A stretch of 64,000 nucleotides of DNA from Verrucomicrobiota bacterium (GTDB lineage: Bacteria > Verrucomicrobiota > Verrucomicrobiia > Limisphaerales > Palsa-1400). Under the pieces are notes generated by a model. It ran no database searches and was not told the DNA's origin. It saw only the letters and a program-made list of their open reading frames with translations. Below are positions 1 through 64,000 of this stretch, piece by piece. The DNA lies in assembly GCA_049510745.1 (NCBI GenBank), contig JBEKYR010000003.1, forward strand, positions 160,001 to 224,000, in the 5' to 3' direction. The first letter of the stretch is position 1, and each line of letters opens with the position of its first letter. A program made the translations under genes and the position numbers.

Positions 1-2
1 TC

Positions 3-386
3 ACCTGCAGGCTGGAGGAGGTGCTGGAGAAGGACAAGCGCGAAGACGCCATGGTGCATGACAATCTCTACATTGCCAAAGACACCGACGCGAACGACAA
101 ACTGCCGCGGGTGCTGCCCAAGCGCTTCAGCCACCTGGTGCCCAAGATGAGGGCCAGCGACTATGACTACATTATTTTTGACATGCCGCCCATCAGCCAG
201 ATCAGCATCACTCCGCGCCTGGCTCGCTTTATGGATATGGTCCTGCTCGTCATCGAAGCGGAGAAGACCGACAGTGAAATCGCCAAACGGGCGACGACGC
301 TCCTGACGGAATCAAAGACCAACGTCGGCGTCGTGCTCAACAAGAGCCGGGAATACCTGCCGCGGCGGTTGCAACAGGATATTTGA
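3..386 (+). CDS. C-terminal fragment of Wzc/CpsD-like polysaccharide co-polymerase tyrosine kinase (partial, runs off window)
   Basis: YDYIIFDMPP Walker B-like motif, VLLVIEAEKT and VGVVLNK typical of BY-kinase/MinD-like domains; sits at the head of an EPS cluster. Confidence 0.75.
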   Translation, partial: TCRLEEVLEKDKREDAMVHDNLYIAKDTDANDKLPRVLPKRFSHLVPKMRASDYDYIIFDMPPISQISITPRLARFMDMVLLVIEAEKTDSEIAKRATTLLTESKTNVGVVLNKSREYLPRRLQQDI

Positions 387-439
387 AAACGCTCCCCGCG
401 CCCGTCCCAGCCGGACGGGCCATCCAGCCTCGCCTCCTA

Positions 440-1525
440 ATGGAGTTCATCGACCTGAAGGAACAGTATCGGCGCTACCGGGCCGGCATTGACGAACGCG
501 TTTTCCGCGTGCTGGCTCATGGCCAATACGTTCTGGGGCCGGAGGTGGCCGAATTGGAACAGGCCCTGGCCCGATACGTCGGCGTCCCCCATTGCCTCAC
601 TGTGGCCAGCGGCACGGCCAGCCTCGAAATTGCCTTGCGCGCCCTCGATATCGGACCGGGCGACGAGGTCATCACCGTTCCCTACACCTGGATCAGCTCG
701 GCCGAGGCGGTGGCTTTGGTCGGGGCCCGTCCGGTCTTCGTGGACATTGAGCCGGCCACTTACAACATTAACGTCGATTTGCTTGAAGCGGCCATCACTC
801 CCCGAACCAAGGCCATCCTGCCCGTCAGTTTATTCGGCCAGATGCCCGACTATGATCGGATTAATGCCATCGCCGCCCGGCACCGCCTGCCGGTGATCGA
901 GGATGGCGCGCAGAGTTTCGGCGCCACCCAGCGCGGGCGGCGCAGTGGCGGGGTGACGACGGTTGGCGCCACCAGTTTTTTCCCGGCCAAACCTCTGGGC
1001 TGCTACGGCGAGGGCGGAGCCCTCTTTACCCATGACGGCAGCCTGGCGGAAAAAATGAGAGCCATCAGCACTCACGGAGGCCTCCGCCGCCATCATCATC
1101 CTTTTCTCGGCACCAACGGGCGGTTCGACACCGTGCAGGCGGCCGTCTTGCTGGCCAAGCTGCCGCATCTGGACTGGGAGCTGCGGGAACGCGCCCGAAT
1201 CGGCGCGCGGTATTCGGCGGCGCTCCAAAACCACTGCGCCGTCCCGGCGGTGGCCTCCGCGAACACCCACGTCTATGCCCAGTACACCATCCGCATCCCG
1301 GACCGCGACAAAGTGGCCGAGCGGTTAAAGGGACAGGGGATTCCAACGGCCGTGTATTACCCCAAGTGCCTGCATGAGCAGCCGGTTTTTGCCAAGCTGG
1401 GCTGCAACTGGGGGGACTTTCCGGCCGCGGAGAGGGCCTCGCGCGAGGTTCTCAGCCTGCCCATGCACCCGTTCCTGGGTGAAGCAGACCAGGATCGGAT
1501 TATTGACTGTGTTTTGGCGTCGTAG
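440..1525 (+). CDS. DegT/DnrJ/EryC1/StrS PLP-dependent sugar aminotransferase (WbpE-like)
   Basis: MEFIDLK..HGQYVLGPEV N-terminus, IEDGAQSFGA, TSFFPAKPLGCYGEGG with the PLP lysine; ATG at 440. Confidence 0.92.
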   Translation: MEFIDLKEQYRRYRAGIDERVFRVLAHGQYVLGPEVAELEQALARYVGVPHCLTVASGTASLEIALRALDIGPGDEVITVPYTWISSAEAVALVGARPVFVDIEPATYNINVDLLEAAITPRTKAILPVSLFGQMPDYDRINAIAARHRLPVIEDGAQSFGATQRGRRSGGVTTVGATSFFPAKPLGCYGEGGALFTHDGSLAEKMRAISTHGGLRRHHHPFLGTNGRFDTVQAAVLLAKLPHLDWELRERARIGARYSAALQNHCAVPAVASANTHVYAQYTIRIPDRDKVAERLKGQGIPTAVYYPKCLHEQPVFAKLGCNWGDFPAAERASREVLSLPMHPFLGEADQDRIIDCVLAS

Positions 1526-1533
1526 CTGGCCAA

Positions 1534-3567
1534 ATGGCTAACGATACTTCCATGTTCACTCGCAGCGTTTATTACGGGTTCAAACCGCTTGTGCCGCTTT
1601 CCGTCCGGCGCGGTGTCCGGAGGTGGTTTGCCCTGCGCAAACGCGGGAAGGTCGGCGGCGCTTGGCCGATCCTGCCCGGCTCGGAGCGCCCGCCGCCGGG
1701 CTGGCCCGGCTGGCCGGGGGGGAAGGAATTCGCCTTCGTCCTGACTCACGATGTCGAGGGACAGGGTGGCGTGGACAAATGCCGGAAATTGATGGAACTG
1801 GAAACGAAGTGGGGCTTTCGTTCCTCCTTTAATTTCATTCCCGAAGGCGACTATCGCGTGACGAAGGAATTGCGCGACCAATTGACGGCCAATGGCTTCG
1901 AAGTGGGCGTTCACGATTTGCACCATGATGGCAAACTCTATCGCGGACGGGAGGACTTTGCCGTGAAGGCGGCCGAAATTAACCGCTACCTGAAGGAATG
2001 GGGCGCGGTGGGTTTTCGGTCTGGTTTCATGTTTCACAACCTCGACTGGTTGGGGGACCTGCACATCAAATATGACGCCTCCACCTTCGATACCGATCCA
2101 TTCGAGCCGCAGCCGGACGGGGTCGGAACAATCTTCCCATTTTGGAAAAGCGGCGCGCCGGGCTACGGCTATGTCGAACTGCCTTACACGCTGCCGCAGG
2201 ACTCCACGCTCTTTCTTTTGTTCGGCGAACGCAACCCGGACCTCTGGCTGCGGAAGCTCGACTGGGTCGCCGGGCACGGTGGCATGGCCCTGGTCAATGT
2301 GCATCCGGACTACATCCAATTTCCTGGCGAGAAACCAAGCCCGCATACCTTTCCCGTGGCGCACTATGAGCGGCTGCTGGAGCATGCCCGCCACAAACAC
2401 GGCGGGGCGTTATGGGCGGCTCTTCCCAGGGAGGTGTCGGAGTTCGTCGCTTCCGCTCGCATTCCGCAGCCCGTCACGCCGGCTGCCGCCGCGGACAGGA
2501 AAGTATGGATTGATCTCGATAATACGCCCCATGTGCCCCTCTTCATTCCCATTGTGGCGGAACTGAAAAAGCGGGGATACGAAGTCGTGCTGACGGCGCG
2601 CGACGCCTTTCAAGTCTGCGAGTTGGCCGCGAAAAAGGGACTGGCGTGCCGCAAAATTGGCCGCCACTCCGGGAAAAACAGGCTGCGGAAGGTTCTCGGT
2701 TTGTTCTTCCGGGCGGCCCAACTGGCGCCGGTGATCTGGCGGGAAAAACCCGATCTCGCGCTCTCACATGGTTCGCGCGCACAGGTCATCATTTGCAATT
2801 TATTGGGGACCCCCACGCTTCTGATCACGGATTACGAATTCGCCGCCTTCCCGCCGTTTATGCGTCCCACCTGGGAAATGGTTCCGGACGTTATTCCAGA
2901 CTCCGCCCTTGCCTGCCCGCCAGACAGGATCAAGAAATACCCGGGGATCAAGGAAGATATTTATGTCCCGAATTTTAAACCCGATGACAGGTTTTTAGAA
3001 AGCCTCCATCTTGATGCCAGCGATATCATTGTCGTGGTGCGCCCTCCCGCGACCGAGGCTCACTATCATAACCCTGAAGCCGAGATACTGCTGGCTCATT
3101 TCATGGAACGAGCCTGTGCCACCGCCGGCGTCAAAGTCATCCTGGTTCCCCGGAACAAAAAGCAACGCGACGAGCTTCAAGCCGCTTTCCCCGGTTGGTT
3201 TGACGGCGGGCGGACCGTTATTCCGCAGACGGCCGTCGATGGATTGGATTTGATCTGGCACGCCGACCTCGTGATCAGCGGCGGCGGGACCATGAATCGG
3301 GAAGCCGCCGCCCTGGGCGTGCCGGTTTATAGTGTGTTTCGCGGCAAAATCGGCGCCGTTGACCGGCAGCTCGAAAAGGAGGGGCGCCTGAAGTTGCTGG
3401 AAACCACGGCGGACGTGGACCGAATTGAGTTTACCCGGAGGTCTCGCGCCCCGTCGCACGGCTTTGAATCGCGCGCGGCGCTGATGACGGTTGTCAACCA
3501 CATTACTGACGTCATTGCCTGGCACAGCAACAGCGCGAGTCATCCCCTTGAGTCCTTTGAAATCTGA
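1534..3567 (+). CDS. Polysaccharide deacetylase-like domain fused to DUF354 (GT-B-like) domain
   Basis: N-half has LTHDVE, EVGVHDLHH, GFRSG (NodB-like); C-half has VWIDLDNTPHV, HGSRAQ, ISGGGTMNREAAALGVP (DUF354-like). Confidence 0.75.
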   Translation: MANDTSMFTRSVYYGFKPLVPLSVRRGVRRWFALRKRGKVGGAWPILPGSERPPPGWPGWPGGKEFAFVLTHDVEGQGGVDKCRKLMELETKWGFRSSFNFIPEGDYRVTKELRDQLTANGFEVGVHDLHHDGKLYRGREDFAVKAAEINRYLKEWGAVGFRSGFMFHNLDWLGDLHIKYDASTFDTDPFEPQPDGVGTIFPFWKSGAPGYGYVELPYTLPQDSTLFLLFGERNPDLWLRKLDWVAGHGGMALVNVHPDYIQFPGEKPSPHTFPVAHYERLLEHARHKHGGALWAALPREVSEFVASARIPQPVTPAAAADRKVWIDLDNTPHVPLFIPIVAELKKRGYEVVLTARDAFQVCELAAKKGLACRKIGRHSGKNRLRKVLGLFFRAAQLAPVIWREKPDLALSHGSRAQVIICNLLGTPTLLITDYEFAAFPPFMRPTWEMVPDVIPDSALACPPDRIKKYPGIKEDIYVPNFKPDDRFLESLHLDASDIIVVVRPPATEAHYHNPEAEILLAHFMERACATAGVKVILVPRNKKQRDELQAAFPGWFDGGRTVIPQTAVDGLDLIWHADLVISGGGTMNREAAALGVPVYSVFRGKIGAVDRQLEKEGRLKLLETTADVDRIEFTRRSRAPSHGFESRAALMTVVNHITDVIAWHSNSASHPLESFEI

Positions 3568-4678
3568 CATTAAACTGCTGATCGTCGCGGGAGCGCGCCC
3601 GAATTTTATGAAGGTCGCCCCCCTCATCAAGGCCGCCAACGCCCACAACCATGCCGCCGCCGACGGCCAGGCCCGGTTCCAATGCCGCCTGGTTCACACC
3701 GGCCAGCATTATGACCCGCAAATGTCCGACGTCTTTTTCCGCGAACTGGGGATACCCGCCCCCAACGTCAATCTGGGGGTCGGCTCCGGTTCCCACGCGA
3801 CGCAGACCGCCAACATCATCCTCGGTTTTGAACCGGTCTGCCTGGCGGAAAAGCCCGATTGGGTGGTCGTCGTGGGCGACGTCAATTCCACCATGGCCTG
3901 CTCGATTGTCGCCGCCAAGCTGGCCATACGCGTCGCTCATGTCGAGGCCGGATTGCGCAGCTTTGACCGCACCATGCCGGAGGAGATTAACCGGCTTCTC
4001 ACCGATTCGATCTCGGATCTCCTCTTGACGCCGTCGCCGGACGCCGACGAAAACCTGCGCCGCGAGGGCATCAGCCCCGAAAAGATCGAACGGGTCGGAA
4101 ACATTATGATTGACGCGCTGGTGGAGAACCTGCCCCAGGCGCGGAAGAGCGCCATTCTGGGGAGGCTGGGCCTGGCCGCGGGCGGGTTCCTCTATGTCAC
4201 CCTTCACCGCCCCAATAACGTGGACGATCGCGCCCCGATGTCCTCCATCATGGACGAACTCCGGAAGCTGGCGGAACGAGTGCCGATCGTGTTCCCCATG
4301 CACCCGCGGACCAGGGCCAGGCTGGCGGAATTCGGGATACGGTGCGACGCTTCGCCGCGATTGAAGCTCATCGAACCGATCGGCTATCATGATTCCTTGT
4401 GTTTGACGGAGTCGGCGGCGGTGGTCGTGACCGATTCCGGAGGGTTGCAGGAGGAATCGACCTACTTTCGCACGCCCTGCCTGACCCTGCGGCCCAACAC
4501 CGAGCGTCCCGCCACCATCACCCTCGGCAGCAACCGCCTGACCACCATCGAAACCCTGGCTGCGGATGTCGCCGAGCTGTTGAACAAACCCGGACGGCGG
4601 GGGACTGTCCCCCCTCTTTGGGATGGCAAAACGGCGGCTCGAATCCTGGAGAGCCTTCGCCGCAGAACCATCGACTGA
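3557..4678 (+). CDS. wecB: UDP-N-acetylglucosamine 2-epimerase (non-hydrolysing)
   Basis: GARPNFMK, HTGQHYD, GDVNST, HVEAGLRS, PEEINR, TDSGGLQEE motifs; start (TTG 3557) uncertain. Confidence 0.92.
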   Translation: MKSDIKLLIVAGARPNFMKVAPLIKAANAHNHAAADGQARFQCRLVHTGQHYDPQMSDVFFRELGIPAPNVNLGVGSGSHATQTANIILGFEPVCLAEKPDWVVVVGDVNSTMACSIVAAKLAIRVAHVEAGLRSFDRTMPEEINRLLTDSISDLLLTPSPDADENLRREGISPEKIERVGNIMIDALVENLPQARKSAILGRLGLAAGGFLYVTLHRPNNVDDRAPMSSIMDELRKLAERVPIVFPMHPRTRARLAEFGIRCDASPRLKLIEPIGYHDSLCLTESAAVVVTDSGGLQEESTYFRTPCLTLRPNTERPATITLGSNRLTTIETLAADVAELLNKPGRRGTVPPLWDGKTAARILESLRRRTID

Positions 4679-4684
4679 TGCCGT

Positions 4685-5668
4685 ATGGCCGATCTTAAAA
4701 ACAGCGGGAAGGAAGCCGCTCCGGCCGTCGGACCCGAGGTCCCGGCGCGGTCTCGTTATGTGCTTATTACTCCGGCCCGCAATGAGGCCGAATACATCGA
4801 GTTGACGCTTCAATCCGTGGTCCAACAGACGGTCCGGCCCTTGCGGTGGGTGATTGTGAGCGACGGCTCCACCGACGGCACGGATGAGAAAGTCAAAAAA
4901 TATGCGGCGGAGCACGACTGGATTCAATTGTTGCGGATGCCCGAGCGGCAGGAACGGAACTTTGCCGGCAAAGTGCTCGCCTTTAACGCGGGCTACGCTC
5001 AAGTGACGCCGCTGGACTTTGAATTCGTTGGGAACATCGACGCGGATATTTCGTTCGAGCCGGACTTTTTTTCGTTCCTGCTGGCCCGGTTGTCGGAAAA
5101 CCCGCGCCTGGGCCTGGTCGGGGCGGCGTTTGTCGAGGGCGAAAGCCGGTATGACTATCGCTTTACCAGCATTGAGCATGTGTCCGGTCAGTGTCAATTA
5201 TTCCGCCGCGCCTGTTTCGAATCCTTCAACGGCTACGTTCCGGTCAAGGGCGGAGGGATAGACGTGGCGGCGGTGCTCAACGCCCGGCTTCACGGTTGGG
5301 AGACAAGGACATTTGCCGAACGGGTGTTCATCCATCACCGCGTCATGGGCAGCGCGGTCAACAAGGGTCTCATGGTCAGGTTTCACGATGGGGAGAAGGA
5401 TTACCGCCTTGGCAGCCATCCGCTGTGGGAGCTATTTCGCGGGGTTTATCAGATGGCAAAACAGCGCCCGCCGGTGCTGGGCGGACTTTCGATCCTGGGA
5501 GGATATGTTTGGTCGGCCCTGCGGCGGGTGCCAAGGCAAATCGGGCCTGAACTTGTCAAGCTGCGGAGAAAGGAACAGATGGCGAGGCTCAAGGCCTTCT
5601 TCCTGCCAATGTTCTCCAACAAATCTCCCAAAGCCCAGCCGACTTCGGCGGGCGCCGGACAAGGTTAA
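4685..5668 (+). CDS. Glycosyltransferase family 2
   Basis: ITPARNEA, VSDGSTDGT, DAD motif. Confidence 0.9.
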   Translation: MADLKNSGKEAAPAVGPEVPARSRYVLITPARNEAEYIELTLQSVVQQTVRPLRWVIVSDGSTDGTDEKVKKYAAEHDWIQLLRMPERQERNFAGKVLAFNAGYAQVTPLDFEFVGNIDADISFEPDFFSFLLARLSENPRLGLVGAAFVEGESRYDYRFTSIEHVSGQCQLFRRACFESFNGYVPVKGGGIDVAAVLNARLHGWETRTFAERVFIHHRVMGSAVNKGLMVRFHDGEKDYRLGSHPLWELFRGVYQMAKQRPPVLGGLSILGGYVWSALRRVPRQIGPELVKLRRKEQMARLKAFFLPMFSNKSPKAQPTSAGAGQG

Positions 5669-5675
5669 TTTCGCC

Positions 5676-6584
5676 ATGACCCAAGCCCGGCCACATATAG
5701 CGGTCTGCATTTGCACCTACAAACGTCTGGAACTGCTGGCCAAGCTGTTGCGGGAGCTGGCCCTCCAGGAAACCAACGATCTATTCTCCTTTTCCATTGT
5801 CGTCGCCGACAACGACCGCGAGAGAAGCGCGGAGGCAACGGTGGCTCAATTCCGCCAGACGGGCGCGGTCCCCATTACTTACTGCGCGCAACCGCGGCAG
5901 AATATAGCCCTGACGCGGAATGAGGCGCTCAAGAATGCCGCCGGAGACTTCGTGGCCTTTATTGATGATGACCAGGTGCCGATAAAAAAGTGGCTGCTCC
6001 TCCTGTTCACCGAATGCCAGCAGCGCGCCGTCGCGGGCGTCCTGGGGCCGGTTAAACCGTATTATGATGTCCAGCCGCCGGCTTGGGTGGTCAAGGGGAA
6101 GTTCTACGACCGCCCGACTTATCCGACCGGATTGGTGATCGACTGGCGCAAAGGCCGCACGGGCAACGTCCTCTTTCGCCGCAAGATCATTGAGGGCCTG
6201 GAACAGCCCTTCAACCCGCTCTTCATCACCGGGGAAGACCAGGACTTTTTCCGCCGGATGATCGAACAGGGGCACGTCTTTACGTGGTGCAACGAAGCGG
6301 CCGCCTACGAAGTGGTGCCGCCCATCCGCTGGAATCGCCGCTTCATGCTCAAACGGGCTTTGCTCCGCGGCAAAATTTCGTTGCAGCATCCCACTTCCCG
6401 TTTTTTGGAACTATCCAAATCCTTTGTCGCCGTGGCGGCTTACGGAGTGCTCCTGCCGGTTTTTTTCGTCCTTGGGCAGCATCTCTTCATGAAGTACTTG
6501 ATAAAGCTATGCGATCATCTGGGCAGAATCCTGACGTTTTGCCGGATAAGCGTTGGCGGAGAGAACTATGTTACTGAACAATAG
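5676..6584 (+). CDS. Glycosyltransferase family 2
   Basis: ICTYKR, VVADND, AFIDDD, TGEDQDFF; ATG at 5676. Confidence 0.9.
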   Translation: MTQARPHIAVCICTYKRLELLAKLLRELALQETNDLFSFSIVVADNDRERSAEATVAQFRQTGAVPITYCAQPRQNIALTRNEALKNAAGDFVAFIDDDQVPIKKWLLLLFTECQQRAVAGVLGPVKPYYDVQPPAWVVKGKFYDRPTYPTGLVIDWRKGRTGNVLFRRKIIEGLEQPFNPLFITGEDQDFFRRMIEQGHVFTWCNEAAAYEVVPPIRWNRRFMLKRALLRGKISLQHPTSRFLELSKSFVAVAAYGVLLPVFFVLGQHLFMKYLIKLCDHLGRILTFCRISVGGENYVTEQ

Positions 6585-7689
6585 TCTGCCCGCAAACGCC
6601 GTTGCGCAAGCCGGTTCGCGGGTTGGAAACGAACCGGACAAGCGGTGGATTGCGACCGCCGAGGATACGATGTTCGTTTCCGGGGCCAACGGCTTCATTG
6701 GCTCCAGGGTCGTGGCGGCGCTGGCCGAGCACGGCTTTAAGAAGATTCGATGCTTCGTCCGCCCGACTGGCAATCACGCGGAATTGGAGCGGATTCTGCA
6801 ATCCAGGGGGTGCGGAGAAATCATACGCGGCAATCTGCTTTCACAGCGCGACTGTGACGCGGCCGTCTCCGGGGCGGCCATTATCTTCCATCTTGCGGCG
6901 GGGAATGAGAAAAGTTTTGCCGGCTGCTTTTTGAACTCGGTCGTCACCACTCGCAATCTGATCGAGGCGGGGCTGAAATCGGGAACCCTCAGGCGCTTTC
7001 TGAATGTCAGTTCCTTCGCGGTTTATTCCAACTACCATTTGGCCGGGGGCGCGGTGCTCGACGAAGACACGCCGCTTGAATGTCACCACGACGAACGGTA
7101 TGATGCTTACTGTTTCGGCAAAGTCAAACAAGAGGAATTGGTGCTGCGCTACGCGCGGGAACAAAAACTTCCCTATGCCATCGTCCGGCCGGGCGCGGTG
7201 TACGGGCCTGGGGTGCGCCAGAAGATCACCCCTCGGGTGGGCATCGACACCTTTGGCGTTTTTTTGCATTTGGGAGGCGGCAACCCGGTTCCGCTGACCT
7301 ATGTCGATAATTGCGCCGAGGCGATCATCTACGCCGGGCTGGCCAGGGCGGCGGAGGGCCAGATTTTCAACATCGTGGACGACAACCTTCCCACCAGCCG
7401 CCAGTTTCTGCGTCTCTACCGCAGCCACATCAGGAAATTCCGGTCGATCACGGTGCCTTACTCTCTTTTTTACTTCTTTTCCTGGTTTTGGGAACGGTAC
7501 GCCGCCTGGTCCAAGGGCCAACTGCCCCCGGCCTTCAACCGCCGCCGGTGCGTCGCCTACTGGCGCGGCAACCGCTATTCAAATCAAAAGCTCAAGGACC
7601 TGACCGGCTGGCAACCCAAAGTGGATTTTACCGAAGCCTGCCGGCGCTATTTTGATTTCATGAAAAGTTCCGGCGGAGGCATCAAGTGA
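6568..7689 (+). CDS. NAD-dependent epimerase/dehydratase (extended SDR)
   Basis: VSGANGFIG Rossmann motif, YCFGK (YxxxK), RPGAVYGPG. Confidence 0.88.
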   Translation: MLLNNSLPANAVAQAGSRVGNEPDKRWIATAEDTMFVSGANGFIGSRVVAALAEHGFKKIRCFVRPTGNHAELERILQSRGCGEIIRGNLLSQRDCDAAVSGAAIIFHLAAGNEKSFAGCFLNSVVTTRNLIEAGLKSGTLRRFLNVSSFAVYSNYHLAGGAVLDEDTPLECHHDERYDAYCFGKVKQEELVLRYAREQKLPYAIVRPGAVYGPGVRQKITPRVGIDTFGVFLHLGGGNPVPLTYVDNCAEAIIYAGLARAAEGQIFNIVDDNLPTSRQFLRLYRSHIRKFRSITVPYSLFYFFSWFWERYAAWSKGQLPPAFNRRRCVAYWRGNRYSNQKLKDLTGWQPKVDFTEACRRYFDFMKSSGGGIK

Positions 7690-8810
7690 TTCGCGTCGCC
7701 ATCGTGGGTTGCGGCAAGGTTGCCGACACTCATGCGGAGGTTCTTCAACGCATTCCCGGCTGTAAAATTGTCGGCGTCTGCGACCGCGAATCATTGATGG
7801 CCGAACAATTGGCCTCCAGGCTCCAGGGAGTGGGCGCTTTCTCGGATGTGGGCCGGATGCTTTCGGGCTGCTCCCCGACGGTCGTCCATATCACCACCCC
7901 TCCGCAGGCCCATTTCGACGTGGCCCGCGAATGTTTGGAGGCGGGTTGCAATGTCTATGTGGAAAAGCCCTTTACGATCAATGCCGCGCAGGCGGTGGAA
8001 CTGGTGCGGCTGGCGGAATCACGCGCCAGGAAGCTGACGGTGGGCCACAACACGCAGTTTTCGCCCGTGGCCAGGGCCATGCGCCAGATGATTGCCGCCG
8101 GCTATCTGGGCGGCCCGCCGGTCCATATCGAAAGTTACTACTGTTACGACTTCGGCGATGAGCGTTATGCCAAGGCCTTATTGGGCGACAGCGATCATTG
8201 GGTGCGGAAACTGCCGGGCGGCCTGTTGCATAACATCATCAGCCACGGCATCGGGAAAATTGTCGAATTGATGAAGGGCGACGATCTTTTCATTCAGGCC
8301 CACGGCTTCACCAGCGGGTTTTTGCGGCGCATGGGCGAGACGGAAATCAAAGACGAACTGCGGGTCATCCTGCGGGATCAGAGCGGGACCACCGCCTACT
8401 TCACCTTCTCTTCTCAAATCAGTCCGCCGCTGCACCAACTGCGTGTGTTCGGCCCCCGCAACTCGCTGGTTTCCGACCACCACCACCAGACCCTCATCAA
8501 GGTGCCGGCCAAGGCCTACAAGAGCTATCTCAATCAGTTTATCCCTCCTTTCATTGACGCGCGCCAGTACATGGCCAACGGCTTTCGCAACATCCGCAAG
8601 TTCCTGGCCCGCGACTTTCATGCCGACTCCGGCATGCACTTCCTGGTCTCCGCGTTTTACCGGTCCATCGAGGGCGGCGAGCCGTTGCCCATCCCGTATC
8701 GAGACATCATTTTGACCGCCAAAATCATGGACGAGGTTTTTTCCCAGATCAACGGCGTCGAAACCCGCGCGGGCAGGCTCGAACAGACTCTATGCTCACC
8801 GAATTGCTGA
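7686..8810 (+). CDS. Gfo/Idh/MocA family oxidoreductase
   Basis: VAIVGCGKVA, ITTPP..H, VYVEKP motifs. Confidence 0.9.
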   Translation: MIRVAIVGCGKVADTHAEVLQRIPGCKIVGVCDRESLMAEQLASRLQGVGAFSDVGRMLSGCSPTVVHITTPPQAHFDVARECLEAGCNVYVEKPFTINAAQAVELVRLAESRARKLTVGHNTQFSPVARAMRQMIAAGYLGGPPVHIESYYCYDFGDERYAKALLGDSDHWVRKLPGGLLHNIISHGIGKIVELMKGDDLFIQAHGFTSGFLRRMGETEIKDELRVILRDQSGTTAYFTFSSQISPPLHQLRVFGPRNSLVSDHHHQTLIKVPAKAYKSYLNQFIPPFIDARQYMANGFRNIRKFLARDFHADSGMHFLVSAFYRSIEGGEPLPIPYRDIILTAKIMDEVFSQINGVETRAGRLEQTLCSPNC

Positions 8811-9391
8811 CACACATGCTGGGCGGCACCTGGGAATTGAAGGAACGGTGCCGCGCCGCCAGACCCGGCCTGAAAAAACGGCTCTTGCTTTTTCTTTACC
8901 TGCATGGATTGCAGAAGAAAGGGTCCTGGATTTCCCATGATGCGCGCTTTGCCGGGGCGCCCTGCTTTCCTCACGGCCCTTATGGAATTTTTATCTCCGG
9001 CGCCTGCGTCGTCGGCCGCAATTGTATCCTCTTTCACCAGGTCACCATCGGCTCCAACACGCTGGTCGATTCCTCCGGCATGGGCGCTCCGGTCATTGGC
9101 GACAATTGTTATATTGGCGCAGGGGCCAAAATTATTGGCAAGGTCAAAATTGGCGACAACGTCCGCATCGGCGCCAATGCCGTAGTGCATGCGGATGTGC
9201 CTTCCAACAGCGTCGTCGTTTTGTCTCAGCAACGCTTGATTCAGAAGGAGAGGCCGCAGAACAACCGGTTTTACCAGCAACATAACGGCCGCTGGGAATT
9301 CTTTGAGGGCGGAGGCTGGAAGAAGGAAAACGACCGCGAGATCCTGGCGAAGTTGGAGGCCGAATTTGGAGGAAGAGAACCTTCGTCATAA
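8792..9391 (+). CDS. Hexapeptide-repeat (CysE/LbetaH-like) O-acetyltransferase
   Basis: HQVTIG, PVIGDNCYIGAGAKIIG, IGDNVRIGANAVV repeats. Confidence 0.85.
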   Translation: MLTELLTHMLGGTWELKERCRAARPGLKKRLLLFLYLHGLQKKGSWISHDARFAGAPCFPHGPYGIFISGACVVGRNCILFHQVTIGSNTLVDSSGMGAPVIGDNCYIGAGAKIIGKVKIGDNVRIGANAVVHADVPSNSVVVLSQQRLIQKERPQNNRFYQQHNGRWEFFEGGGWKKENDREILAKLEAEFGGREPSS

Positions 9392-9422
9392 AATCAACCA
9401 CCGTGTCAACAATCCCTGACTA

Positions 9423-10862
9423 ATGCCCCCCGTCGTCGCACTTCTGTTCTGTTCCGCTTTTGTCCTCTTCCTGCTTTGCGTGGACCGCCGGCAGGCGCCG
9501 GCGGCTCCCGGCAGCCTTTGGATTCCAACCATTTGGATGATGCTTTGCTCCTCCAAGCCGGTGGACCTGTGGCTGGCGGGGAGGAGCGCCGATATGGCGG
9601 AAGGCAGCGGCGTGGACCGGAATATCTTGCTTGCTTTTATAGGCGTCGGCCTCGTCGTCCTCAGCACACGCCGGTGGAATTTCCGGGCGGTCTTGCGCGC
9701 AAACCGATGGCTGCTGCTGCTCTTTGTCTATATGGCAGTAAGTCTAATATGGTCGGATTACACTTTTGTTTCCTTCAAGAGATACATCCGCCAATGGAGC
9801 ATGATTCTCATGGCGCTCATGGTCGCCACCGAGCGGGATCCCGCCAGCGCCTTTGAAACCATTGTTCGACGGACCATCTATGTCCTGATCCCATTCTCCA
9901 TCCTGCTCATCAAATACTACCCGGACTACGGCGTTGAATACGCCCGATGGACGGGCGAACGGATGTGGGTGGGGGTGACGACGCAAAAAAACGGCTTGGG
10001 CAGGTTGTGTCTTATCAGCGCCCTTTTCCTGGTGTGGACTTTTATTCGACGTTGGAAGCGGAAGGACCCGGCCGTCAAACACGAGAATATCACCACCGTC
10101 CTCGTTGCGGCCATGGTCCTCTGGCTTTTCCGGGGTCCTGGCACGGCCTATAGCGCCACCTCCATCATCTCCATGTGTATGGGCGTTGGCGTCATGCTCT
10201 ACCTTTTGAAGTCTCATATCCGCGGGCTGCCCCCTCGCATGCCGGTCTTTGCCGCCGTGGCCGCCGCGTGTATCCTTTACGGCGTCAGTGTGCCTTATCT
10301 CGGTACAATTGGGACCGCCGCCGTCACCAGCAGTCTGGGCCGGGACAGCAGTTTTACCGGGCGGACGGATATCTGGGATGAAGTGATGGTGTTCGCCAAA
10401 CAACACGCGTTTTTGGGGGTGGGCTATGGCGCCTTTTGGGTCAACAAACCCATTCACATTGAAGTGAGCGAGGCGCACAACGGTTACTTGGACGTCGCGG
10501 TTGAACTCGGATACGTCGGGGTGGCTTTATTGGCCGCCGTGTTCTTTTCCTTTTTGGGGCTGGCAAAAGAGGTGCTGAGGCGGGATTTCTATTTCGGATG
10601 TTTCGGCACTGCTTTTATGCTCGTCCTGTTGTTGCACAATATCACCGAGACAAGTTTTTTAAGGACATCCCAGATGTGGTCCACATTCGTCTTTATACAA
10701 ATCTGCTTTTCGACGATCTCCGTGAGCGAAGCCTATGCCGATGCGGCTGCCGAAGCGGAATCCAGTGACGCGGCCGGGATCGGTCAACCAATTGTCAACG
10801 AGCCTGTTCCGCGGCTGCGCTCAAGGGCTCTGGCGGCCACGGGCTTATCAATGGCGGAATGA
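9423..10862 (+). CDS. O-antigen ligase/Wzy polymerase family membrane protein
   Basis: Multiple TM segments; KNGLG, FTGRTDIW, GVGYGAFW, AHNGYLDV..ELGYVG. Confidence 0.85.
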   Translation: MPPVVALLFCSAFVLFLLCVDRRQAPAAPGSLWIPTIWMMLCSSKPVDLWLAGRSADMAEGSGVDRNILLAFIGVGLVVLSTRRWNFRAVLRANRWLLLLFVYMAVSLIWSDYTFVSFKRYIRQWSMILMALMVATERDPASAFETIVRRTIYVLIPFSILLIKYYPDYGVEYARWTGERMWVGVTTQKNGLGRLCLISALFLVWTFIRRWKRKDPAVKHENITTVLVAAMVLWLFRGPGTAYSATSIISMCMGVGVMLYLLKSHIRGLPPRMPVFAAVAAACILYGVSVPYLGTIGTAAVTSSLGRDSSFTGRTDIWDEVMVFAKQHAFLGVGYGAFWVNKPIHIEVSEAHNGYLDVAVELGYVGVALLAAVFFSFLGLAKEVLRRDFYFGCFGTAFMLVLLLHNITETSFLRTSQMWSTFVFIQICFSTISVSEAYADAAAEAESSDAAGIGQPIVNEPVPRLRSRALAATGLSMAE

Positions 10863-10871
10863 CCGGCACGT

Positions 10872-12083
10872 GTGCCTATTGGCCAAGGCGGCGCCAATTC
10901 CCAGACTCAGCTTCGCGAAAGCCAAACAGTGGAACCCCTCGACACAATCAAGAAGCCAATCTCGACTAAGAAGCGGAATCTCGACGTTCTGACGTCTTGG
11001 CGGTTTTTCGCCGCGGCGATGGTCGTTTTTTTTCATTTTGGCGCGAAGCCGTTTGCCGCCGGTCCGGAAGTCCTCCTCCGCATCATTAAGAACGGCTATC
11101 AGGCCGTCAGCTTCTTTTTTATCCTCTCCGGTTTCGTTTTAGTTTACACTTATTATGATCCCGCCTCCCACACTGGAATGAACACCACCCCGCGGCGTTT
11201 CTGGCTCGCCCGTTTCGCCCGAATCTATCCAGTTTACGCTCTCGCCCTGGTCCTGGCGTTGCCTGTCTTTCTCTGGACAGCACTCTCCAAAAAATCCATG
11301 TCTCCGCTGGAAATCGGCCTCACGTTGAGTTTGGCGCCAGCGCTTCTGCAAGCGTGGGTTCCGCCCATTTGCCTGGCTTGGAATATACCGGCATGGTCGC
11401 TTTCTGTGGAAGCTTTCTTTTACCTTCTGTTCCCATGGTTGGCCTCAACCATGCTTCGATGGAAGACCCATTCGCTTCTTATCACGTCTGCGGTGATTGC
11501 GATTTCGGTCCATGCCTTGCAGCATTGCGTTTTCCCGTTGGCGGAGACCGGTGCGCCGGGTCCGGTGGCGACCAGCAGCCATCATTTTTTTGCTTATTCT
11601 CCTATCTTTCATCTTGCGACGTTTGTCTTTGGCATGGCGTTGGGCAGAGCTTACTTGAGGATTTCGACGCAAGATCGGAATTCAGCTTTTTTCAATACGC
11701 TCATGATCGCCAGTCTGGCTTCAATTTGCATCCTGCTCTCTCTCCATGGCCTAATAAGACCTGTCTTCCTGTCGGACACCGTCATGGTGCCGATTTATGG
11801 ATGTCTCATTTTTTCATCTGCGCATTGCTCCGGGATGCTTGAGGCCGTTTTGGGCAATCGATGCTTGGTGGCCTTGGGAAACGCAAGTTATGGCATCTAT
11901 ATTATTCATCACCCCGTGGGTTGGTGGTTAAGCATCTGTTTGAGGCCGCTCTATAACCGTCATGCCATTTGGTGGTTCGCTTTGTATTTTGCCGTCGTCG
12001 TCGGCGCCAGTCTCTTCATTCACAAATACTTTGAAATGCCGCTGAAAAACAAATGCCTGACACGATTTGCTCCAAAAAAGTGA
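10872..12083 (+). CDS. Acyltransferase family 3 (OafA-like) membrane O-acyltransferase
   Basis: RFFAAAMVVFFH, VSFFFILSGF, RFARIYP, WSLSVEAFFY, SYGIYIIH. Confidence 0.9.
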   Translation: MPIGQGGANSQTQLRESQTVEPLDTIKKPISTKKRNLDVLTSWRFFAAAMVVFFHFGAKPFAAGPEVLLRIIKNGYQAVSFFFILSGFVLVYTYYDPASHTGMNTTPRRFWLARFARIYPVYALALVLALPVFLWTALSKKSMSPLEIGLTLSLAPALLQAWVPPICLAWNIPAWSLSVEAFFYLLFPWLASTMLRWKTHSLLITSAVIAISVHALQHCVFPLAETGAPGPVATSSHHFFAYSPIFHLATFVFGMALGRAYLRISTQDRNSAFFNTLMIASLASICILLSLHGLIRPVFLSDTVMVPIYGCLIFSSAHCSGMLEAVLGNRCLVALGNASYGIYIIHHPVGWWLSICLRPLYNRHAIWWFALYFAVVVGASLFIHKYFEMPLKNKCLTRFAPKK

Positions 12084-12370
12084 AACGGTATCCGGGCGAT
12101 CATCCGCATGCACGAAAGCCGGTCTGAGCGCGTCCTCTCTTGTGATGTTGAGCGCTGGCAGCGCTCGCCGGGTTTGCACCGGGCAGTGGCGCTTGCATGC
12201 GTTGACCATTTTGCCGGCACTCTTAACCGTGTTTCCCGGGGATCGCGCTTCTTCCAACCCACTGGCCGTGGATCGCCTTGGCTGCCGCGTGGCGCTGGCG
12301 TTTGCAGGATGAACAGGCAGGAACAAGAAAGCGACGGTCAAAAGCAGTCCGCGTCTTGGGATTTGACTGT

Positions 12371-12386
12371 TGGCACGTGATGTGCT
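12371..12386 (+). promoter_or_regulatory. Sigma54 (-24/-12) promoter
   Basis: TGGCACG-TGAT-GTGCT with correct GG-N10-GC spacing, just upstream of ATG 12410. Confidence 0.7.
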
Positions 12387-12409
12387 GTAATATCAAGATT
12401 GACGAATAT

Positions 12410-14416
12410 ATGAAACAGAACCAGCATTCGGGAGCGGGACGGAAAACAGGCGGAGTGAATTGCCGTCTTTTGCGGCCGCTGGCGGCATTTCCTCTTTCAC
12501 TGCTGTTGCTGCTGGCTGTCCCAGGCGAGACGAGAGCGAATATCATACAGGCGGCGAGCCTTGCGCTCTCCGATGTTCAGGCGGCGGTCAATTCCGCGAA
12601 CAATGGAGACACGGTGGTCCTTCCCGCGGGAACCGCCAATTGGGCCAACTATTGCGGTGTGACCAACAAAGGCATTACCATACAAGGAGCGGGAAGCGCT
12701 CTCACAGTCATAACCAATACCCAGAAAAGCAATGGAAATACGGCGAACGGCTGTGTGCTTATCGTCAGTCTTGCTCCAAACCTGATGACTCGGATAACGG
12801 GCATCGGGTTTGACGGAAGCACAACGGCGAACGGGATTTACATCCTTGGCCCTGAGTGGGGATTCTTTCAGGTGGATAATTGTTCGTTTGCTCATTTTTT
12901 TGCTACTGCCATCCAACCCTGTACTCTAACCGGACTGATTAACTCCTGCACTTTTATAGACGATGTTATGCCGATTGAGGTCACGCCGACAAGCTATCAG
13001 AACGACTCGTTTTTGCAGCCCCTGAGTTTGGGGACAACCAATTGTGTTGTGACGGAGAACTGTGTTTTTCTCACTTATAATTCCAGTTGGTACAGAACCC
13101 CCACAACCGGAGCCTCTTTTTCCCAAGGCAACGGTTCCAGGACTGTTTTCCGATATAACACCTGGACCAATTTTAACACCAACCTGAGTTTTTATCCGAT
13201 TCTCGACGCGCATGGAAACATGCTGCCGGTCTCGAACAGCGTGACTGGATGGACGCCGTCAACCGCTGTCGGAACCAATTATGGCGGCGGACGAGGGACG
13301 CGTCAGTTTGAAGTGTACGGCAACCTTTTTGTTTCGCCCGCGCCCACCGTTGACCGGCTGGTCCACCTTCGCGGTGGAACCTGCCTCGTTTATTCCAACA
13401 CCTATATCGGGAGATACATGAACACTTTCTTTTATATGCAGGAAGAGGACGGCCCTTCGCGGTGGACCAATCTGGTCACCTATCAAGGCTACGACCAGCA
13501 TTGGCTTAACATCTGGGCCAACATCGTCAATGGAAACCTATGCACGAATGTCGGTTATTCGGCGTCAAGCGATGCCGCGTTTATTCTCCCCGGAACCAAC
13601 CTTTTCTGGAGCCCCACGCCGTTGGCCAATCCTGAGATGACAAGTTATACCCCGCTGGTTTATCCCCATCCGTTGGCGGCGGCGCAAGCGCCCCCAGCCC
13701 CTCCTGCCGCGCCGACAAATCTGCGCATCCTCGGACAGGCGCAACCGCCGCCGCCAACGCCGCCGCCTGTTACGAACGTGACGAGCGGGCTTGAACTCTG
13801 GTGGACTTTCGACGCCGGCAGCGGCGCCACAGCCATCGATTCCAGCACCAACGGCAACACCGGAACCTTGTACGGTTCGCCGGCCTGGACGACCGGCATC
13901 ATAAGCAACTGCTTGAGTTTCACCGGGTCATCGTCACAGTATTGCAGCATCGCCAGCGCCCCCGTGAGCGCCCCTCCAATGACCCTTTGCGCCTGGATCA
14001 ACACGACATCCACGGGCAGCAATTACATAGCGGGGGAATGGCACACCGGAGGCGGCAGTTACAACTGTTATGCCATTTCTATAAATGCCGGCAACATCGC
14101 CGCATGTGAGTTTTCCGGCAACTCCGGCACTTTCGACGTTTCACCGTCCACTTACAACGACGGCAAGTGGCATCATGTTGCCGCCGTCTGGTCATCCAGC
14201 TCCTTGGTTGTGCTCTATGTGGACGGAAATCCGGTTCAAACCGGCATGTTTATGACCCCGCCTTCCGTTTCCATGCAGGCGTTTGCCGTCGGGTGCGCTG
14301 CGACAACCACACAAAGTCAATATCTGACAGGCGAGGTTGATGATGTGCGCCTGTATAACCGCGCCCTCTCAGCCGGCGAGGTCGCCAATCTTTATAACCT
14401 GACAACAATATGGTGA
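12410..14416 (+). CDS. Secreted protein: pectin-lyase-like beta-helix region, Pro-rich linker, C-terminal LamG-like jelly-roll
   Basis: Signal peptide; SDVQAAVNSANNGDTVVLPAG beta-helix cap; PPAPPAAP linker; WWTFDAG..DGKWHHVAAVW..LYVDG..GEVDDVRLYNRALS (LamG). Confidence 0.75.
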   Translation: MKQNQHSGAGRKTGGVNCRLLRPLAAFPLSLLLLLAVPGETRANIIQAASLALSDVQAAVNSANNGDTVVLPAGTANWANYCGVTNKGITIQGAGSALTVITNTQKSNGNTANGCVLIVSLAPNLMTRITGIGFDGSTTANGIYILGPEWGFFQVDNCSFAHFFATAIQPCTLTGLINSCTFIDDVMPIEVTPTSYQNDSFLQPLSLGTTNCVVTENCVFLTYNSSWYRTPTTGASFSQGNGSRTVFRYNTWTNFNTNLSFYPILDAHGNMLPVSNSVTGWTPSTAVGTNYGGGRGTRQFEVYGNLFVSPAPTVDRLVHLRGGTCLVYSNTYIGRYMNTFFYMQEEDGPSRWTNLVTYQGYDQHWLNIWANIVNGNLCTNVGYSASSDAAFILPGTNLFWSPTPLANPEMTSYTPLVYPHPLAAAQAPPAPPAAPTNLRILGQAQPPPPTPPPVTNVTSGLELWWTFDAGSGATAIDSSTNGNTGTLYGSPAWTTGIISNCLSFTGSSSQYCSIASAPVSAPPMTLCAWINTTSTGSNYIAGEWHTGGGSYNCYAISINAGNIAACEFSGNSGTFDVSPSTYNDGKWHHVAAVWSSSSLVVLYVDGNPVQTGMFMTPPSVSMQAFAVGCAATTTQSQYLTGEVDDVRLYNRALSAGEVANLYNLTTIW

Positions 14417-14464
14417 GGGAACCCCTCCTTTCAATCCCCTTCTCAGACGCCAAAGAGACGCGCC

Positions 14465-15436
14465 ATGATGCAAAACTTTGTTCATCCAAACACCAAAGCG
14501 CCTCTTCAGAGCGATTCTGAAGGCAATTTCTTCTGTTTGGCAGACAACAAACGCATCGTTCATCAGTGTCACGACGGCTGCTGTGACTTTGTCACGGCCA
14601 GTTCCGATGTGCGGCAGGCCAGAGAGGCCTATGACGAAGCCTATGCGCGCGCGCACACGCCTTTTTTGACCGAAGCGGCGGTGACAGAGGCTTGGCACGA
14701 TAAAACCGTGCCGTGGCGGAAAACCATGCTCCAGAGTCTGGGGCCGCTTTCCGGCCGCCGGGTGCTGCTTCTGGGCAACGGCGCTTCCTTCAAGGAGTTT
14801 TACTTTCTTCTCCTTGGCGCTCGGGTTGTGTTCACCGACATCTCACTCGTCGCCGCCCGCGAGGCCCAGACCCAGTTCCGCCAATCGGAGCTTTTCCAAA
14901 AGTATCAGGATTCCATTGCATTTCACGCGGTGGACGCCATGCGCCTGCCCTTTCCAGACCAATCCTTTGACGTCATTTACGGCGCAAAGTTCGCGGGCTT
15001 TCTCCCTGGTATTCCGGATTTTCTGGCGGAAGTGCGGCGCTGTTTGAAACCGGGGGGGATTTGTAGATTCGGTGATGATGCTGCTTCGCCAGCTTGGGAA
15101 GCCGTCAGACGCACCGTCGTGCTTCCGGTGAAGGCTCTCCGCAAGTCCAGGACTTCCTTGGACACGGTCCGGTCCGCTTCCGGCTTTGGCATCAGCCAGG
15201 AAACCTTGACCCCCTTCGTCGGGCCGTCTGGTTTCAGCCGGCTCGTGTTCATCCGCGAGTTTTTTTTCCTGCGCGTCGCGCAATTGTTTTTCGGCAAGCT
15301 GTTCAATTGGGACCCCAAAAAACTGCGCTGCGCCAGGCCGGTTTACTTCATGCTAAAATGGATCGATGATTGTCTTGCAAATACGGCGTGGATGCGCCGG
15401 AATTCGTTGGCGCTGACCTGGGGATTTGACCGTTAA
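14465..15436 (+). CDS. Class I SAM-dependent methyltransferase
   Basis: VLLLGNG motif I variant, FTDIS, DAMRLPFPDQSFDVI, EVRRCLKPGG. Confidence 0.85.
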   Translation: MMQNFVHPNTKAPLQSDSEGNFFCLADNKRIVHQCHDGCCDFVTASSDVRQAREAYDEAYARAHTPFLTEAAVTEAWHDKTVPWRKTMLQSLGPLSGRRVLLLGNGASFKEFYFLLLGARVVFTDISLVAAREAQTQFRQSELFQKYQDSIAFHAVDAMRLPFPDQSFDVIYGAKFAGFLPGIPDFLAEVRRCLKPGGICRFGDDAASPAWEAVRRTVVLPVKALRKSRTSLDTVRSASGFGISQETLTPFVGPSGFSRLVFIREFFFLRVAQLFFGKLFNWDPKKLRCARPVYFMLKWIDDCLANTAWMRRNSLALTWGFDR

Positions 15437-15515
15437 CAACGAAGCTGCCGGCGACGGCGACGCCCTTGAACCGGGATGTCCTATTGCAACAGCCGGGCGA
15501 GATCCCAGTCCATTA

Positions 15516-17000
15516 ATGGTTTCCACCACGACACCGAAGGAGGTTGAACTCAAGCGGGTTTCCGCTCTGGGAGGGGCTCACACCGTCCTGGCCCAAGGTG
15601 TCTGTTACGCGGCCCAAATGGTGAGCACGGTCATTTTGGCCCGGCTCTTGACTCCAAGGGATTTTGGACTGGTGGCGCTGGTGACTTCCATCACGTCGAT
15701 GTTGGGCTATTTTGGAGTCGATTTGGGCCTGACGGACGCGACGATTCAAAGAAAGGACCTGACACGCGCTCAATCGAACGGCCTTTTTTGGATCAGTGTT
15801 TGTTCCGGCGGATTTTTTGCGCTGGCCACCTGCGCGAGCGCTCCGGCGCTGGCCTGGTTTTACAGGGAACCCCGGCTGGTGCTGATTTCGGTCGCTATCG
15901 CCCCCTCGTTCGTTTTTCAAGGCGTGGCCGTCCAACATCTGGCGCTGTTGAGCAGGGAAATGCGATTCGGAACCGTGGCAATGATCCAATCCGTTTCCAT
16001 CGTGGGCGGGGCGGTCGTGGCCATTGGGGCGGCCTTGTTGGGAGCGGGCTATTGGTCTCTGGTGGCTCAACCGGTGGTCGCCGCCCTAGGCTCCGCTCTC
16101 GCCGCGTGGTCGTTGAACCGCTGGCGGCCCGGTCTCCCTACACGCGGGGTCGGATTGCGCTCCTTTCTCCACTTCGGGCGCAATGTGACGATGTTCAACT
16201 TTCTGAACCAGTTCGCGCGCAGTTTCGACAAAATCGTCATCGGCCGCATTTGCGGCGCGGCGGCCCTGGGGTATTACACCCGGGCCGCCTACCTGCTCTT
16301 GCTGCCGCTGGGCCAGGTCATTTTGCCGTTTGGAAAGGTTCTGGTGCCCGTGTTGAGCCGGTTGCAGGATGACCGGGAGCGGTTTCGAAACTATTTCTGC
16401 AAGGCGCTCAATGCCGCCGCCTTCGGCATTTTTATTCCCGTGGCGGCGTTGATGGCGCTGTCGGATGATGTCATTCTTGTCCTTTTGGGGCCTGCTTGGA
16501 AGGAAAGCGCCTTGCTTTTCAAGGTGCTGGCGCTTTCGGCCCTGACCCAACCGCTTTTCAGCGCTGTCACCTGGGTCGCGACCGCCCAGGGCAAGACGCG
16601 GGAAATGCGCCAATGGTCGCTGGTCAGTGCGCCGCTCATCTGCGCGGCCTTCCTGGTCGGCGCCAAGTGGGGCGTGGTCGGCGTTGCCGCCAGTTACACC
16701 GTGACCTCCTACACCATCCAGGCCTTTGGTCTGAACTACCTTTTGGGCGGCACACCCATAAACTCCAGGACCATCCTCGCCTCGGTCTGGCGGCCGGCTT
16801 TCATCAGTGCGCTGGTGTTTTTGGGGGCTTCGCTCTGCAGCCATTGGACCGCAGCCAGCGGGCCGCTGCTTCGCATTATCATCGCCTCGTTATTTGGATT
16901 TCTCCTGGCGGCGGGGGCCGTCGCGAGCTGGCCATCCGCCCGGAAAGAAGTGATGGGATTGTGGGCCACGTTCAAACTTCTGCGGAGCCCGTCAACATGA
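15516..17000 (+). CDS. wzx: Wzx/PST-family polysaccharide flippase
   Basis: ILARLLTPRDFGLVA, DLGLTDATIQ, many TM helices, ALGYYTRA. Confidence 0.9.
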   Translation: MVSTTTPKEVELKRVSALGGAHTVLAQGVCYAAQMVSTVILARLLTPRDFGLVALVTSITSMLGYFGVDLGLTDATIQRKDLTRAQSNGLFWISVCSGGFFALATCASAPALAWFYREPRLVLISVAIAPSFVFQGVAVQHLALLSREMRFGTVAMIQSVSIVGGAVVAIGAALLGAGYWSLVAQPVVAALGSALAAWSLNRWRPGLPTRGVGLRSFLHFGRNVTMFNFLNQFARSFDKIVIGRICGAAALGYYTRAAYLLLLPLGQVILPFGKVLVPVLSRLQDDRERFRNYFCKALNAAAFGIFIPVAALMALSDDVILVLLGPAWKESALLFKVLALSALTQPLFSAVTWVATAQGKTREMRQWSLVSAPLICAAFLVGAKWGVVGVAASYTVTSYTIQAFGLNYLLGGTPINSRTILASVWRPAFISALVFLGASLCSHWTAASGPLLRIIIASLFGFLLAAGAVASWPSARKEVMGLWATFKLLRSPST

Positions 17001-17046
17001 TTCACAACCCGCCTTCCCTCGCGGGGCGGACAACCAAGATTATTGC

Positions 17047-18600
17047 ATGGACCAGATTAAATTTTTCCGACGCAGGCAGTTTCTTCTCGCCCCCACGGAA
17101 TCCGCCTTTCCCGGCTGGCTTCGCTACGACGCGGGCCATGGCTATAAGCTCTTTGTTCATCCAGATTTGCCTGTCGTCCAGGTGGCCAATGCGGGCAATC
17201 GGTTGACGATGGCCGGATACTGCATCGATCCTCTGCGCCCGGAGATCCCCGAAGCGGCCCTTCTGGCCGGGATACTGGCCAAGACCTCGCAGTGGGCCGA
17301 TGTGCCGCCTCTCATCGAGGGATTAACCGGCCGCTTTGTGCTGATCTTTCAAATCCAGGCAAACACCTGGCTTTTCCACGATGCGGTGGCGATGCGCCAG
17401 GTCAACTACGCGCAGGACAAGATGGGGGAAACATGGTGCGCCTCACAAGCGGAGACCTTGGCCGAACGATTGGGGTTCGAATTGGATCCGGAGGTCATCA
17501 GCTTCAAGAACTTGCCTGTATTTACAGAAAACCGGGCCGAATTCTGGCTGCTCAATGACCGGACCCCGTACCGGGAAGTGCGCAATTTGCTCCCCAATCA
17601 CTTTTTGGACCTCTCCACCGGGTGCGCGCGCCGCTATTGGCCGGTGCCCGGCTGCATCAAGCCGCTATCCGTCAGTGAGAGCATCGAAGCCTGCACTCCC
17701 ATTTTAAAAAACTCAATCAAGGCGGCCGCCAACCGGTTTGATTTGAGGATGGGGTGTTCGGCGGGCATTGACAGCCGCAAGACCCTGGCCGCAACCAGGG
17801 GCATTAGCGACAAAATCTATTACTTCTCCCATGCGCCTGCCGAGACGGCCCTTGACGTCAACGACGTTCTGGTGCCGGCGCGGCTGTTGCCCAAACTGGG
17901 AATCGTCCACCACAACCTGGGATGGAAGCCCATGACGGACATCTTCAGAAAATACTTCGAAGCCAGCGCCACCTTCGCGCGGGAGAAGAAGGGGAACATA
18001 GCCCATGTCATCTTTGACTCGTTCGGACCCGAGGCCACGGTGTTGAACAGCAACATCAGCGAGGTGGCTCAGTGCATTTACTGGCTGCCCAAGAACGGGG
18101 TCAACGGCGAAAATCTCGCCATTTTGAGCGGCTTGAAGCATCCCTTCGCCATCACCGAGTTTCAAAAGTGGGTGGACGGCGCCCTTTCCCCGTGTCAAGC
18201 CGCCAATCTCGACATCCTGGCCCTGTTCTTTCTGGAACAGAGGATGGGGCGCTGGTGCATGGCCGCTTTTGCCGAATATGATATCGCCCACGAAACCTTC
18301 AATCCCTACAATAACAGGCACCTTCACTGCCTGATGCTCGGAGTGGACGAGCGTCATCGCCGGGACCGCCGCTGGGACGTTTCTCTTCAACACATCCGTT
18401 CCATGTGGCCCGAAGTGCTGCAACTGCCGATCAATCCCCAGGACCGGTTTGGCGCAAAAATCCAGCAGTTCCTCAGGAGATTTGTCGTTCATAAGATCGT
18501 TACCCCGTACGCGCCTTTTTACCAATACTTGCGCTTCGCCAAGCGGCGCCGGCGGTTCAGAAAGGCGCCGGCCTTCTCACCGGAAACCCGGCCTCTGTGA
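17047..18600 (+). CDS. Asparagine-synthetase-like protein (PP-loop), probable polysaccharide modification
   Basis: GRFVLI..LFHDAVAMRQVNY Ntn-like segment and CSAGIDSR resembling the SGGLDS PP-loop. Confidence 0.55.
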   Translation: MDQIKFFRRRQFLLAPTESAFPGWLRYDAGHGYKLFVHPDLPVVQVANAGNRLTMAGYCIDPLRPEIPEAALLAGILAKTSQWADVPPLIEGLTGRFVLIFQIQANTWLFHDAVAMRQVNYAQDKMGETWCASQAETLAERLGFELDPEVISFKNLPVFTENRAEFWLLNDRTPYREVRNLLPNHFLDLSTGCARRYWPVPGCIKPLSVSESIEACTPILKNSIKAAANRFDLRMGCSAGIDSRKTLAATRGISDKIYYFSHAPAETALDVNDVLVPARLLPKLGIVHHNLGWKPMTDIFRKYFEASATFAREKKGNIAHVIFDSFGPEATVLNSNISEVAQCIYWLPKNGVNGENLAILSGLKHPFAITEFQKWVDGALSPCQAANLDILALFFLEQRMGRWCMAAFAEYDIAHETFNPYNNRHLHCLMLGVDERHRRDRRWDVSLQHIRSMWPEVLQLPINPQDRFGAKIQQFLRRFVVHKIVTPYAPFYQYLRFAKRRRRFRKAPAFSPETRPL

Positions 18601-18615
18601 TCACGGCACAATCCT

Positions 18616-19311
18616 TTGACCTCTGAATCGTCAACCCCGTCGGATCGGCGCCTGGGCGGACTCCTGGTCCGCAGACCCAGGTGGGGACTGGCCGCGCGGA
18701 CAAAATGGTTGCTCCTGGCTGCTGTCCTGGGCTGTGTGTTTCTGGTCAGATTCGCTCTTTTTCCATTCCTTTCCATCACCAGTCCGGTGCATGCAGAGTA
18801 CCTTGTCGTGGAAGGCTGGGTTCCGGTTCCAGGCCTGAGAGTCGCGATTCAAACCCTGAAATCGGATGGCTACCGCAAGATTCTGACCGCCGGCTGTCTG
18901 GTCCGCGACGAATGGGAGCCGCAAGCCAAGGTGACCTATGCGGATTGGGCGGCCTCCAAGTTGCGCCGGCTGGGGCTTTCTCCGGATTTGGTGACGGCGG
19001 TCCCCTGCCTGGTCGAGAAAAAGGACAGAACGTTCTTTTCCGCGCTGGCGATCAAGAACTGGCTGCAAACGAACCAAATCGCGATTGACCGCCTCGACGT
19101 TCTGACCGTCGGGGCGCACGCCCGTCGAACGCGCCTGCTTTACGAGAGGGCCTTTGGGCCTGCCGTCAGAATTGGGATCATCGACGCGCCGGACCCGGAT
19201 TATGACTCCATGCATTGGTGGCGGTCCAGCGAGGGCGTTCGCGAAGTGTTGGGAGAGGGCATTGCCTACTTGTATGCGAGAATACTTTTCCACCCGGATT
19301 TATCCGCGTAA
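18616..19311 (+). CDS. YdcF/DUF218 (ElyC/SanA-like) protein
   Basis: N-terminal TM, LVVEGW, RTFFSA, HARRT, WWRSSEG..E motifs. Confidence 0.75.
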   Translation: MTSESSTPSDRRLGGLLVRRPRWGLAARTKWLLLAAVLGCVFLVRFALFPFLSITSPVHAEYLVVEGWVPVPGLRVAIQTLKSDGYRKILTAGCLVRDEWEPQAKVTYADWAASKLRRLGLSPDLVTAVPCLVEKKDRTFFSALAIKNWLQTNQIAIDRLDVLTVGAHARRTRLLYERAFGPAVRIGIIDAPDPDYDSMHWWRSSEGVREVLGEGIAYLYARILFHPDLSA

Positions 19312-19320
19312 ACTCTCGCG

Positions 19321-20610
19321 ATGAGCGTCGCCGCCATTCCCGGCCAGGACCCGGGCGCCAAGCCCGGCCAGGAGGCTTTGCGCCCGCCGGAGGCCGCCAA
19401 CCTGTGGAGCTCCATCCAGGCGTTTTTGCGCTGGCTGGATCAGAACGGTTACGAGAGCTACGATCCGTATGACATTTGGGGAACCCGCTACGGGCTTTTT
19501 TCGCGCCGGATATACTATGGCCATCGCCTGCTCGGCTCGCCGCTGATCGCGCCCATCCTCCTGATGGAGGTTCTTTGTCCGTCCCTGCGGCGCTGGCTGG
19601 TTGGCAAAGGGCGCTTTGCCACCGCCGACGCGCAATTGTTGCTCGGTTTTCTCAATCTTTACGAGGCGAAGGGCGGGAGCATTTTTTTGGAAAAGGCCCG
19701 GGCGCTCTCCCGCGACCTGCTGCAAATCAGCGTGCCCGGCTACAGTGGTTTCTGTTGGGGATACCCATTTGACTGGCAGCATAATCGCGGCCTCTGGAAA
19801 AAGAATCTCCCGTTCATTACCGCCACGCCCTATTGCTTTGAGGCGTTCTTGAGATTATTCGACCTGACTGCCGACCCGGCTTTCCTGACAATTGCCCGGT
19901 CCATCGCCCAGTTTGTGCATAAGGACCTCCGGGACACGCCCACTTCGCCAAACGCCGCGGCGGCAAGCTACTCGCCGGTCGATTCGAGCCAGGTTGTCAA
20001 CGCCAGCGCCTATCGCGCCATGGTCCTGTTCGAGGCGGCTGACCGATTCCAAATCGAAGACTACCGCCAGACGGCATCGCGAAATCTCAACTTCATCCTC
20101 CAGAATCAGAACCAGGACGGCTCATGGCTTTACGCGGTCGATCATGCCTCCGAAAGGTTTATCGATCACTTCCATACCTGCTTCGTGCTTAAGAATCTCG
20201 CCAAGATCAATCGGCGCTTGAAGAGCGCCGAGATCACCGGCGCCGTGGCCAGGGGCTACAAGTATTACCGCAGCGCCTTGTACGATTCATCTGGAATGCC
20301 GAAACAATTCGCCATCAGGCCCCGCACGCAAATTGTGCGATTTGAGCTGTACGATTTTGCGGAAGCCATCAGCCTCGGCTGCTGGCTGTGGCCGGAAATT
20401 CCGGAAGCCTTGGACGTGGCCCGCAGGCTGGCGGGCACGGTGCGGGACCGATTCCAGACCGCATCGGGGCATTTTCTGACGCGTGTGTATAAGGGCGGCC
20501 TCAAGCACAGGTTTCCCTATCTGCGGTGGCCGCAAGCCCAGCTTTTTTACGCCCTCACGAGTCTGACCTTGCTCAATGCCAAAACCGATTTCCCGCACAA
20601 CAGCCGGTGA
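19321..20610 (+). CDS. Conserved EPS-cluster protein, predicted (alpha/alpha) barrel
   Basis: GYESYDPYD, CWGYPFDW, QNQDGSWLY, IDHFHT, RWPQA motifs; function unknown. Confidence 0.55.
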   Translation: MSVAAIPGQDPGAKPGQEALRPPEAANLWSSIQAFLRWLDQNGYESYDPYDIWGTRYGLFSRRIYYGHRLLGSPLIAPILLMEVLCPSLRRWLVGKGRFATADAQLLLGFLNLYEAKGGSIFLEKARALSRDLLQISVPGYSGFCWGYPFDWQHNRGLWKKNLPFITATPYCFEAFLRLFDLTADPAFLTIARSIAQFVHKDLRDTPTSPNAAAASYSPVDSSQVVNASAYRAMVLFEAADRFQIEDYRQTASRNLNFILQNQNQDGSWLYAVDHASERFIDHFHTCFVLKNLAKINRRLKSAEITGAVARGYKYYRSALYDSSGMPKQFAIRPRTQIVRFELYDFAEAISLGCWLWPEIPEALDVARRLAGTVRDRFQTASGHFLTRVYKGGLKHRFPYLRWPQAQLFYALTSLTLLNAKTDFPHNSR

Positions 20611-21923
20611 TGAGCGAACAACGTATGAAAATAGCGATTATTGGCACAGGCTACGTCGGATTGGTTACCGGAACCTGCTTTGCCGAAGCCGGCTACCAGG
20701 TCACTTGTGTTGACAGCGATGACAGGAAGATCCGCCTGCTCAAGCAAGGCGGCATGCCGATTTACGAACCGGGCCTCAAGGAACTGGTCCAAAAAAATGC
20801 CGCGGCCGGCCGGCTCTCCTTCACTTCCAGCACACCCGAAGGCGTTGCCGTCTCCGATTTCATTTTCATCGCCGTCTCCACCCCTCCGCTGCCCGACGGC
20901 GCCGTCGATTTGAGCTTCGTCGAAAAAGTCTCCCGCGACATCGCCTCGACCATGACCGGCTATAAAATCATTGTTGACAAAAGCACCGTCCCCGTCAAGA
21001 CCGGGGAAAAAGTCGCTGAAACCATTCAGCGGCATTGCAGGGGAAAGATCGATTTCGACGTCGTCAGCAATCCCGAATTCCTCCGCGAAGGCTCGGCCGT
21101 GGCCGATTTCATGAAGCCCGACCGCGTCATCGTCGGCGTCTCCTCCCAACGGCCCGTTCAGGCGATGAAAGACCTCTACGCGCCCTTCAACGCGCCGGTC
21201 ATCGTCACCAATATAAAATCCGCCGAACTGATCAAACACGCGGCCAATTCGTTCCTCGCCCTCAAAATCTCCTACATCAACGCCATCTCCGCCCTCTGCG
21301 AGGCGGTCGGCGCCGACGTCGAGGAAGTCGCCAACGGCATGGGGATCGATCCCAGGATCGGGCGGCAGTATCTCAACGCCTCCCTCGGGTTCGGCGGAGG
21401 CTGCTTTCCCAAGGACCTCAGCGCTTTCATTCACACTTCCGAAGACCTTGGCCTTGATTTCGGCCTGCTCAAGGAAGTTCAACGCATCAACGCGCGCCAG
21501 ATGGACCGCTTCGTCAAGAAGATCATCGACACCCTCTGGGTCGTCGGCGGAAAGACCCTCGGCGTCCTTGGCCTGGCGTTCAAGCAAAACACCGATGACA
21601 TCCGCAACTCCCCCGCCATCGAATTGTGCCTGCGCTTGCAGAAGGAAGGCGCGGCCTTGCGCGTGCATGATCCCCAGGCGATGGAGAAGGCCAAGGCCGT
21701 TCTGCCGAACGCCGCGTTTGTGGCCGACATGAACGAGGTGGCCGACGGCTGCGACGCGCTGATCATTGCCACGGAATGGCCGCAGTTCAAACAACTGGAC
21801 CTGGAGCGGGCGCGCCGGGCGTTGACGCACCCGATCCTGTTCGACGGCCGGAACCTGTTCGACGCGGCGGAAATGGAGCGGATGGGCTTCCTCTACAAGT
21901 GCATTGGCCGCCAGAGCGTTTAA
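20610..21923 (+). CDS. ugd: UDP-glucose 6-dehydrogenase
   Basis: IGTGYVGL, KSTVP, SNPEFLREG, GFGGGCFPKD, GLAFKQNTDDIR. Confidence 0.95.
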   Translation: MSEQRMKIAIIGTGYVGLVTGTCFAEAGYQVTCVDSDDRKIRLLKQGGMPIYEPGLKELVQKNAAAGRLSFTSSTPEGVAVSDFIFIAVSTPPLPDGAVDLSFVEKVSRDIASTMTGYKIIVDKSTVPVKTGEKVAETIQRHCRGKIDFDVVSNPEFLREGSAVADFMKPDRVIVGVSSQRPVQAMKDLYAPFNAPVIVTNIKSAELIKHAANSFLALKISYINAISALCEAVGADVEEVANGMGIDPRIGRQYLNASLGFGGGCFPKDLSAFIHTSEDLGLDFGLLKEVQRINARQMDRFVKKIIDTLWVVGGKTLGVLGLAFKQNTDDIRNSPAIELCLRLQKEGAALRVHDPQAMEKAKAVLPNAAFVADMNEVADGCDALIIATEWPQFKQLDLERARRALTHPILFDGRNLFDAAEMERMGFLYKCIGRQSV

Positions 21924-22019
21924 GGTCAGCCCATCTCCACCAGAGCATCGGATTGTGAAAATATGCGGAACTTCCTTGCTTGCGCTGTCCCCCTTCCATT
22001 TTAATCGTCTGGTACACGA

Positions 22020-23399
22020 ATGAAAAACGTCCTCCCAGTCTTTTGTGGTCGCGCTGCCGCCGCGGCGCTCTGGATATGCCTGGCTTGGGGTGCCGTGGCC
22101 CAACAGCCCGTGAACACCGATGCCCTGGTCAACCCGTATCCGGCGCCGGTGACGGTGACCAATCAATTCGGCCCGCCGCCCACCCCGCCGGTCCTCTCCG
22201 GCCCAACGACCCCCGGCACGGGCCAGGCCGGCGCTCCCTCCATGGGCACCAGCGCCCTGGCCGGTTCGTCCGCCTCCGTTTCCCGCAGCGAGATTACCGG
22301 CCCTCCCCTGGTTTCCTGGGGTCCCATTGGCGTTTATCCGCATCTGCTTTACCGCTTCACCTACGGCGACGGCGTCGCCGCCCTGCCGGGAGAGAACACG
22401 ACCACAGAGATAGAAACGGTGGCCCCGGGCCTTCTCTTGGCGCTGGGGAACCATTGGACGCTGGATTACACCCCAACCCTCGCTTTTTATTCCAGTCGCC
22501 TGTTCAAAGACACCGTTGATCAGGCGGTGCTTCTTCACGGCGCGACGACCAATGGAGATTGGGTCCTGGGCCTGGCCCAGAGCTACGTTTCCACAACTCA
22601 GCCGCTCGTCGAGACGGGCACTCAAACGGAGCAAGAGGGCTACGCCACCGCCTTCACGGCCGCCGGTCAACTGAGCGCCAAATTGTCTCTGGAATTGGGC
22701 TTGAATCAAATCTTCCGCTTCTCCCAATCGTATCCGTCCATGCATGAATGGTCCACGGCCGACTGGCTCAATTACCAGATCGAACCGCAGCTCGGCCTCG
22801 CTCTCGGACCCACCATCGGGTATGACGAACTGAGCGCCGGTTCCGATATGCCCTTCGAGCAGATCAGGGGCAGGGTTACTTTCAGATCGGGGACCAAGCT
22901 GCTGCTCTCCGTGGACGGCGGCGTGGAAGACCGGCAATTCATCCATCCCAGTTCTGCCGCGATGGTCACTCCGGTGTTTAACGCCTCCGCCTTTTACCAG
23001 ATTTTCGAGGGAACAGCGCTCTCGGTTTTAGGCAGCCGCGTCGTCACCCCATCCTTGTACGTCAACCAGGCGGTCGTCATTTCCACCGTCAGCGCCTCCC
23101 TCCGTCAACATCTGGTCAAAGAGATCTATCTTGAAATCGACGGAGGTTACACCACCGAGCCGTTTACCTCCATCGAACCGGGGCCGCTCCCGGAATTCTT
23201 CCTGGGCGCCCCTCCCCGCTCCACGCAGACAGTGGTGCGGACCGACACGACAGAATTTGGCAAAATCAGCTTGTCCACCACCTTCCGGAAGCGCCTGACT
23301 GGCTCGGTGTTTTACTACGCCAGCAAAAACGCCAGCAGCCAGGTCAACTTCTCTTACAAGAGCACCCAGACGGGCGTGGAACTGAGCTATCACTATTAA
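22020..23399 (+). CDS. Outer-membrane beta-barrel protein associated with EPS export
   Basis: Signal peptide, alternating beta-strand pattern, C-terminal GVELSYHY aromatic end. Confidence 0.7.
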   Translation: MKNVLPVFCGRAAAAALWICLAWGAVAQQPVNTDALVNPYPAPVTVTNQFGPPPTPPVLSGPTTPGTGQAGAPSMGTSALAGSSASVSRSEITGPPLVSWGPIGVYPHLLYRFTYGDGVAALPGENTTTEIETVAPGLLLALGNHWTLDYTPTLAFYSSRLFKDTVDQAVLLHGATTNGDWVLGLAQSYVSTTQPLVETGTQTEQEGYATAFTAAGQLSAKLSLELGLNQIFRFSQSYPSMHEWSTADWLNYQIEPQLGLALGPTIGYDELSAGSDMPFEQIRGRVTFRSGTKLLLSVDGGVEDRQFIHPSSAAMVTPVFNASAFYQIFEGTALSVLGSRVVTPSLYVNQAVVISTVSASLRQHLVKEIYLEIDGGYTTEPFTSIEPGPLPEFFLGAPPRSTQTVVRTDTTEFGKISLSTTFRKRLTGSVFYYASKNASSQVNFSYKSTQTGVELSYHY

Positions 23400-23499
23400 T
23401 CCAAGAACGGTTGTTTCTGCAATCCCTCGCGGCGGGTTTTGCGTTGCTTCCCCTTGCGACGCATGATAAACGCACTCGAAAATTCAGAGTTTTTAAACT

Positions 23500-24786
23500 A
23501 TGAAAATTGCCATTGTCGGTCTCGGTTACGTCGGCCTCCCCTTGTCCCTTCAATTCGCCCGCTCGGACACCACCGTGCTGGGGTTGGACATCGACAAAGC
23601 CAAGGTCAAGTCGCTCATGGCCGGGCGCAGCTACATCAAACACATCGAATCCTCCGCCATTGCCGAGGCCGTCAAGTCGGGCCGATTTGCCGCCTCCACC
23701 GATTTCAGCCGGGTCAAGGAAGTCGAGGCGGTCATTATTTGCGTTCCCACTCCCCTGAACAAAAACCGGGAGCCGGATATTTCCTACATCCTCGAAACCG
23801 GCAAGAGCATCGCTCCCCATCTCCGCAAGGGTCTGTTGGTGGTGCTGGAATCAACCACTTATCCGGGAACGACCGACGAGGACCTGCGCCGGGTGCTGGA
23901 GGAAGGCTCCGGGTTGAAGGCCGGCTCCGATTTTCACCTCGCCTTTTCCCCGGAACGCGAAGACCCCGGCAATCCCAACAGCGTCGTGGCCTCCATCCCC
24001 AAAGTCATCGGCGGCCTCACCCCCGCCTGCCTGGAACGGGCCAAGGCCGTCTATGGGCGCGCCATCAAAACTTTGGTGCCCGTTTCCTCCTGCCGCGTCG
24101 CCGAAGCCACCAAGCTGACGGAAAACATTTTCCGCAGCGTCAACATCGCCTTGGTCAATGAACTCAAGGTGGTTTACACGGCCATGGGCATTGATGTCTG
24201 GGAAGTCATCAACGCCGCCAAAACCAAGCCCTTCGGCTTCATGCCCTTTTATCCAGGCCCCGGCCTGGGCGGCCACTGCATCCCTATTGATCCTTTTTAT
24301 CTCACCTGGAAGGCGCGGGAATATGTCCAGAATACACGCTTCATTGAATTGGCCGGCGAAATCAACTCAGCCATGCCGGAATACGTCGTCCAGCAGGTCG
24401 CGGCGGCGCTCAACGACCGGCGCAAGGCCCTCAACGGAGCCAAGGTCTTGGTGCTCGGTTTGGCCTACAAGGCCGATGTCGATGACGACCGCGAATCCCC
24501 CAGTTACGTCCTGATGACCTTGCTCAAGGAGCGCGGCGCCAGCGTCTCCTATTACGACTCCTATGTTCCGGTCATCAAATTGACCCGCGAACATCCCCAA
24601 TGGGCCGGCGTCAAATCTGTCCCTTGGAACGCCAAAACGATCAAGAGCTTTGACCTCGTCCTTATCGCCACCAAACATGCCAGCGTGGATTACGCGGCCC
24701 TCGCCGATTGGGCTTCTTGCATCGTCGATACCCGCAATGCCATGGCCGGCATCGCGACCAGGGAGGGCCAGGTGCGCAAGGCTTGA
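23500..24786 (+). CDS. Nucleotide-sugar (UDP-GlcNAc-type) 6-dehydrogenase, WbpA/TviB-like
   Basis: GLGYVGLP, ICVPTP, ESTTYPGTT, SPEREDPG, GLGGHCIPIDP. Confidence 0.92.
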   Translation: MKIAIVGLGYVGLPLSLQFARSDTTVLGLDIDKAKVKSLMAGRSYIKHIESSAIAEAVKSGRFAASTDFSRVKEVEAVIICVPTPLNKNREPDISYILETGKSIAPHLRKGLLVVLESTTYPGTTDEDLRRVLEEGSGLKAGSDFHLAFSPEREDPGNPNSVVASIPKVIGGLTPACLERAKAVYGRAIKTLVPVSSCRVAEATKLTENIFRSVNIALVNELKVVYTAMGIDVWEVINAAKTKPFGFMPFYPGPGLGGHCIPIDPFYLTWKAREYVQNTRFIELAGEINSAMPEYVVQQVAAALNDRRKALNGAKVLVLGLAYKADVDDDRESPSYVLMTLLKERGASVSYYDSYVPVIKLTREHPQWAGVKSVPWNAKTIKSFDLVLIATKHASVDYAALADWASCIVDTRNAMAGIATREGQVRKA

Positions 24787-24802
24787 ATTCAACACCTCGT
24801 CA

Positions 24803-25861
24803 GTGAGCCAATTCACCCAACTCAAGAAGACCCTGGCCACCGCGCCCGCCACCTGGCTGGTCACGGGCGCCGCTGGTTTCATCGGCTCGAATCTAGCCGG
24901 GCAACTCTTGCTCCTGGAGCAACGGGTCGTCGCCTTGGACAACCTTTCGACGGGCAACCTCGACAACCTGGCCCAAGTCCGCCACAGCGTCGGCCCGGAA
25001 CGCTGGGCGAATTTCACCTGGATGCAGGGCGATATTCGGGACGCGGCCGTCTGCCGGCGTGCCGCGCGGGGTGTGGATTACGTCCTGCATCAGGCTGCTT
25101 TAGGCTCGGTGCCACGGTCATTGGAGAATCCCATCGAAACCAACGACAGCAACGTGAACGGCTTTGTCAATATGCTCTGGGCCGCCCACGAAAGCGGGGT
25201 GAAGCGGTTTGTCTTCGCTTCCAGCAGCTCCGTTTATGGCGACGACACGACGTTGCCGCAAGTCGAGCATAAAACCGGGCGCTGCCTCTCTCCCTACGCC
25301 GTTTCCAAGCGCGTCAATGAACTCTACGCCGGGGTCTTCGGGCGCTGCTACGGCATGGAGACCATCGCGCTGCGTTATTTCAATGTCTTCGGCCCGCGCC
25401 AGGACCCCAACGGCGCTTATGCCGCCGTCATCCCAAAGTGGATTGCCGCCATGATTCACAATGAACCCGTCCACATCAACGGCGACGGCTCGACCACGCG
25501 CGATTTTTGTTACGTCGCCAACGTCGTCCAGGCCAACCTGCTGGCGGCGGCCGTGCCGCGTCCCGAGGCCAGCGGCCAGGCCTTCAACATCGCCGTCGGC
25601 GGACAAACCACCTTGAACGCGCTCTGCGACATGCTCCGCCAGCGCCTGGCGCCGACCCACCCTCACCTGCGCGACTTCAAACCGCGCTACGGGGATTTTC
25701 GCCCCGGCGACATCCTTCATTCGCGGGCCGACATCAGCCAGGCCCGCCGCCTCCTGGGCTATGAGCCAACCCATAGCGTTGCCCAGGGCCTGGACGAAGC
25801 TTTGGATTGGTACGTCAAACATCTCTCCTCCCGGCCCGCCCCGGCCGGCGTCGTCTTATGA
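24803..25861 (+). CDS. UDP-GlcNAc(A) 4-epimerase, WbpP/TviC-like SDR
   Basis: [58 protein letters not shown] at 24803. Confidence 0.9.
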   Translation: MSQFTQLKKTLATAPATWLVTGAAGFIGSNLAGQLLLLEQRVVALDNLSTGNLDNLAQVRHSVGPERWANFTWMQGDIRDAAVCRRAARGVDYVLHQAALGSVPRSLENPIETNDSNVNGFVNMLWAAHESGVKRFVFASSSSVYGDDTTLPQVEHKTGRCLSPYAVSKRVNELYAGVFGRCYGMETIALRYFNVFGPRQDPNGAYAAVIPKWIAAMIHNEPVHINGDGSTTRDFCYVANVVQANLLAAAVPRPEASGQAFNIAVGGQTTLNALCDMLRQRLAPTHPHLRDFKPRYGDFRPGDILHSRADISQARRLLGYEPTHSVAQGLDEALDWYVKHLSSRPAPAGVVL

Positions 25862-26727
25862 AAGGCATCATTCTCGCAGGTGGAGCGGGTTCGCGCTTGT
25901 TCCCGCTGACTCTGGTTGCCAGCAAACAATTGCAGCCGGTTTTTGACAAGCCGATGATCTATTATCCGCTGACGACCCTGATTGAAAACGGCGTGCGCGA
26001 ATTGTGCCTCATCTCCACCCCGCGCGATCTGCCGCGCTTCCGTCAACTATTGGGAAACGGCGCTTCCTGGGGAATCTCCATCGACTACTGCGAGCAGGCC
26101 CGCCCCGCCGGCATCGCCCAGGCCTTCCTCATTGCCGAATCCTTCATCGCCGCGGACCCCGTCACCCTTATTTTGGGCGACAACATTTTCTACGGCGCCG
26201 ACAGCTTCAGGCGCGCGTTCGCGGAGTTCCGGGGCGGCGCTGCCATTTTTGGCTATCGCGTCCACGATCCCGAACGCTACGGTGTGGTCGAGTTCGACGA
26301 ATCGGGACGGGCTGTTTCCATCGAAGAGAAGCCCAAGGCGCCCCGCAGCAATCACGCCGTGCCGGGACTTTACCTTTACGACAACCAAGTGGTCGAGATC
26401 ACCCGCAACCTCCGTCCCTCGCCGCGGGGCGAACTGGAAATTACCGACGTGAACCTCGCTTATTTGCGGCGCGGCCAACTGCGGGTGCATCAATTGAGCC
26501 GGGGCTTCGCCTGGCTGGATGCCGGCACCAGCAGCAGCCTGCATGAGGCATCGGCCTACGTCCAAACCATCGAGAAGCGCCAGGGCATCAAGATCGGCTG
26601 CCCGGAGGAGGCGGCCTTCCGGAGCGGATTCATCAGCCGGCAGGATTTGGAGAAACTGGCCGCCCAGATGCCCAACTGCGAATACCGCGACTACCTCGGC
26701 CGCGTCCTGCTGGAGGCCGCCCGTTGA
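25858..26727 (+). CDS. rfbA: Glucose-1-phosphate thymidylyltransferase
   Basis: KGIILAGGAGSRL, SKQL, LGDNIF, EEKP, RGELEITD, WLDAGT. Confidence 0.95.
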   Translation: MKGIILAGGAGSRLFPLTLVASKQLQPVFDKPMIYYPLTTLIENGVRELCLISTPRDLPRFRQLLGNGASWGISIDYCEQARPAGIAQAFLIAESFIAADPVTLILGDNIFYGADSFRRAFAEFRGGAAIFGYRVHDPERYGVVEFDESGRAVSIEEKPKAPRSNHAVPGLYLYDNQVVEITRNLRPSPRGELEITDVNLAYLRRGQLRVHQLSRGFAWLDAGTSSSLHEASAYVQTIEKRQGIKIGCPEEAAFRSGFISRQDLEKLAAQMPNCEYRDYLGRVLLEAAR

Positions 26728-26728
26728 T

Positions 26729-27688
26729 ATGATCGTTCTCCTTGGAGCAACCGGTTACATCGGCGGCCAGTTCGAGACCGCCTTGCGCGGCGTTGGCTGG
26801 CCTTTTGTCGCGCCCTCCCGCTCCGAGGTGGATTACACCCGCTTCGACCTTCTGCGGGAGTTCCTGCGCCAAACCAAGCCGGAGTTCCTCATCAACGCCG
26901 CCGGCTACACCGGCAAGCCCAATGTGGACGCGTGCGAAAAAAACCAGGCGGACACTTTGCACGGCAACGCGCTCTTTCCCGCGGCCGTGGCCCATGCCTG
27001 CGCCAGTTTGGGCATTCCCTTCGGACATGTTTCCTCCGGCTGTATTTTTTCCGGCGCCAAAGTCGTGCTCGATGGCCAGGCGCGCGTGGAAAAGGATTTG
27101 AGCCAGCCGCGCCTCCAAGCCTTGCTCGCAAAGAACCCCGGCGCATTCCACGGTTACACCGAAGAGGATGAGCCGAATTTCACTTTTCGGCGGCCCCCGT
27201 GCAGTTTTTACAGCGGCACCAAGGCGCTGGGCGAGGAAGCCATCCAGGGCATGGGCCAAAATTATATTTGGCGCTTGCGCATTCCTTTCGACCATTTCGA
27301 CAGCTCGCGCAATTACCTGAGCAAGCTGCAGAATTACCCCAAGGTGTATCAAAACGTCAATTCGCTCTCGCATCGGGGCGACTTCGTGGCCGCCTGCCTG
27401 TTGCTGTGGCGGCGCCGGGCGCCCTTTGGCATTTACAACGTCACCAATCCGGGCTTTGTCACTTCCGCCCAGGTGGTGGAGATGATTCAAAAAATCCTCA
27501 AACCCAACCGCCCCTTCACTTTCTGGGCCAGCGACAAGGAGTTCTACCGCGTGGCCGCCAAAACGCCTCGCTCCAACTGCATTTTGGACGTTTCCAAACT
27601 GCTCGCGGCGGGCGTCCCCATGCGCCCGGTGGAGGAAGCGCTGGCGGAGGCGTTGCAGCTATGGAGGCCGCTGGCTGAAAAAACGTGA
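26729..27688 (+). CDS. RmlD-superfamily reductase of the NRS/ER (3,5-epimerase/4-reductase) type
   Basis: GATGYIG, NAAGYTGKPNVDACE, SSGCIF, EEDEPNF, FYSGTK (YxxxK). Confidence 0.75.
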   Translation: MIVLLGATGYIGGQFETALRGVGWPFVAPSRSEVDYTRFDLLREFLRQTKPEFLINAAGYTGKPNVDACEKNQADTLHGNALFPAAVAHACASLGIPFGHVSSGCIFSGAKVVLDGQARVEKDLSQPRLQALLAKNPGAFHGYTEEDEPNFTFRRPPCSFYSGTKALGEEAIQGMGQNYIWRLRIPFDHFDSSRNYLSKLQNYPKVYQNVNSLSHRGDFVAACLLLWRRRAPFGIYNVTNPGFVTSAQVVEMIQKILKPNRPFTFWASDKEFYRVAAKTPRSNCILDVSKLLAAGVPMRPVEEALAEALQLWRPLAEKT

Positions 27689-27695
27689 AAAAAAA

Positions 27696-27725
27696 TTGAC
27701 AATGTAGTCGCGTGTGACTACATTG
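27696..27725 (+). promoter_or_regulatory. Sigma70 promoter overlapped by a 10-bp inverted repeat (probable TA operator)
   Basis: TTGACA(27696)-17 bp-TACATT(27719); CAATGTAGTC-N6-GACTACATTG at 27700-27725. Confidence 0.8.
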
Positions 27726-27730
27726 GAACC

Positions 27731-28057
27731 GTGAAAACAAAAACAGCGAAATACACCGCTGCCAAATCGCAGCCGAGGGTGCTCAGAGAAATTGCCGTGG
27801 CGCCAGGCACGGGAGAAATCATCAATGTGCGGTCAGCCAAGACCCATCTCTCCGCGCTGCTCGAATGGGTGGCGGGCGGACATGAAATCACCATCACCAG
27901 CGACGGCAAGCCCAAGGCCAAATTGATCGCAGTTGCGGAAGCCAAAGGACGAAAGACGTTCCAGGGAATGGGTGATTTTCTCTCCAGCCAGCCTGTTCAT
28001 CGCGGGCCGTCCGCCGGGGAAGTCATCCGGGCAGATCGCGACTCCCGCGGCTGGTGA
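27731..28057 (+). CDS. Phd/YefM family antitoxin
   Basis: INVRSAKTHLSALLEWVAGGHEITITSDGKPKAKL; overlaps a PIN gene. Confidence 0.9.
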   Translation: MKTKTAKYTAAKSQPRVLREIAVAPGTGEIINVRSAKTHLSALLEWVAGGHEITITSDGKPKAKLIAVAEAKGRKTFQGMGDFLSSQPVHRGPSAGEVIRADRDSRGW

Positions 28058-28512
28058 TGTACCTCGATTCCGCCATCATTGTGAAATTGCTCGTGCGCGA
28101 ATCCGACAGCCAATGGTTCGATCGCGCTCTGGCTGGACACAGTTTCGAGACTTCGGAACTGGCGCTGACGGAGGTCCGTTCCGCCCTGCTGGCCAAAGAG
28201 CGCAACGGCCAAATCACCTCACCCGAGCGCGTCGCTGCCACGGGAAAACTTCACTCGATGGTGGAAGCCGGGATTATCGAGCTGCTGGCGCTTAATCGTG
28301 CCGTGCTCGAACGCGCCAGCCAAATCCAACTCGCGTGTCATCCGGGCATCCCGTTGCGCACCCTCGATGCCCTTCACGTCGCCACGTGCGAGTTGCATCG
28401 CAGCGGCACGATGTGTGCGACCGACGGCCGGATGCGCGCCGCCTGCGATCACTTCGCCATCGCGCTCCTTCCCGCGCGCATGGAGGAAATAGCCGCTGAC
28501 AGCCCAAAGTAG
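28057..28512 (+). CDS. vapC: VapC PIN-domain toxin
   Basis: [31 protein letters not shown] acidic PIN residues; TGA/ATG coupling with antitoxin. Confidence 0.9.
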
Positions 28513-28529
28513 CGGACTTTACTTCTTAT

Positions 28530-29546
28530 ATGAATCTACTCGTCACAGGCGGCGCCGGTTTCATCGGATCGAACCTGATCCATCATATTATTGACAAGCC
28601 TGAAATCCGCCTTCTGGCCAATCTCGATTGCCTGACCTACGCCGGCCATTTGGAGAACCTGGAGGCCGTGGCCCGTCATCCAAAGTACGTTTTTGAAAAG
28701 GCCGACTTGCGCGACAAGGACCGCGTCCTGGACGCGGTGCGACGGCACTCGGTCACGCACGTTTTGCACCTGGCCGCGGAGTCGCACGTGGACCGGTCCA
28801 TTACCGGGCCGGGTGACTTCATCCATACCAACATCGTGGGAACGTTCCACCTTCTGGAGGCGGCGCGGGCCGCCTGGGGCGGCAACTTCGCCGGCAAACG
28901 CTTCCATCACGTCTCGACCGACGAGGTCTATGGCAGCCTGGGACCGGCGGGACACTTTGTCGAAACAACCCCCTACGCGCCCAATTCGCCCTACTCGGCC
29001 AGCAAAGCCGCCAGCGACTTTCTGGTGCGCTCGTATCATCACACCTACGGATTGCCGGTGGTGACGACCAATTGCTCGAACAACTACGGTCCCTTCCAGT
29101 TCCCGGAAAAGCTCATCCCGGTCATCATCGAAAGCCTCTGCCAGCGCCGGGCCATTCCGGTTTATGGCGACGGCTTGAACGTGCGCGACTGGCTTTATGT
29201 GCGCGACCATGCCGAGGCGCTCTGGCAGGTTTTGACCCGCGGCCGGGACGGGGAAACCTACAACATCGGCGGGCACAACGAGTGGGCCAATATCCGCATT
29301 GTCGAACTGATCTGCGATCTCATGGACGAGTTGGCACCGCACTTGGGCGGCAACTCCCGCCGTCTGATCACCTTTGTGCGGGACCGCCCCGGCCACGACC
29401 GCCGCTATGCCATCGACGCCGGCAAAATCGAACGGGAATTGGGATGGAAACCGGCGCATACTTTTCAGAGCGGCTTGCGAGAAACAATTCAGTGGTATCT
29501 GGGCAACCAGGATTGGGTGCAGCGCGTCAAAAAACAGAAGAATTAG
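28530..29546 (+). CDS. rfbB: dTDP-glucose 4,6-dehydratase
   Basis: [50 protein letters not shown]. Confidence 0.95.
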
Positions 29547-29557
29547 ACCCGCCAGGC

Positions 29558-29574
29558 TGTCGGAAAACCTTACA
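29558..29574. promoter_or_regulatory. Putative enhancer-binding-protein site (TGT-N11-ACA)
   Basis: TGTCGGAAAACCTTACA about 145 bp upstream of the sigma54 promoter at 29718. Confidence 0.5.
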
Positions 29575-29717
29575 GGTTTACAGCATCGAGGGGTTTCCCC
29601 GGCAATGCGGCCCGTAAATCGCAGTTGGCTCAAAAAAGACGTTAGCGATTGAACGTGAGTTGGATACAAGGCAAACGCCCGCTCCGTGCCAGCCATTTCT
29701 CCGCCAAAAGAGAGTTT

Positions 29718-29732
29718 TGGCACGATGATTGC
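29718..29732 (+). promoter_or_regulatory. Sigma54 (-24/-12) promoter
   Basis: TGGCACG-ATGA-TTGC, near-perfect consensus, upstream of the 29831-35078 gene run. Confidence 0.85.
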
Positions 29733-29830
29733 GGTAAAACCCCACGCGGGACCGTTGTTAACGGTGTTTCCGGCTATTTCGCGGTAATTTTGTTTCATGC
29801 CCCGAGCAGAGACTAAAGGTTTGTAAGGAT

Positions 29831-30820
29831 ATGATCCTGTTATTAGGCGCCAGCGGATACGTTGGCAAGACTTTCGCCAGCGAGTTGCGAAGGCGGGGCC
29901 ATTCCTTTATCCCGCTGACCCGCCGCGCCTTCGACTACACGCGGTTTGATTTCCTGTTCGATTATCTTCGCACCATGCGGCCGGTCTTTCTCGTCAACGC
30001 CGCCGGTTATGCGGGCAGCGGGAACGGACACGTGACGGCGGCAGAACGGGAGAAGATGATCGCGGCCAATGCCATCCTGCCGCAGATGATCGCCCGCGTC
30101 TGCCTGATGACCAACACCCCCTGGGGGCATGTGTCTTCAGGGTCGATCTATTGCGGCGCCAAAGTCCTGCGCCGGGGAACGGTGGAAATTGAAAGACACC
30201 TCGGACGGCCCGATCTGCTCGACCTCTTTGAAACGCATCCCGAAAGGTTCCGCGGCTTTACGGAATGGGACGAGCCTAATTTCTCCTTCCGCTCCGCCCC
30301 GTGCGATTTCCACAGCGGAACCAGGGCTTTGGCGGAGGAAGCCATCCGCGACCTCGGTCAAAGTTACATCTGGCGGCTGCGGCAACCCTTCAATGAGCGG
30401 GACGAACCCTGCAACTGGCTCTCCCAAGTGCGGCGCAACGACGAGGTTCATGACAACATTAACTCGTTTTCCCACCTGGAGGATTGCGTCAAAGCCTGCC
30501 TGGACCTCTGGGAAATACGGGCGCCCTTTGGCATTTACAATGTCACCAATCCCGGCGCCATGACCCTCCGCCACGCCGCCGCCGAGATGCAACGCATCGT
30601 CAAATCCGGTCCGCATGTGCTGCCGGGTGAAGAGCAGGAGACGGCCAAATCGCCCAGGTCCAACTGCATCCTCGACGCCGCCAAGCTGCTCAAAACCGGC
30701 GTCAAGCTGCGCCCCCTTTCCGAGGCGTTTGAGGATTGCCTCGACCGGCTGCGTCTGACTTCGCGGACGGCAAGAACATTCGATGCGGTTTCCAGATACC
30801 CGGCCCTGGCCTATCACTAG
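29831..30820 (+). CDS. Paralog of the 26729 NRS/ER-type reductase with substituted catalytic residues
   Basis: Colinear similarity to 26729..27688 throughout, but FHSGTR replaces FYSGTK and SSGSIY replaces SSGCIF. Confidence 0.75.
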   Translation: MILLLGASGYVGKTFASELRRRGHSFIPLTRRAFDYTRFDFLFDYLRTMRPVFLVNAAGYAGSGNGHVTAAEREKMIAANAILPQMIARVCLMTNTPWGHVSSGSIYCGAKVLRRGTVEIERHLGRPDLLDLFETHPERFRGFTEWDEPNFSFRSAPCDFHSGTRALAEEAIRDLGQSYIWRLRQPFNERDEPCNWLSQVRRNDEVHDNINSFSHLEDCVKACLDLWEIRAPFGIYNVTNPGAMTLRHAAAEMQRIVKSGPHVLPGEEQETAKSPRSNCILDAAKLLKTGVKLRPLSEAFEDCLDRLRLTSRTARTFDAVSRYPALAYH

Positions 30821-30919
30821 GCGGGGGCGCAAGGGCCTCGCGGCCTCAACATAGTCGGTCGAAACTTCCCGGCGATGCCGGGCACGCCAGACCAATACCC
30901 GAAAGAAAAGAGTCATTCT

Positions 30920-31843
30920 ATGCCTGATCCTGAACCTGCCGTCCCTGCCCGCCTCGTTTTCCGCCGCCAACTGATCCTGCTGGCGGTGGTCGCGGGGCTG
31001 TTGCTCCTGTGCTTTGGCCGGCCATTGCTGCAATTGATCACGTTCTCGCTGCACGACGAATTGTTCTCGTACATCCCCCTGATTCCGTTCATCAGCGCCT
31101 ATTTCATTTGGATCAACAGGCAACGTTTTGTGCCCGACCTCCTGCCTTGTTGGTTTGGGGCCATTTTTTTTGGCCTCGCCGGCTCGGCTCTCGTCACCGG
31201 GTATTGGATCGCGGCCCGGTCCGGGTGGCTGCCGGCGAAGCAGGATTACCTCTCATTGATGACGCTGTCCTTTCTTTGCTTTTTCTGGGGCGGCTGCCTG
31301 GCGCTGCTCGGATCGAAGATGCTGCGGCAGGTGCTCTTTCCCGCCGCCTTCCTTATCTTTGCCGTGCCGCTTCCGACGGTTTGGATGGCGCCCATCGACA
31401 CGTTCTTCCAATACACCTCGGCCACCGCCGCCCAGGGGTTCTTCGGCCTCTACGGCACCCCGGTGCTCCGGGACGGACTGGACCTGCATTTGCCGGGTTT
31501 CGCCTTGACAGTCGCTCCTGAATGCAGTGGCATTCATTCCACTCTGGTTCTGTTTATGACCAGCTTTATGGCGGGTTATTTGTTTTTGGATCGGTCCTGG
31601 CAACGCGCCCTTTTGGTGCTGGCGGTCGTCCCTTTGGCCATCCTCAGAAACGGTTTCCGCATTTTCGTCGTCGGCGAGTTGTGCGTTCATATCGGTCCCG
31701 ATATGATCAACTCCCCCATCCATCGAAAAGGCGGGCCGATTTTCTTTGCCCTGTCGCTCATTCCGTTCTTGTTGTTTCTGGTTTTTCTGAGAAGACTCAA
31801 CCCTGCTGCGCGGCCGCCGCTCAAACCGGAGCCGCAACCCTGA
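30920..31843 (+). CDS. Exosortase/archaeosortase family protein
   Basis: Multi-TM; VAPECSG catalytic Cys, NGFRI Arg, downstream His (SPIHRKGG). Confidence 0.9.
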   Translation: MPDPEPAVPARLVFRRQLILLAVVAGLLLLCFGRPLLQLITFSLHDELFSYIPLIPFISAYFIWINRQRFVPDLLPCWFGAIFFGLAGSALVTGYWIAARSGWLPAKQDYLSLMTLSFLCFFWGGCLALLGSKMLRQVLFPAAFLIFAVPLPTVWMAPIDTFFQYTSATAAQGFFGLYGTPVLRDGLDLHLPGFALTVAPECSGIHSTLVLFMTSFMAGYLFLDRSWQRALLVLAVVPLAILRNGFRIFVVGELCVHIGPDMINSPIHRKGGPIFFALSLIPFLLFLVFLRRLNPAARPPLKPEPQP

Positions 31844-31844
31844 T

Positions 31845-34800
31845 ATGATTATGAGGATGTTTCATCGTCAATGGCCTCGCTTCCTGGCGCTGGCCTTGTG
31901 CCTGGCGCTGGGTGCCGGATGCACCAAGGCCGCGCGGGCCAAAAGACTCTTGGCTTCCGCCGAACGCGATTTTCAAACTCAACGCTACGATGCTGCGGAG
32001 GTCGAGTACGAAGCCGTGCTGCGCTTGTCGCCCCTCAATCCGGTGGCCATTCGCCAGTTGGGATTGATCTATTTCGAGGAGGGCCAGATGCCCAAAGCCT
32101 ACGCCTATTTGGTCAAATCCCACGAACAGGATGCAAAGAATCCCGGCGTCCAACTCAAACTGGCGCAAATCTATCTCGGCGCCGGAAAGGCCGCCGAAGC
32201 GGCGGACCTGGCCCAAACGTACTTGCAAACTGACCCCACCAATGAGCACGCCCTCCTGGTTCTGGTCGATTCGGCCCGTTCCTCCGCTGCTTTGGCCACT
32301 GTTCGCAGCCAGATTGAAGAATGGGCGCACGGGGGCAAAGACGCCGCCGCCTATCACGCGGCTCTGGGCTGGATCGATTTGCGGCAACAAAAAACGGCCG
32401 ACGCGGAAATCGAATTGCAAACAGCCCTGCGCCTGGATCCCAAGCTCAGTACCGCTCACCTCGGCATGGCCAGCGTCTATTTCGCCCGCAAAGACACCAA
32501 TAACCTGGCGCAGGCGCTCAAGACGGCGGCCGACTTGTCTCCTCCTCGTTCTTCCACCCGGCTCAAATACGTGGAATACAAGCTGCAATTCGGCCCCGCG
32601 GACGAAGCCAAACAAATCCTGGAAGACATTACCCGCCAGGCCCCTGACTATATTCCGGCCTGGAACCACCTGATGAAGATCGCCTACTCCGAGCGCAAAT
32701 ACGATGACTGCGCCGCCTGCGTGGCCAAAATCCTCGCCCGCGACCCCTCCAACATGGACGCCCTCCTGCAATCCGGAAACCTGGCCCTGGCCAGACACAA
32801 GGTCGCCGACGCCGTCAGCCAGTTCGAACGCCTCGACGCCAACGTCAATCGAAAGGCGCCGCAGGTCAAGTACTATCTGGCCCTGGCTTATTTGCTCAAC
32901 GGGGAGACGGCCAAAGCGACGGCCAGCCTCCGCGCCGCCCTGGCCTTGGAGCGCGGTTACGCTCCCGCCCTCCTTCTGCTGGCGGAACTGGACGTTCGCG
33001 CCGGCGATTCGCCCGAAGCGGTCACGCTCCTGACCCAGTTGATCAAGAGCCAGCCTGAGAACGTCCAGGCGCATTTGCTTCTGGCCCAGGCTTATTTGGC
33101 CCTGCGGCAGATCGATCAAGCCTTGGTAGTCTATGTCCGCATGGCCCGGTCCTTTCCCAGGAACGCCCAAATCCCGTTCTTGATCGGCCGCGTTTATGAA
33201 AGCCAGGGAGACATCGCCCACGCGCGCGAAGCCTATGAGAGGTCGCTCGTGTTGCAACCGGGTTACTTGGCCGCTTTGGAGAACATTACGGACCTGGACT
33301 TGGCCGCACAGCGCTTTGACGACGCCGATGCGCGGGTGACGGAGGAAATAAAAAGAACTCCAAAGGCGGCTGAACCCTGGCTCTTGCAGGGGCGCATCCG
33401 CTGGGCTCAAGGGCAGACCAACGAGGCGGAGTCGGCCATGTCCAAGGCCGTGGGACTCAACCCGGATTACCCCCCGGCTTACCTGGCCCTGGCTCAATTC
33501 TACCTGGCGGCCCACGAGGAAGAGCAGGCCTTGGATCGCTTGAACCGTTTGGTCGCCAAAACCAACGATGCCACCGCCCTGATCGAGATCGGCATGATCC
33601 ATCAGGAACAGCGCCAGTTCGAACCGGCCCGCGCCGCCTACGAAAAGGCGCTCGCTGTCAACCCTAAATTATCCGCGGCCTTGAACAACCTCGCCTACTT
33701 GTACTCCGAATTCCTCGGCAACCTCGACCGCGCCGCCCAACTGGCCCAATCGGCCCGGGACCTGCAACCCTTCAGCCCCTACACGGCCGACACCTTGGGC
33801 TGGATTCTCTTCAAGCAAGGCCAATACCCTCGCGCCCTCACCCTCCTGCAGGAGAGCGAGGAAAAACAGCCCAACGATCCCGAAGTGGCCATGCACCTGG
33901 GCATGGCCTACTACATGATGGAGGAGGAAGACCTCGCCCGCCTCTATTTGCAGCGCGCGGTGGACAGCCGCACGGACTTCCCCGCCAAGGAGCAGGCGCG
34001 CCAATGCCTGGCCTTCCTGGCCATCGACCCGCAGAAGGCCACTCCCGCCATGATTGATGACTTGCAAAAGCGAGTGCATGAGAACCCCCACGACCCCATA
34101 CCCCTGACGCGCCTGGCCGCCATCCAGGAGCGCCAGGGCGAGTTGGATAAAGCCTCCCAAGCCTATCAATCCCTCATCCAGCAAAACCCCCGGGATTTGC
34201 AGGCCATCATCAAGCTGGCGCGGCTCTCTGCCGGACCGCTCAAAGACCCCCGCAAAGCGCTGACCCTGGCCAAGTCAGCCCATGACTTGGCGCCCAATGA
34301 TCCCCGCGCCGCCAGCCTGCTCGGCGAGTTGGTCTTTCAAAGCGGCGATTATCCCTGGGCTTTGAGCCTGCTGAAAGAAGCGGCCAATCAATTGACCAAT
34401 CAACCCACTGTGCTCTACGACCTTGCCTGGGCCTATTATGCCGCCGGCCGCGCCGCCGAGGCGGATGCCAACATGGAAGCGGCCGTCGCTTTCAGCAACG
34501 CCCTGCCCACCCTGGAGGACGCCCGGCAATTTCTCGCCCTGCGAGCCGCCGTCAAAGACCCGGCCCAGGCGCGCGCGGCCGGCGCGCAAGCGCAAAGCAT
34601 TCTGCAGAAACAGCCCCGCTATCTGCCCGCTCTCATGGTCTCGGCTCTGTTGGACGAGCAGCAGGGCGCCTCCAAAGAAGCCGCCGACATCTATACGCAA
34701 GTCCTTAACGACTATCCGCTCTTCACCCCGGCCCTGCGCCAATTGGCCATCCTCTACACCCGCAGCGGGGAGAATGACAACAAGGCCTATGACCTGGCGG

Positions 34801-35078
34801 AGAAGGCCCGCAGCGCCGCGCCTGATGATTTCGAGCTGGAGCGGGCCTTGGGTATTCTGGCCTGCCGCCGGGGCGACGCCACCCGGTCGGCGCAGTTATT
34901 GCAGGGGAGCGCGCAGAAATTCCCCGACGACGCCGAGTTGCTCTACTATTTGGGCCTCGATTTCTACAAACTCAAGCAGCCCAAGGAATGCAAGCAGACC
35001 TTGCAGCGCGCCCTGGCCCTGAACCTGCCGGACAAACTGGCGGGCGAAGCCCGGCGCATTCTGGCGCAGTTGAAGTGA
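31845..35078 (+). CDS. Large TPR lipoprotein (PrsT-like, exosortase-system associated)
   Basis: Lipobox LGAGC, many TPR repeats, ALNNLAYL and ADTLGWI motifs. Confidence 0.85.
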   Translation: MIMRMFHRQWPRFLALALCLALGAGCTKAARAKRLLASAERDFQTQRYDAAEVEYEAVLRLSPLNPVAIRQLGLIYFEEGQMPKAYAYLVKSHEQDAKNPGVQLKLAQIYLGAGKAAEAADLAQTYLQTDPTNEHALLVLVDSARSSAALATVRSQIEEWAHGGKDAAAYHAALGWIDLRQQKTADAEIELQTALRLDPKLSTAHLGMASVYFARKDTNNLAQALKTAADLSPPRSSTRLKYVEYKLQFGPADEAKQILEDITRQAPDYIPAWNHLMKIAYSERKYDDCAACVAKILARDPSNMDALLQSGNLALARHKVADAVSQFERLDANVNRKAPQVKYYLALAYLLNGETAKATASLRAALALERGYAPALLLLAELDVRAGDSPEAVTLLTQLIKSQPENVQAHLLLAQAYLALRQIDQALVVYVRMARSFPRNAQIPFLIGRVYESQGDIAHAREAYERSLVLQPGYLAALENITDLDLAAQRFDDADARVTEEIKRTPKAAEPWLLQGRIRWAQGQTNEAESAMSKAVGLNPDYPPAYLALAQFYLAAHEEEQALDRLNRLVAKTNDATALIEIGMIHQEQRQFEPARAAYEKALAVNPKLSAALNNLAYLYSEFLGNLDRAAQLAQSARDLQPFSPYTADTLGWILFKQGQYPRALTLLQESEEKQPNDPEVAMHLGMAYYMMEEEDLARLYLQRAVDSRTDFPAKEQARQCLAFLAIDPQKATPAMIDDLQKRVHENPHDPIPLTRLAAIQERQGELDKASQAYQSLIQQNPRDLQAIIKLARLSAGPLKDPRKALTLAKSAHDLAPNDPRAASLLGELVFQSGDYPWALSLLKEAANQLTNQPTVLYDLAWAYYAAGRAAEADANMEAAVAFSNALPTLEDARQFLALRAAVKDPAQARAAGAQAQSILQKQPRYLPALMVSALLDEQQGASKEAADIYTQVLNDYPLFTPALRQLAILYTRSGENDNKAYDLAEKARSAAPDDFELERALGILACRRGDATRSAQLLQGSAQKFPDDAELLYYLGLDFYKLKQPKECKQTLQRALALNLPDKLAGEARRILAQLK

Positions 35079-35085
35079 CCGGCCC

Positions 35086-35646
35086 TCATTTCATGACCAG
35101 CCGGTAAAAGCGCATCTTCAGGTTGGCGCCCTGCGGGTCTTGATACTGCACCCACCCGTTGGTCGTGGCCGATGTCTGCCAGATGGTGCTCCAGGTTCTT
35201 AGATTGACAGAAGCCTGAACCTGGTAGGAGTGGCCCGGAGCGACGGGAAAGCTGATTTCGGCCGGCGACCGCAACTGCGCTTTGGGCGCCACGTTGAGAA
35301 TTCCCGGAACGATATAGGAAATCTCGTTGGACGGCGGGCTTTCGACCTCGTGCGCGTTATAGGCCTTGACAATTATATAATTGGTCTGGCCCTCCCGCAA
35401 CCCGGAGATCGTGATGCTCGTGTTCGTTCCGGCATTCTTCTGCCCGGTGTAATCGCCGCTGCTCTCACCGTAATAGACCATGTAACCGGCCACGTTCTTG
35501 TCCGGGCTGGGATTCCACACCACCGACAGCGTTTGCGCCGCTTGTGTCCGCCAACAAAACACCAGCAGCAACGCCAGGGCCGCGGCCAACGTCCGCCCCT
35601 GCCCGGTTCTGGCGCTGCTTGAGTTTTTTGTTGCATTCCCATCCAT
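35086..35646 (-). CDS. Secreted fibronectin type III protein with C-terminal RFYR-type tail domain
   Basis: Signal peptide; WNPSPD..VAGY.VYYG..ISGL..Y..VKAYN..ES..SNE FN3; C-terminal YQVQASVNL..W..D..RFYRL. Confidence 0.8.
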   Translation of the reverse strand: MDGNATKNSSSARTGQGRTLAAALALLLVFCWRTQAAQTLSVVWNPSPDKNVAGYMVYYGESSGDYTGQKNAGTNTSITISGLREGQTNYIIVKAYNAHEVESPPSNEISYIVPGILNVAPKAQLRSPAEISFPVAPGHSYQVQASVNLRTWSTIWQTSATTNGWVQYQDPQGANLKMRFYRLVMK

Positions 35647-35659
35647 ACGCCTTTGCTCT

Positions 35660-35676
35660 TGCACCGGCCATGCCAA
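35660..35676 (-). promoter_or_regulatory. Sigma54 (-24/-12) promoter for the FN3 gene
   Basis: Minus strand TTGGCATG-GCCG-GTGCA with correct GG-N10-GC spacing. Confidence 0.6.
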
Positions 35677-36046
35677 CCCTGGCACGTTTTCGCGCTCGCA
35701 TTTTTGGGGGAATTACGTCTCGGATTTGCGAAGCGATTCCTCCGCTCCAGCCGCCTTCGCCAAACGTCCCAAGCGCTTCATTTTGAGCGAATTAGGCGAT
35801 GGCGCAGGCGGAGGGCGCACGGGGCCGCGGGCGGCTCGGATTACCCCCTGCAGCTTTGCGAATTTATTATTTTTTTTGGAGCGCTGGACGCTCCTTTGGA
35901 GTGTCCTCCCACCATCCACCGCGCGGGGGCTTTTCCATTTCTTGGACAAATTATCTTGCAACTTTGCGCCGGGCCTTCTTGACTTTAGTCCGTCAATCCT
36001 GAACCTTTTGTCTGGCGCCCTTGGCGGCGCTGGAAGGAGAAAAAAA

Positions 36047-36703
36047 ATGTTGAACCGTATGAATCAGAAAATGAATCGCGCCGGCCTCACCGTCCTGGCG
36101 CTCTCGCTGTGGGCGGCCCTCCTGGGGTGTCAGAGCACCACTCCAACCCCTCCGCCCCATTCGCCCGGCGCTGCAACCTCCGCCGCCCAGCCCGCGGCCC
36201 ATCCGGAGTCCCTTCTTTTGCAGGAGGGCGATGCCATTCATATCTCCTTTCCCGGCGCGCCCAATCTCAATTCCCTTCAGACCATCAGGCGGGACGGCAA
36301 GATCACCCTCGATCTGGTGGGAGAAGTCAACGCCGCCGGCCTGACGCCGCGCGGCCTGGAGGAGGAACTGATCAAAAAGTTCGGCGATCAACTCGTCGTC
36401 AAGGAAGTCTCCGTCACCGTCCAGTCCTCCACTTTTATTGTTTATGTGACAGGCTGCGTCCTCAAGCCGGGCAAGCTCATTTCCGACCGCCCCCTCAGCC
36501 CGCTTCAGGCCGTCATCGAGGCGGGCATCGACCATGACAAGGCCAATTTAAAGGCGGTCACCGTCATTCGCGACACCGACAACGGTCAACGGCAGCAGTT
36601 CAAACTCAATCTGAGCAAGGAATTGCGGGGCCAGCCGACTGAGACTTTTACCCTCAAACCGCTTGATGTCATTTTCGTTCCCGAAAAATTCAACTGGTTT
36701 TAG
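36047..36703 (+). CDS. wza: Polysaccharide export lipoprotein (Wza/GumB-like)
   Basis: RBS GGAAGGAG, lipobox LLGC, GDAIHISF..IRRDGKITL..GEVNAAGLT poly_export domain, SLBB, LKPLDVIFVPE. Confidence 0.85.
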   Translation: MLNRMNQKMNRAGLTVLALSLWAALLGCQSTTPTPPPHSPGAATSAAQPAAHPESLLLQEGDAIHISFPGAPNLNSLQTIRRDGKITLDLVGEVNAAGLTPRGLEEELIKKFGDQLVVKEVSVTVQSSTFIVYVTGCVLKPGKLISDRPLSPLQAVIEAGIDHDKANLKAVTVIRDTDNGQRQQFKLNLSKELRGQPTETFTLKPLDVIFVPEKFNWF

Positions 36704-36718
36704 CCGCCCTCCACCCCG

Positions 36719-37180
36719 TCAGATCATGTAATCCAGAACCGACGCCGGCGCCTGCTCCAGGCGCCGCGCCCGTTCGCACAAATCCGCCACCGTCACCCGT
36801 TCCATGATCTGCACCACCGCCTGGCGCACTTCCTTCATCACTTCCCGGATCGGGCACCGCGCTTCATCCGGGCAGGTGCAGCGCTCGTAAAACCGGTCGC
36901 TCACGCAACTGACCGGCGCCAGCGCCCCCTCCACGTGCCGCACCACCGACGCCAGGGTGATGTGTTGCGGCGGCCGCGCCAGACGGTAGCCCCCGGCCGC
37001 CCCCCGCCGGCTTTCCACCGCTCCCATCGCTTTCAAGTCGTTAAGGATTTGTTCCAGGAACTTCTTCGGAATGTTTTGCTCCCGCGAAACGGCATCGATG
37101 CGCACGACGCCCTCGCCATAATGGAGACCCAAAACCAATAACGCCCTCAAAGCATATTCTCCCCGCACAGAAAGTTTCAT
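36719..37180 (-). CDS. Rrf2 family transcriptional regulator
   Basis: MKLSVRGEYALRAL, IPKKFLEQIL, SRRGAAGGYRL, Cys cluster CVS..CTC..C. Confidence 0.93.
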   Translation of the reverse strand: MKLSVRGEYALRALLVLGLHYGEGVVRIDAVSREQNIPKKFLEQILNDLKAMGAVESRRGAAGGYRLARPPQHITLASVVRHVEGALAPVSCVSDRFYERCTCPDEARCPIREVMKEVRQAVVQIMERVTVADLCERARRLEQAPASVLDYMI

Positions 37181-37188
37181 TTGAATGA

Positions 37189-37216
37189 ATCATATCAATT
37201 CTAGTAATTCGGTCAA
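37189..37216 (-). promoter_or_regulatory. Promoter of the Rrf2 gene
   Basis: Minus strand TTGACC-16 bp-TATGAT with an extended TG, 8 nt before ATG. Confidence 0.6.
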
Positions 37217-37255
37217 GATTAACGGCGGATTCCCGGGTGATAAAAAAGAATTTAA

Positions 37256-37292
37256 AAATCCCTATTGACGCGATAGGGATTTCTGCTATTGT
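37256..37292 (+). promoter_or_regulatory. Inverted-repeat operator overlapping the porin/sulfate operon promoter
   Basis: AAATCCCTAT-N7-ATAGGGATTT (37256-37282) containing TTGACG (-35); extended -10 TGCTATTGT at 37284-37292. Confidence 0.7.
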
Positions 37293-37301
37293 CGCCGAAA
37301 T

Positions 37302-38708
37302 ATGAGCACATTACTTCATGTCGTTCGGCGACAAAGAAAGATCAACTCATGGCTGGCTGCCGCTTGCTCCGGGGCGCAGGTTTTGGCCCTCAGCGTGGCG
37401 GCGGCTCCAACCACAGACCAAACCACCAACGAGATTGAAATCTTGAAAAAGCAAATCCAGGCCTTGACACAGAAAGTCGATGAACTGGAACTCAAGCAGG
37501 GTGCGGAGACCGAGACGCACAAGGCCGCCCCGTTCATCACGGCTGGCGAGACCGGGTTTTCCATGCAATCGGCCAACTCGAATTTCGTCTTGAAGCTCTC
37601 GGGCTTCAGCCAGGTGGACGGGCGCGACTACGTCTCACCGGCAATAGGAGCCAAGGACACCTTTACCATCCGCCGAATGCGCGCCATCGCCAGCGGCACG
37701 GTTTATCACGATTTCGACTATTACATGCAGGTCGATTTTGGCTCGGGCACCGTCAGCTCGACCACCAACAACGCGTTTCTGCAGGACGCGTATGTCAATA
37801 TCCACCCGTGGCAGGCCTTCCAGGTGCAGGTGGGCAAATTCAAGGAGCCGGTCAGCCTGGAAATCCTGCCGCTGGATCAATACCTGTGGTTCCTTGAACG
37901 CGGCTTCCCCACCGAATTGGCCCCCAACCGCGACGTCGGCGCCGAAATCCACGGCGACCTCTGGAACGGCGCGCTGACCTATGCCGCCGGCGCTTTTAAC
38001 GGCGTGCCCGACGGCGGCAGCGGCGACGTCGAGGTCGCGGACAACGACAAGGACGCGGTGGGGCGCGTCATCACGTTCCCATTTCGCAACACGCAGATCG
38101 ACGCGCTGAAAAACTTTGGCTTCGGCATCGGCAGCAGCTATGGCATTCAGGCGGGCACGACCACGCCGACCTTCGCCACAGTCGGCCGCCAGACTTTCTT
38201 CGGTTACAACAGCACGGTTAGCGAAAGCGGCCAGCACCTGCGGCTTGACCCGCAAGGTTATTATTGGTGGGGTCCGGTCTGCACCTACTGGGAGTACGCC
38301 ATTTCCGACGAGAAGTTCGTTCTCCCAAGCAAGAAGAGTGCGGCCTACTTTGAGAACACGGGTTGGGACATCGACGCCTCGTGGTATCTGACCGGCGAAT
38401 CGAACGTCTTCGGCGTGTTGCCGACGGTCGCCAGCCCGTTCCGCTTTGACGGTTCCGGGTGGGGCGCCTTCCAACTGGCGGCCCGTTTCGGCCAGCTTTC
38501 GCTCGACCCCGCCGCTTTTCCGCTCTATGCCAAGGCCGGTTCGCCTGAGAGAGCCACTTCCTGGAGCGTTGCCTTGAATTGGTACCTCAATCACAACGTC
38601 AAATGCATCTTTGAATACTCCCAAACCGCCTTCTCCGGCCCCAACCGCACCGGCGTCGCGGCCCAGGACGAAAAAGCTTTGCTGGGACGCCTGCAGTTTG
38701 GATTCTGA
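37302..38708 (+). CDS. OprO/OprP-family anion-selective porin
   Basis: Signal peptide plus coiled coil, FTIRRMR, LQDAYVN, VGKFKEPVSLE, LNWYLN, terminal RLQFGF. Confidence 0.85.
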   Translation: MSTLLHVVRRQRKINSWLAAACSGAQVLALSVAAAPTTDQTTNEIEILKKQIQALTQKVDELELKQGAETETHKAAPFITAGETGFSMQSANSNFVLKLSGFSQVDGRDYVSPAIGAKDTFTIRRMRAIASGTVYHDFDYYMQVDFGSGTVSSTTNNAFLQDAYVNIHPWQAFQVQVGKFKEPVSLEILPLDQYLWFLERGFPTELAPNRDVGAEIHGDLWNGALTYAAGAFNGVPDGGSGDVEVADNDKDAVGRVITFPFRNTQIDALKNFGFGIGSSYGIQAGTTTPTFATVGRQTFFGYNSTVSESGQHLRLDPQGYYWWGPVCTYWEYAISDEKFVLPSKKSAAYFENTGWDIDASWYLTGESNVFGVLPTVASPFRFDGSGWGAFQLAARFGQLSLDPAAFPLYAKAGSPERATSWSVALNWYLNHNVKCIFEYSQTAFSGPNRTGVAAQDEKALLGRLQFGF

Positions 38709-38720
38709 CGGCCCGATGAC

Positions 38721-39728
38721 ATGACGCGACGCTTATGCATGCTTACGGTCGCGGTGGCGCTGGCGGCGGTGGCCGCCTGCGCCGGCAACTCCATCTCCCT
38801 GCTCAACGTCTCCTACGATCCAACGCGCGAGTTTTACCAGGAGATCGACACCGCTTTCGCCAAGGAGTGGAAGGCAAAGACCGGGGACGAGGTCTCCATC
38901 CACCAATCGCACGGCGGTTCGGGAAAGCAGGCCCGGTCCGTCATTGACGGTTCGGAGGCCGACGTCGTCACGCTGGCCCTGGCGTGGGACATCGACGCGC
39001 TGCATGACCAGGCGCAACTGCTTCCCGCAAACTGGCAGCAACGGCTGCCCAGCAACAGTTGCCCCTACACTTCCACCATTGTTTTTCTGCTGCGTCACGG
39101 CGGGAAGACAACCGTCAAGGATTGGGACGATCTGATCCGTCCGGGTGTCAGCGTGGTCGCCCCCAATCCCAAGACCTCGGGCGGCGCGCGGTGGATTTAC
39201 CTCGCCGCCTACGGCGACGCGCTCAAAAAGAATCATGGCGACGCCGCGGCCGCCCGGCGCTTTGTCGAACAACTCTACCGGAACGTTCCGGTGATGGACG
39301 AAGGGGCGCGCGGCTCGGTCACGACCTTTGCCCAGCACGACATCGGCGACGTGCTCCTGAGTTGGGAAAACGAGGCCTGGTTGGTGGTTGATCGCTTCGG
39401 GCGCGGACGGTTCGACATCGTCTATCCTCCGCGCAGCATCCTGGCGGAACCGCCGGTGGCGGTGGTGGACAAGTTTGCCGACGCACACGGCACGCGGGCG
39501 GTGGCGGAAGCCTATTTGCGATTCCTCTACACCCCGGCCGCGCAGGAGATCGTGGCCCGGCATCATTTCCGCCCGCAACTCGACGAGGTCGCCCGCCGCC
39601 ACGCGACGGACTTCCCGCCGATGCAACTGTTTACATTGGCCGAAGTCTTCGGGAGTTGGAAGGAGGCGCAAAAAATCCACTTCGATGAGGGAGGCATCTT
39701 TGACCAGATCGCGCGCAGCCGCCGGTGA
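38721..39728 (+). CDS. sbp: Sulfate ABC transporter substrate-binding protein
   Basis: [37 protein letters not shown]. Confidence 0.95.
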
Positions 39729-40551
39729 GAGCGCCGCGCCGTCCAATCCGCTGCCCGGCTTCCCCCTGACGCTCGGGTTCACGGTATTTTATTTGACAGT
39801 GATTGTGCTGGCGCCGATCGCGGCGCTGGTGCTCAAGGCCTTGCGCCTGCCGTGGGCGCAACTGTGGGAACTGGCCACCAACCAACGCGCCCTGGCCTCC
39901 TATGAATTGAGCCTGGGCGCCTCCCTCGCCGCCGCCCTGGTCAACGCTCTCTTTGGCAGCCTGCTCGCCTGGGTGCTGGTGCGTTACCGGTTCCCCGGCC
40001 GCCGCCTCATCGACGGCTTGATTGATTTTCCCTTTGCCCTGCCGACGGCTGTGGCCGGGTTGACCCTGGCCGATTTGTTTTCCGCGCATGGCTGGCTGGG
40101 GCAATTCCTGGTGCCCCTGGGCATCAAAGGGGCCTTCACCCGCCTGGGCGTCGTCATCGCGCTGACGTTTGTCGGCTTGCCCTTTTCCGTGCGCACGCTC
40201 CAGCCGGTGCTGGAAACGCTGGAGGTGGGGGTGGAGGAGGCGGCCGCCTGCCTGGGGGCGGGCCGACTGCGGACTTTTCTCAGCGTCATTGCTCCCACCT
40301 TGCTGCCCACCATCCTGACCGGTTTTGGCCTCTCTTTCGCGCGGGCGCTGGGGGAATACGGCTCGATTGTTTTCATCTCGGGCAACCTGCCCCAAACGGA
40401 AATCGCCCCCACCCTCATCGTCATGCGCCTCAATCAATACGATTACACCGGCGCCATCGCGGTCGCCCTGGTCCTGATGATCTTCTCCTTCGCCCTCCTT
40501 CTGACTCTGAACATGCTGCAGGGCTGGGCCGCCCACTTCCAGGAACCATGA
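39700..40551 (+). CDS. cysT: Sulfate ABC transporter permease CysT
   Basis: [42 protein letters not shown] start after GAGGGAGG (start approximate). Confidence 0.92.
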
Positions 40552-41390
40552 CACCCGGCGCCCCACAGAGTTTCGCGCCCCCGCCGGACCGGCCGGTGGC
40601 AAAATGGCTGCTCATCGGCGTGGCCGCGTTGTTTTCCGCCGTTTTTTTGCTCCTGCCGCTGCTCAATGTTTTCGTCCAGGCCTTTTCCTCCGGCTGGGGG
40701 CCGTACTGGAAGGCCCTGTCCGACCCGGACACCGGCTCCGCGATTCGCTTGACACTGCTGGTGGCCGGGATCAGCGTGCCTCTCAACGCCGCTTTTGGTC
40801 TGGCCGCTTCCTGGGCCGTCGCCAAGTTCGATTTTCGCGGCAAGGCCCTGCTGCTCACCTTGCTGGACCTGCCTTTTTCCATTTCGCCGGTGGTCGCCGG
40901 ATTGCTCTTCGTCCTGCTCTTCGGGGCGCGCGGCTTCCTGGCCCCATTGCTGGAGGCGCACCACCTCAAGATCATTTTCGCCCTGCCCGGCATGGTGCTG
41001 GCCACCATTTTTGTCACTTTTCCCTACGTCGCGCGGGAATTGATCCCGGTGATGCAGGCGCAAGGGCGCGAGCAGGAGGAAGCGGCGCTGACCTTGGGGG
41101 CCAGCGGATGGAAGACCTTCCTGCACGTCACGCTGCCTTCGGTCAAATGGGGCTTGTTTTACGGCATCATTCTCTGCAACGCCCGCGCCATGGGCGAATT
41201 TGGCGCCGTCTCGGTCGTTTCCGGCCATATCGCCGGCCAGACGGACACCTTGCCATTGCGGGTGGAGAAGCTCTATTATGAGTTTGATCCGGCCGCCCCG
41301 TTCGCGGTGGCTACGCTGCTGGCTTTGCTCGCCCTGGCCACCGTGCTGCTCAAGGCATTTCTCGAATGGAGAAGCCGGCGCGAATCGTAG
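40548..41390 (+). CDS. cysW: Sulfate ABC transporter permease CysW
   Basis: DLPFSISPVVAGL, FVTFPYVAREL, NARAMGEFGAVSVVSG. Confidence 0.93.
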   Translation: MTPGAPQSFAPPPDRPVAKWLLIGVAALFSAVFLLLPLLNVFVQAFSSGWGPYWKALSDPDTGSAIRLTLLVAGISVPLNAAFGLAASWAVAKFDFRGKALLLTLLDLPFSISPVVAGLLFVLLFGARGFLAPLLEAHHLKIIFALPGMVLATIFVTFPYVARELIPVMQAQGREQEEAALTLGASGWKTFLHVTLPSVKWGLFYGIILCNARAMGEFGAVSVVSGHIAGQTDTLPLRVEKLYYEFDPAAPFAVATLLALLALATVLLKAFLEWRSRRES

Positions 41391-41426
41391 TAGAATGCAC
41401 GGCATGTCAGAACCCAAGCGCGCCGC

Positions 41427-42530
41427 TTGAGCATCGAATTAAAGAACGTCACCAAGCGTTACGGCCAGGTGACTGCGGTTGAGGACATCAACTTCGCGGT
41501 CACCGAGGGCGAATTGCTCGCCTTGCTCGGCCCCAGCGGCAGCGGAAAAACCACCATCCTCCGCCTCATCGCCGGCCTGGAAACCCCCGCCAGCGGCGGC
41601 ATCTTCATCCGCGGCGCCCAGGTCAACAGCGTCCCCGTGCAGCAGCGCAACATCGGCTTCGTTTTCCAGAACTACGCCTTGTTCAAAAACATGACCGTTT
41701 TTCACAACATCGCCTTCGGCCTGAAAATCAAGAAGTGGGGCCGGCCCCGCATCGTCGATCGGGTCGGCGAACTGGTCGCTTTGCTGGAATTGGACGGCCT
41801 GCTGGAGCGCTATCCCCATCAATTGTCCGGCGGCCAGCGCCAGCGCGTTGCCATTGCCCGCGCCCTGGCGCCGGGGCCGGATGTCCTGCTGCTGGACGAG
41901 CCGTTTGCGGCGGTCGATGCCCAAATCCGCCAGGAACTGCGCCAATGGCTGGTCCGCCTCCACCAGGACCTCAAGATCACCGCCATTTTCGTCACCCACG
42001 ACCAGGAGGAGGCGATGGAAGTGGCCGACCGCATCGTGGTTTTTTCCAAGGGGCGCCTGGAACAGATCGGCACCCCGCGGGACGTTTATGAAAAGCCGTG
42101 CAATGAGTTTGTGGCGCGGTTCGTCGGCGTGCTCAACGTTCTGGAATTGGAAGTCCGCGGCGGGCTGGCCCGGTGTCAAGACTTGGAATTCCCGGCCCAC
42201 GGCCTGGCCGACGGCCAGAAACTGCGCATCGGCTTCCGTCCTTACGCCGTCCAGGTCTCCGCCGACCCGGCCGCCTTGCGCTATCCGGCCCTCTTGCGGC
42301 GCACTTATTTTCTGGGCGTCATGCTCCGCCTGGAAATCGAACTGCCCGGCGGCCTTGTCATCCGTTCGCGCATGAGCAAGGAGGATTACACGCGTCTCGG
42401 GCTGGCCGATGGACGCCCGGTTTCATTTCAAATCCGCGCCTATCGCGTCCTCTCCAGGGAGGGCGAACCGCTGGCGGATGAAGTCGCCACCACCCACGAG
42501 GTGCAGCCTCATCTGGGCGAGGGGATTTAG
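41427..42530 (+). CDS. cysA: Sulfate ABC transporter ATP-binding protein
   Basis: GPSGSGKTT, LSGGQRQR, LLLDEPF, VTHDQEEA; last gene of the operon. Confidence 0.93.
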   Translation: MSIELKNVTKRYGQVTAVEDINFAVTEGELLALLGPSGSGKTTILRLIAGLETPASGGIFIRGAQVNSVPVQQRNIGFVFQNYALFKNMTVFHNIAFGLKIKKWGRPRIVDRVGELVALLELDGLLERYPHQLSGGQRQRVAIARALAPGPDVLLLDEPFAAVDAQIRQELRQWLVRLHQDLKITAIFVTHDQEEAMEVADRIVVFSKGRLEQIGTPRDVYEKPCNEFVARFVGVLNVLELEVRGGLARCQDLEFPAHGLADGQKLRIGFRPYAVQVSADPAALRYPALLRRTYFLGVMLRLEIELPGGLVIRSRMSKEDYTRLGLADGRPVSFQIRAYRVLSREGEPLADEVATTHEVQPHLGEGI

Positions 42531-42534
42531 GAGC

Positions 42535-42875
42535 TTATCCCTCCGGCGGCCCCGTCGCGAGCGCTCCCTTGCAATCAGGACAACTGGAGCAGCCCCAAAA
42601 CTGCTGGCCGATCTTCGTGCCTTTGCGTGCCGTGCGAAGCAGCATCGGCTTGCCGCACTTCGGGCAGGATTTCCTGTCGGACTTGTCCACCCTGTCCGAC
42701 CCGTCAGATTCTCTCCCCTGACTCCGCGCCCGGTAAAGCTTCTCGGTGAATCCTCCGTTCTCCAGAAAAGTCCGCCCCTGGCTTTCGATCTGGCGCTTGA
42801 GCAGATAGGCCGCCTGGTTCACGGCGCAGAGCATCGCGTTGCCCGCCAGCTCCAGCGCAGCCTGTTCCACAGCAT
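42535..42875 (-). pseudogene. 3' remnant of a four-helix-bundle-suffix protein with C4 zinc finger
   Basis: ELAGNAMLCAVNQAAYLLKRQIE..FLENGGFTEKLYRAR suffix domain plus CPKCGKPM..FWGCSSCPDC; the N-terminal four-helix domain is absent. Confidence 0.65.
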
Positions 42876-43037
42876 GCGGCTGAGGGACCCCGCTACGAAA
42901 CGCGTGCCGCCACAGCCGATCGCCTTCCATAAGCGAACCAAGCACAGTTTTTCGGTTTGGATCCCGTCACTAAAATCTGCCGTGCCAAAAGCTTGTGAAA
43001 ACCTAAAATCACCCGTAAATTCTGCGCTGGATTCAGA

Positions 43038-44258
43038 ATGATGATGAAAATCCAACCGAGTTCTCTATTTCACCGGTTGGCCATTCCTTCGGTTGGCTTT
43101 TGGCGAACCGTGTACCAGTCCTTCCTACGCAGTATAGGGGCACTTATTTTTACCTTGCCTCTCGATGCTCTCTCCCAGGCTAATTACGCGACTCCTTATA
43201 CTTTCACCACCCTGGCCGGAAAGGCTGGCGCTCACGGAAGTGCGGACGGGAAAGGGCGTTCCGCGCGGTTTAACGATCCTCACGGCGTGGCAGTGGACAT
43301 TGCGGGCAACGTCTATGTGGCAGACACGGAGAACTGCACTATCCGCAAAGTAACCCCAGATGGAGTAGTGACAACCATCGCCGGGCGGGCGGGCCAGTCT
43401 GGAACCAATGACGGTGTGGGGAGCAACGCGCGGTTTTATATCCCTTACGGGGTGGCTGTGGATAGCGGTGGCAACGTCTATGTGGCAGATACAGGCAACA
43501 GCGCAATCCGCAGAATCACGCCGGCAGGCATGGTGACCACTTTGGCTGGAACGCCGAAGCCTTTCAGCCCAGACAATAATGATTGGGCCAGCACGGATGG
43601 CAGGGGGAGGGCCGCAAAATTTAATGGTCCTACCGGGTTGGCTGTGGACAGCGCGGGGAACGTTTATGTGGCCGACGAAAATAGCCACAAAGTCCGTAAA
43701 GTGACGTCAGCAGGAGAGGTGACCACTCTGACTGGTTTGGCCTCGGCTGGCAATGCAAATGGCACAGGGAAGGCCCTACGATTCGAGCTGCCTTGGAGCG
43801 TGGCTGTTGACAGCGAAGGCAACGTCTATGTAGTCGACGACAAACACACCATCTACAGAGTGACGCCAGCAGGAGTAGTGACGAATCTGGCTGGACAGGA
43901 GTGGGAGTTCAACCCTCTCGGCAACATTTCTAGCGGCAGGGACGGCGAAGGAAGCACAGCGCGTTTTGCTGGTCCAAGCGGGCTTGCACTGGACAGCGCC
44001 GGCAATATCTTTGTCTCAGATTCAGGTGACCAAACGATTCGGCTTGTGACACGGATGGGAGTGGTGACGACCATTGCCGGTCTGGCGGGCCATCCGGGCA
44101 AGGCGGACGGGAAAGGGAGCAAGGCGCGATTTGGTGCCCGCATGGTTTGCCCATCAGGCGAGTTTGACATTGGTCCCAACAGCGTGGCCGTGGATAGCGC
44201 GGGCAACGTCTATGTCGCGGACACAGGCAACCACACGATCCGCAAAGGACACAGGTAG
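43038..44258 (+). CDS. NHL-repeat beta-propeller protein, probably secreted
   Basis: About 6 repeats of F..P.GVAVDSAGNVYVADTGN..IRK.T..G.VTTLAG. Confidence 0.9.
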   Translation: MMMKIQPSSLFHRLAIPSVGFWRTVYQSFLRSIGALIFTLPLDALSQANYATPYTFTTLAGKAGAHGSADGKGRSARFNDPHGVAVDIAGNVYVADTENCTIRKVTPDGVVTTIAGRAGQSGTNDGVGSNARFYIPYGVAVDSGGNVYVADTGNSAIRRITPAGMVTTLAGTPKPFSPDNNDWASTDGRGRAAKFNGPTGLAVDSAGNVYVADENSHKVRKVTSAGEVTTLTGLASAGNANGTGKALRFELPWSVAVDSEGNVYVVDDKHTIYRVTPAGVVTNLAGQEWEFNPLGNISSGRDGEGSTARFAGPSGLALDSAGNIFVSDSGDQTIRLVTRMGVVTTIAGLAGHPGKADGKGSKARFGARMVCPSGEFDIGPNSVAVDSAGNVYVADTGNHTIRKGHR

Positions 44259-44285
44259 CAGAGAGGGAGGAAGAAAACAGTTTTT

Positions 44286-44311
44286 CTCTGCGCGCTCTGC
44301 GCCTCTGCGCG
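44286..44311 (+). repeat. Short tandem repeat CTCTGCGC(G) x3
   Basis: CTCTGCGCG CTCTGCGC CTCTGCGCG. Confidence 0.7.
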
Positions 44312-44479
44312 AACAGGCTGGTTTCCTCTATTAGGTTAGCCGTCCAAGGGGGAGTATATTTGGACCGCATACACTATTCTGCCAAATCCCCAATGAATTC
44401 GGCCAAGCGAAGTTTTTGTCGTGCGCCCTTCCGATAAGATTTTCTCCGGCAGAGGCTGGGAGCGCGGAAAAAGAGTTTT

Positions 44480-44565
44480 GACAGGATGAACAGGATGGAC
44501 AGGATGAAGGGGGAATTCTCTTTTCTGAATCCATTCTTAATCCTGTTAATCCTGTTCATCCTGTC
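44480..44565. repeat. Inverted pair of 9-mer tandem arrays
   Basis: (RACAGGATG)x3 at 44480-44506 and (MATCCTGTY)x3 at 44539-44565. Confidence 0.85.
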
Positions 44566-44672
44566 CGTCTCTTTTTGGTTGCGGCTCCGTCGCGCTGCGC
44601 TTGCCCCAGGTCCTTGCCCCAATGGGTGGGTTTGACTTGCCGCCGGATTTCGGGCATGACTGGCGCCACATT

Positions 44673-46223
44673 ATGAAATCCACATTTTGCTTCGTTCTGG
44701 GACTGGGTCTCAGTCTTTCCGCGGCGCTGGCCCAGGAGCCGGCGGCGTCCTTCAATGCCTTACTGATCGTCAAAGCCAATCAGCCGGGCGCGGTCATCAA
44801 CCGCAACATCTACGGGCAGTTCTCCGAGCATCTCGGTCATTGCATCTATGAAGGCGTTTGGGTGGGCGAGGACAGTTCCATCCCCAATACCCGCGGCATC
44901 CGCAATGATGTCGTGGACGCCCTCAAGAAATTGAAGGTGCCGGTCTTGCGCTGGCCGGGCGGCTGTTTTGCCGATGAATATCATTGGAAGGATGGCATCG
45001 GGCCGCGCGACAAACGGCCTTCCATGATTAACACCCATTGGGGCGGCGTGGTCGAAAACAACGCCTTCGGCACGCACGAATTCATGGACTTTTGCGCCCA
45101 GATCGGCGCCCAACCCTATTTCTGCGGCAACGTCGGCAGCGGCTCCGTCCAGGAAATGATGGAGTGGGTCGAATACGTCAGCTCCGACGCCAAATCCCCC
45201 ATGGCCAATCTCCGCCGGCAAAACGGCCGCGAGGAACCGTGGAAACTTCCCTTCTTCGGCGTCGGCAACGAAAGCTGGGGCTGCGGCGGCAGCATGACCC
45301 CGGAGTTTTACGCCGAGAATTTCCGCCGCTATAACACCTTCGTCAAGGATTACCCCGGCAACAAAATTTTTCGCATCGCCTGCGGCGCCAACGGCGCCGA
45401 TTACCGCTGGACTGAAGTGCTCATGACCAACGCCGCCCGCCAGATGAACGGCCTTTCCCTCCATTATTATTGCGGCACCGGCCGCGAGAGCCGTTCGGCC
45501 ACCGAGTTCTCCGAGGGCGACTGGATTTACCTGCTGCACAGCGCCGCCCGCATCGAGGATCTGGTCGGCCGCCACTCCCAAATCATGGACCGTTACGATC
45601 CGCAGAAACGCGTCGGCCTCATCGTCGATGAATGGGGCGCCTGGCACGCCGTCGAACCAGGCTCCAACCCCGGCTTTCTTTACCAGCAAAACACCCTGCG
45701 CGACGCCCTGGTCGCCGGCCTGACCTTGAACGTCTTCAACCGCCACTGTGACCGCGTGAAAATGGCCAACATCGCCCAGCTCATCAACGTCCTCCAGGCC
45801 ATGATCCTGACCGACAAGGAAAAGATGCTGTTGACTCCTACCTACCACGTCTTCGAGATGTACAACGTCCATCAGGACGCCATCCTGCTCCCCTCCGAAC
45901 TGGCGTCGCCCGATTACCGCCTCGGCGCGGAGGCCATCCCCGCCCTCTCCGCCTCCGCCTCGCGCGACAACGACGGCAAAGTCCACATCTCCCTGACCAA
46001 CGCCGATCCCCACCGCGCGGCCAACTTGTCCTGTCAATTGGACGGGATGACGGCCAAGTCCGTCACGGGCCGCGTCCTGACCGCGCCGGCGATCAATTCC
46101 CACAACACCTTCGGCGCGCCCAACGCGGTCCAGCCCCAGGCGCTGGACGGCGCGACCGTTGAGGGCGGAAAGCTCTCCGTCACGCTCCCGCCCAAGTCGG
46201 TCGTCGTGCTGGAAGTGCTCTGA
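44673..46223 (+). CDS. Alpha-L-arabinofuranosidase (GH51), secreted
   Basis: [52 protein letters not shown]. Confidence 0.95.
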
Positions 46224-46231
46224 GCTATTCC

Positions 46232-47017
46232 ATGTCTTTTTTCTTTGTCTTTCTCGGATCGGGGACTTCGCAGGGAGTCCCCATCATTGGCATGGACTAT
46301 CCGCCGGAATTCCTGGCCAACCCGAAAAATCACCGCACCCGGCCTTCGATTTACGTCGCGACCGGGCAGGTCAAACTGGTGGTCGATACCACCCCGGAAT
46401 TCCGCCTGCAAATCCTGCGCGAAAACATCCGCTGGCTCGATGCCGTGGTTTTCACCCATGCCCACGCCGACCACATCATGGGTCTGGACGATTGCCGGCG
46501 CTTTTGCGACTTGCGCGGCGGCGCGGCCCTGCCGATTTACGCCAGCGAGCCGACAATGGCCGATTTGCGGCGCGTGTTTAAATACGCCTTCGAAGCCGAA
46601 ACGACCCCAAAGGGTTACTTCAAGCCTGAGCCGCATATTGTCGATGGGCCGTTTCGCCTGGGCGATCTGGAGATCATCCCGCTGCCGGTTCCGCACGGGC
46701 GCTCCGGGACCAACGGCTATCTTTTCGTCCAGGACGGCAGGAAGCGGCTGGCGTACTTGAGCGATTGCAAGGAGGTGCCGCCGCCCGTGGTCGAGCAGGT
46801 CCGCGGCGTGGAAGTCGCCGTGCTGGACGCCCTGCGCCGCGCGCCGCATCCGACGCACATGTGCCTGGATGAGGCGCTGACGGCGGCCCGCCGGATTGGC
46901 GCGGCTCGCACGTGCTTCACCCATTTGACGCACGATTACGACCATGACATCGCCCAGGCCGAACTGCCCCCGGGCGTCGAATATGCCTATGACGGTTTGC
47001 GTATCGATCTGGTCTAA
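46232..47017 (+). CDS. MBL-fold metallo-hydrolase (PhnP-like)
   Basis: [38 protein letters not shown]. Confidence 0.9.
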
Positions 47018-47023
47018 GGAAAT

Positions 47024-48673
47024 GTGAGCGATGTGTTCGTGAGAGTTTTTTGGGCTGTGCTGCTTTGCCTGGCGCTGGGCCTCCGCCCGCTTTGCGGGGC
47101 GGATTCCGGCCGCTCGGTCGTTCTTATTTACAACTCGCTCCTGCCCGAATCCAGGGACGTTGCCCGCCATTACGCGGCCGTCCGAAATGTTCCGCCCGGC
47201 CAAATCATCGGCCTGGACCTGCCCGCCGGAGAGACGATGACGCGCGCCGAGTACCGCGGTGAGTTGGAGGCGCCGCTGCTGGATTTCCTCCAACGCCAGA
47301 CGCTGATGGTCTTTCCGCCGGCCGCCGCCTCCACCAACACTGTCAAACCCATCGAAGCCAAAGTGCGCTACGCCGTGCTCTGCTTTGGTGTGCCCCTGCG
47401 AATCGCCGAGGACTCCTCGTTGCGCGAACCGGGCGCGGACACCCTTGCCGAAGGCGTCCGCCGCAACGGGGCGGCGGTCGATTCCGAGTTATGCCTCCTC
47501 CCATCGCGGGACCCGGCCCGCCTCCTGGCCGGGCCGCTGCTCAGTCCGTGGTACGGGACGACCAACCCCCTGGCTTTGAGTCCGACCAACGGCCTGCTCC
47601 TGGTCGCGCGCCTGGACGGTCCCACCGCCGCCATCGCCCGCCAATTGGTGGACAAAGCGATCGACGCGGAAACCAACGGCCTTTGGGGCCGCGCTTACTT
47701 TGACCTGCGCGGCCTGACCAACGGCGATTACAGGAAAGGCGACGATTGGATCGGGGCCGCCGCCGACATGACCCGCCGTTTTGGCTTTGAAACCGTGGTC
47801 GATAACCAGCCGGAAACTTTCTCCGCCGCCTTTCCCATGAGCCAGATTGCCCTCTACGCCGGTTGGTACGATGCAAACGTCTCCGGCCCCTTCGCGCGGC
47901 CCAAGGTCGAGTTCATGCCGGGCGCCTTTGCCTACCATCTTCACTCGGCCAGCGCGCAATCCCTGCGGACCAGCACCGAACATTGGTGCGGCCCGTTGCT
48001 CGCCGCCGGCGTGACCGCGACGATGGGCTGCGTCGATGAGCCGTATCTGGACGGCACTCCCAACGTGGCGGTCTTCTTCGCCCGATGGTTGCTGGAAGGA
48101 TTCAGCTTTGGCGAGGCCGCCTACGCCTGTCAACACGCCTTGTCCTGGCAGACCACGGTGATCGGCGACCCGCTCTACCGGCCCTTCGGCAAGGACCCGC
48201 GCGCGCAACACCAAGCCTTGCTCCGCCGGCACAGCCCGTTGATCGAATGGTCCCATCTCCGGGTCGTCAACTTGAACCTGGCGCTCGGCTCCACCCCCGC
48301 CGAACTGGCCCAATACCTCAAGGAACAGGACGCCACCCGCCGCAGCGCCGTGCTCAACGAAAAACTGGCGGACCTCTGCCAGGCGGCGGGTCAATACGAT
48401 GCATCCATCGCAGCCTGCCGCCAGGCCCTCCGCCTCGATCCGACCCCGCAGCAACGGGTGCGCCTGACGTTCAGCCTGGCCGACAAGCTCGCCGCCGCCG
48501 GCAAAGACTCGGAAGTCCTGGCGCTTTACGACAGTTTCCTGAAAAAAAACCCGGACTACCCGGACTCCCTCGCCCTCTACAAAAAGCTGCAGGCGCTGGC
48601 CACCCGGCTCCACCAGCCCGCCCAGGCCGAAGAATACGCGCGGGAAATTCAAAAGCGGACGCCGGCCAAGTAA
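47024..48673 (+). CDS. TIGR03790-like protein with C-terminal TPR
   Basis: VA.HYA..R, GVPLRI, AAVDSEL, ARLDGP, LYAGWY, AYHLHS.SA, GCVDEPYL, LSWQ..VIGDPLYRPF. Confidence 0.75.
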   Translation: MSDVFVRVFWAVLLCLALGLRPLCGADSGRSVVLIYNSLLPESRDVARHYAAVRNVPPGQIIGLDLPAGETMTRAEYRGELEAPLLDFLQRQTLMVFPPAAASTNTVKPIEAKVRYAVLCFGVPLRIAEDSSLREPGADTLAEGVRRNGAAVDSELCLLPSRDPARLLAGPLLSPWYGTTNPLALSPTNGLLLVARLDGPTAAIARQLVDKAIDAETNGLWGRAYFDLRGLTNGDYRKGDDWIGAAADMTRRFGFETVVDNQPETFSAAFPMSQIALYAGWYDANVSGPFARPKVEFMPGAFAYHLHSASAQSLRTSTEHWCGPLLAAGVTATMGCVDEPYLDGTPNVAVFFARWLLEGFSFGEAAYACQHALSWQTTVIGDPLYRPFGKDPRAQHQALLRRHSPLIEWSHLRVVNLNLALGSTPAELAQYLKEQDATRRSAVLNEKLADLCQAAGQYDASIAACRQALRLDPTPQQRVRLTFSLADKLAAAGKDSEVLALYDSFLKKNPDYPDSLALYKKLQALATRLHQPAQAEEYAREIQKRTPAK

Positions 48674-48677
48674 GAAC

Positions 48678-49061
48678 TTATTTTTTCCCTTTCGGGTACT
48701 TCACGCCGCCGCGGTTGAGCATCGCCCTTATTACCGCATAAACCCTCTCCTGCTCCTCCGGCGGCGCCCGCCGCAACATCTCGATCAGGCCGCGCTCCCT
48801 CTGGCTCAGCCTGCCGTGATCCGGCTTGGGCCCCGCCTGCCCCTCCTTCAACTCAAAGGCCGCCTCGAACAGGTCCGGCCGCTCGCTGGCAATGATCAAC
48901 TTGAGCAATTGCAGCATGGTTTGCGTCGGCCTGTTGGGGTGATCGGGATTGACCAGATGATTGATGGCGCTGGGGGTTTTGCGCAACCGCCGCGCCGCCT
49001 CGCTCTGCGTCCATCCCATCAGGTCGATCAACCGCTTGAATTCAGCCTTTTCGGGGTCCAT
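48678..49061 (-). CDS. XRE/Cro-CI family HTH repressor
   Basis: MGWTQSEAARRLRKTPSAINHL HTH; divergent from phage-type genes. Confidence 0.8.
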   Translation of the reverse strand: MDPEKAEFKRLIDLMGWTQSEAARRLRKTPSAINHLVNPDHPNRPTQTMLQLLKLIIASERPDLFEAAFELKEGQAGPKPDHGRLSQRERGLIEMLRRAPPEEQERVYAVIRAMLNRGGVKYPKGKK

Positions 49062-49072
49062 TTTTAAAAAAA

Positions 49073-49132
49073 TGTTATCGGATAACAAATAATCGCTTGA
49101 CTTTATCGCATAATATCTGTTACCTGATAACA
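49073..49132. promoter_or_regulatory. Three related 15-bp palindromic operators
   Basis: TGTTATCgGATAACA (49073), CTTTATCgCATAATA (49101), TGTTACCtGATAACA (49118); TTGACT at 49097. Confidence 0.75.
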
Positions 49133-49222
49133 GTATGACGCTGCGGCGCCGGAATGCAATGAAAAAAAGTGGAAAAAACAGCGGCCGGCGCGGTGTCGCG
49201 GCCGCGGGCGGGGGCTTTTCGC

Positions 49223-49453
49223 ATGAAAAAAACTGAGGCGACAGACATTTTGGCCCGGCATGTGCTCTCAGCCCTGCCGGATTCGGTGGCGGCCCGCCGC
49301 CAACTCCTCTCCGCCGTGCTGACGGTGTGCCCCGCCTCGCGCTACGCCGGCAGAATCTCTCTCATGCTCGAACACCTCGAACAACACGCGACCATCAGTT
49401 CCAAATTCCAACTTCAATGCGCCCAACGCGCGCCTGAAACTTATGATGAATGA
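49223..49453 (+). CDS. Small hypothetical protein, first gene of the phage-type operon
   Basis: ORF directly downstream of the operators and overlapping the next gene; start may be GTG 49169. Confidence 0.45.
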   Translation: MKKTEATDILARHVLSALPDSVAARRQLLSAVLTVCPASRYAGRISLMLEHLEQHATISSKFQLQCAQRAPETYDE

Positions 49454-50060
49454 ACTTATTCAAACCGGAAAATCTTTGGAGGCTGTGTCCCATGACCCAC
49501 CCACCCAAACCCCCAATTCGGCCCCGCGCCACCGGCGCGCGGCCGAATCCCACCCCGGTGAATTGGAGACAACGGACACGGTTGCCAATTCACCGGATTC
49601 TTTCGACCCCGTCCTTCGCGCCGTGGAGGAATGCCGCGCCAAACCGGCCGGCGATTTCCAGCGCATCGTCGTCGTCCTCGCGCCGCCGGACCGCGCCCGG
49701 TCGCGCCTGTGCGGCGCGTTGGCCCAACGCTGCGGCGCGACCCTCGTCACCGCCGCATCGATCCGCCAGCGCCATCTCTTGGAGCAAGTGATGCGCCCGT
49801 GTTTCTACGGCGGACGCCCCGTCCTGGCCATCGATCAGGCCGAGTATCTGGGGCGCGAGGAACTCGACACCCTCAAGCTGCTCATCAACCTGACACCCGT
49901 CGTGCTTGTGCTCCTGTCCACCGCCCAGGCCTACCGTGCCTGGGATCAGCGTTGGCCGATTGAAGCCCGCCAAATCCGCCGGCGCGCCCATCTGGTCCTC
50001 GAACGGCGGCCCATTAGAGAACTACTCAGTCAATTCATCAGTGAATGGAGGAAATCCTGA
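49443..50060 (+). CDS. Degenerate MuB-like AAA+ ATPase
   Basis: VLAIDQAEYLG (Walker B-like), VVVLAPPDRARS at the Walker A position, QIRRR arginine-finger-like; directly upstream of gam. Confidence 0.55.
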   Translation: MMNELIQTGKSLEAVSHDPPTQTPNSAPRHRRAAESHPGELETTDTVANSPDSFDPVLRAVEECRAKPAGDFQRIVVVLAPPDRARSRLCGALAQRCGATLVTAASIRQRHLLEQVMRPCFYGGRPVLAIDQAEYLGREELDTLKLLINLTPVVLVLLSTAQAYRAWDQRWPIEARQIRRRAHLVLERRPIRELLSQFISEWRKS

Positions 50061-50062
50061 AA

Positions 50063-50611
50063 ATGAGCAAAAAAGAAAAAGTCCCGACCTGCCTGGTGCT
50101 CTCGCGCGAGGCGCTGGAAGCCGCAGTGGCGGAAGTTGCCACCCTGAAAATTCAATACGCCGCCGCCAAGGCGGCCCTGGAACTGGAAGTCGCCGCCGTG
50201 CAGGAACGGCGCCAGGAACACCTGCTCGCCCTGGGCAAACAAATCGAATCCAGGGAAGCGGGCGTCTTCATCTTCTGCCAGCAACACCGCTCGGAATTGT
50301 TCCCGGACAAAAAGTCGATTGACCTTCTCCTGGCCACCGTCGGCTACCGCACCGAGCCGCCCAGCGTCGAGAAATGCTCCAAGAAAGACACCTGGTCGGC
50401 CATCGCCAAGCGGCTCGAGGCATTGGACTGGGGCGTCCGCTACATCACCACGCCCGATCCCGAAGTGGACAAAAAGGCGCTTCTGGCCGACCGCGACCGC
50501 CTGACCGCCGGGCAACTCTCCGAAGCCGGCATCCGCTTCGAGCAAGACGAATTCTTCTACATCACCCCCAAATCGGACGTCGCCGAAAAAACCGTGATGG
50601 AAGCGGCGTAG
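50063..50611 (+). CDS. gam: Mu Gam-family host-nuclease inhibitor (DNA end-binding)
   Basis: Helical N-half, FCQQHRSELF.DKKS...VGYRT.PPSV, EVDKKALL, GIRFEQDEFFYITP. Confidence 0.88.
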   Translation: MSKKEKVPTCLVLSREALEAAVAEVATLKIQYAAAKAALELEVAAVQERRQEHLLALGKQIESREAGVFIFCQQHRSELFPDKKSIDLLLATVGYRTEPPSVEKCSKKDTWSAIAKRLEALDWGVRYITTPDPEVDKKALLADRDRLTAGQLSEAGIRFEQDEFFYITPKSDVAEKTVMEAA

Positions 50612-51112
50612 GATTCAGAAACCCCAAAAATAAAGGAAAAAGAAAGATGAAAAAATCTGATGTCCGTCATTATCAGGACGACTACCGCCGCGCCATGCAC
50701 CTCGCAAACGACGTCAAGGCAAAGCTTCGCCGCCAAAGAATCACCTTGGAGGAGGCCGCCTACGAAATGTTCCTATCCCTGGCCACCATCTGGAAGATAA
50801 CCGTTGGCCGTCCGGTTTTCAGCGACACCGAAAAAACCGTCCGCAACTGGCTCCAAGGAATGCACCCGCGCCACCGCACAGACCTGCGCATCGCCAAGGT
50901 CATCAAGAGAGACAACCGGCTCACCCCACAAGGAAAAGCGGCGCTCTTGGGCAGACTCCTTGAGGACATCTCCCAAACCTTCAGCGGGCATCTCCGCGAC
51001 CCTCACCCGCCCCGAAAGCCCTTTCCGCCCGTCATAATCACCCGAACTCCACAACGACCCAACCCGGAACCAAAACAAATCTTGCAGCCTCAAAAAGCGG
51101 CGTAGGAGTCAG
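50601..51112 (+). repeat. 18-nt direct repeat pair flanking ORF 50647..51105
   Basis: AAGCGGCGTAGGATTCAG (50601-50618) and AAGCGGCGTAGGAGTCAG (51095-51112), 17/18 identical. Confidence 0.75.
50647..51105 (+). CDS. Hypothetical basic protein
   Basis: AAAGGA RBS-like upstream of ATG 50647; no recognisable motif. Confidence 0.55.
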   Translation: MKKSDVRHYQDDYRRAMHLANDVKAKLRRQRITLEEAAYEMFLSLATIWKITVGRPVFSDTEKTVRNWLQGMHPRHRTDLRIAKVIKRDNRLTPQGKAALLGRLLEDISQTFSGHLRDPHPPRKPFPPVIITRTPQRPNPEPKQILQPQKAA

Positions 51113-51140
51113 CCTGTGCATTTTTTCGTCTATGTCGGCA

Positions 51141-51253
51141 GTCAAGGCTGGCCTGCCAACCATAGCTCGCGCCGAGCGAGCGAAGGTTGGTCAAGGTCAG
51201 TCAAGGCTGCTCAACCGCCTATCCCATTCACTGATTCACTGATTCACTGATTC
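51141..51253. repeat. Palindromic element within a GTCAAGG 10-mer array, followed by (ATTCACTG)x3.5
   Basis: GTCAAGGCTG / hairpin CCAACC..GCTCGC-GCCGA-GCGAGC..GGTTGG / GTCAAGGTCA GTCAAGGCTG; ATTCACTG repeats at 51226-51253. Confidence 0.65.
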
Positions 51254-51264
51254 TTCTATTGTTC

Positions 51265-51543
51265 TCAACGGACCAGATGGAAAAACCCGATAATGAACAC
51301 CGCCACGACGGCGATTGCGATCGCCCACCAGTACCACCTTATCCCATGCGGCACCGGGGATTTTTTTACGTCCAGTTCGCGTTTGACGAAGTCATCGTAG
51401 TCGAACGAATCGTCCGGCAGGTTCAGGCCGCTGGCGTAGGCCTCCTCGGACCAGCCGGTCTGTTCGTCCGCGCCGCATTCCGGGCAGGCCTTCGCGCCGG
51501 CGGGGACATCCGCTCCGCAGTTGGGACAGTTTTCCGGGGTCAT
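51265..51543 (-). CDS. Zinc-ribbon protein with C-terminal TM helix
   Basis: CPNCG..ACPECG, acidic linker, hydrophobic C-terminus. Confidence 0.8.
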   Translation of the reverse strand: MTPENCPNCGADVPAGAKACPECGADEQTGWSEEAYASGLNLPDDSFDYDDFVKRELDVKKSPVPHGIRWYWWAIAIAVVAVFIIGFFHLVR

Positions 51544-51594
51544 GCGCGCGGGAGTTCGCCGGCGGCGGCAGGCCGCCGCCCCGATGCCGGCTCG

Positions 51595-52359
51595 TCAGTG
51601 GGGTTTGGACTGGGAGAATTCCCCGACAATTCCCCGGCCATTCCACATGGCTGGGGACACCGCAGCCGGGTCCACGCTCCAGCGGGCGGCAAGTTGATTG
51701 ACCTTTTCCGCAGTGGCGGCCAGCGCCTCGCGCAGAGCAAACGGATTCTGCTCGCCGCCATAGTCCAGGCACAGCATCTGCAATTCCTTCTCCGCCGCCG
51801 TGACCGGCCCCTGGTTCCACAAGGTTTCCCCCGCCCAGGCGTAGGCGCGAAAGACGTGGCCTCTTTCCATCAGCGCCCAGCAATGATAGTTGACCACCCG
51901 GCTGACGCTGAAAAACTGCAGATGACCCAGCTTCCGGCTGAGGCCGGCCAAAAAGCGGTAGCACGCATCCACATCCTCCGCCGGTTCGGGCAAACCCGGC
52001 CCGACCACCAGCACCCACCCGGAAATCGGCGGGGAAATGAACAGCTTGTCCTCGCGCGCTTCGGCCAGGCCCTCTTCCCACGAGCACGGCGTCGGACGGT
52101 GCAGATTGAGCGCCGCTTGCACGACGGACGCTCTGGAGGCTTTGACGGCCAGCCAGCGGCTCGGCTGCTCAAACGGAGAAGAACGCGACGCGCCGGAAAG
52201 GGCGGACGACGCCGGCATTTGGCCTGGGAACGGTTGCGACTTCAACCGCGACGCCCGGCGCCAGGCGCAGCAGATGAAGAATATCCCGGCTCCCAAAACG
52301 ATCCCCAATGGAATCAGCATCAGGAGCCACGCAACTTCCTTGATCTCCGCCGGGCTCAC
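51595..52359 (-). CDS. Membrane-anchored conserved hypothetical protein
   Basis: N-terminal TM, globular domain WLAVK..LFISPPISGWVLVVG..RAYAW. Confidence 0.65.
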   Translation of the reverse strand: MSPAEIKEVAWLLMLIPLGIVLGAGIFFICCAWRRASRLKSQPFPGQMPASSALSGASRSSPFEQPSRWLAVKASRASVVQAALNLHRPTPCSWEEGLAEAREDKLFISPPISGWVLVVGPGLPEPAEDVDACYRFLAGLSRKLGHLQFFSVSRVVNYHCWALMERGHVFRAYAWAGETLWNQGPVTAAEKELQMLCLDYGGEQNPFALREALAATAEKVNQLAARWSVDPAAVSPAMWNGRGIVGEFSQSKPH

Positions 52360-52577
52360 ACTACGCCTAAATTACTCTCTGTTTATCCTTCTTCAATCGG
52401 AAATCTCATTTTTCCGGCAAAAAACTGCCGGGATAATGCAATATCTTGAATCCTCCGGCGCCATTTGGCAGGCTGGCGGGCAATTTTTGACACTCAGGAT
52501 TGGAGGCCTTCGCTGGATTGAACGACTGGCGCTGGCAGGATCAGGCAACGCGCCGGCAAAGCAAAAAATAACCGGGT

Positions 52578-53828
52578 TTGACATTTGTGAGAGCCACTCA
52601 GAAAGAAGTCTTGGCCATCGCCATTTTCTGCGTCACCTATCTGCTCATCAGCGGGCGGAGCTTGAAGATATTGCCGCTGAACCGGCCCGCGGCAGCGTTG
52701 TTGGGCACGGTCCTGATGGTGGCCTGCGGGGTCGTGACTCCGCAGCAGGCTTATCGATCCGTCGATTATGATACGCTGGTGTTGTTGCTGGGAATGATGC
52801 TCATCAGCGCGTATCTTTTCCTGGCGGGATTTTTCGATTGGGCGGCGCACTGGATTTTGCGGCGCGCCCAAACGCCGCAAGCCCTGCTGCTCTATTTGCT
52901 CCTGGCTTCCGGGGTTCTCTCGGCCTTGCTGGTCAACGACGCCGTTTGTCTCATGCTCACTCCCCTGGTGGTGGCGGTGATCGTTCGTGGCAAACTGCCG
53001 CTGCCGCCCTATCTGCTGGCGTTGGCCATGAGCGCCAACGTCGGCAGCGTGGCGACGCTGGTGGGAAATCCGCAAAACATGATCATCGGCCATCTCTCGA
53101 AAATTCCTTTCGCGCGGTTCTCCGCCTCTCTCTTGCCGGCCGCCGTCGCCGGACTGGTGGTCCAGTACCTCATTCTGCGAATCGGCTTTCGCAAGATACT
53201 TGGCGAAGCTGCCCTTTGCCGACCGGAAGCCGAACCGGCCAAAGTGGATCGCCGGCTTCTGGTGTTGACGTGCGTTGTCCTGGTGCTGGTGTTTGCCGGC
53301 TTCGTCGCGGGCCTCGATTTGTCATGGACGGCGCTGGGGGGCGGGGTGGTGCTGATGGTGCTGGGCCGGCGCGACACCCACGAGGTGCTCAAGTTGGTGG
53401 ATTGGCACCTGTTGGTTTTTTTCGCCGGGCTGTTCGTCGTCGTGGAGGCGCTCGGCGCCACTGGGTTGCCCGGCCAAATCTATCAGCATTTTCGCGGCGT
53501 CTTTGGAGTTTCCGCCTCGAGTCAGGCCTGGAATCTGGCTTGGTTCTCCGCGCTGGGATCGAACCTCTTCTCGAACGTTCCCTACGTGCTCCTGGCGGGG
53601 AAATGGATGAACAGCTTCGCGCACCCGGACTTGATGTGGAAAGTCATGGCGCTGGCCACGACGTTCGCGGGCAATCTCACCATCCTCGGCTCGGTTGCCA
53701 ACATCATCGTGCTGGAATCGGCCCGCCGGCACGTGCAATTTGGCTTTTGGGACTATGCCCGATACGGCATCCCAGTCACGATCCTGACGACAGTTGTGGG
53801 CCTGTGTGTTCTCCTGTTGCTCGAATAA
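52578..53828 (+). CDS. ArsB/NhaD (ion transporter superfamily) anion permease
   Basis: [48 protein letters not shown]. Confidence 0.88.
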
Positions 53829-53881
53829 ATGGAAACAAACCGGGCCAAAGGCAGAGAATTCGCAACCTCACGCGGTGATTC

Positions 53882-56155
53882 TCAATCGCCCTGACCGAGC
53901 ACGCCGCCCTGGCTGGCATTGCCGACCATCTTCCGGTAGCGCGCCAGCCACCCGGTGAGTTGGCGTTTGACGGGTTGGAAGGCTTTCTTGCGCTCGGCCA
54001 ACTCGGTTTCCGGCACGCCGATGTCAATGCGGCGGTTGGGGAAATCGATGCGGATTCGGTCGCCGGGTTTGAGCAAGCCGATGGGGCCGCCTTCTGCCGC
54101 TTCTGGCGAGACGTGGCCAATACAGGCGCCGGCAGTGCCCCCGCTGAAGCGACCGTCAGTGATGAGGGCGACTTTGTCGCCAAGCCCCATGCCGGCGATG
54201 TAGCTTGTGGGCGAAAGCATTTCCTGCATCCCCGGACCGCCCCGCGGACCTTCATTGCGGATGACAACCACGTCGCCCGCTTTGACTTTCCCGGCCAGGA
54301 CGCCTTCGCAAGCTTCCTCCTGGCTCTCGAAAATCACGCACGGCCCCTCGAAGACAAAGTTCTGGCCGCAATTCTTCTTGAACTCGGCGCTGATGCCGGC
54401 GGTTTTAACGACACTGCCTTCGGGCGCCAGTTGACCGTAAAGAATTGCCAGGCCCCCGTCCGGCGAATAAGCCGTCGCCTGGGTGCGGATGCAGTCATAA
54501 GCGTCGAACCTGAATGCCGAATCGTAAGGAACCAGTCCCGACGGTTGCGCCGCGCTTAAGCGGTCAGGCCGGAATTCCAGGTAGGCCCGGTGAATCTGGC
54601 CGTTTTTGAATTTCGAGACGCGCTGCAAACAGAGCCGTGTCTTGGAGCCGCCTTTGGAGTATTGCCACATGAGGAGCACGGGCGTGCCTTTGAGAGCGGC
54701 CAATTCGGCGCGCACCAGGCCTTTGGCCTCCGCCAGCTTTTGCTCCAACCCCGCGCGAATGGCCTCCCGTCCCCTCAACACAGTCTCCGGCGCAACCACC
54801 ACTTCGGCATCGTCGGTAAAGAGCAGGGACTGTGTTTCGGCGTCGCCCGCGTTCCAAGCTGCGGCTTTGCGCCAAAGCGTGATGGCGTGGCCATCGGCGG
54901 GCAGGAACATCATGGGCTTGGGCGCCAGATTGCCGCTTTCGGTGCGGGCTGCGGGGCCAAGTTTGTCCGCCGGGTCGAGCACGATGGCGGAGGCGCCCGA
55001 GACACGGGCGGCTTTCGCACAAGGCAGGCAACTCTCCGACCGCACATCCCAGTCGTCGATGTTCCCGCCCAGCGTCTTGCCGGTGACGGTCCTGCACGAG
55101 GTGTTCAGGGCCCCGGCCCGTTTCAACTCGCCAAGAATGGTGTGGATGCCGCCGGCACGATGGATGTCTTGCAGGTGGTAGCTCGCAGAGGGTGAGACTT
55201 TGCACAAGCAGGGGACGCGCCGGGAAATGGCGTCGATGCGCGCGATGTCATACGGGATGCCCGCTTCGCGCGCGATGGCCAGCGTGTGCAGAATGGTATT
55301 GGTGGAACCCCCCATCGCGACGTCCAGGCTCAGGGCGTTGTCGAACGCCTCGAGTGTGGCGATGTCGCGCGGCTTCAGGTCCGACTCAACCAGCTTGATA
55401 ATCTGCCGGGCGGCCCAGCGGTAGAGGCTTTCGCGTTCTTTCGATACGGCAAGGATCGTGCCGTTGCCGGGCAAGGCCATGCCGAGCGCCTCGCACAAAC
55501 AGTTCATCGAGTTGGCGGTGAACATGCCCGAGCAGGAACCGCAGGTCGGGCAGGCGCTCTGTTCGAGCTTCTTCAAGTCCGCTTCGGTGATTTTGCCGGT
55601 CTGCAACTGGCCGACTCCTTGAAAGACAGAGATGAGATCCGATGTTTTCGCCGCGGGTTGCAGATGCGCCGGAAGCTCGCCCTGCCCGGCGGCAGCTTCC
55701 GCGATGCCCGCAGCCATCGGCCCGCCGCTGACAAAAATGGCCGGGATGTTCACGCGCATGGCGCCCATCAACATGCCGGGGACGATCTTGTCGCAGTTCG
55801 GGATGCAAACCATCCCATCGAAACAATGCGCCATGACCATGGATTCGACGCAATCGGCAATGAGTTCGCGCGAGGGCAGCGAATACTTCATGCCGCCGTG
55901 GCCCATGGCGATCCCGTCATCAATGCCGATCGTGTTAAAGATGAACGGCACGCCCCCCGCCTCACGCACCAGGCGCTTCACCAACATGCCAACTTCGTTC
56001 AGGTGGGCGTGGCCGGGGATGCAATCGGTGTAGCTGTTGCAGATGGCGATGAACGGCTTGTTGAAGTCCTCTTCTGACTCGATGGAGCCGGTGGCCCGCA
56101 GCAGGCTGCGATGCGGCGCGCGTTCGGCGCCTTTTTTAATCATGTCAGAGCGCAT
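53882..56155 (-). CDS. ilvD: Dihydroxy-acid dehydratase with an internal SnoaL/NTF2-like insertion
   Basis: [58 protein letters not shown]; 757 aa from ATG 56155. Confidence 0.95.
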
Positions 56156-56209
56156 AGTGTTTTCATTTTGCGTGGGAAGGGGAAATCTCCCGTCCACGCA
56201 GTCGTGTTG

Positions 56210-56274
56210 GTAGGAGTTATCAGCTCGGAAATACTCCGGCGGTTTTCCCTTGCAGGATGGCAAACTCCATTGCC
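56210..56274 (-). ncRNA. Fluoride riboswitch (crcB RNA motif)
   Basis: Minus strand GGCAAUGGAGUUUGCC-AUCCUGCAAGGGA-AAACCGCCGGAGUAUUUCCGAGCUGAUAACUCCUAC: P1 GGCA/UGCC, conserved AUG, AACCGC..GCUGAU, pseudoknot GGAGUU/AACUCC, terminal UAC. Confidence 0.9.
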
Positions 56275-56455
56275 GATGGATCGCGCTCTCAATACAGGTT
56301 CTCGAAATCATTGGCAAGCGATTTCAGGGCGTTTTCAGGGTTGGATTTTTCATCCGTTTTTGGGCGTGATTACTCTGCACGATTTGTTGCGGGCGCAAGT
56401 CGAGAAGGCGGGCGGATAGCAAACCACCGGTGTTTTTTGACGCGCCCGGACCCGT

Positions 56456-57661
56456 TCAATCCCAAGGGATCATCGGCACGGTCGCGCCGGCGGCAAGGGT
56501 GGTCTTCGGGGGAATATCCACCAACCCGCTGGCCCGCGCCATCGCGCTGAGGAGGTGGGAGGATTGACCGCCGGCGGAGCGGATCGCGCCAAGGGCGTCG
56601 AGCGTGACGCGCGCAAACTGGCGCCGTTCGCCGGGATTGGCCAGCGGTTCGGACAACGTCGCCGGAATCGTCCTTGGGAACACATCGCGCGCGCCCTGCA
56701 TCCGCAGCAACGCCGGCCGCGCCAGCAGGAAGAAAGTGACCAGCGCGGAGGCGGGATTGCCCGGCAACCCGAAGAACAGCTTGTCCTTCCATCGCCCGAA
56801 AGCAAACGGTTTGCCCGGCCTCATCGCCACGGTCCAGAAATCCAGCCCCCCGCCGATGGCGGTGAAGGCCGCCTTGACCCAATCCATTTCGCCGACCGAC
56901 ACTCCGCCAGTGGTGATGACCAGGTCGCATTGCGCCAGCGCCCCTTCCAAGGCCGATTGGGTCGCGGCCAGATCATCCGGCGCCAGGGGATAAAGGGTGG
57001 GAACGGCGCCGGCCTGTTGCGCCAGGGCGGCCAGGCCGGCGCGATTGCTTTCGTAGATCGTGCCCGGAGCCAGGGGCTGGCCCGCTTCGCGCAATTCGTT
57101 TCCGGTCGCCAGCAACCCCGCCGTCGGACGCCGCCCGGCGCGCACGGAGGAAATTCCCGCCGCCGCCAGCAAGCTCAGGCGCGCGGCCGTCAGTTTTTCG
57201 CCGGCCTCCACCAGCCGCGCCCCGGCTTTCACATCCCCGCCGCGGAATCGGACGTTCTCCCACGGGGCGGCGCGCTGGGCAAAGAGCGCGCGCGCCGGGT
57301 CTTGCGCGTTCAGCCGGACCTCCTCCTGCATGACGACGGCGTCCGCGCCGGGCGGGAGGATCGAGCCGGTGAACACCCGCGCGCACGTCCCCGCCTCCAC
57401 GCATTTGTCAAATATAACCCCGGCGGGCGCGGCGCCAATGACCCGCAACGCCACGGGCGAGTCCGCCGACGCGGAGACCAAATCCGCCGCCCGCACCGCG
57501 TAACCGTCCATGGCGGAATTGTCGGCGGGCGGCAGGTCCACCGTGGAGAGCAGAGGCTCGGCGACGAAGCGGCCCAGCCCCTCGCGCAGCTCGACCGTTT
57601 CAAAGGGCAGGGGTTGGACGGCGGCCAGAATCTGCTCGCGGGCTTGCTCCAGGCTCAACAT
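56456..57661 (-). CDS. moeA: Molybdopterin molybdotransferase
   Basis: DNSAMDGYA, PPGADAVVMQE, TGNEL, TTGGVSVGE, MRPGKP, GLPGNPAS. Confidence 0.95.
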   Translation of the reverse strand: MLSLEQAREQILAAVQPLPFETVELREGLGRFVAEPLLSTVDLPPADNSAMDGYAVRAADLVSASADSPVALRVIGAAPAGVIFDKCVEAGTCARVFTGSILPPGADAVVMQEEVRLNAQDPARALFAQRAAPWENVRFRGGDVKAGARLVEAGEKLTAARLSLLAAAGISSVRAGRRPTAGLLATGNELREAGQPLAPGTIYESNRAGLAALAQQAGAVPTLYPLAPDDLAATQSALEGALAQCDLVITTGGVSVGEMDWVKAAFTAIGGGLDFWTVAMRPGKPFAFGRWKDKLFFGLPGNPASALVTFFLLARPALLRMQGARDVFPRTIPATLSEPLANPGERRQFARVTLDALGAIRSAGGQSSHLLSAMARASGLVDIPPKTTLAAGATVPMIPWD

Positions 57662-57672
57662 TCTCAATCCCC

Positions 57673-59412
57673 CTATTCGGAGGAGGTGGTCAGAAGGGTC
57701 TGCTCCAGGGTGGAAAAACCGTCCCTCACCTTTTCCAGGCCGACGGTGCGGAGCGTTTTCATGCCCTGGGCGATGGCGATTTTGGCCAGTTCCTGCGCGC
57801 TGGCGCGCTTGATGATGAGTTTGCGGAGTTCATCGCTCATGGTCATCGCCTCGATGATGGCCAGGCGGCCGGAGTAGCCGGTATTCTTGCAGCGCTCGCA
57901 GCCGCGCCCGCGGTGAAGTTGGGCGCCCGCAAAGTAGTTTGGATCAATGCCCAAATCCTCGAACATCTTGTCCGGGTAGCTCACCGGTTCCTTGCAACTG
58001 GAGCAAATCCGGCGCATCAACCGCTGCGCGCAGGACAAAATCACCGCCGACGAAATCAAAAACGGCGCGATCTCCATGTCATCCAGCCGCGCAATCGCGC
58101 CCGCGGCGTCGTTGCAGTGCATGGTGCTCAGGACCTGGTGGCCGGTCAGGGCGGACTCGACCGCGATTTCCGCCGTCTCCGTGTCCCGGATTTCCCCGAT
58201 CATGATGATGTCCGGGTCCTGGCGCAGGATGGAGCGCAGGGCGTTGGCGAAGGTCAGGCCAATCTCCTTCTTGACAGGCACCTGGTTGACGCCGGGAAGC
58301 TGGAACTCGACCGGGTCCTCGACCGTCACGATGTTGAATTCCGGCCCGTTCAACTCGTTGAGGGCGGAATAAAGGGTCGTGGTCTTGCCCGAACCGGTCG
58401 GGCCTGTGACCAGAATCAGGCCGTGGGGCGCATCGACCGCGGCTTTGAAACGCTTGAAGGTTTCGGCATCGATCCCCAGCTTGTCCATGCTGGCGGAAAG
58501 GTTTGACTTGTCCAGCACGCGCAAGACGCATTTTTCGCCGTGAACGGTGGGCAGAAAGGAGACGCGCAAATCGACGTCGCGGCCGCCGACGCGCACGCGC
58601 ATGCGTCCGTCCTGGGGCAGGCGCCGCTCGGCGATATCGAGGCTGCTCATGACTTTGATGCGGGAGGTCAAGGCCACCTGCAGGTTCTTGGGCGGGGGCG
58701 GCATGTCCACCAGGCCGCCGTCGATACGATAGCGCAGCCGCACCATGCCTTCGAACGGCTCGATGTGGATGTCGCTGGCGCGGTCTTTGATGGCTTGCAC
58801 CAGAATGAGATTGGCCAGCTTGATGACCGGCGCCTCCTCGGTCGAGGCGGTCAATTGCGCCAGATCGGTCGTTTCGGCCGCCTCCTGGGTCACCTCCAGG
58901 TTGTCCGCCTCCGCTTCCGCCTCCGCCTGCTTGGCGGCGTCCTGGATGATTTCCTCCATGCTGGTGGAGCGGGCCCCCTCGAGGTTGGCCAGTTTGTCGA
59001 GGATGGCCTTTTCCGAAGCGATGAGCGTGGAGACTTCCAACTTGGTCATGCGCTTGATGTCGTCCACCGCCAAAACGTTGAGCGGATCCGCCATGGCCAG
59101 AAAGAGCCGGTTGCCCAGCCTGGAAATGGGAAGGACCTTGTAGTTGGTCGCCATGTCGCGCGGCACCAAGTCCGCCACCTCCGGCGCCAGGCCCAGGCGG
59201 GCCACGTTGATCGGCGGGGTGTTCAAGACCCGGCCCATCGAGACGACCAGGTCGTTGTCCGTGACGTAGGCCTTTTCGATCACCAGTTTGAGGAAGCGCG
59301 TGCCCTCCTTTTTCTGCTTCTCCATCAACTCCTCGACTTGCGCCGTGTTCAGCAAGCCGTCCTCGACCAGGGCGTCGGCGATGCGTTCTCCAAGTGACTT
59401 GACAGGCGGCAT
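57673..59412 (-). CDS. PilB/GspE type IV pilus/T2SS assembly ATPase
   Basis: ASDIHIEP, LDIAERRLPQDGR, GPTGSGKTTT, LRQDPDIIMIGEIRD, CxxC..CxxC. Confidence 0.92.
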   Translation of the reverse strand: MPPVKSLGERIADALVEDGLLNTAQVEELMEKQKKEGTRFLKLVIEKAYVTDNDLVVSMGRVLNTPPINVARLGLAPEVADLVPRDMATNYKVLPISRLGNRLFLAMADPLNVLAVDDIKRMTKLEVSTLIASEKAILDKLANLEGARSTSMEEIIQDAAKQAEAEAEADNLEVTQEAAETTDLAQLTASTEEAPVIKLANLILVQAIKDRASDIHIEPFEGMVRLRYRIDGGLVDMPPPPKNLQVALTSRIKVMSSLDIAERRLPQDGRMRVRVGGRDVDLRVSFLPTVHGEKCVLRVLDKSNLSASMDKLGIDAETFKRFKAAVDAPHGLILVTGPTGSGKTTTLYSALNELNGPEFNIVTVEDPVEFQLPGVNQVPVKKEIGLTFANALRSILRQDPDIIMIGEIRDTETAEIAVESALTGHQVLSTMHCNDAAGAIARLDDMEIAPFLISSAVILSCAQRLMRRICSSCKEPVSYPDKMFEDLGIDPNYFAGAQLHRGRGCERCKNTGYSGRLAIIEAMTMSDELRKLIIKRASAQELAKIAIAQGMKTLRTVGLEKVRDGFSTLEQTLLTTSSE

Positions 59413-59418
59413 AACGGA

Positions 59419-60264
59419 TCAACGATAGGCTTTGGCCAGCACGCGCAGCAAATCGGCCGGCGCGGCCAGATACCAGAGCAGCCGGGTTTTGAGTCTCTCC
59501 TCCAGGTCCGCGGCGGCTTGTTTGTTGAAGGGGTTGGCGGTGGCGACCATGATGGTTTTGCTCATCCGGTCAAAGGGCGCCACGCACCAGCGCTGGCAAA
59601 TCTCGCGCGAGGCCGACCGCAACAGGTCGATGTCCAGTTCGTATCGCTCCAGCGGAATATAGGCCAGGCGCGAACGGTCCGAGAGCAGCCTGAGCGAGGT
59701 CTCCACCGGCACCAATTGCCGTTCCCCAAGGTTGTGAATGAACGGCTCGACCGTTCTTGTCGGCGGTATCGTCAGACTGGGCACGGGCCAGCAGGCCTCA
59801 AAATCGCCGACCGAGATGATCTTGCCCTCGACAAAATACTTGAACATGAGCTGGCGGCCATCATCGACTTCCGGCTGGGCGGCGGCTTTGCCGGCGCCTT
59901 TTTTGGTCAGAGTGGTGGAGCTGCTTTTGACCGGCGCCTCCGCTTCCGGCGGGCGGTTGGTCAGATTGTTCGCCTTGCTCTCGATTTGCGCCATGGCCGC
60001 CACCGCGTCCTTGTCATCGGGGTGGCGCTGGAGGACGGTTTCGAATTCGAGGATGGCCGAAGAAAGCTGGCCCAACTGCACATAGGCCTGGGCGATGCGT
60101 TTGGAGGTGTCGATGACTTCCTTCTCCATCCCCAGCTTGAGATAGGCTTCCTTGAGGATTTCCAGCGATTGATAATCCTGCGGCTGCGATTGAGTAATGA
60201 CCTCGAACATCTCAATCGTCTGCCGCAATTGCGCCTCTTCGCCCGGATTTAATGTGCCAAGCAT
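59419..60264 (-). CDS. TPR plus GspE/PilB N-terminal (T2SSE_N-like) domain protein
   Basis: N-terminal TPR-like helices; C-terminal EICQRWCVAPFD..IMVATANPF resembling the ATPase N1 domain. Confidence 0.6.
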   Translation of the reverse strand: MLGTLNPGEEAQLRQTIEMFEVITQSQPQDYQSLEILKEAYLKLGMEKEVIDTSKRIAQAYVQLGQLSSAILEFETVLQRHPDDKDAVAAMAQIESKANNLTNRPPEAEAPVKSSSTTLTKKGAGKAAAQPEVDDGRQLMFKYFVEGKIISVGDFEACWPVPSLTIPPTRTVEPFIHNLGERQLVPVETSLRLLSDRSRLAYIPLERYELDIDLLRSASREICQRWCVAPFDRMSKTIMVATANPFNKQAAADLEERLKTRLLWYLAAPADLLRVLAKAYR

Positions 60265-60380
60265 GACCAGGTTTTGACTGTGTCACACTAACCGAGGGGC
60301 GGTCCCAAAGCAATCTTGTTTCGCGGCGGTTGGATTTTGTTTTCTTTTCGGCGGCGGAGACCTTAAAAAGACAGGCGGCA

Positions 60381-61076
60381 ATGAAGACATTCGCTGAATT
60401 GGGGTTTCCAGGGCGGCTGATCGCCGTCGAAGGGTTGGATGGCTCGGGTAAATCGACGCAGATTTACCTGCTCAAACGCTGGCTGGAACTGCAAGGGCTG
60501 AAGGTCTTTTTCAGCGAATGGAATTCCTCGGCGCTGGTCAAAAATGCCACCAGCAAGGGAAAGAAGCGCGAGCTGCTCTCGCCCACCACCTTCAGCCTGA
60601 TCCATGCGACCGATTTCGCCGACCGCTACGAGCGCCAATTGGTCCCGCTCTTGCGCGGCGGATACATCGTCCTGTGCGACCGCTACATTTTTACCGCCTT
60701 CGCCCGCGACACCGTCCGCGGCTGTCCGTCCGAATGGGTGCGCGGCATCTACGATTTTGCCGCGATGCCCGACTTGGTGTTCTTTTTCAAGGCGCCCCTG
60801 GAGATTTCCCTGCAACGCATCCTGGACGGGCGGCCGCAGTTGAAGTACTTCGAGGCGGGGATGGATTTGCGGCTGTCCAGCGATCCGTATGAGAGCTTTC
60901 GGATTTTCCAGGGCCGCATCCTGGAGCAATATCTGGCCATGAGCGCGGATTTCAAGTTTCTGGTCGTCGATGGCAGCCAGCCGATTGAAGCGCAGCAAAA
61001 CATCGTGCGCGACCTCATTGCGGCCAAGCTGGACCTGGGCAAGTTCGCCAAGCTCAAACGCCACCAAAAACCATGA
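60381..61076 (+). CDS. Thymidylate-kinase-like protein 1
   Basis: VEGLDGSGKST P-loop, CDRY motif. Confidence 0.85.
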   Translation: MKTFAELGFPGRLIAVEGLDGSGKSTQIYLLKRWLELQGLKVFFSEWNSSALVKNATSKGKKRELLSPTTFSLIHATDFADRYERQLVPLLRGGYIVLCDRYIFTAFARDTVRGCPSEWVRGIYDFAAMPDLVFFFKAPLEISLQRILDGRPQLKYFEAGMDLRLSSDPYESFRIFQGRILEQYLAMSADFKFLVVDGSQPIEAQQNIVRDLIAAKLDLGKFAKLKRHQKP

Positions 61077-61822
61077 AACGCACGCGCCCCGCCTCCACCC
61101 GAAAACCCCACCCGGGCATCGTCGTCCCGCGGCCCAAGCCGCGGCGCTTTTACGGCCAGGGGGTGCCGGGAGTGGACCTCTCCAAACTGGCCGGCAAGTT
61201 GATTGTGGTGGAAGGGGCCGACGGGTCGGGGCGCTCGACGCAGATCGCCCGGCTGGTCGAATGGCTCGAAGGCAGCGGACACGCCACCGTGCAGGTGGGG
61301 CTGAAGCGGTCCACGCTGGTCAGCGAAGAATTGGACCAGGCGCAGCAGGGCAATATTCTCAGCCACACCACCTTGAGCCTGTTTTACGCGACGGACTTTG
61401 CCGATCAACTGGAAAACATCATTTTGCCCAGTCTGCGCTCGGGCTTCATGGTGCTGGCCGACCGCTACATTTACACGTTGATGGTGCGCGACATGGTGCG
61501 GGGCATGGACGCGGCGTGGCTGAGGAACCTTTATGGCATTGCGCTGGTGCCGGACGTGGTGTTTTATTTGAACGTGCGGCCCGAAGAACTGGTGGAGCGA
61601 ACGTTCGCCAAAAAGCAGGCGCTTGATTATTGGGAAAGCGGGATGGACTTGGGATTGTCGCGCGATATGTTCGACAGCTTTCTGCAATATCAGGCGCTGG
61701 TCGCGGCCAAGTTCAAGGAGTTGCAGCGCACCTACGGCTTTACCATCGTCGATGGCCACTGTTCGGCCGACGAAATCAACGTCGAATTGCGCCGGCGCAT
61801 TGAAAGCGTGCTGACCGGATAA
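61073..61822 (+). CDS. Thymidylate-kinase-like protein 2 (P-loop Lys to Arg)
   Basis: VEGADGSGRST, ADRY; paralog of the upstream gene, ATGA overlap. Confidence 0.85.
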   Translation: MKRTRPASTRKPHPGIVVPRPKPRRFYGQGVPGVDLSKLAGKLIVVEGADGSGRSTQIARLVEWLEGSGHATVQVGLKRSTLVSEELDQAQQGNILSHTTLSLFYATDFADQLENIILPSLRSGFMVLADRYIYTLMVRDMVRGMDAAWLRNLYGIALVPDVVFYLNVRPEELVERTFAKKQALDYWESGMDLGLSRDMFDSFLQYQALVAAKFKELQRTYGFTIVDGHCSADEINVELRRRIESVLTG

Positions 61823-61851
61823 CATGATCCACCCCTCTCCATTGTCCTAAC

Positions 61852-62838
61852 ATGGCCGAAGCCACCACCAAAGCGGAGCATTACGTCGGCGTCGATCTGG
61901 GCGGCACCAAGATTCTGGCCGGGGTGTTCGACGACAAGTTGAACTGCCTGGGGCGCAGCAAAATGAGCACCAAATCCGAGCGCGGCGCCGAGGAGGTCAT
62001 CGAGCGCATTGCCCGCTGCGTCCGCGACGCCGTCGATGAATGCGATCTGGACCTCAAGCAAGTGCGGGCAGTGGGACTGGGCGCGCCCGGGGCGGTCGAT
62101 GCCGAAACCGGCCGGGTGATCTTCGCCCCAAACCTGCAATGGCAGGACGTGCCCCTGAAAAAAATGCTGGAAAAGCAGTTGGGCGGCGTGCCCGTGGCGG
62201 TGGAAAACGACTGCAACAGCGCGACGCTGGGAGTTTTTGAAAAGGAACTGCAATCCAAACCGCGGCACCTGGTTGGAATCTTCATCGGCACCGGCATCGG
62301 CGGCGGCCTCATCCTGGACGGGAAATTGTATTCCGGTTTCAACGGGACGGCGGGGGAGGTCGGACACATGGTGATCCAGGTGGGCGGGCCGAAATGCAGT
62401 TGCGGCAACCGCGGCTGTTTTGAGGCCGTGGCCAGCCGCGGCGCCATCTTCCGCTCCCTGCACGCCGCCATCAAGGACGGCCAGAAAAGCGTGCTGACGG
62501 AAATGCTCGGGCCGGACTTGACCGACTTGCGCAGCGGGGATTTGCGCAAAGCCATTCGCAAGGGCGACAAGTTGGTGGAAAAAATCGTGGAAGAGGCCGC
62601 CGAATACACCGGGATTGCCGTCGCCAATTTGATCAATGTTTTCAACCCCCAAATCGTTGTCCTGGGCGGCGGCGTCATCGACGCCCTCGGCGATGAGATG
62701 ATGGCCATTATCGTCGAAACCGCCGAGGATTATTCCATGAGCGGCACGAACAAAGGCATCGAAATCGTGGCCAGCAAGGAAGGCGATGACGCCGGCATCA
62801 TCGGTGCCGGCGTCCTGGCGCGCCGGGCCACAAAATAA
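61852..62838 (+). CDS. ROK family sugar kinase (glucokinase-like)
   Basis: GVDLGGTK, ENDCN, GTGIGGG, EVGHM, CSCGNRGCFE. Confidence 0.92.
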   Translation: MAEATTKAEHYVGVDLGGTKILAGVFDDKLNCLGRSKMSTKSERGAEEVIERIARCVRDAVDECDLDLKQVRAVGLGAPGAVDAETGRVIFAPNLQWQDVPLKKMLEKQLGGVPVAVENDCNSATLGVFEKELQSKPRHLVGIFIGTGIGGGLILDGKLYSGFNGTAGEVGHMVIQVGGPKCSCGNRGCFEAVASRGAIFRSLHAAIKDGQKSVLTEMLGPDLTDLRSGDLRKAIRKGDKLVEKIVEEAAEYTGIAVANLINVFNPQIVVLGGGVIDALGDEMMAIIVETAEDYSMSGTNKGIEIVASKEGDDAGIIGAGVLARRATK

Positions 62839-62912
62839 CGAGTTACCGCCCGCATCAGACATTGAAGGCGCCATCGCCGGCCGCGAGGGTCCTTCCAGCG
62901 AAAATGGCGACT

Positions 62913-63857
62913 ATGAACCGCACCAATCCACAACGCCGCGCCGTTATCGACATCGGCACCAACTCCGTCAAGCTGTTGGTGGCCGATCTGGCGGACCAAT
63001 CGCTGGCGCCGGTTTCCGAATCCAGCAAGCAGACGCGGCTGGGGGCCGGGTTCTATGGAACTCGCCGGTTGCTCGAGCCGGCCATCGCCTTGACGGCGGA
63101 CGCCGTGGTGGAGTTCTCCAAGACCGCCGCCGAACTGGGCGCGTCCAACGTCCGCCTCATCGCCACCAGCGCCGCCCGCGACGCCCTCAACGTCTCAGCA
63201 TTGAGCGACGCCATCCGCCGCCGATGCGGGTTGGAAATGGAAATCCTCTCCGGCGACAAGGAGGCGGACTGGGTGTTTCGCGGCGTTACCACCAACCCGA
63301 AGCTGGCGCAGTCACCGGTGCTGGTTTTGGACGTGGGCGGCGGGAGCACGGAGTTCATCGTGGGCGACCACGCGGTGCCGCAATTCCGCAGCAGCTACGG
63401 CCTTGGGACGGTGCGGTTGCTGGAGCAATTGCGGCCCTCCGACCCGCCGGGGCTGCGGGCGTTGATCGGCTGCCGGGTATGGCTGCGGGATTTTTTGAGG
63501 GCGGAGGTGGTGCCGCTGCTCAAGCCGGCCTTGGACGCCTGCCAGCGGCCCGTTCAATTGGTCGGCACCGGCGGGACGGCCACCATTCTGGCCCGCATCG
63601 AGACGCGGATGACGGGTTTCGATCGCGACAAAATAGAAGCCACCGCGCTGACCCTCGATCGCATCCGCGCCCACGCGGAGTCGCACTGGCAAATGACCCT
63701 GGAGGAGAGGCAGAACATTGTTGGCATGCCGCCCAAGCGCGGGGACGTCATTCTCACCGGCGTGGCCATCTACGAGGCGATCATGGAGCAGTTTGGGTTC
63801 AAGCGATTGGCCGTCAGCACGCGCGGCTTGCGGTATTGGGCGTTGCTGCACCCCTGA
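62913..63857 (+). CDS. Ppx/GppA family phosphatase
   Basis: IDIGTNSVKL, ATSAARDA, SGDKEA, DVGGGSTE, GTGGT, GLRY. Confidence 0.92.
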   Translation: MNRTNPQRRAVIDIGTNSVKLLVADLADQSLAPVSESSKQTRLGAGFYGTRRLLEPAIALTADAVVEFSKTAAELGASNVRLIATSAARDALNVSALSDAIRRRCGLEMEILSGDKEADWVFRGVTTNPKLAQSPVLVLDVGGGSTEFIVGDHAVPQFRSSYGLGTVRLLEQLRPSDPPGLRALIGCRVWLRDFLRAEVVPLLKPALDACQRPVQLVGTGGTATILARIETRMTGFDRDKIEATALTLDRIRAHAESHWQMTLEERQNIVGMPPKRGDVILTGVAIYEAIMEQFGFKRLAVSTRGLRYWALLHP

Positions 63858-63927
63858 CGGCGCGCGCGGAAAGGCATCCTCTCTTGATGAAACCAACACG
63901 GTCGCCGGCAAGGCAAAAACCCGGAAT

Positions 63928-63961
63928 AAAAAAAGGGCGGACGCCATTGCAGCGTCCGCCC
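63928..63961 (-). terminator. Rho-independent terminator for a minus-strand transcript entering from beyond the window
   Basis: 10-bp stem GGGCGGACGC/GCGTCCGCCC, 7-nt loop, 7-nt A run on + (U tract on -). Confidence 0.75.
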
Positions 63962-64000
63962 CCCAACAACCAAACTAACCAACCCTTGACCTCAGCAGCA

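Follow-up and report, generated by a model that had tools for sequence, protein, structure and literature searches.

Dihydroxy-acid dehydratase (DHAD), the product of ilvD, is a Mg2+/Fe-S enzyme, and its gene is not counted among the known fluoride-responsive ones, which include exporters, antiporters and enolase. In the 64,000-nucleotide stretch of a Verrucomicrobiota genome analysed here (the window; the genome is referred to as G000) an ilvD gene is nevertheless preceded by what reads as a fluoride riboswitch. The locus raises the question of whether the leader is a genuine riboswitch, whether it can regulate ilvD, and how it came to stand there.

A predicted fluoride riboswitch aptamer in the ilvD leader

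The fluoride riboswitch (crcB motif RNA) was reportedly described in 2012, by Baker et al., in the leaders of crcB and eriC-F. A previous inspection of these letters without database searches (hereafter the sequence-only reading) had proposed a complete RNA of this kind on the minus strand before ilvD and had suggested the Rfam fluoride covariance model as a check. Both the motif and its position were confirmed by Rfam cmscan of the whole window, which places RF01734 (Fluoride) at 56283-56204 (-) with 43.5 bits against a cut-off of 34 (E 9.2e-09), in an alignment spanning model positions 1-64 of 64; it is the only Rfam match in the window above the gathering score. A covariance-model search of the whole genome returned the identical score for the ilvD-leader aptamer.

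Each of the elements named in that reading is legible in the sequence of the minus strand: P1 (GGCA/UGCC, 56274-56259), an extra GNRA-capped hairpin UCCU-GCAA-GGGA (56257-56246), the AACCGCC and GCUGAU segments, P3 (56240-56223) and a pseudoknot in which GGAGUU (56268-56263) is fully complementary to AACUCC (56218-56213), with UAC after it. The ilvD-leader aptamer therefore has P1, P3, the pseudoknot and all core nucleotides in common with RF01734, and differs from it by the hairpin between P1 and AACCGCC, which appears as an insertion in the Rfam alignment. This hairpin is typical of the bacterial family in question, where two-sided changes are seen in 6 of its 6 pairs.

Aligned with 24 other fluoride riboswitches of the family, the aptamer matches 37 of the 39 columns whose conservation among them is 90% or more. 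Neither of the two conserved-column changes in G000 falls in the core, and one belongs to a paired change in P3, where the U-A of the family has become G-C and pairing is preserved by the two-sided change. Across the family alignment 94.7% of helix cells are paired, and the observed covariation values were reached by none of 500 shuffles. On the covariance-model match and the family alignment, we conclude that the 5′ leader of ilvD carries a bona fide aptamer, predicted to bind fluoride.

The same genome has a second copy of the fluoride riboswitch before crcB-DUF190, and the fluoride units of the family control crcB-DUF190, CPA2 antiporters, CLC, enolase and pyruvate kinase. The nearest aptamer elsewhere in the family, with 82% identity, is linked to enolase (G023).

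Promoter-like element, upstream gene and integrity of the junction

The aptamer ends 48 nt before the ATG of ilvD when measured from the end of the Rfam match, or 54 nt from the narrower end at 56210. Upstream of it a promoter-like element (56289..56317, -) can be read, consisting of TTGCCA (56317-56312), a 17-nt spacer and TATTGA (56294-56289). The sequence-only reading had taken this for a possible promoter. Hexamers and spacer are indeed present, and one relative (G008) keeps TTGCCA-17-TATTCA before its own ilvD, but a sigma-70 consensus scan of 53700-56700 returned no site and did not call the element. The promoter reading is accordingly based on family comparison, since the scan finds none: 16 of the 25 family fluoride-riboswitch units, this one included, have a CTTGC or TTGC[AC]A motif at a distance of 35-49 nt upstream of P1, and the -35-like CTTGC motif is common to the ilvD unit and the family units. 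The gene upstream, moeA (56456..57667, -; Pfam MoeA_N, MoCF_biosynth and MoeA_C), is on the same strand and its stop is 172 nt from the aptamer; no terminator-like site was called on the minus strand of the interval between them.

The genome is a bin broken into 85 contigs and the long form of ilvD is patchily distributed within the bacterial family, both of which could point to an assembly or binning artefact in which a riboswitch was joined to ilvD by a mis-assembled metagenome bin. We consider this practically negligible. Contigs from four public peat runs, belonging to four studies, cover the aptamer and the start of ilvD with 0 differences (X6, 56032-56581; X7, 56032-56343; X9, 56032-56419; X10, two contigs at 56084-56235 and 56208-56420), so that the leader is invariant in all four; X6, alone among them, continues past the moeA stop at 56456. 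A homologous leader is likewise joined to ilvD in G008. Mis-assembly was therefore rejected, and the riboswitch-ilvD junction is not an assembly artefact. Of the DNA runs containing the stretch, 13 of 14 are labelled peat and the remaining one wetland, and about 5-6% of sampled words of the stretch are present in RNA runs.

Two mutually exclusive hairpins downstream of the aptamer

Minimum-energy folding of the nascent RNA to 56177 gives a hairpin, T1 (56187..56216, -), with a stability of -9.6 to -10.2 kcal/mol. Its outer stem joins CUCCU (56216-12) to GGGAG (56191-87) and encloses an inner CACG/CGUG stem; AUUUCCCCUU follows directly at 56186-56177. Because CUCC is common to T1 and the pseudoknot, T1 competes with the fluoride-bound fold, and it overlaps the pseudoknot strand at the same place as the family terminators do. 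Family units carry tail hairpins at this position, many of them followed by U6-7 and AUG, as in the intact units of G010 and G006, where the hairpin is followed by U7 and AUG. The energies of these family hairpins, from -10 to -34 kcal/mol, are rough values that often take in further downstream structure, because the terminator script often ran past the first hairpin. In the ilvD leader T1 is followed by AUUUCCCC, with three U's after the hairpin. By this comparison T1 resembles the family's terminator in weakened form.

A second hairpin, B (56169..56200, -), formed by UGCGUGG/CCACGCA with an inner GGGA/UCCC stem, reaches -14 to -17 kcal/mol in minimum-energy folds and has no U-tract after it. 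Hairpin B and T1 are mutually exclusive; B is favoured regardless of the state of the aptamer, and no fold starting at 56283 pairs the start-codon region. GGGAG lies 30 nt before the AUG and therefore cannot serve as a masked ribosome-binding site. Its expression platform also sets the leader apart from RF01734 riboswitches, since neither a clear terminator nor masking of a ribosome-binding site can be made out. A long-range helix between AGAGCGC (56289-56283) and the start-codon region, seen in a first fold, was rejected: its position coincides with or precedes the likely start of transcription, and it is absent both from the G008 leader and from folds starting at 56283.

A long form of IlvD with an NTF2-like insertion

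The gene itself (53882..56155, -; ATG at 56155, in-frame stop at 53884-53882) encodes a dihydroxy-acid dehydratase of 757 aa. It scores above the equivalog cut-offs of the E. coli-type enzyme, with 765.4 bits for TIGR00110 (cut-off 618.15), in two stretches divided by an insertion, and 737 bits for NF009103 (cut-off 710). It also has PNCDK and further sequence motif(s) of that enzyme, which we take to have roles in cluster binding. Pfam places ILVD_EDD_N at aa 33-364 and ILV_EDD_C at aa 554-750. What sets it apart from the E. coli-type DHAD (NF009103/PRK12448, a 616-aa profile) is an in-frame insertion of about 172 aa between these two domains (approximately aa 367-538; 54542..55057, -), which is a gap in the alignment with the 576-aa IlvD of the family; the enzyme had rightly been called atypical from the letters.

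The insertion matches SnoaL_2 (PF12680) at 23.8 bits, under the cut-off of 27, and the PF12680 label is precomputed on many close homologues. An AlphaFold2 model of aa 360-565 has a mean pLDDT of 82.2 and a pTM of 0.78, with pLDDT >90 across most of model residues 70-180, and Foldseek returned 420 matches at E <= 0.001, with 1tuh on top (E 7e-7) and ketosteroid isomerases among them at target-normalised TM-scores of 0.64-0.70. According to the predicted structure the insertion is an NTF2-like domain (SnoaL / ketosteroid-isomerase-like) with an alpha+beta cone fold.

Whole-genome searches for a second IlvD found none in this 94% complete genome; ilvC is present elsewhere in it, and the sole other gene of the IlvD/EDD family encodes a YjhG/YagF-type xylonate dehydratase (TIGR03432, 1124 bits). 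With the same query, G024, G008 and G001 likewise show the long form and no other.

Distribution of the riboswitch-ilvD pairing

The long form occurs in 96 of 401 sampled genomes of the order, about a quarter. The sequence-only reading had proposed to look for the same leader before homologues bearing the insertion. None of 84 other long-form genomes has a detectable riboswitch directly upstream of ilvD, and because the insertion is an order-wide trait that comes without an upstream riboswitch in all of these, nothing ties it to fluoride. The long-form loci of G024, G029, G001 and L094 have unrelated upstream DNA.

Further searches agreed. Among the 78 metagenome loci listed, 4 are long-form, and none of these has a riboswitch. 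A scan of a genome collection kept 80 loci, mostly short-form ilvD from other phyla; L006 (full length) and L036 (partial match) are long-form, L007 is longer than the short form, and none of these three has a riboswitch. None of the 15 riboswitch-bearing genomes in the phylum sample pairs it with ilvD. A loose motif scan, which recovered 24 of 25 positive controls, gave three matches in 158 diverse ilvD loci, all lacking P1 flanks and none credible when judged by eye rather than by covariance model. Two candidate pairings were rejected: in G111 the riboswitch, upstream on the strand of ilvD, serves a CPA2 antiporter and a Usp gene and is separated from ilvD by 4.5 kb with unrelated genes; in G526 it is 2.6 kb from ilvD but divergent. 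Proteins 87-92% identical to this IlvD exist, and their loci lie outside the survey. Among the genomes searched, the riboswitch-ilvD pairing is confined to one species.

No publication linking fluoride riboswitches to ilvD was found in the searchable literature, a scope that excludes the gene list of Baker et al. 2012, and ilvD is not named among riboswitch-associated genes in the accessible part of the review PMC11139923; the remark that ilvD is not a commonly reported target holds for the literature searched.

A worn homologous leader in a relative

One relative, G008, has a leader homologous to that of G000 in front of its ilvD. Besides the promoter-like hexamers it keeps hairpin B through a two-sided change (GCGUGG/CCACGC to GCGCGG/CCGCGC). 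Its aptamer is mutated in the core and differs at 7 of the 39 conserved columns, and the T1 pairing, read by eye, is weakened too. Between the two genomes the aptamer differs at 17 of 67 positions and the flanks at 14 of 55 and 13 of 53, so overall it is no more conserved than its flanks. Since the aptamer has decayed in G008, the riboswitch-ilvD link is dispensable there. The pattern fits the view that aptamer and T1 were once one functional unit, which G000 may still keep.

Discussion

The long-form ilvD, on settling at this locus, probably acquired its leader as a cassette. What the cassette does now is less certain, and our best explanation, which we hold tentatively and just short of favouring it outright, is that promoter and riboswitch were captured together and now work as a leaky ON switch induced by fluoride. 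Without fluoride, the CUCCU in the 3′ tail of the aptamer would pair with GGGAG to give T1, a weakened terminator followed by AUUUCCCCUU, and the C-rich tract behind T1 would stay single-stranded. With fluoride, the pseudoknot would hold CUCC, T1 would be blocked and hairpin B would form instead. Because T1 is weak and its U-tract broken, most transcripts are expected to read through in either state, hence a leaky switch. Basal expression would be enough for the synthesis of Val, Ile, Leu and pantothenate, and fluoride would add a modest boost, by the logic described for enolase, where a Mg2+-dependent enzyme impaired by fluoride is produced in larger amounts.

Some observations sit uneasily with such a switch. 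T1 reaches only -9.6 kcal/mol, and hairpin B (-14 to -17 kcal/mol) is preferred in any state of the aptamer. Nor is the riboswitch-ilvD pairing conserved among relatives, and the aptamer of G008 has decayed.

The main rival explanation, possible though somewhat doubtful in our view, sees the aptamer as a passenger in a cassette captured for its promoter: it may still bind fluoride, the platform would be inert and ilvD effectively constitutive. The degenerate terminator, with AUUUCCCC where G010 and G006 have U7 and AUG, suits this account, as do the formation of hairpin B and the open start region independently of aptamer state, and the retention in G008 of promoter-like hexamers and hairpin B while the aptamer decays. 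The unrelated DNA upstream of ilvD in G024, G029, G001 and L094 suggests that the gene lands in new contexts and takes the local promoter, and a tight fluoride-dependent ON switch would be unaffordable for a sole housekeeping gene. On the other hand, the G000 aptamer shows no core change, against seven conserved-column changes in G008, although some decay would be expected of a neutral relic of the same age, and T1, which still overlaps the pseudoknot strand, has not been lost. Much less can be said for the role assigned to the gene by the sequence-only reading, that of a specialised fluoride-tolerant isozyme, marked by its insertion, which fluoride would induce so that branched-chain amino acids could still be made once the ordinary IlvD is poisoned. 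An atypical enzyme does stand behind a real fluoride aptamer, but no ordinary IlvD that it could back up was found in the genome, G024, G008 and G001 likewise have the long form only, the insertion is found in 96 of 401 genomes of the order with an upstream riboswitch in 0 of the 84 checked, and, as an NTF2-like domain, it has no known connection with fluoride. The IlvD here being the only one found in the genome, we rejected the role of a spare isozyme, which is very improbable.

According to the accessible part of PMC11139923, fluoride enters mainly by permeation of HF, and enolase is often under riboswitch control; ilvD would resemble enolase in that the gene behind the fluoride switch encodes a Mg2+-dependent enzyme of central metabolism. 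The two systems differ in that inhibition of enolase by fluoride is documented, whereas our literature search found no publication showing fluoride sensitivity of DHAD, and in that the enolase link recurs widely, whereas the ilvD link is known from a single species among the genomes searched. That DHAD is a physiologically relevant fluoride target, in acidic peat where HF enters readily, so that the mRNA of the sole ilvD senses fluoride and raises output, is an unlikely proposal. If true, branched-chain amino acid and pantothenate synthesis would join the fluoride response.

The NTF2-like domain nested in IlvD represents, separately, an uncharacterised enzyme variant in about a quarter of the sampled genomes of the order. 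Should the switch work, it would mark DHAD as a fluoride-sensitive step and make the response wider than exporters, pH control and glycolysis. Should it not work, the locus would be a dated natural example of a riboswitch cassette captured by a new gene and then decaying, with an intact aptamer in G000, a worn one in G008, and the promoter-like element and downstream hairpin kept in both.

Identification of the aptamer upstream of ilvD

In a covariance-model scan of the entire 64-kb window, a single Rfam match exceeded its gathering score: RF01734, the fluoride riboswitch, on the minus strand (56283-56204). The match covers the full model and scores 43.5 bits (E 9e-9) against a gathering cut-off of 34 bits, confirming the fluoride riboswitch proposed by the sequence-only reading. 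Every aptamer element listed in that reading was also found on the minus strand: P1 (GGCA/UGCC), the P1 loop AUGGAGUU, an extra hairpin UCCU-GCAA-GGGA (56257-56246), AACCGCC, P3, GCUGAU and the tail AACUCCUAC, whose AACUCC is the full complement of GGAGUU. The Rfam match ends 48 nt before the ATG of ilvD (ATG 56155, stop 53884-53882, minus strand, 757 aa). The hexamers of the proposed promoter, TTGCCA-17-TATTGA, are present at 56317-56289 (minus strand), but a strict sigma-70 scan calls no promoter there. The ilvD start is overlapped by an 8-codon upstream frame, AUG AAA ACA CUA UGC GCU CUG ACA UGA (56166-56140, minus strand), which lacks a ribosome-binding site; its AUG is missing in the related genome G008, and the frame is probably meaningless.

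The source bin consists of 85 contigs and is 94% complete. In four public runs, one from each of four studies, contigs cover 56032-56581, 56032-56343, 56032-56419 and 56084-56420 with no differences; all four span both aptamer and ilvD start, the first also extending into the upstream gene. The riboswitch-ilvD junction is therefore independent of the bin's own assembly, and the aptamer and its position before ilvD are real. Habitat labels of the 14 DNA runs containing the stretch were peat (13) and wetland (1).

Expression platform and a related leader in G008

Two alternative hairpins are predicted from the aptamer tail towards the ilvD start on the minus strand. Hairpin T1 (56216-56187, -9.6 to -10.2 kcal/mol), where CUCCU of the tail and GGGAG pair and enclose a small inner stem, is followed by AUUUCCCCUU and has no U-tract; hairpin B (56200-56169, -14 to -17 kcal/mol), also without a U-tract, is more stable than T1. 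T1 is mutually exclusive with the pseudoknot on one side and with hairpin B on the other, the ilvD start region is unpaired in all folds, and GGGAG lies 30 nt before the AUG. In these folding models the three-way exclusion has the architecture of a switch, but one built of weak parts. Tentatively, and at a little under an even chance, we infer a leaky fluoride ON switch for ilvD: without fluoride, T1 would form and the C-rich tract behind it would stay single-stranded, leading to some termination; with fluoride, CUCC would be held by the pseudoknot and hairpin B would form.

The other reading, that the aptamer is a passenger, seems to us only somewhat less likely, and the leader of G008 bears on both. 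In G008 the contig reaches no further than 172 nt upstream of ilvD, a gene 89% identical to its counterpart in G000, the genome holding the window; this 172-nt leader shares 77% identity with the G000 leader. It keeps the hexamers as TTGCCA-17-TATTCA, the small GCAA hairpin, and hairpin B with a two-sided change (GCGUGG/CCACGC to GCGCGG/CCGCGC). The aptamer core is mutated (P1 loop AAU to -GC; GAU to GAC), with further changes in AACCGCC and the pseudoknot strand, and no Rfam match is obtained for the leader even at E <= 1. Thirty-nine columns are conserved at >=90% across 24 other family riboswitches; G000 matches 37 of them, its two deviations both lying outside the core (one a paired change within P3), and G008 matches 32. 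Since differences between the two leaders are evenly spread (upstream 14/55, aptamer 17/67, platform 13/53), the contrast is confined to which positions changed.

The sole IlvD found in G000 contains an NTF2-like domain

The 757-aa protein is an IlvD (dihydroxy-acid dehydratase) by TIGR00110 (765 bits, equivalog cut-off 618) and NF009103 (737 bits, equivalog cut-off 710). In Pfam, the N-terminal domain spans aa 33-364, the C-terminal one aa 554-750, and a weak SnoaL_2 match (23.8 bits, below the cut-off of 27) falls in between. When aligned with the 576-aa IlvD that most family members use, the protein shows an insertion of some 172 aa (approximately aa 367-538), corresponding to an in-frame NTF2-like (SnoaL / ketosteroid-isomerase-like) domain at 54542-55057 on the minus strand. 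An AlphaFold2 model of aa 360-565 (30 sequences; mean pLDDT 82.2, pTM 0.78) has a confident core in the order helix-helix-strand-helix-four-strand, and Foldseek groups it with NTF2-like proteins, including Bal32a (1tuh, E 7e-7) and many ketosteroid isomerases (target-normalised TM-scores 0.64-0.70). On the strength of the model and these matches, the atypical feature of this IlvD is therefore an NTF2-like domain nested inside the enzyme.

Protein and TIGR00110 searches of the whole G000 genome found only the window ilvD and one paralogue on contig 37 (L005, 1231-3255, plus strand), a YjhG/YagF-type xylonate dehydratase (TIGR03432, 1124 bits). The latter is divergent from an adjoining gene identified by eye as fumarylacetoacetate-hydrolase-like, with which it likely forms a pentonate catabolic pair. 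Because ilvC is present elsewhere in the genome, the branched-chain pathway exists in G000, and on these searches the window ilvD is its only dehydratase. The searches show no ordinary ilvD beside it, and the window gene is thus not the extra isozyme that had been proposed.

The long form (~755 aa) occurs in five of the family's 31 genomes (G000, G024, G029, G008 and G001) and, with the query used here, four of them yielded no other IlvD; G029 has long and short IlvD together. Most other family members have the canonical 576-aa IlvD (TIGR00110, 762 bits). Long and short form substitute for one another in a patchy manner, including inside a single genus: G000, G024, G008 and G001 carry the long form, G025 and the bulk of the family the short one. 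The pattern points to displacement by transfer or, in some bins, to wrongly assigned contigs.

The riboswitch is not linked to the long form

Across the order, the long form was found in 96 of 401 sampled genomes. The domain arrangement was also noted at loci L172, L193-L212 and L086-L089. Leaving out 12 genomes with only partial or split ilvD matches, no riboswitch was detected directly upstream of the long-form ilvD in any of 84 other genomes. RF01734 was scanned against 80 of them, whereas G024, G029, G008 and G001 were covered both by the family-wide RF01734 scan and by a permissive Rfam scan at their ilvD loci. A direct search for the motif in the 400 nt preceding 20 long-form ilvD genes gave nothing, and four long-form metagenome loci had no riboswitch. 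In the phylum sample 16 of 151 genomes bear the riboswitch, and none of the 15 besides G000 has it directly before ilvD. Across 158 diverse ilvD loci, a loose motif search yielded three matches, which were judged by eye and none of which is credible. The riboswitch is not linked to the long form, and the NTF2-like insertion is a separate, order-wide feature. With a sole IlvD and an insertion that recurs without the riboswitch, the suggestion of a fluoride-tolerant isozyme was not supported.

Two riboswitches come nearest to such an arrangement. One, in G111, lies 4.5 kb upstream of ilvD and serves a CPA2 antiporter and a Usp gene. In G024, of the same genus as G000, the gene order is ilvD, riboswitch, crcB, DUF190, so that the switch follows ilvD and serves crcB. 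There (L086, G024:C110, 1675-5145, minus strand) about 290 nt separate ilvD from the riboswitch-crcB-DUF190 unit; ilvD and a fluoride unit are neighbours in this genome as well, in opposite order.

Literature searches found no paper joining 'fluoride riboswitch' with 'ilvD' or 'dihydroxy-acid dehydratase', nor 'dihydroxy-acid dehydratase' with 'fluoride toxicity'. In passages of PMC7266159 the branched-chain amino acid link is with ykkC RNAs, not fluoride. Passages of a 2024 review (PMC11139923) name exporters, Na+/H+ antiporters, pyrophosphatase, haloacid dehalogenase-like genes, enolase and formate hydrogen lyase as riboswitch-associated, and the word 'dehydratase' is absent from the review; the ilvD cargo of G000 falls outside the set named there.

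Fluoride riboswitch units of the family and origin of the arrangement

Among 25 fluoride riboswitch units collected from the family, most carry crcB-DUF190. Other cargo comprises CPA2 antiporters with a Usp gene, a CLC, a metallophosphoesterase (L179, G007:C1), pyruvate kinase right after crcB (L182, G026:C446) and enolase, either directly (L190, G023:C22) or after crcB-DUF190 (L090, G025:C138). All units have the extra hairpin between P1 and AACCGCC, an insertion relative to the Rfam alignment; on the family alignment (25 units plus the G008 leader, columns 27-46) it has two-sided changes in all six pairs. The entire aptamer structure is 94.7% paired on that alignment, and none of 500 shuffles reached the observed values. 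Sixteen of the 25 have a CTTGC-type motif 35-49 nt ahead of P1. In many units a hairpin between CUCCUACC and GGCAGGAG precedes six or seven U's and then the AUG; it is a terminator that at the same time conceals the ribosome-binding site. Tail-hairpin energies range from -10 to -34 kcal/mol, rough values that often include structure past the first hairpin.

Upstream DNA is mutually unrelated among the long-form loci of G024, G029, G001 and L094, contigs from diverged relatives in the peat runs align to the coding region as far as 56155, where they break off, and the long form is patchily distributed within the family. This pattern fits a gene that moved between contexts and would have gained its riboswitch cassette in an ancestor shared by the G000 and G008 loci. 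Elsewhere in the family, the aptamer most similar to that of G000 belongs to the enolase unit of G023 (82% identity, same short GCAA hairpin). In that unit, about 70-100 nt past the aptamer, a short frame, MHIPHD plus stop, lies between riboswitch and enolase; DUF190 proteins of the family begin in a similar way (MHLPHD.., MQIPHD..). The arrangement in G023 suggests that deletion of crcB-DUF190 fused the switch to enolase, and by analogy this fusion may be a parallel for the acquisition of its leader by ilvD.
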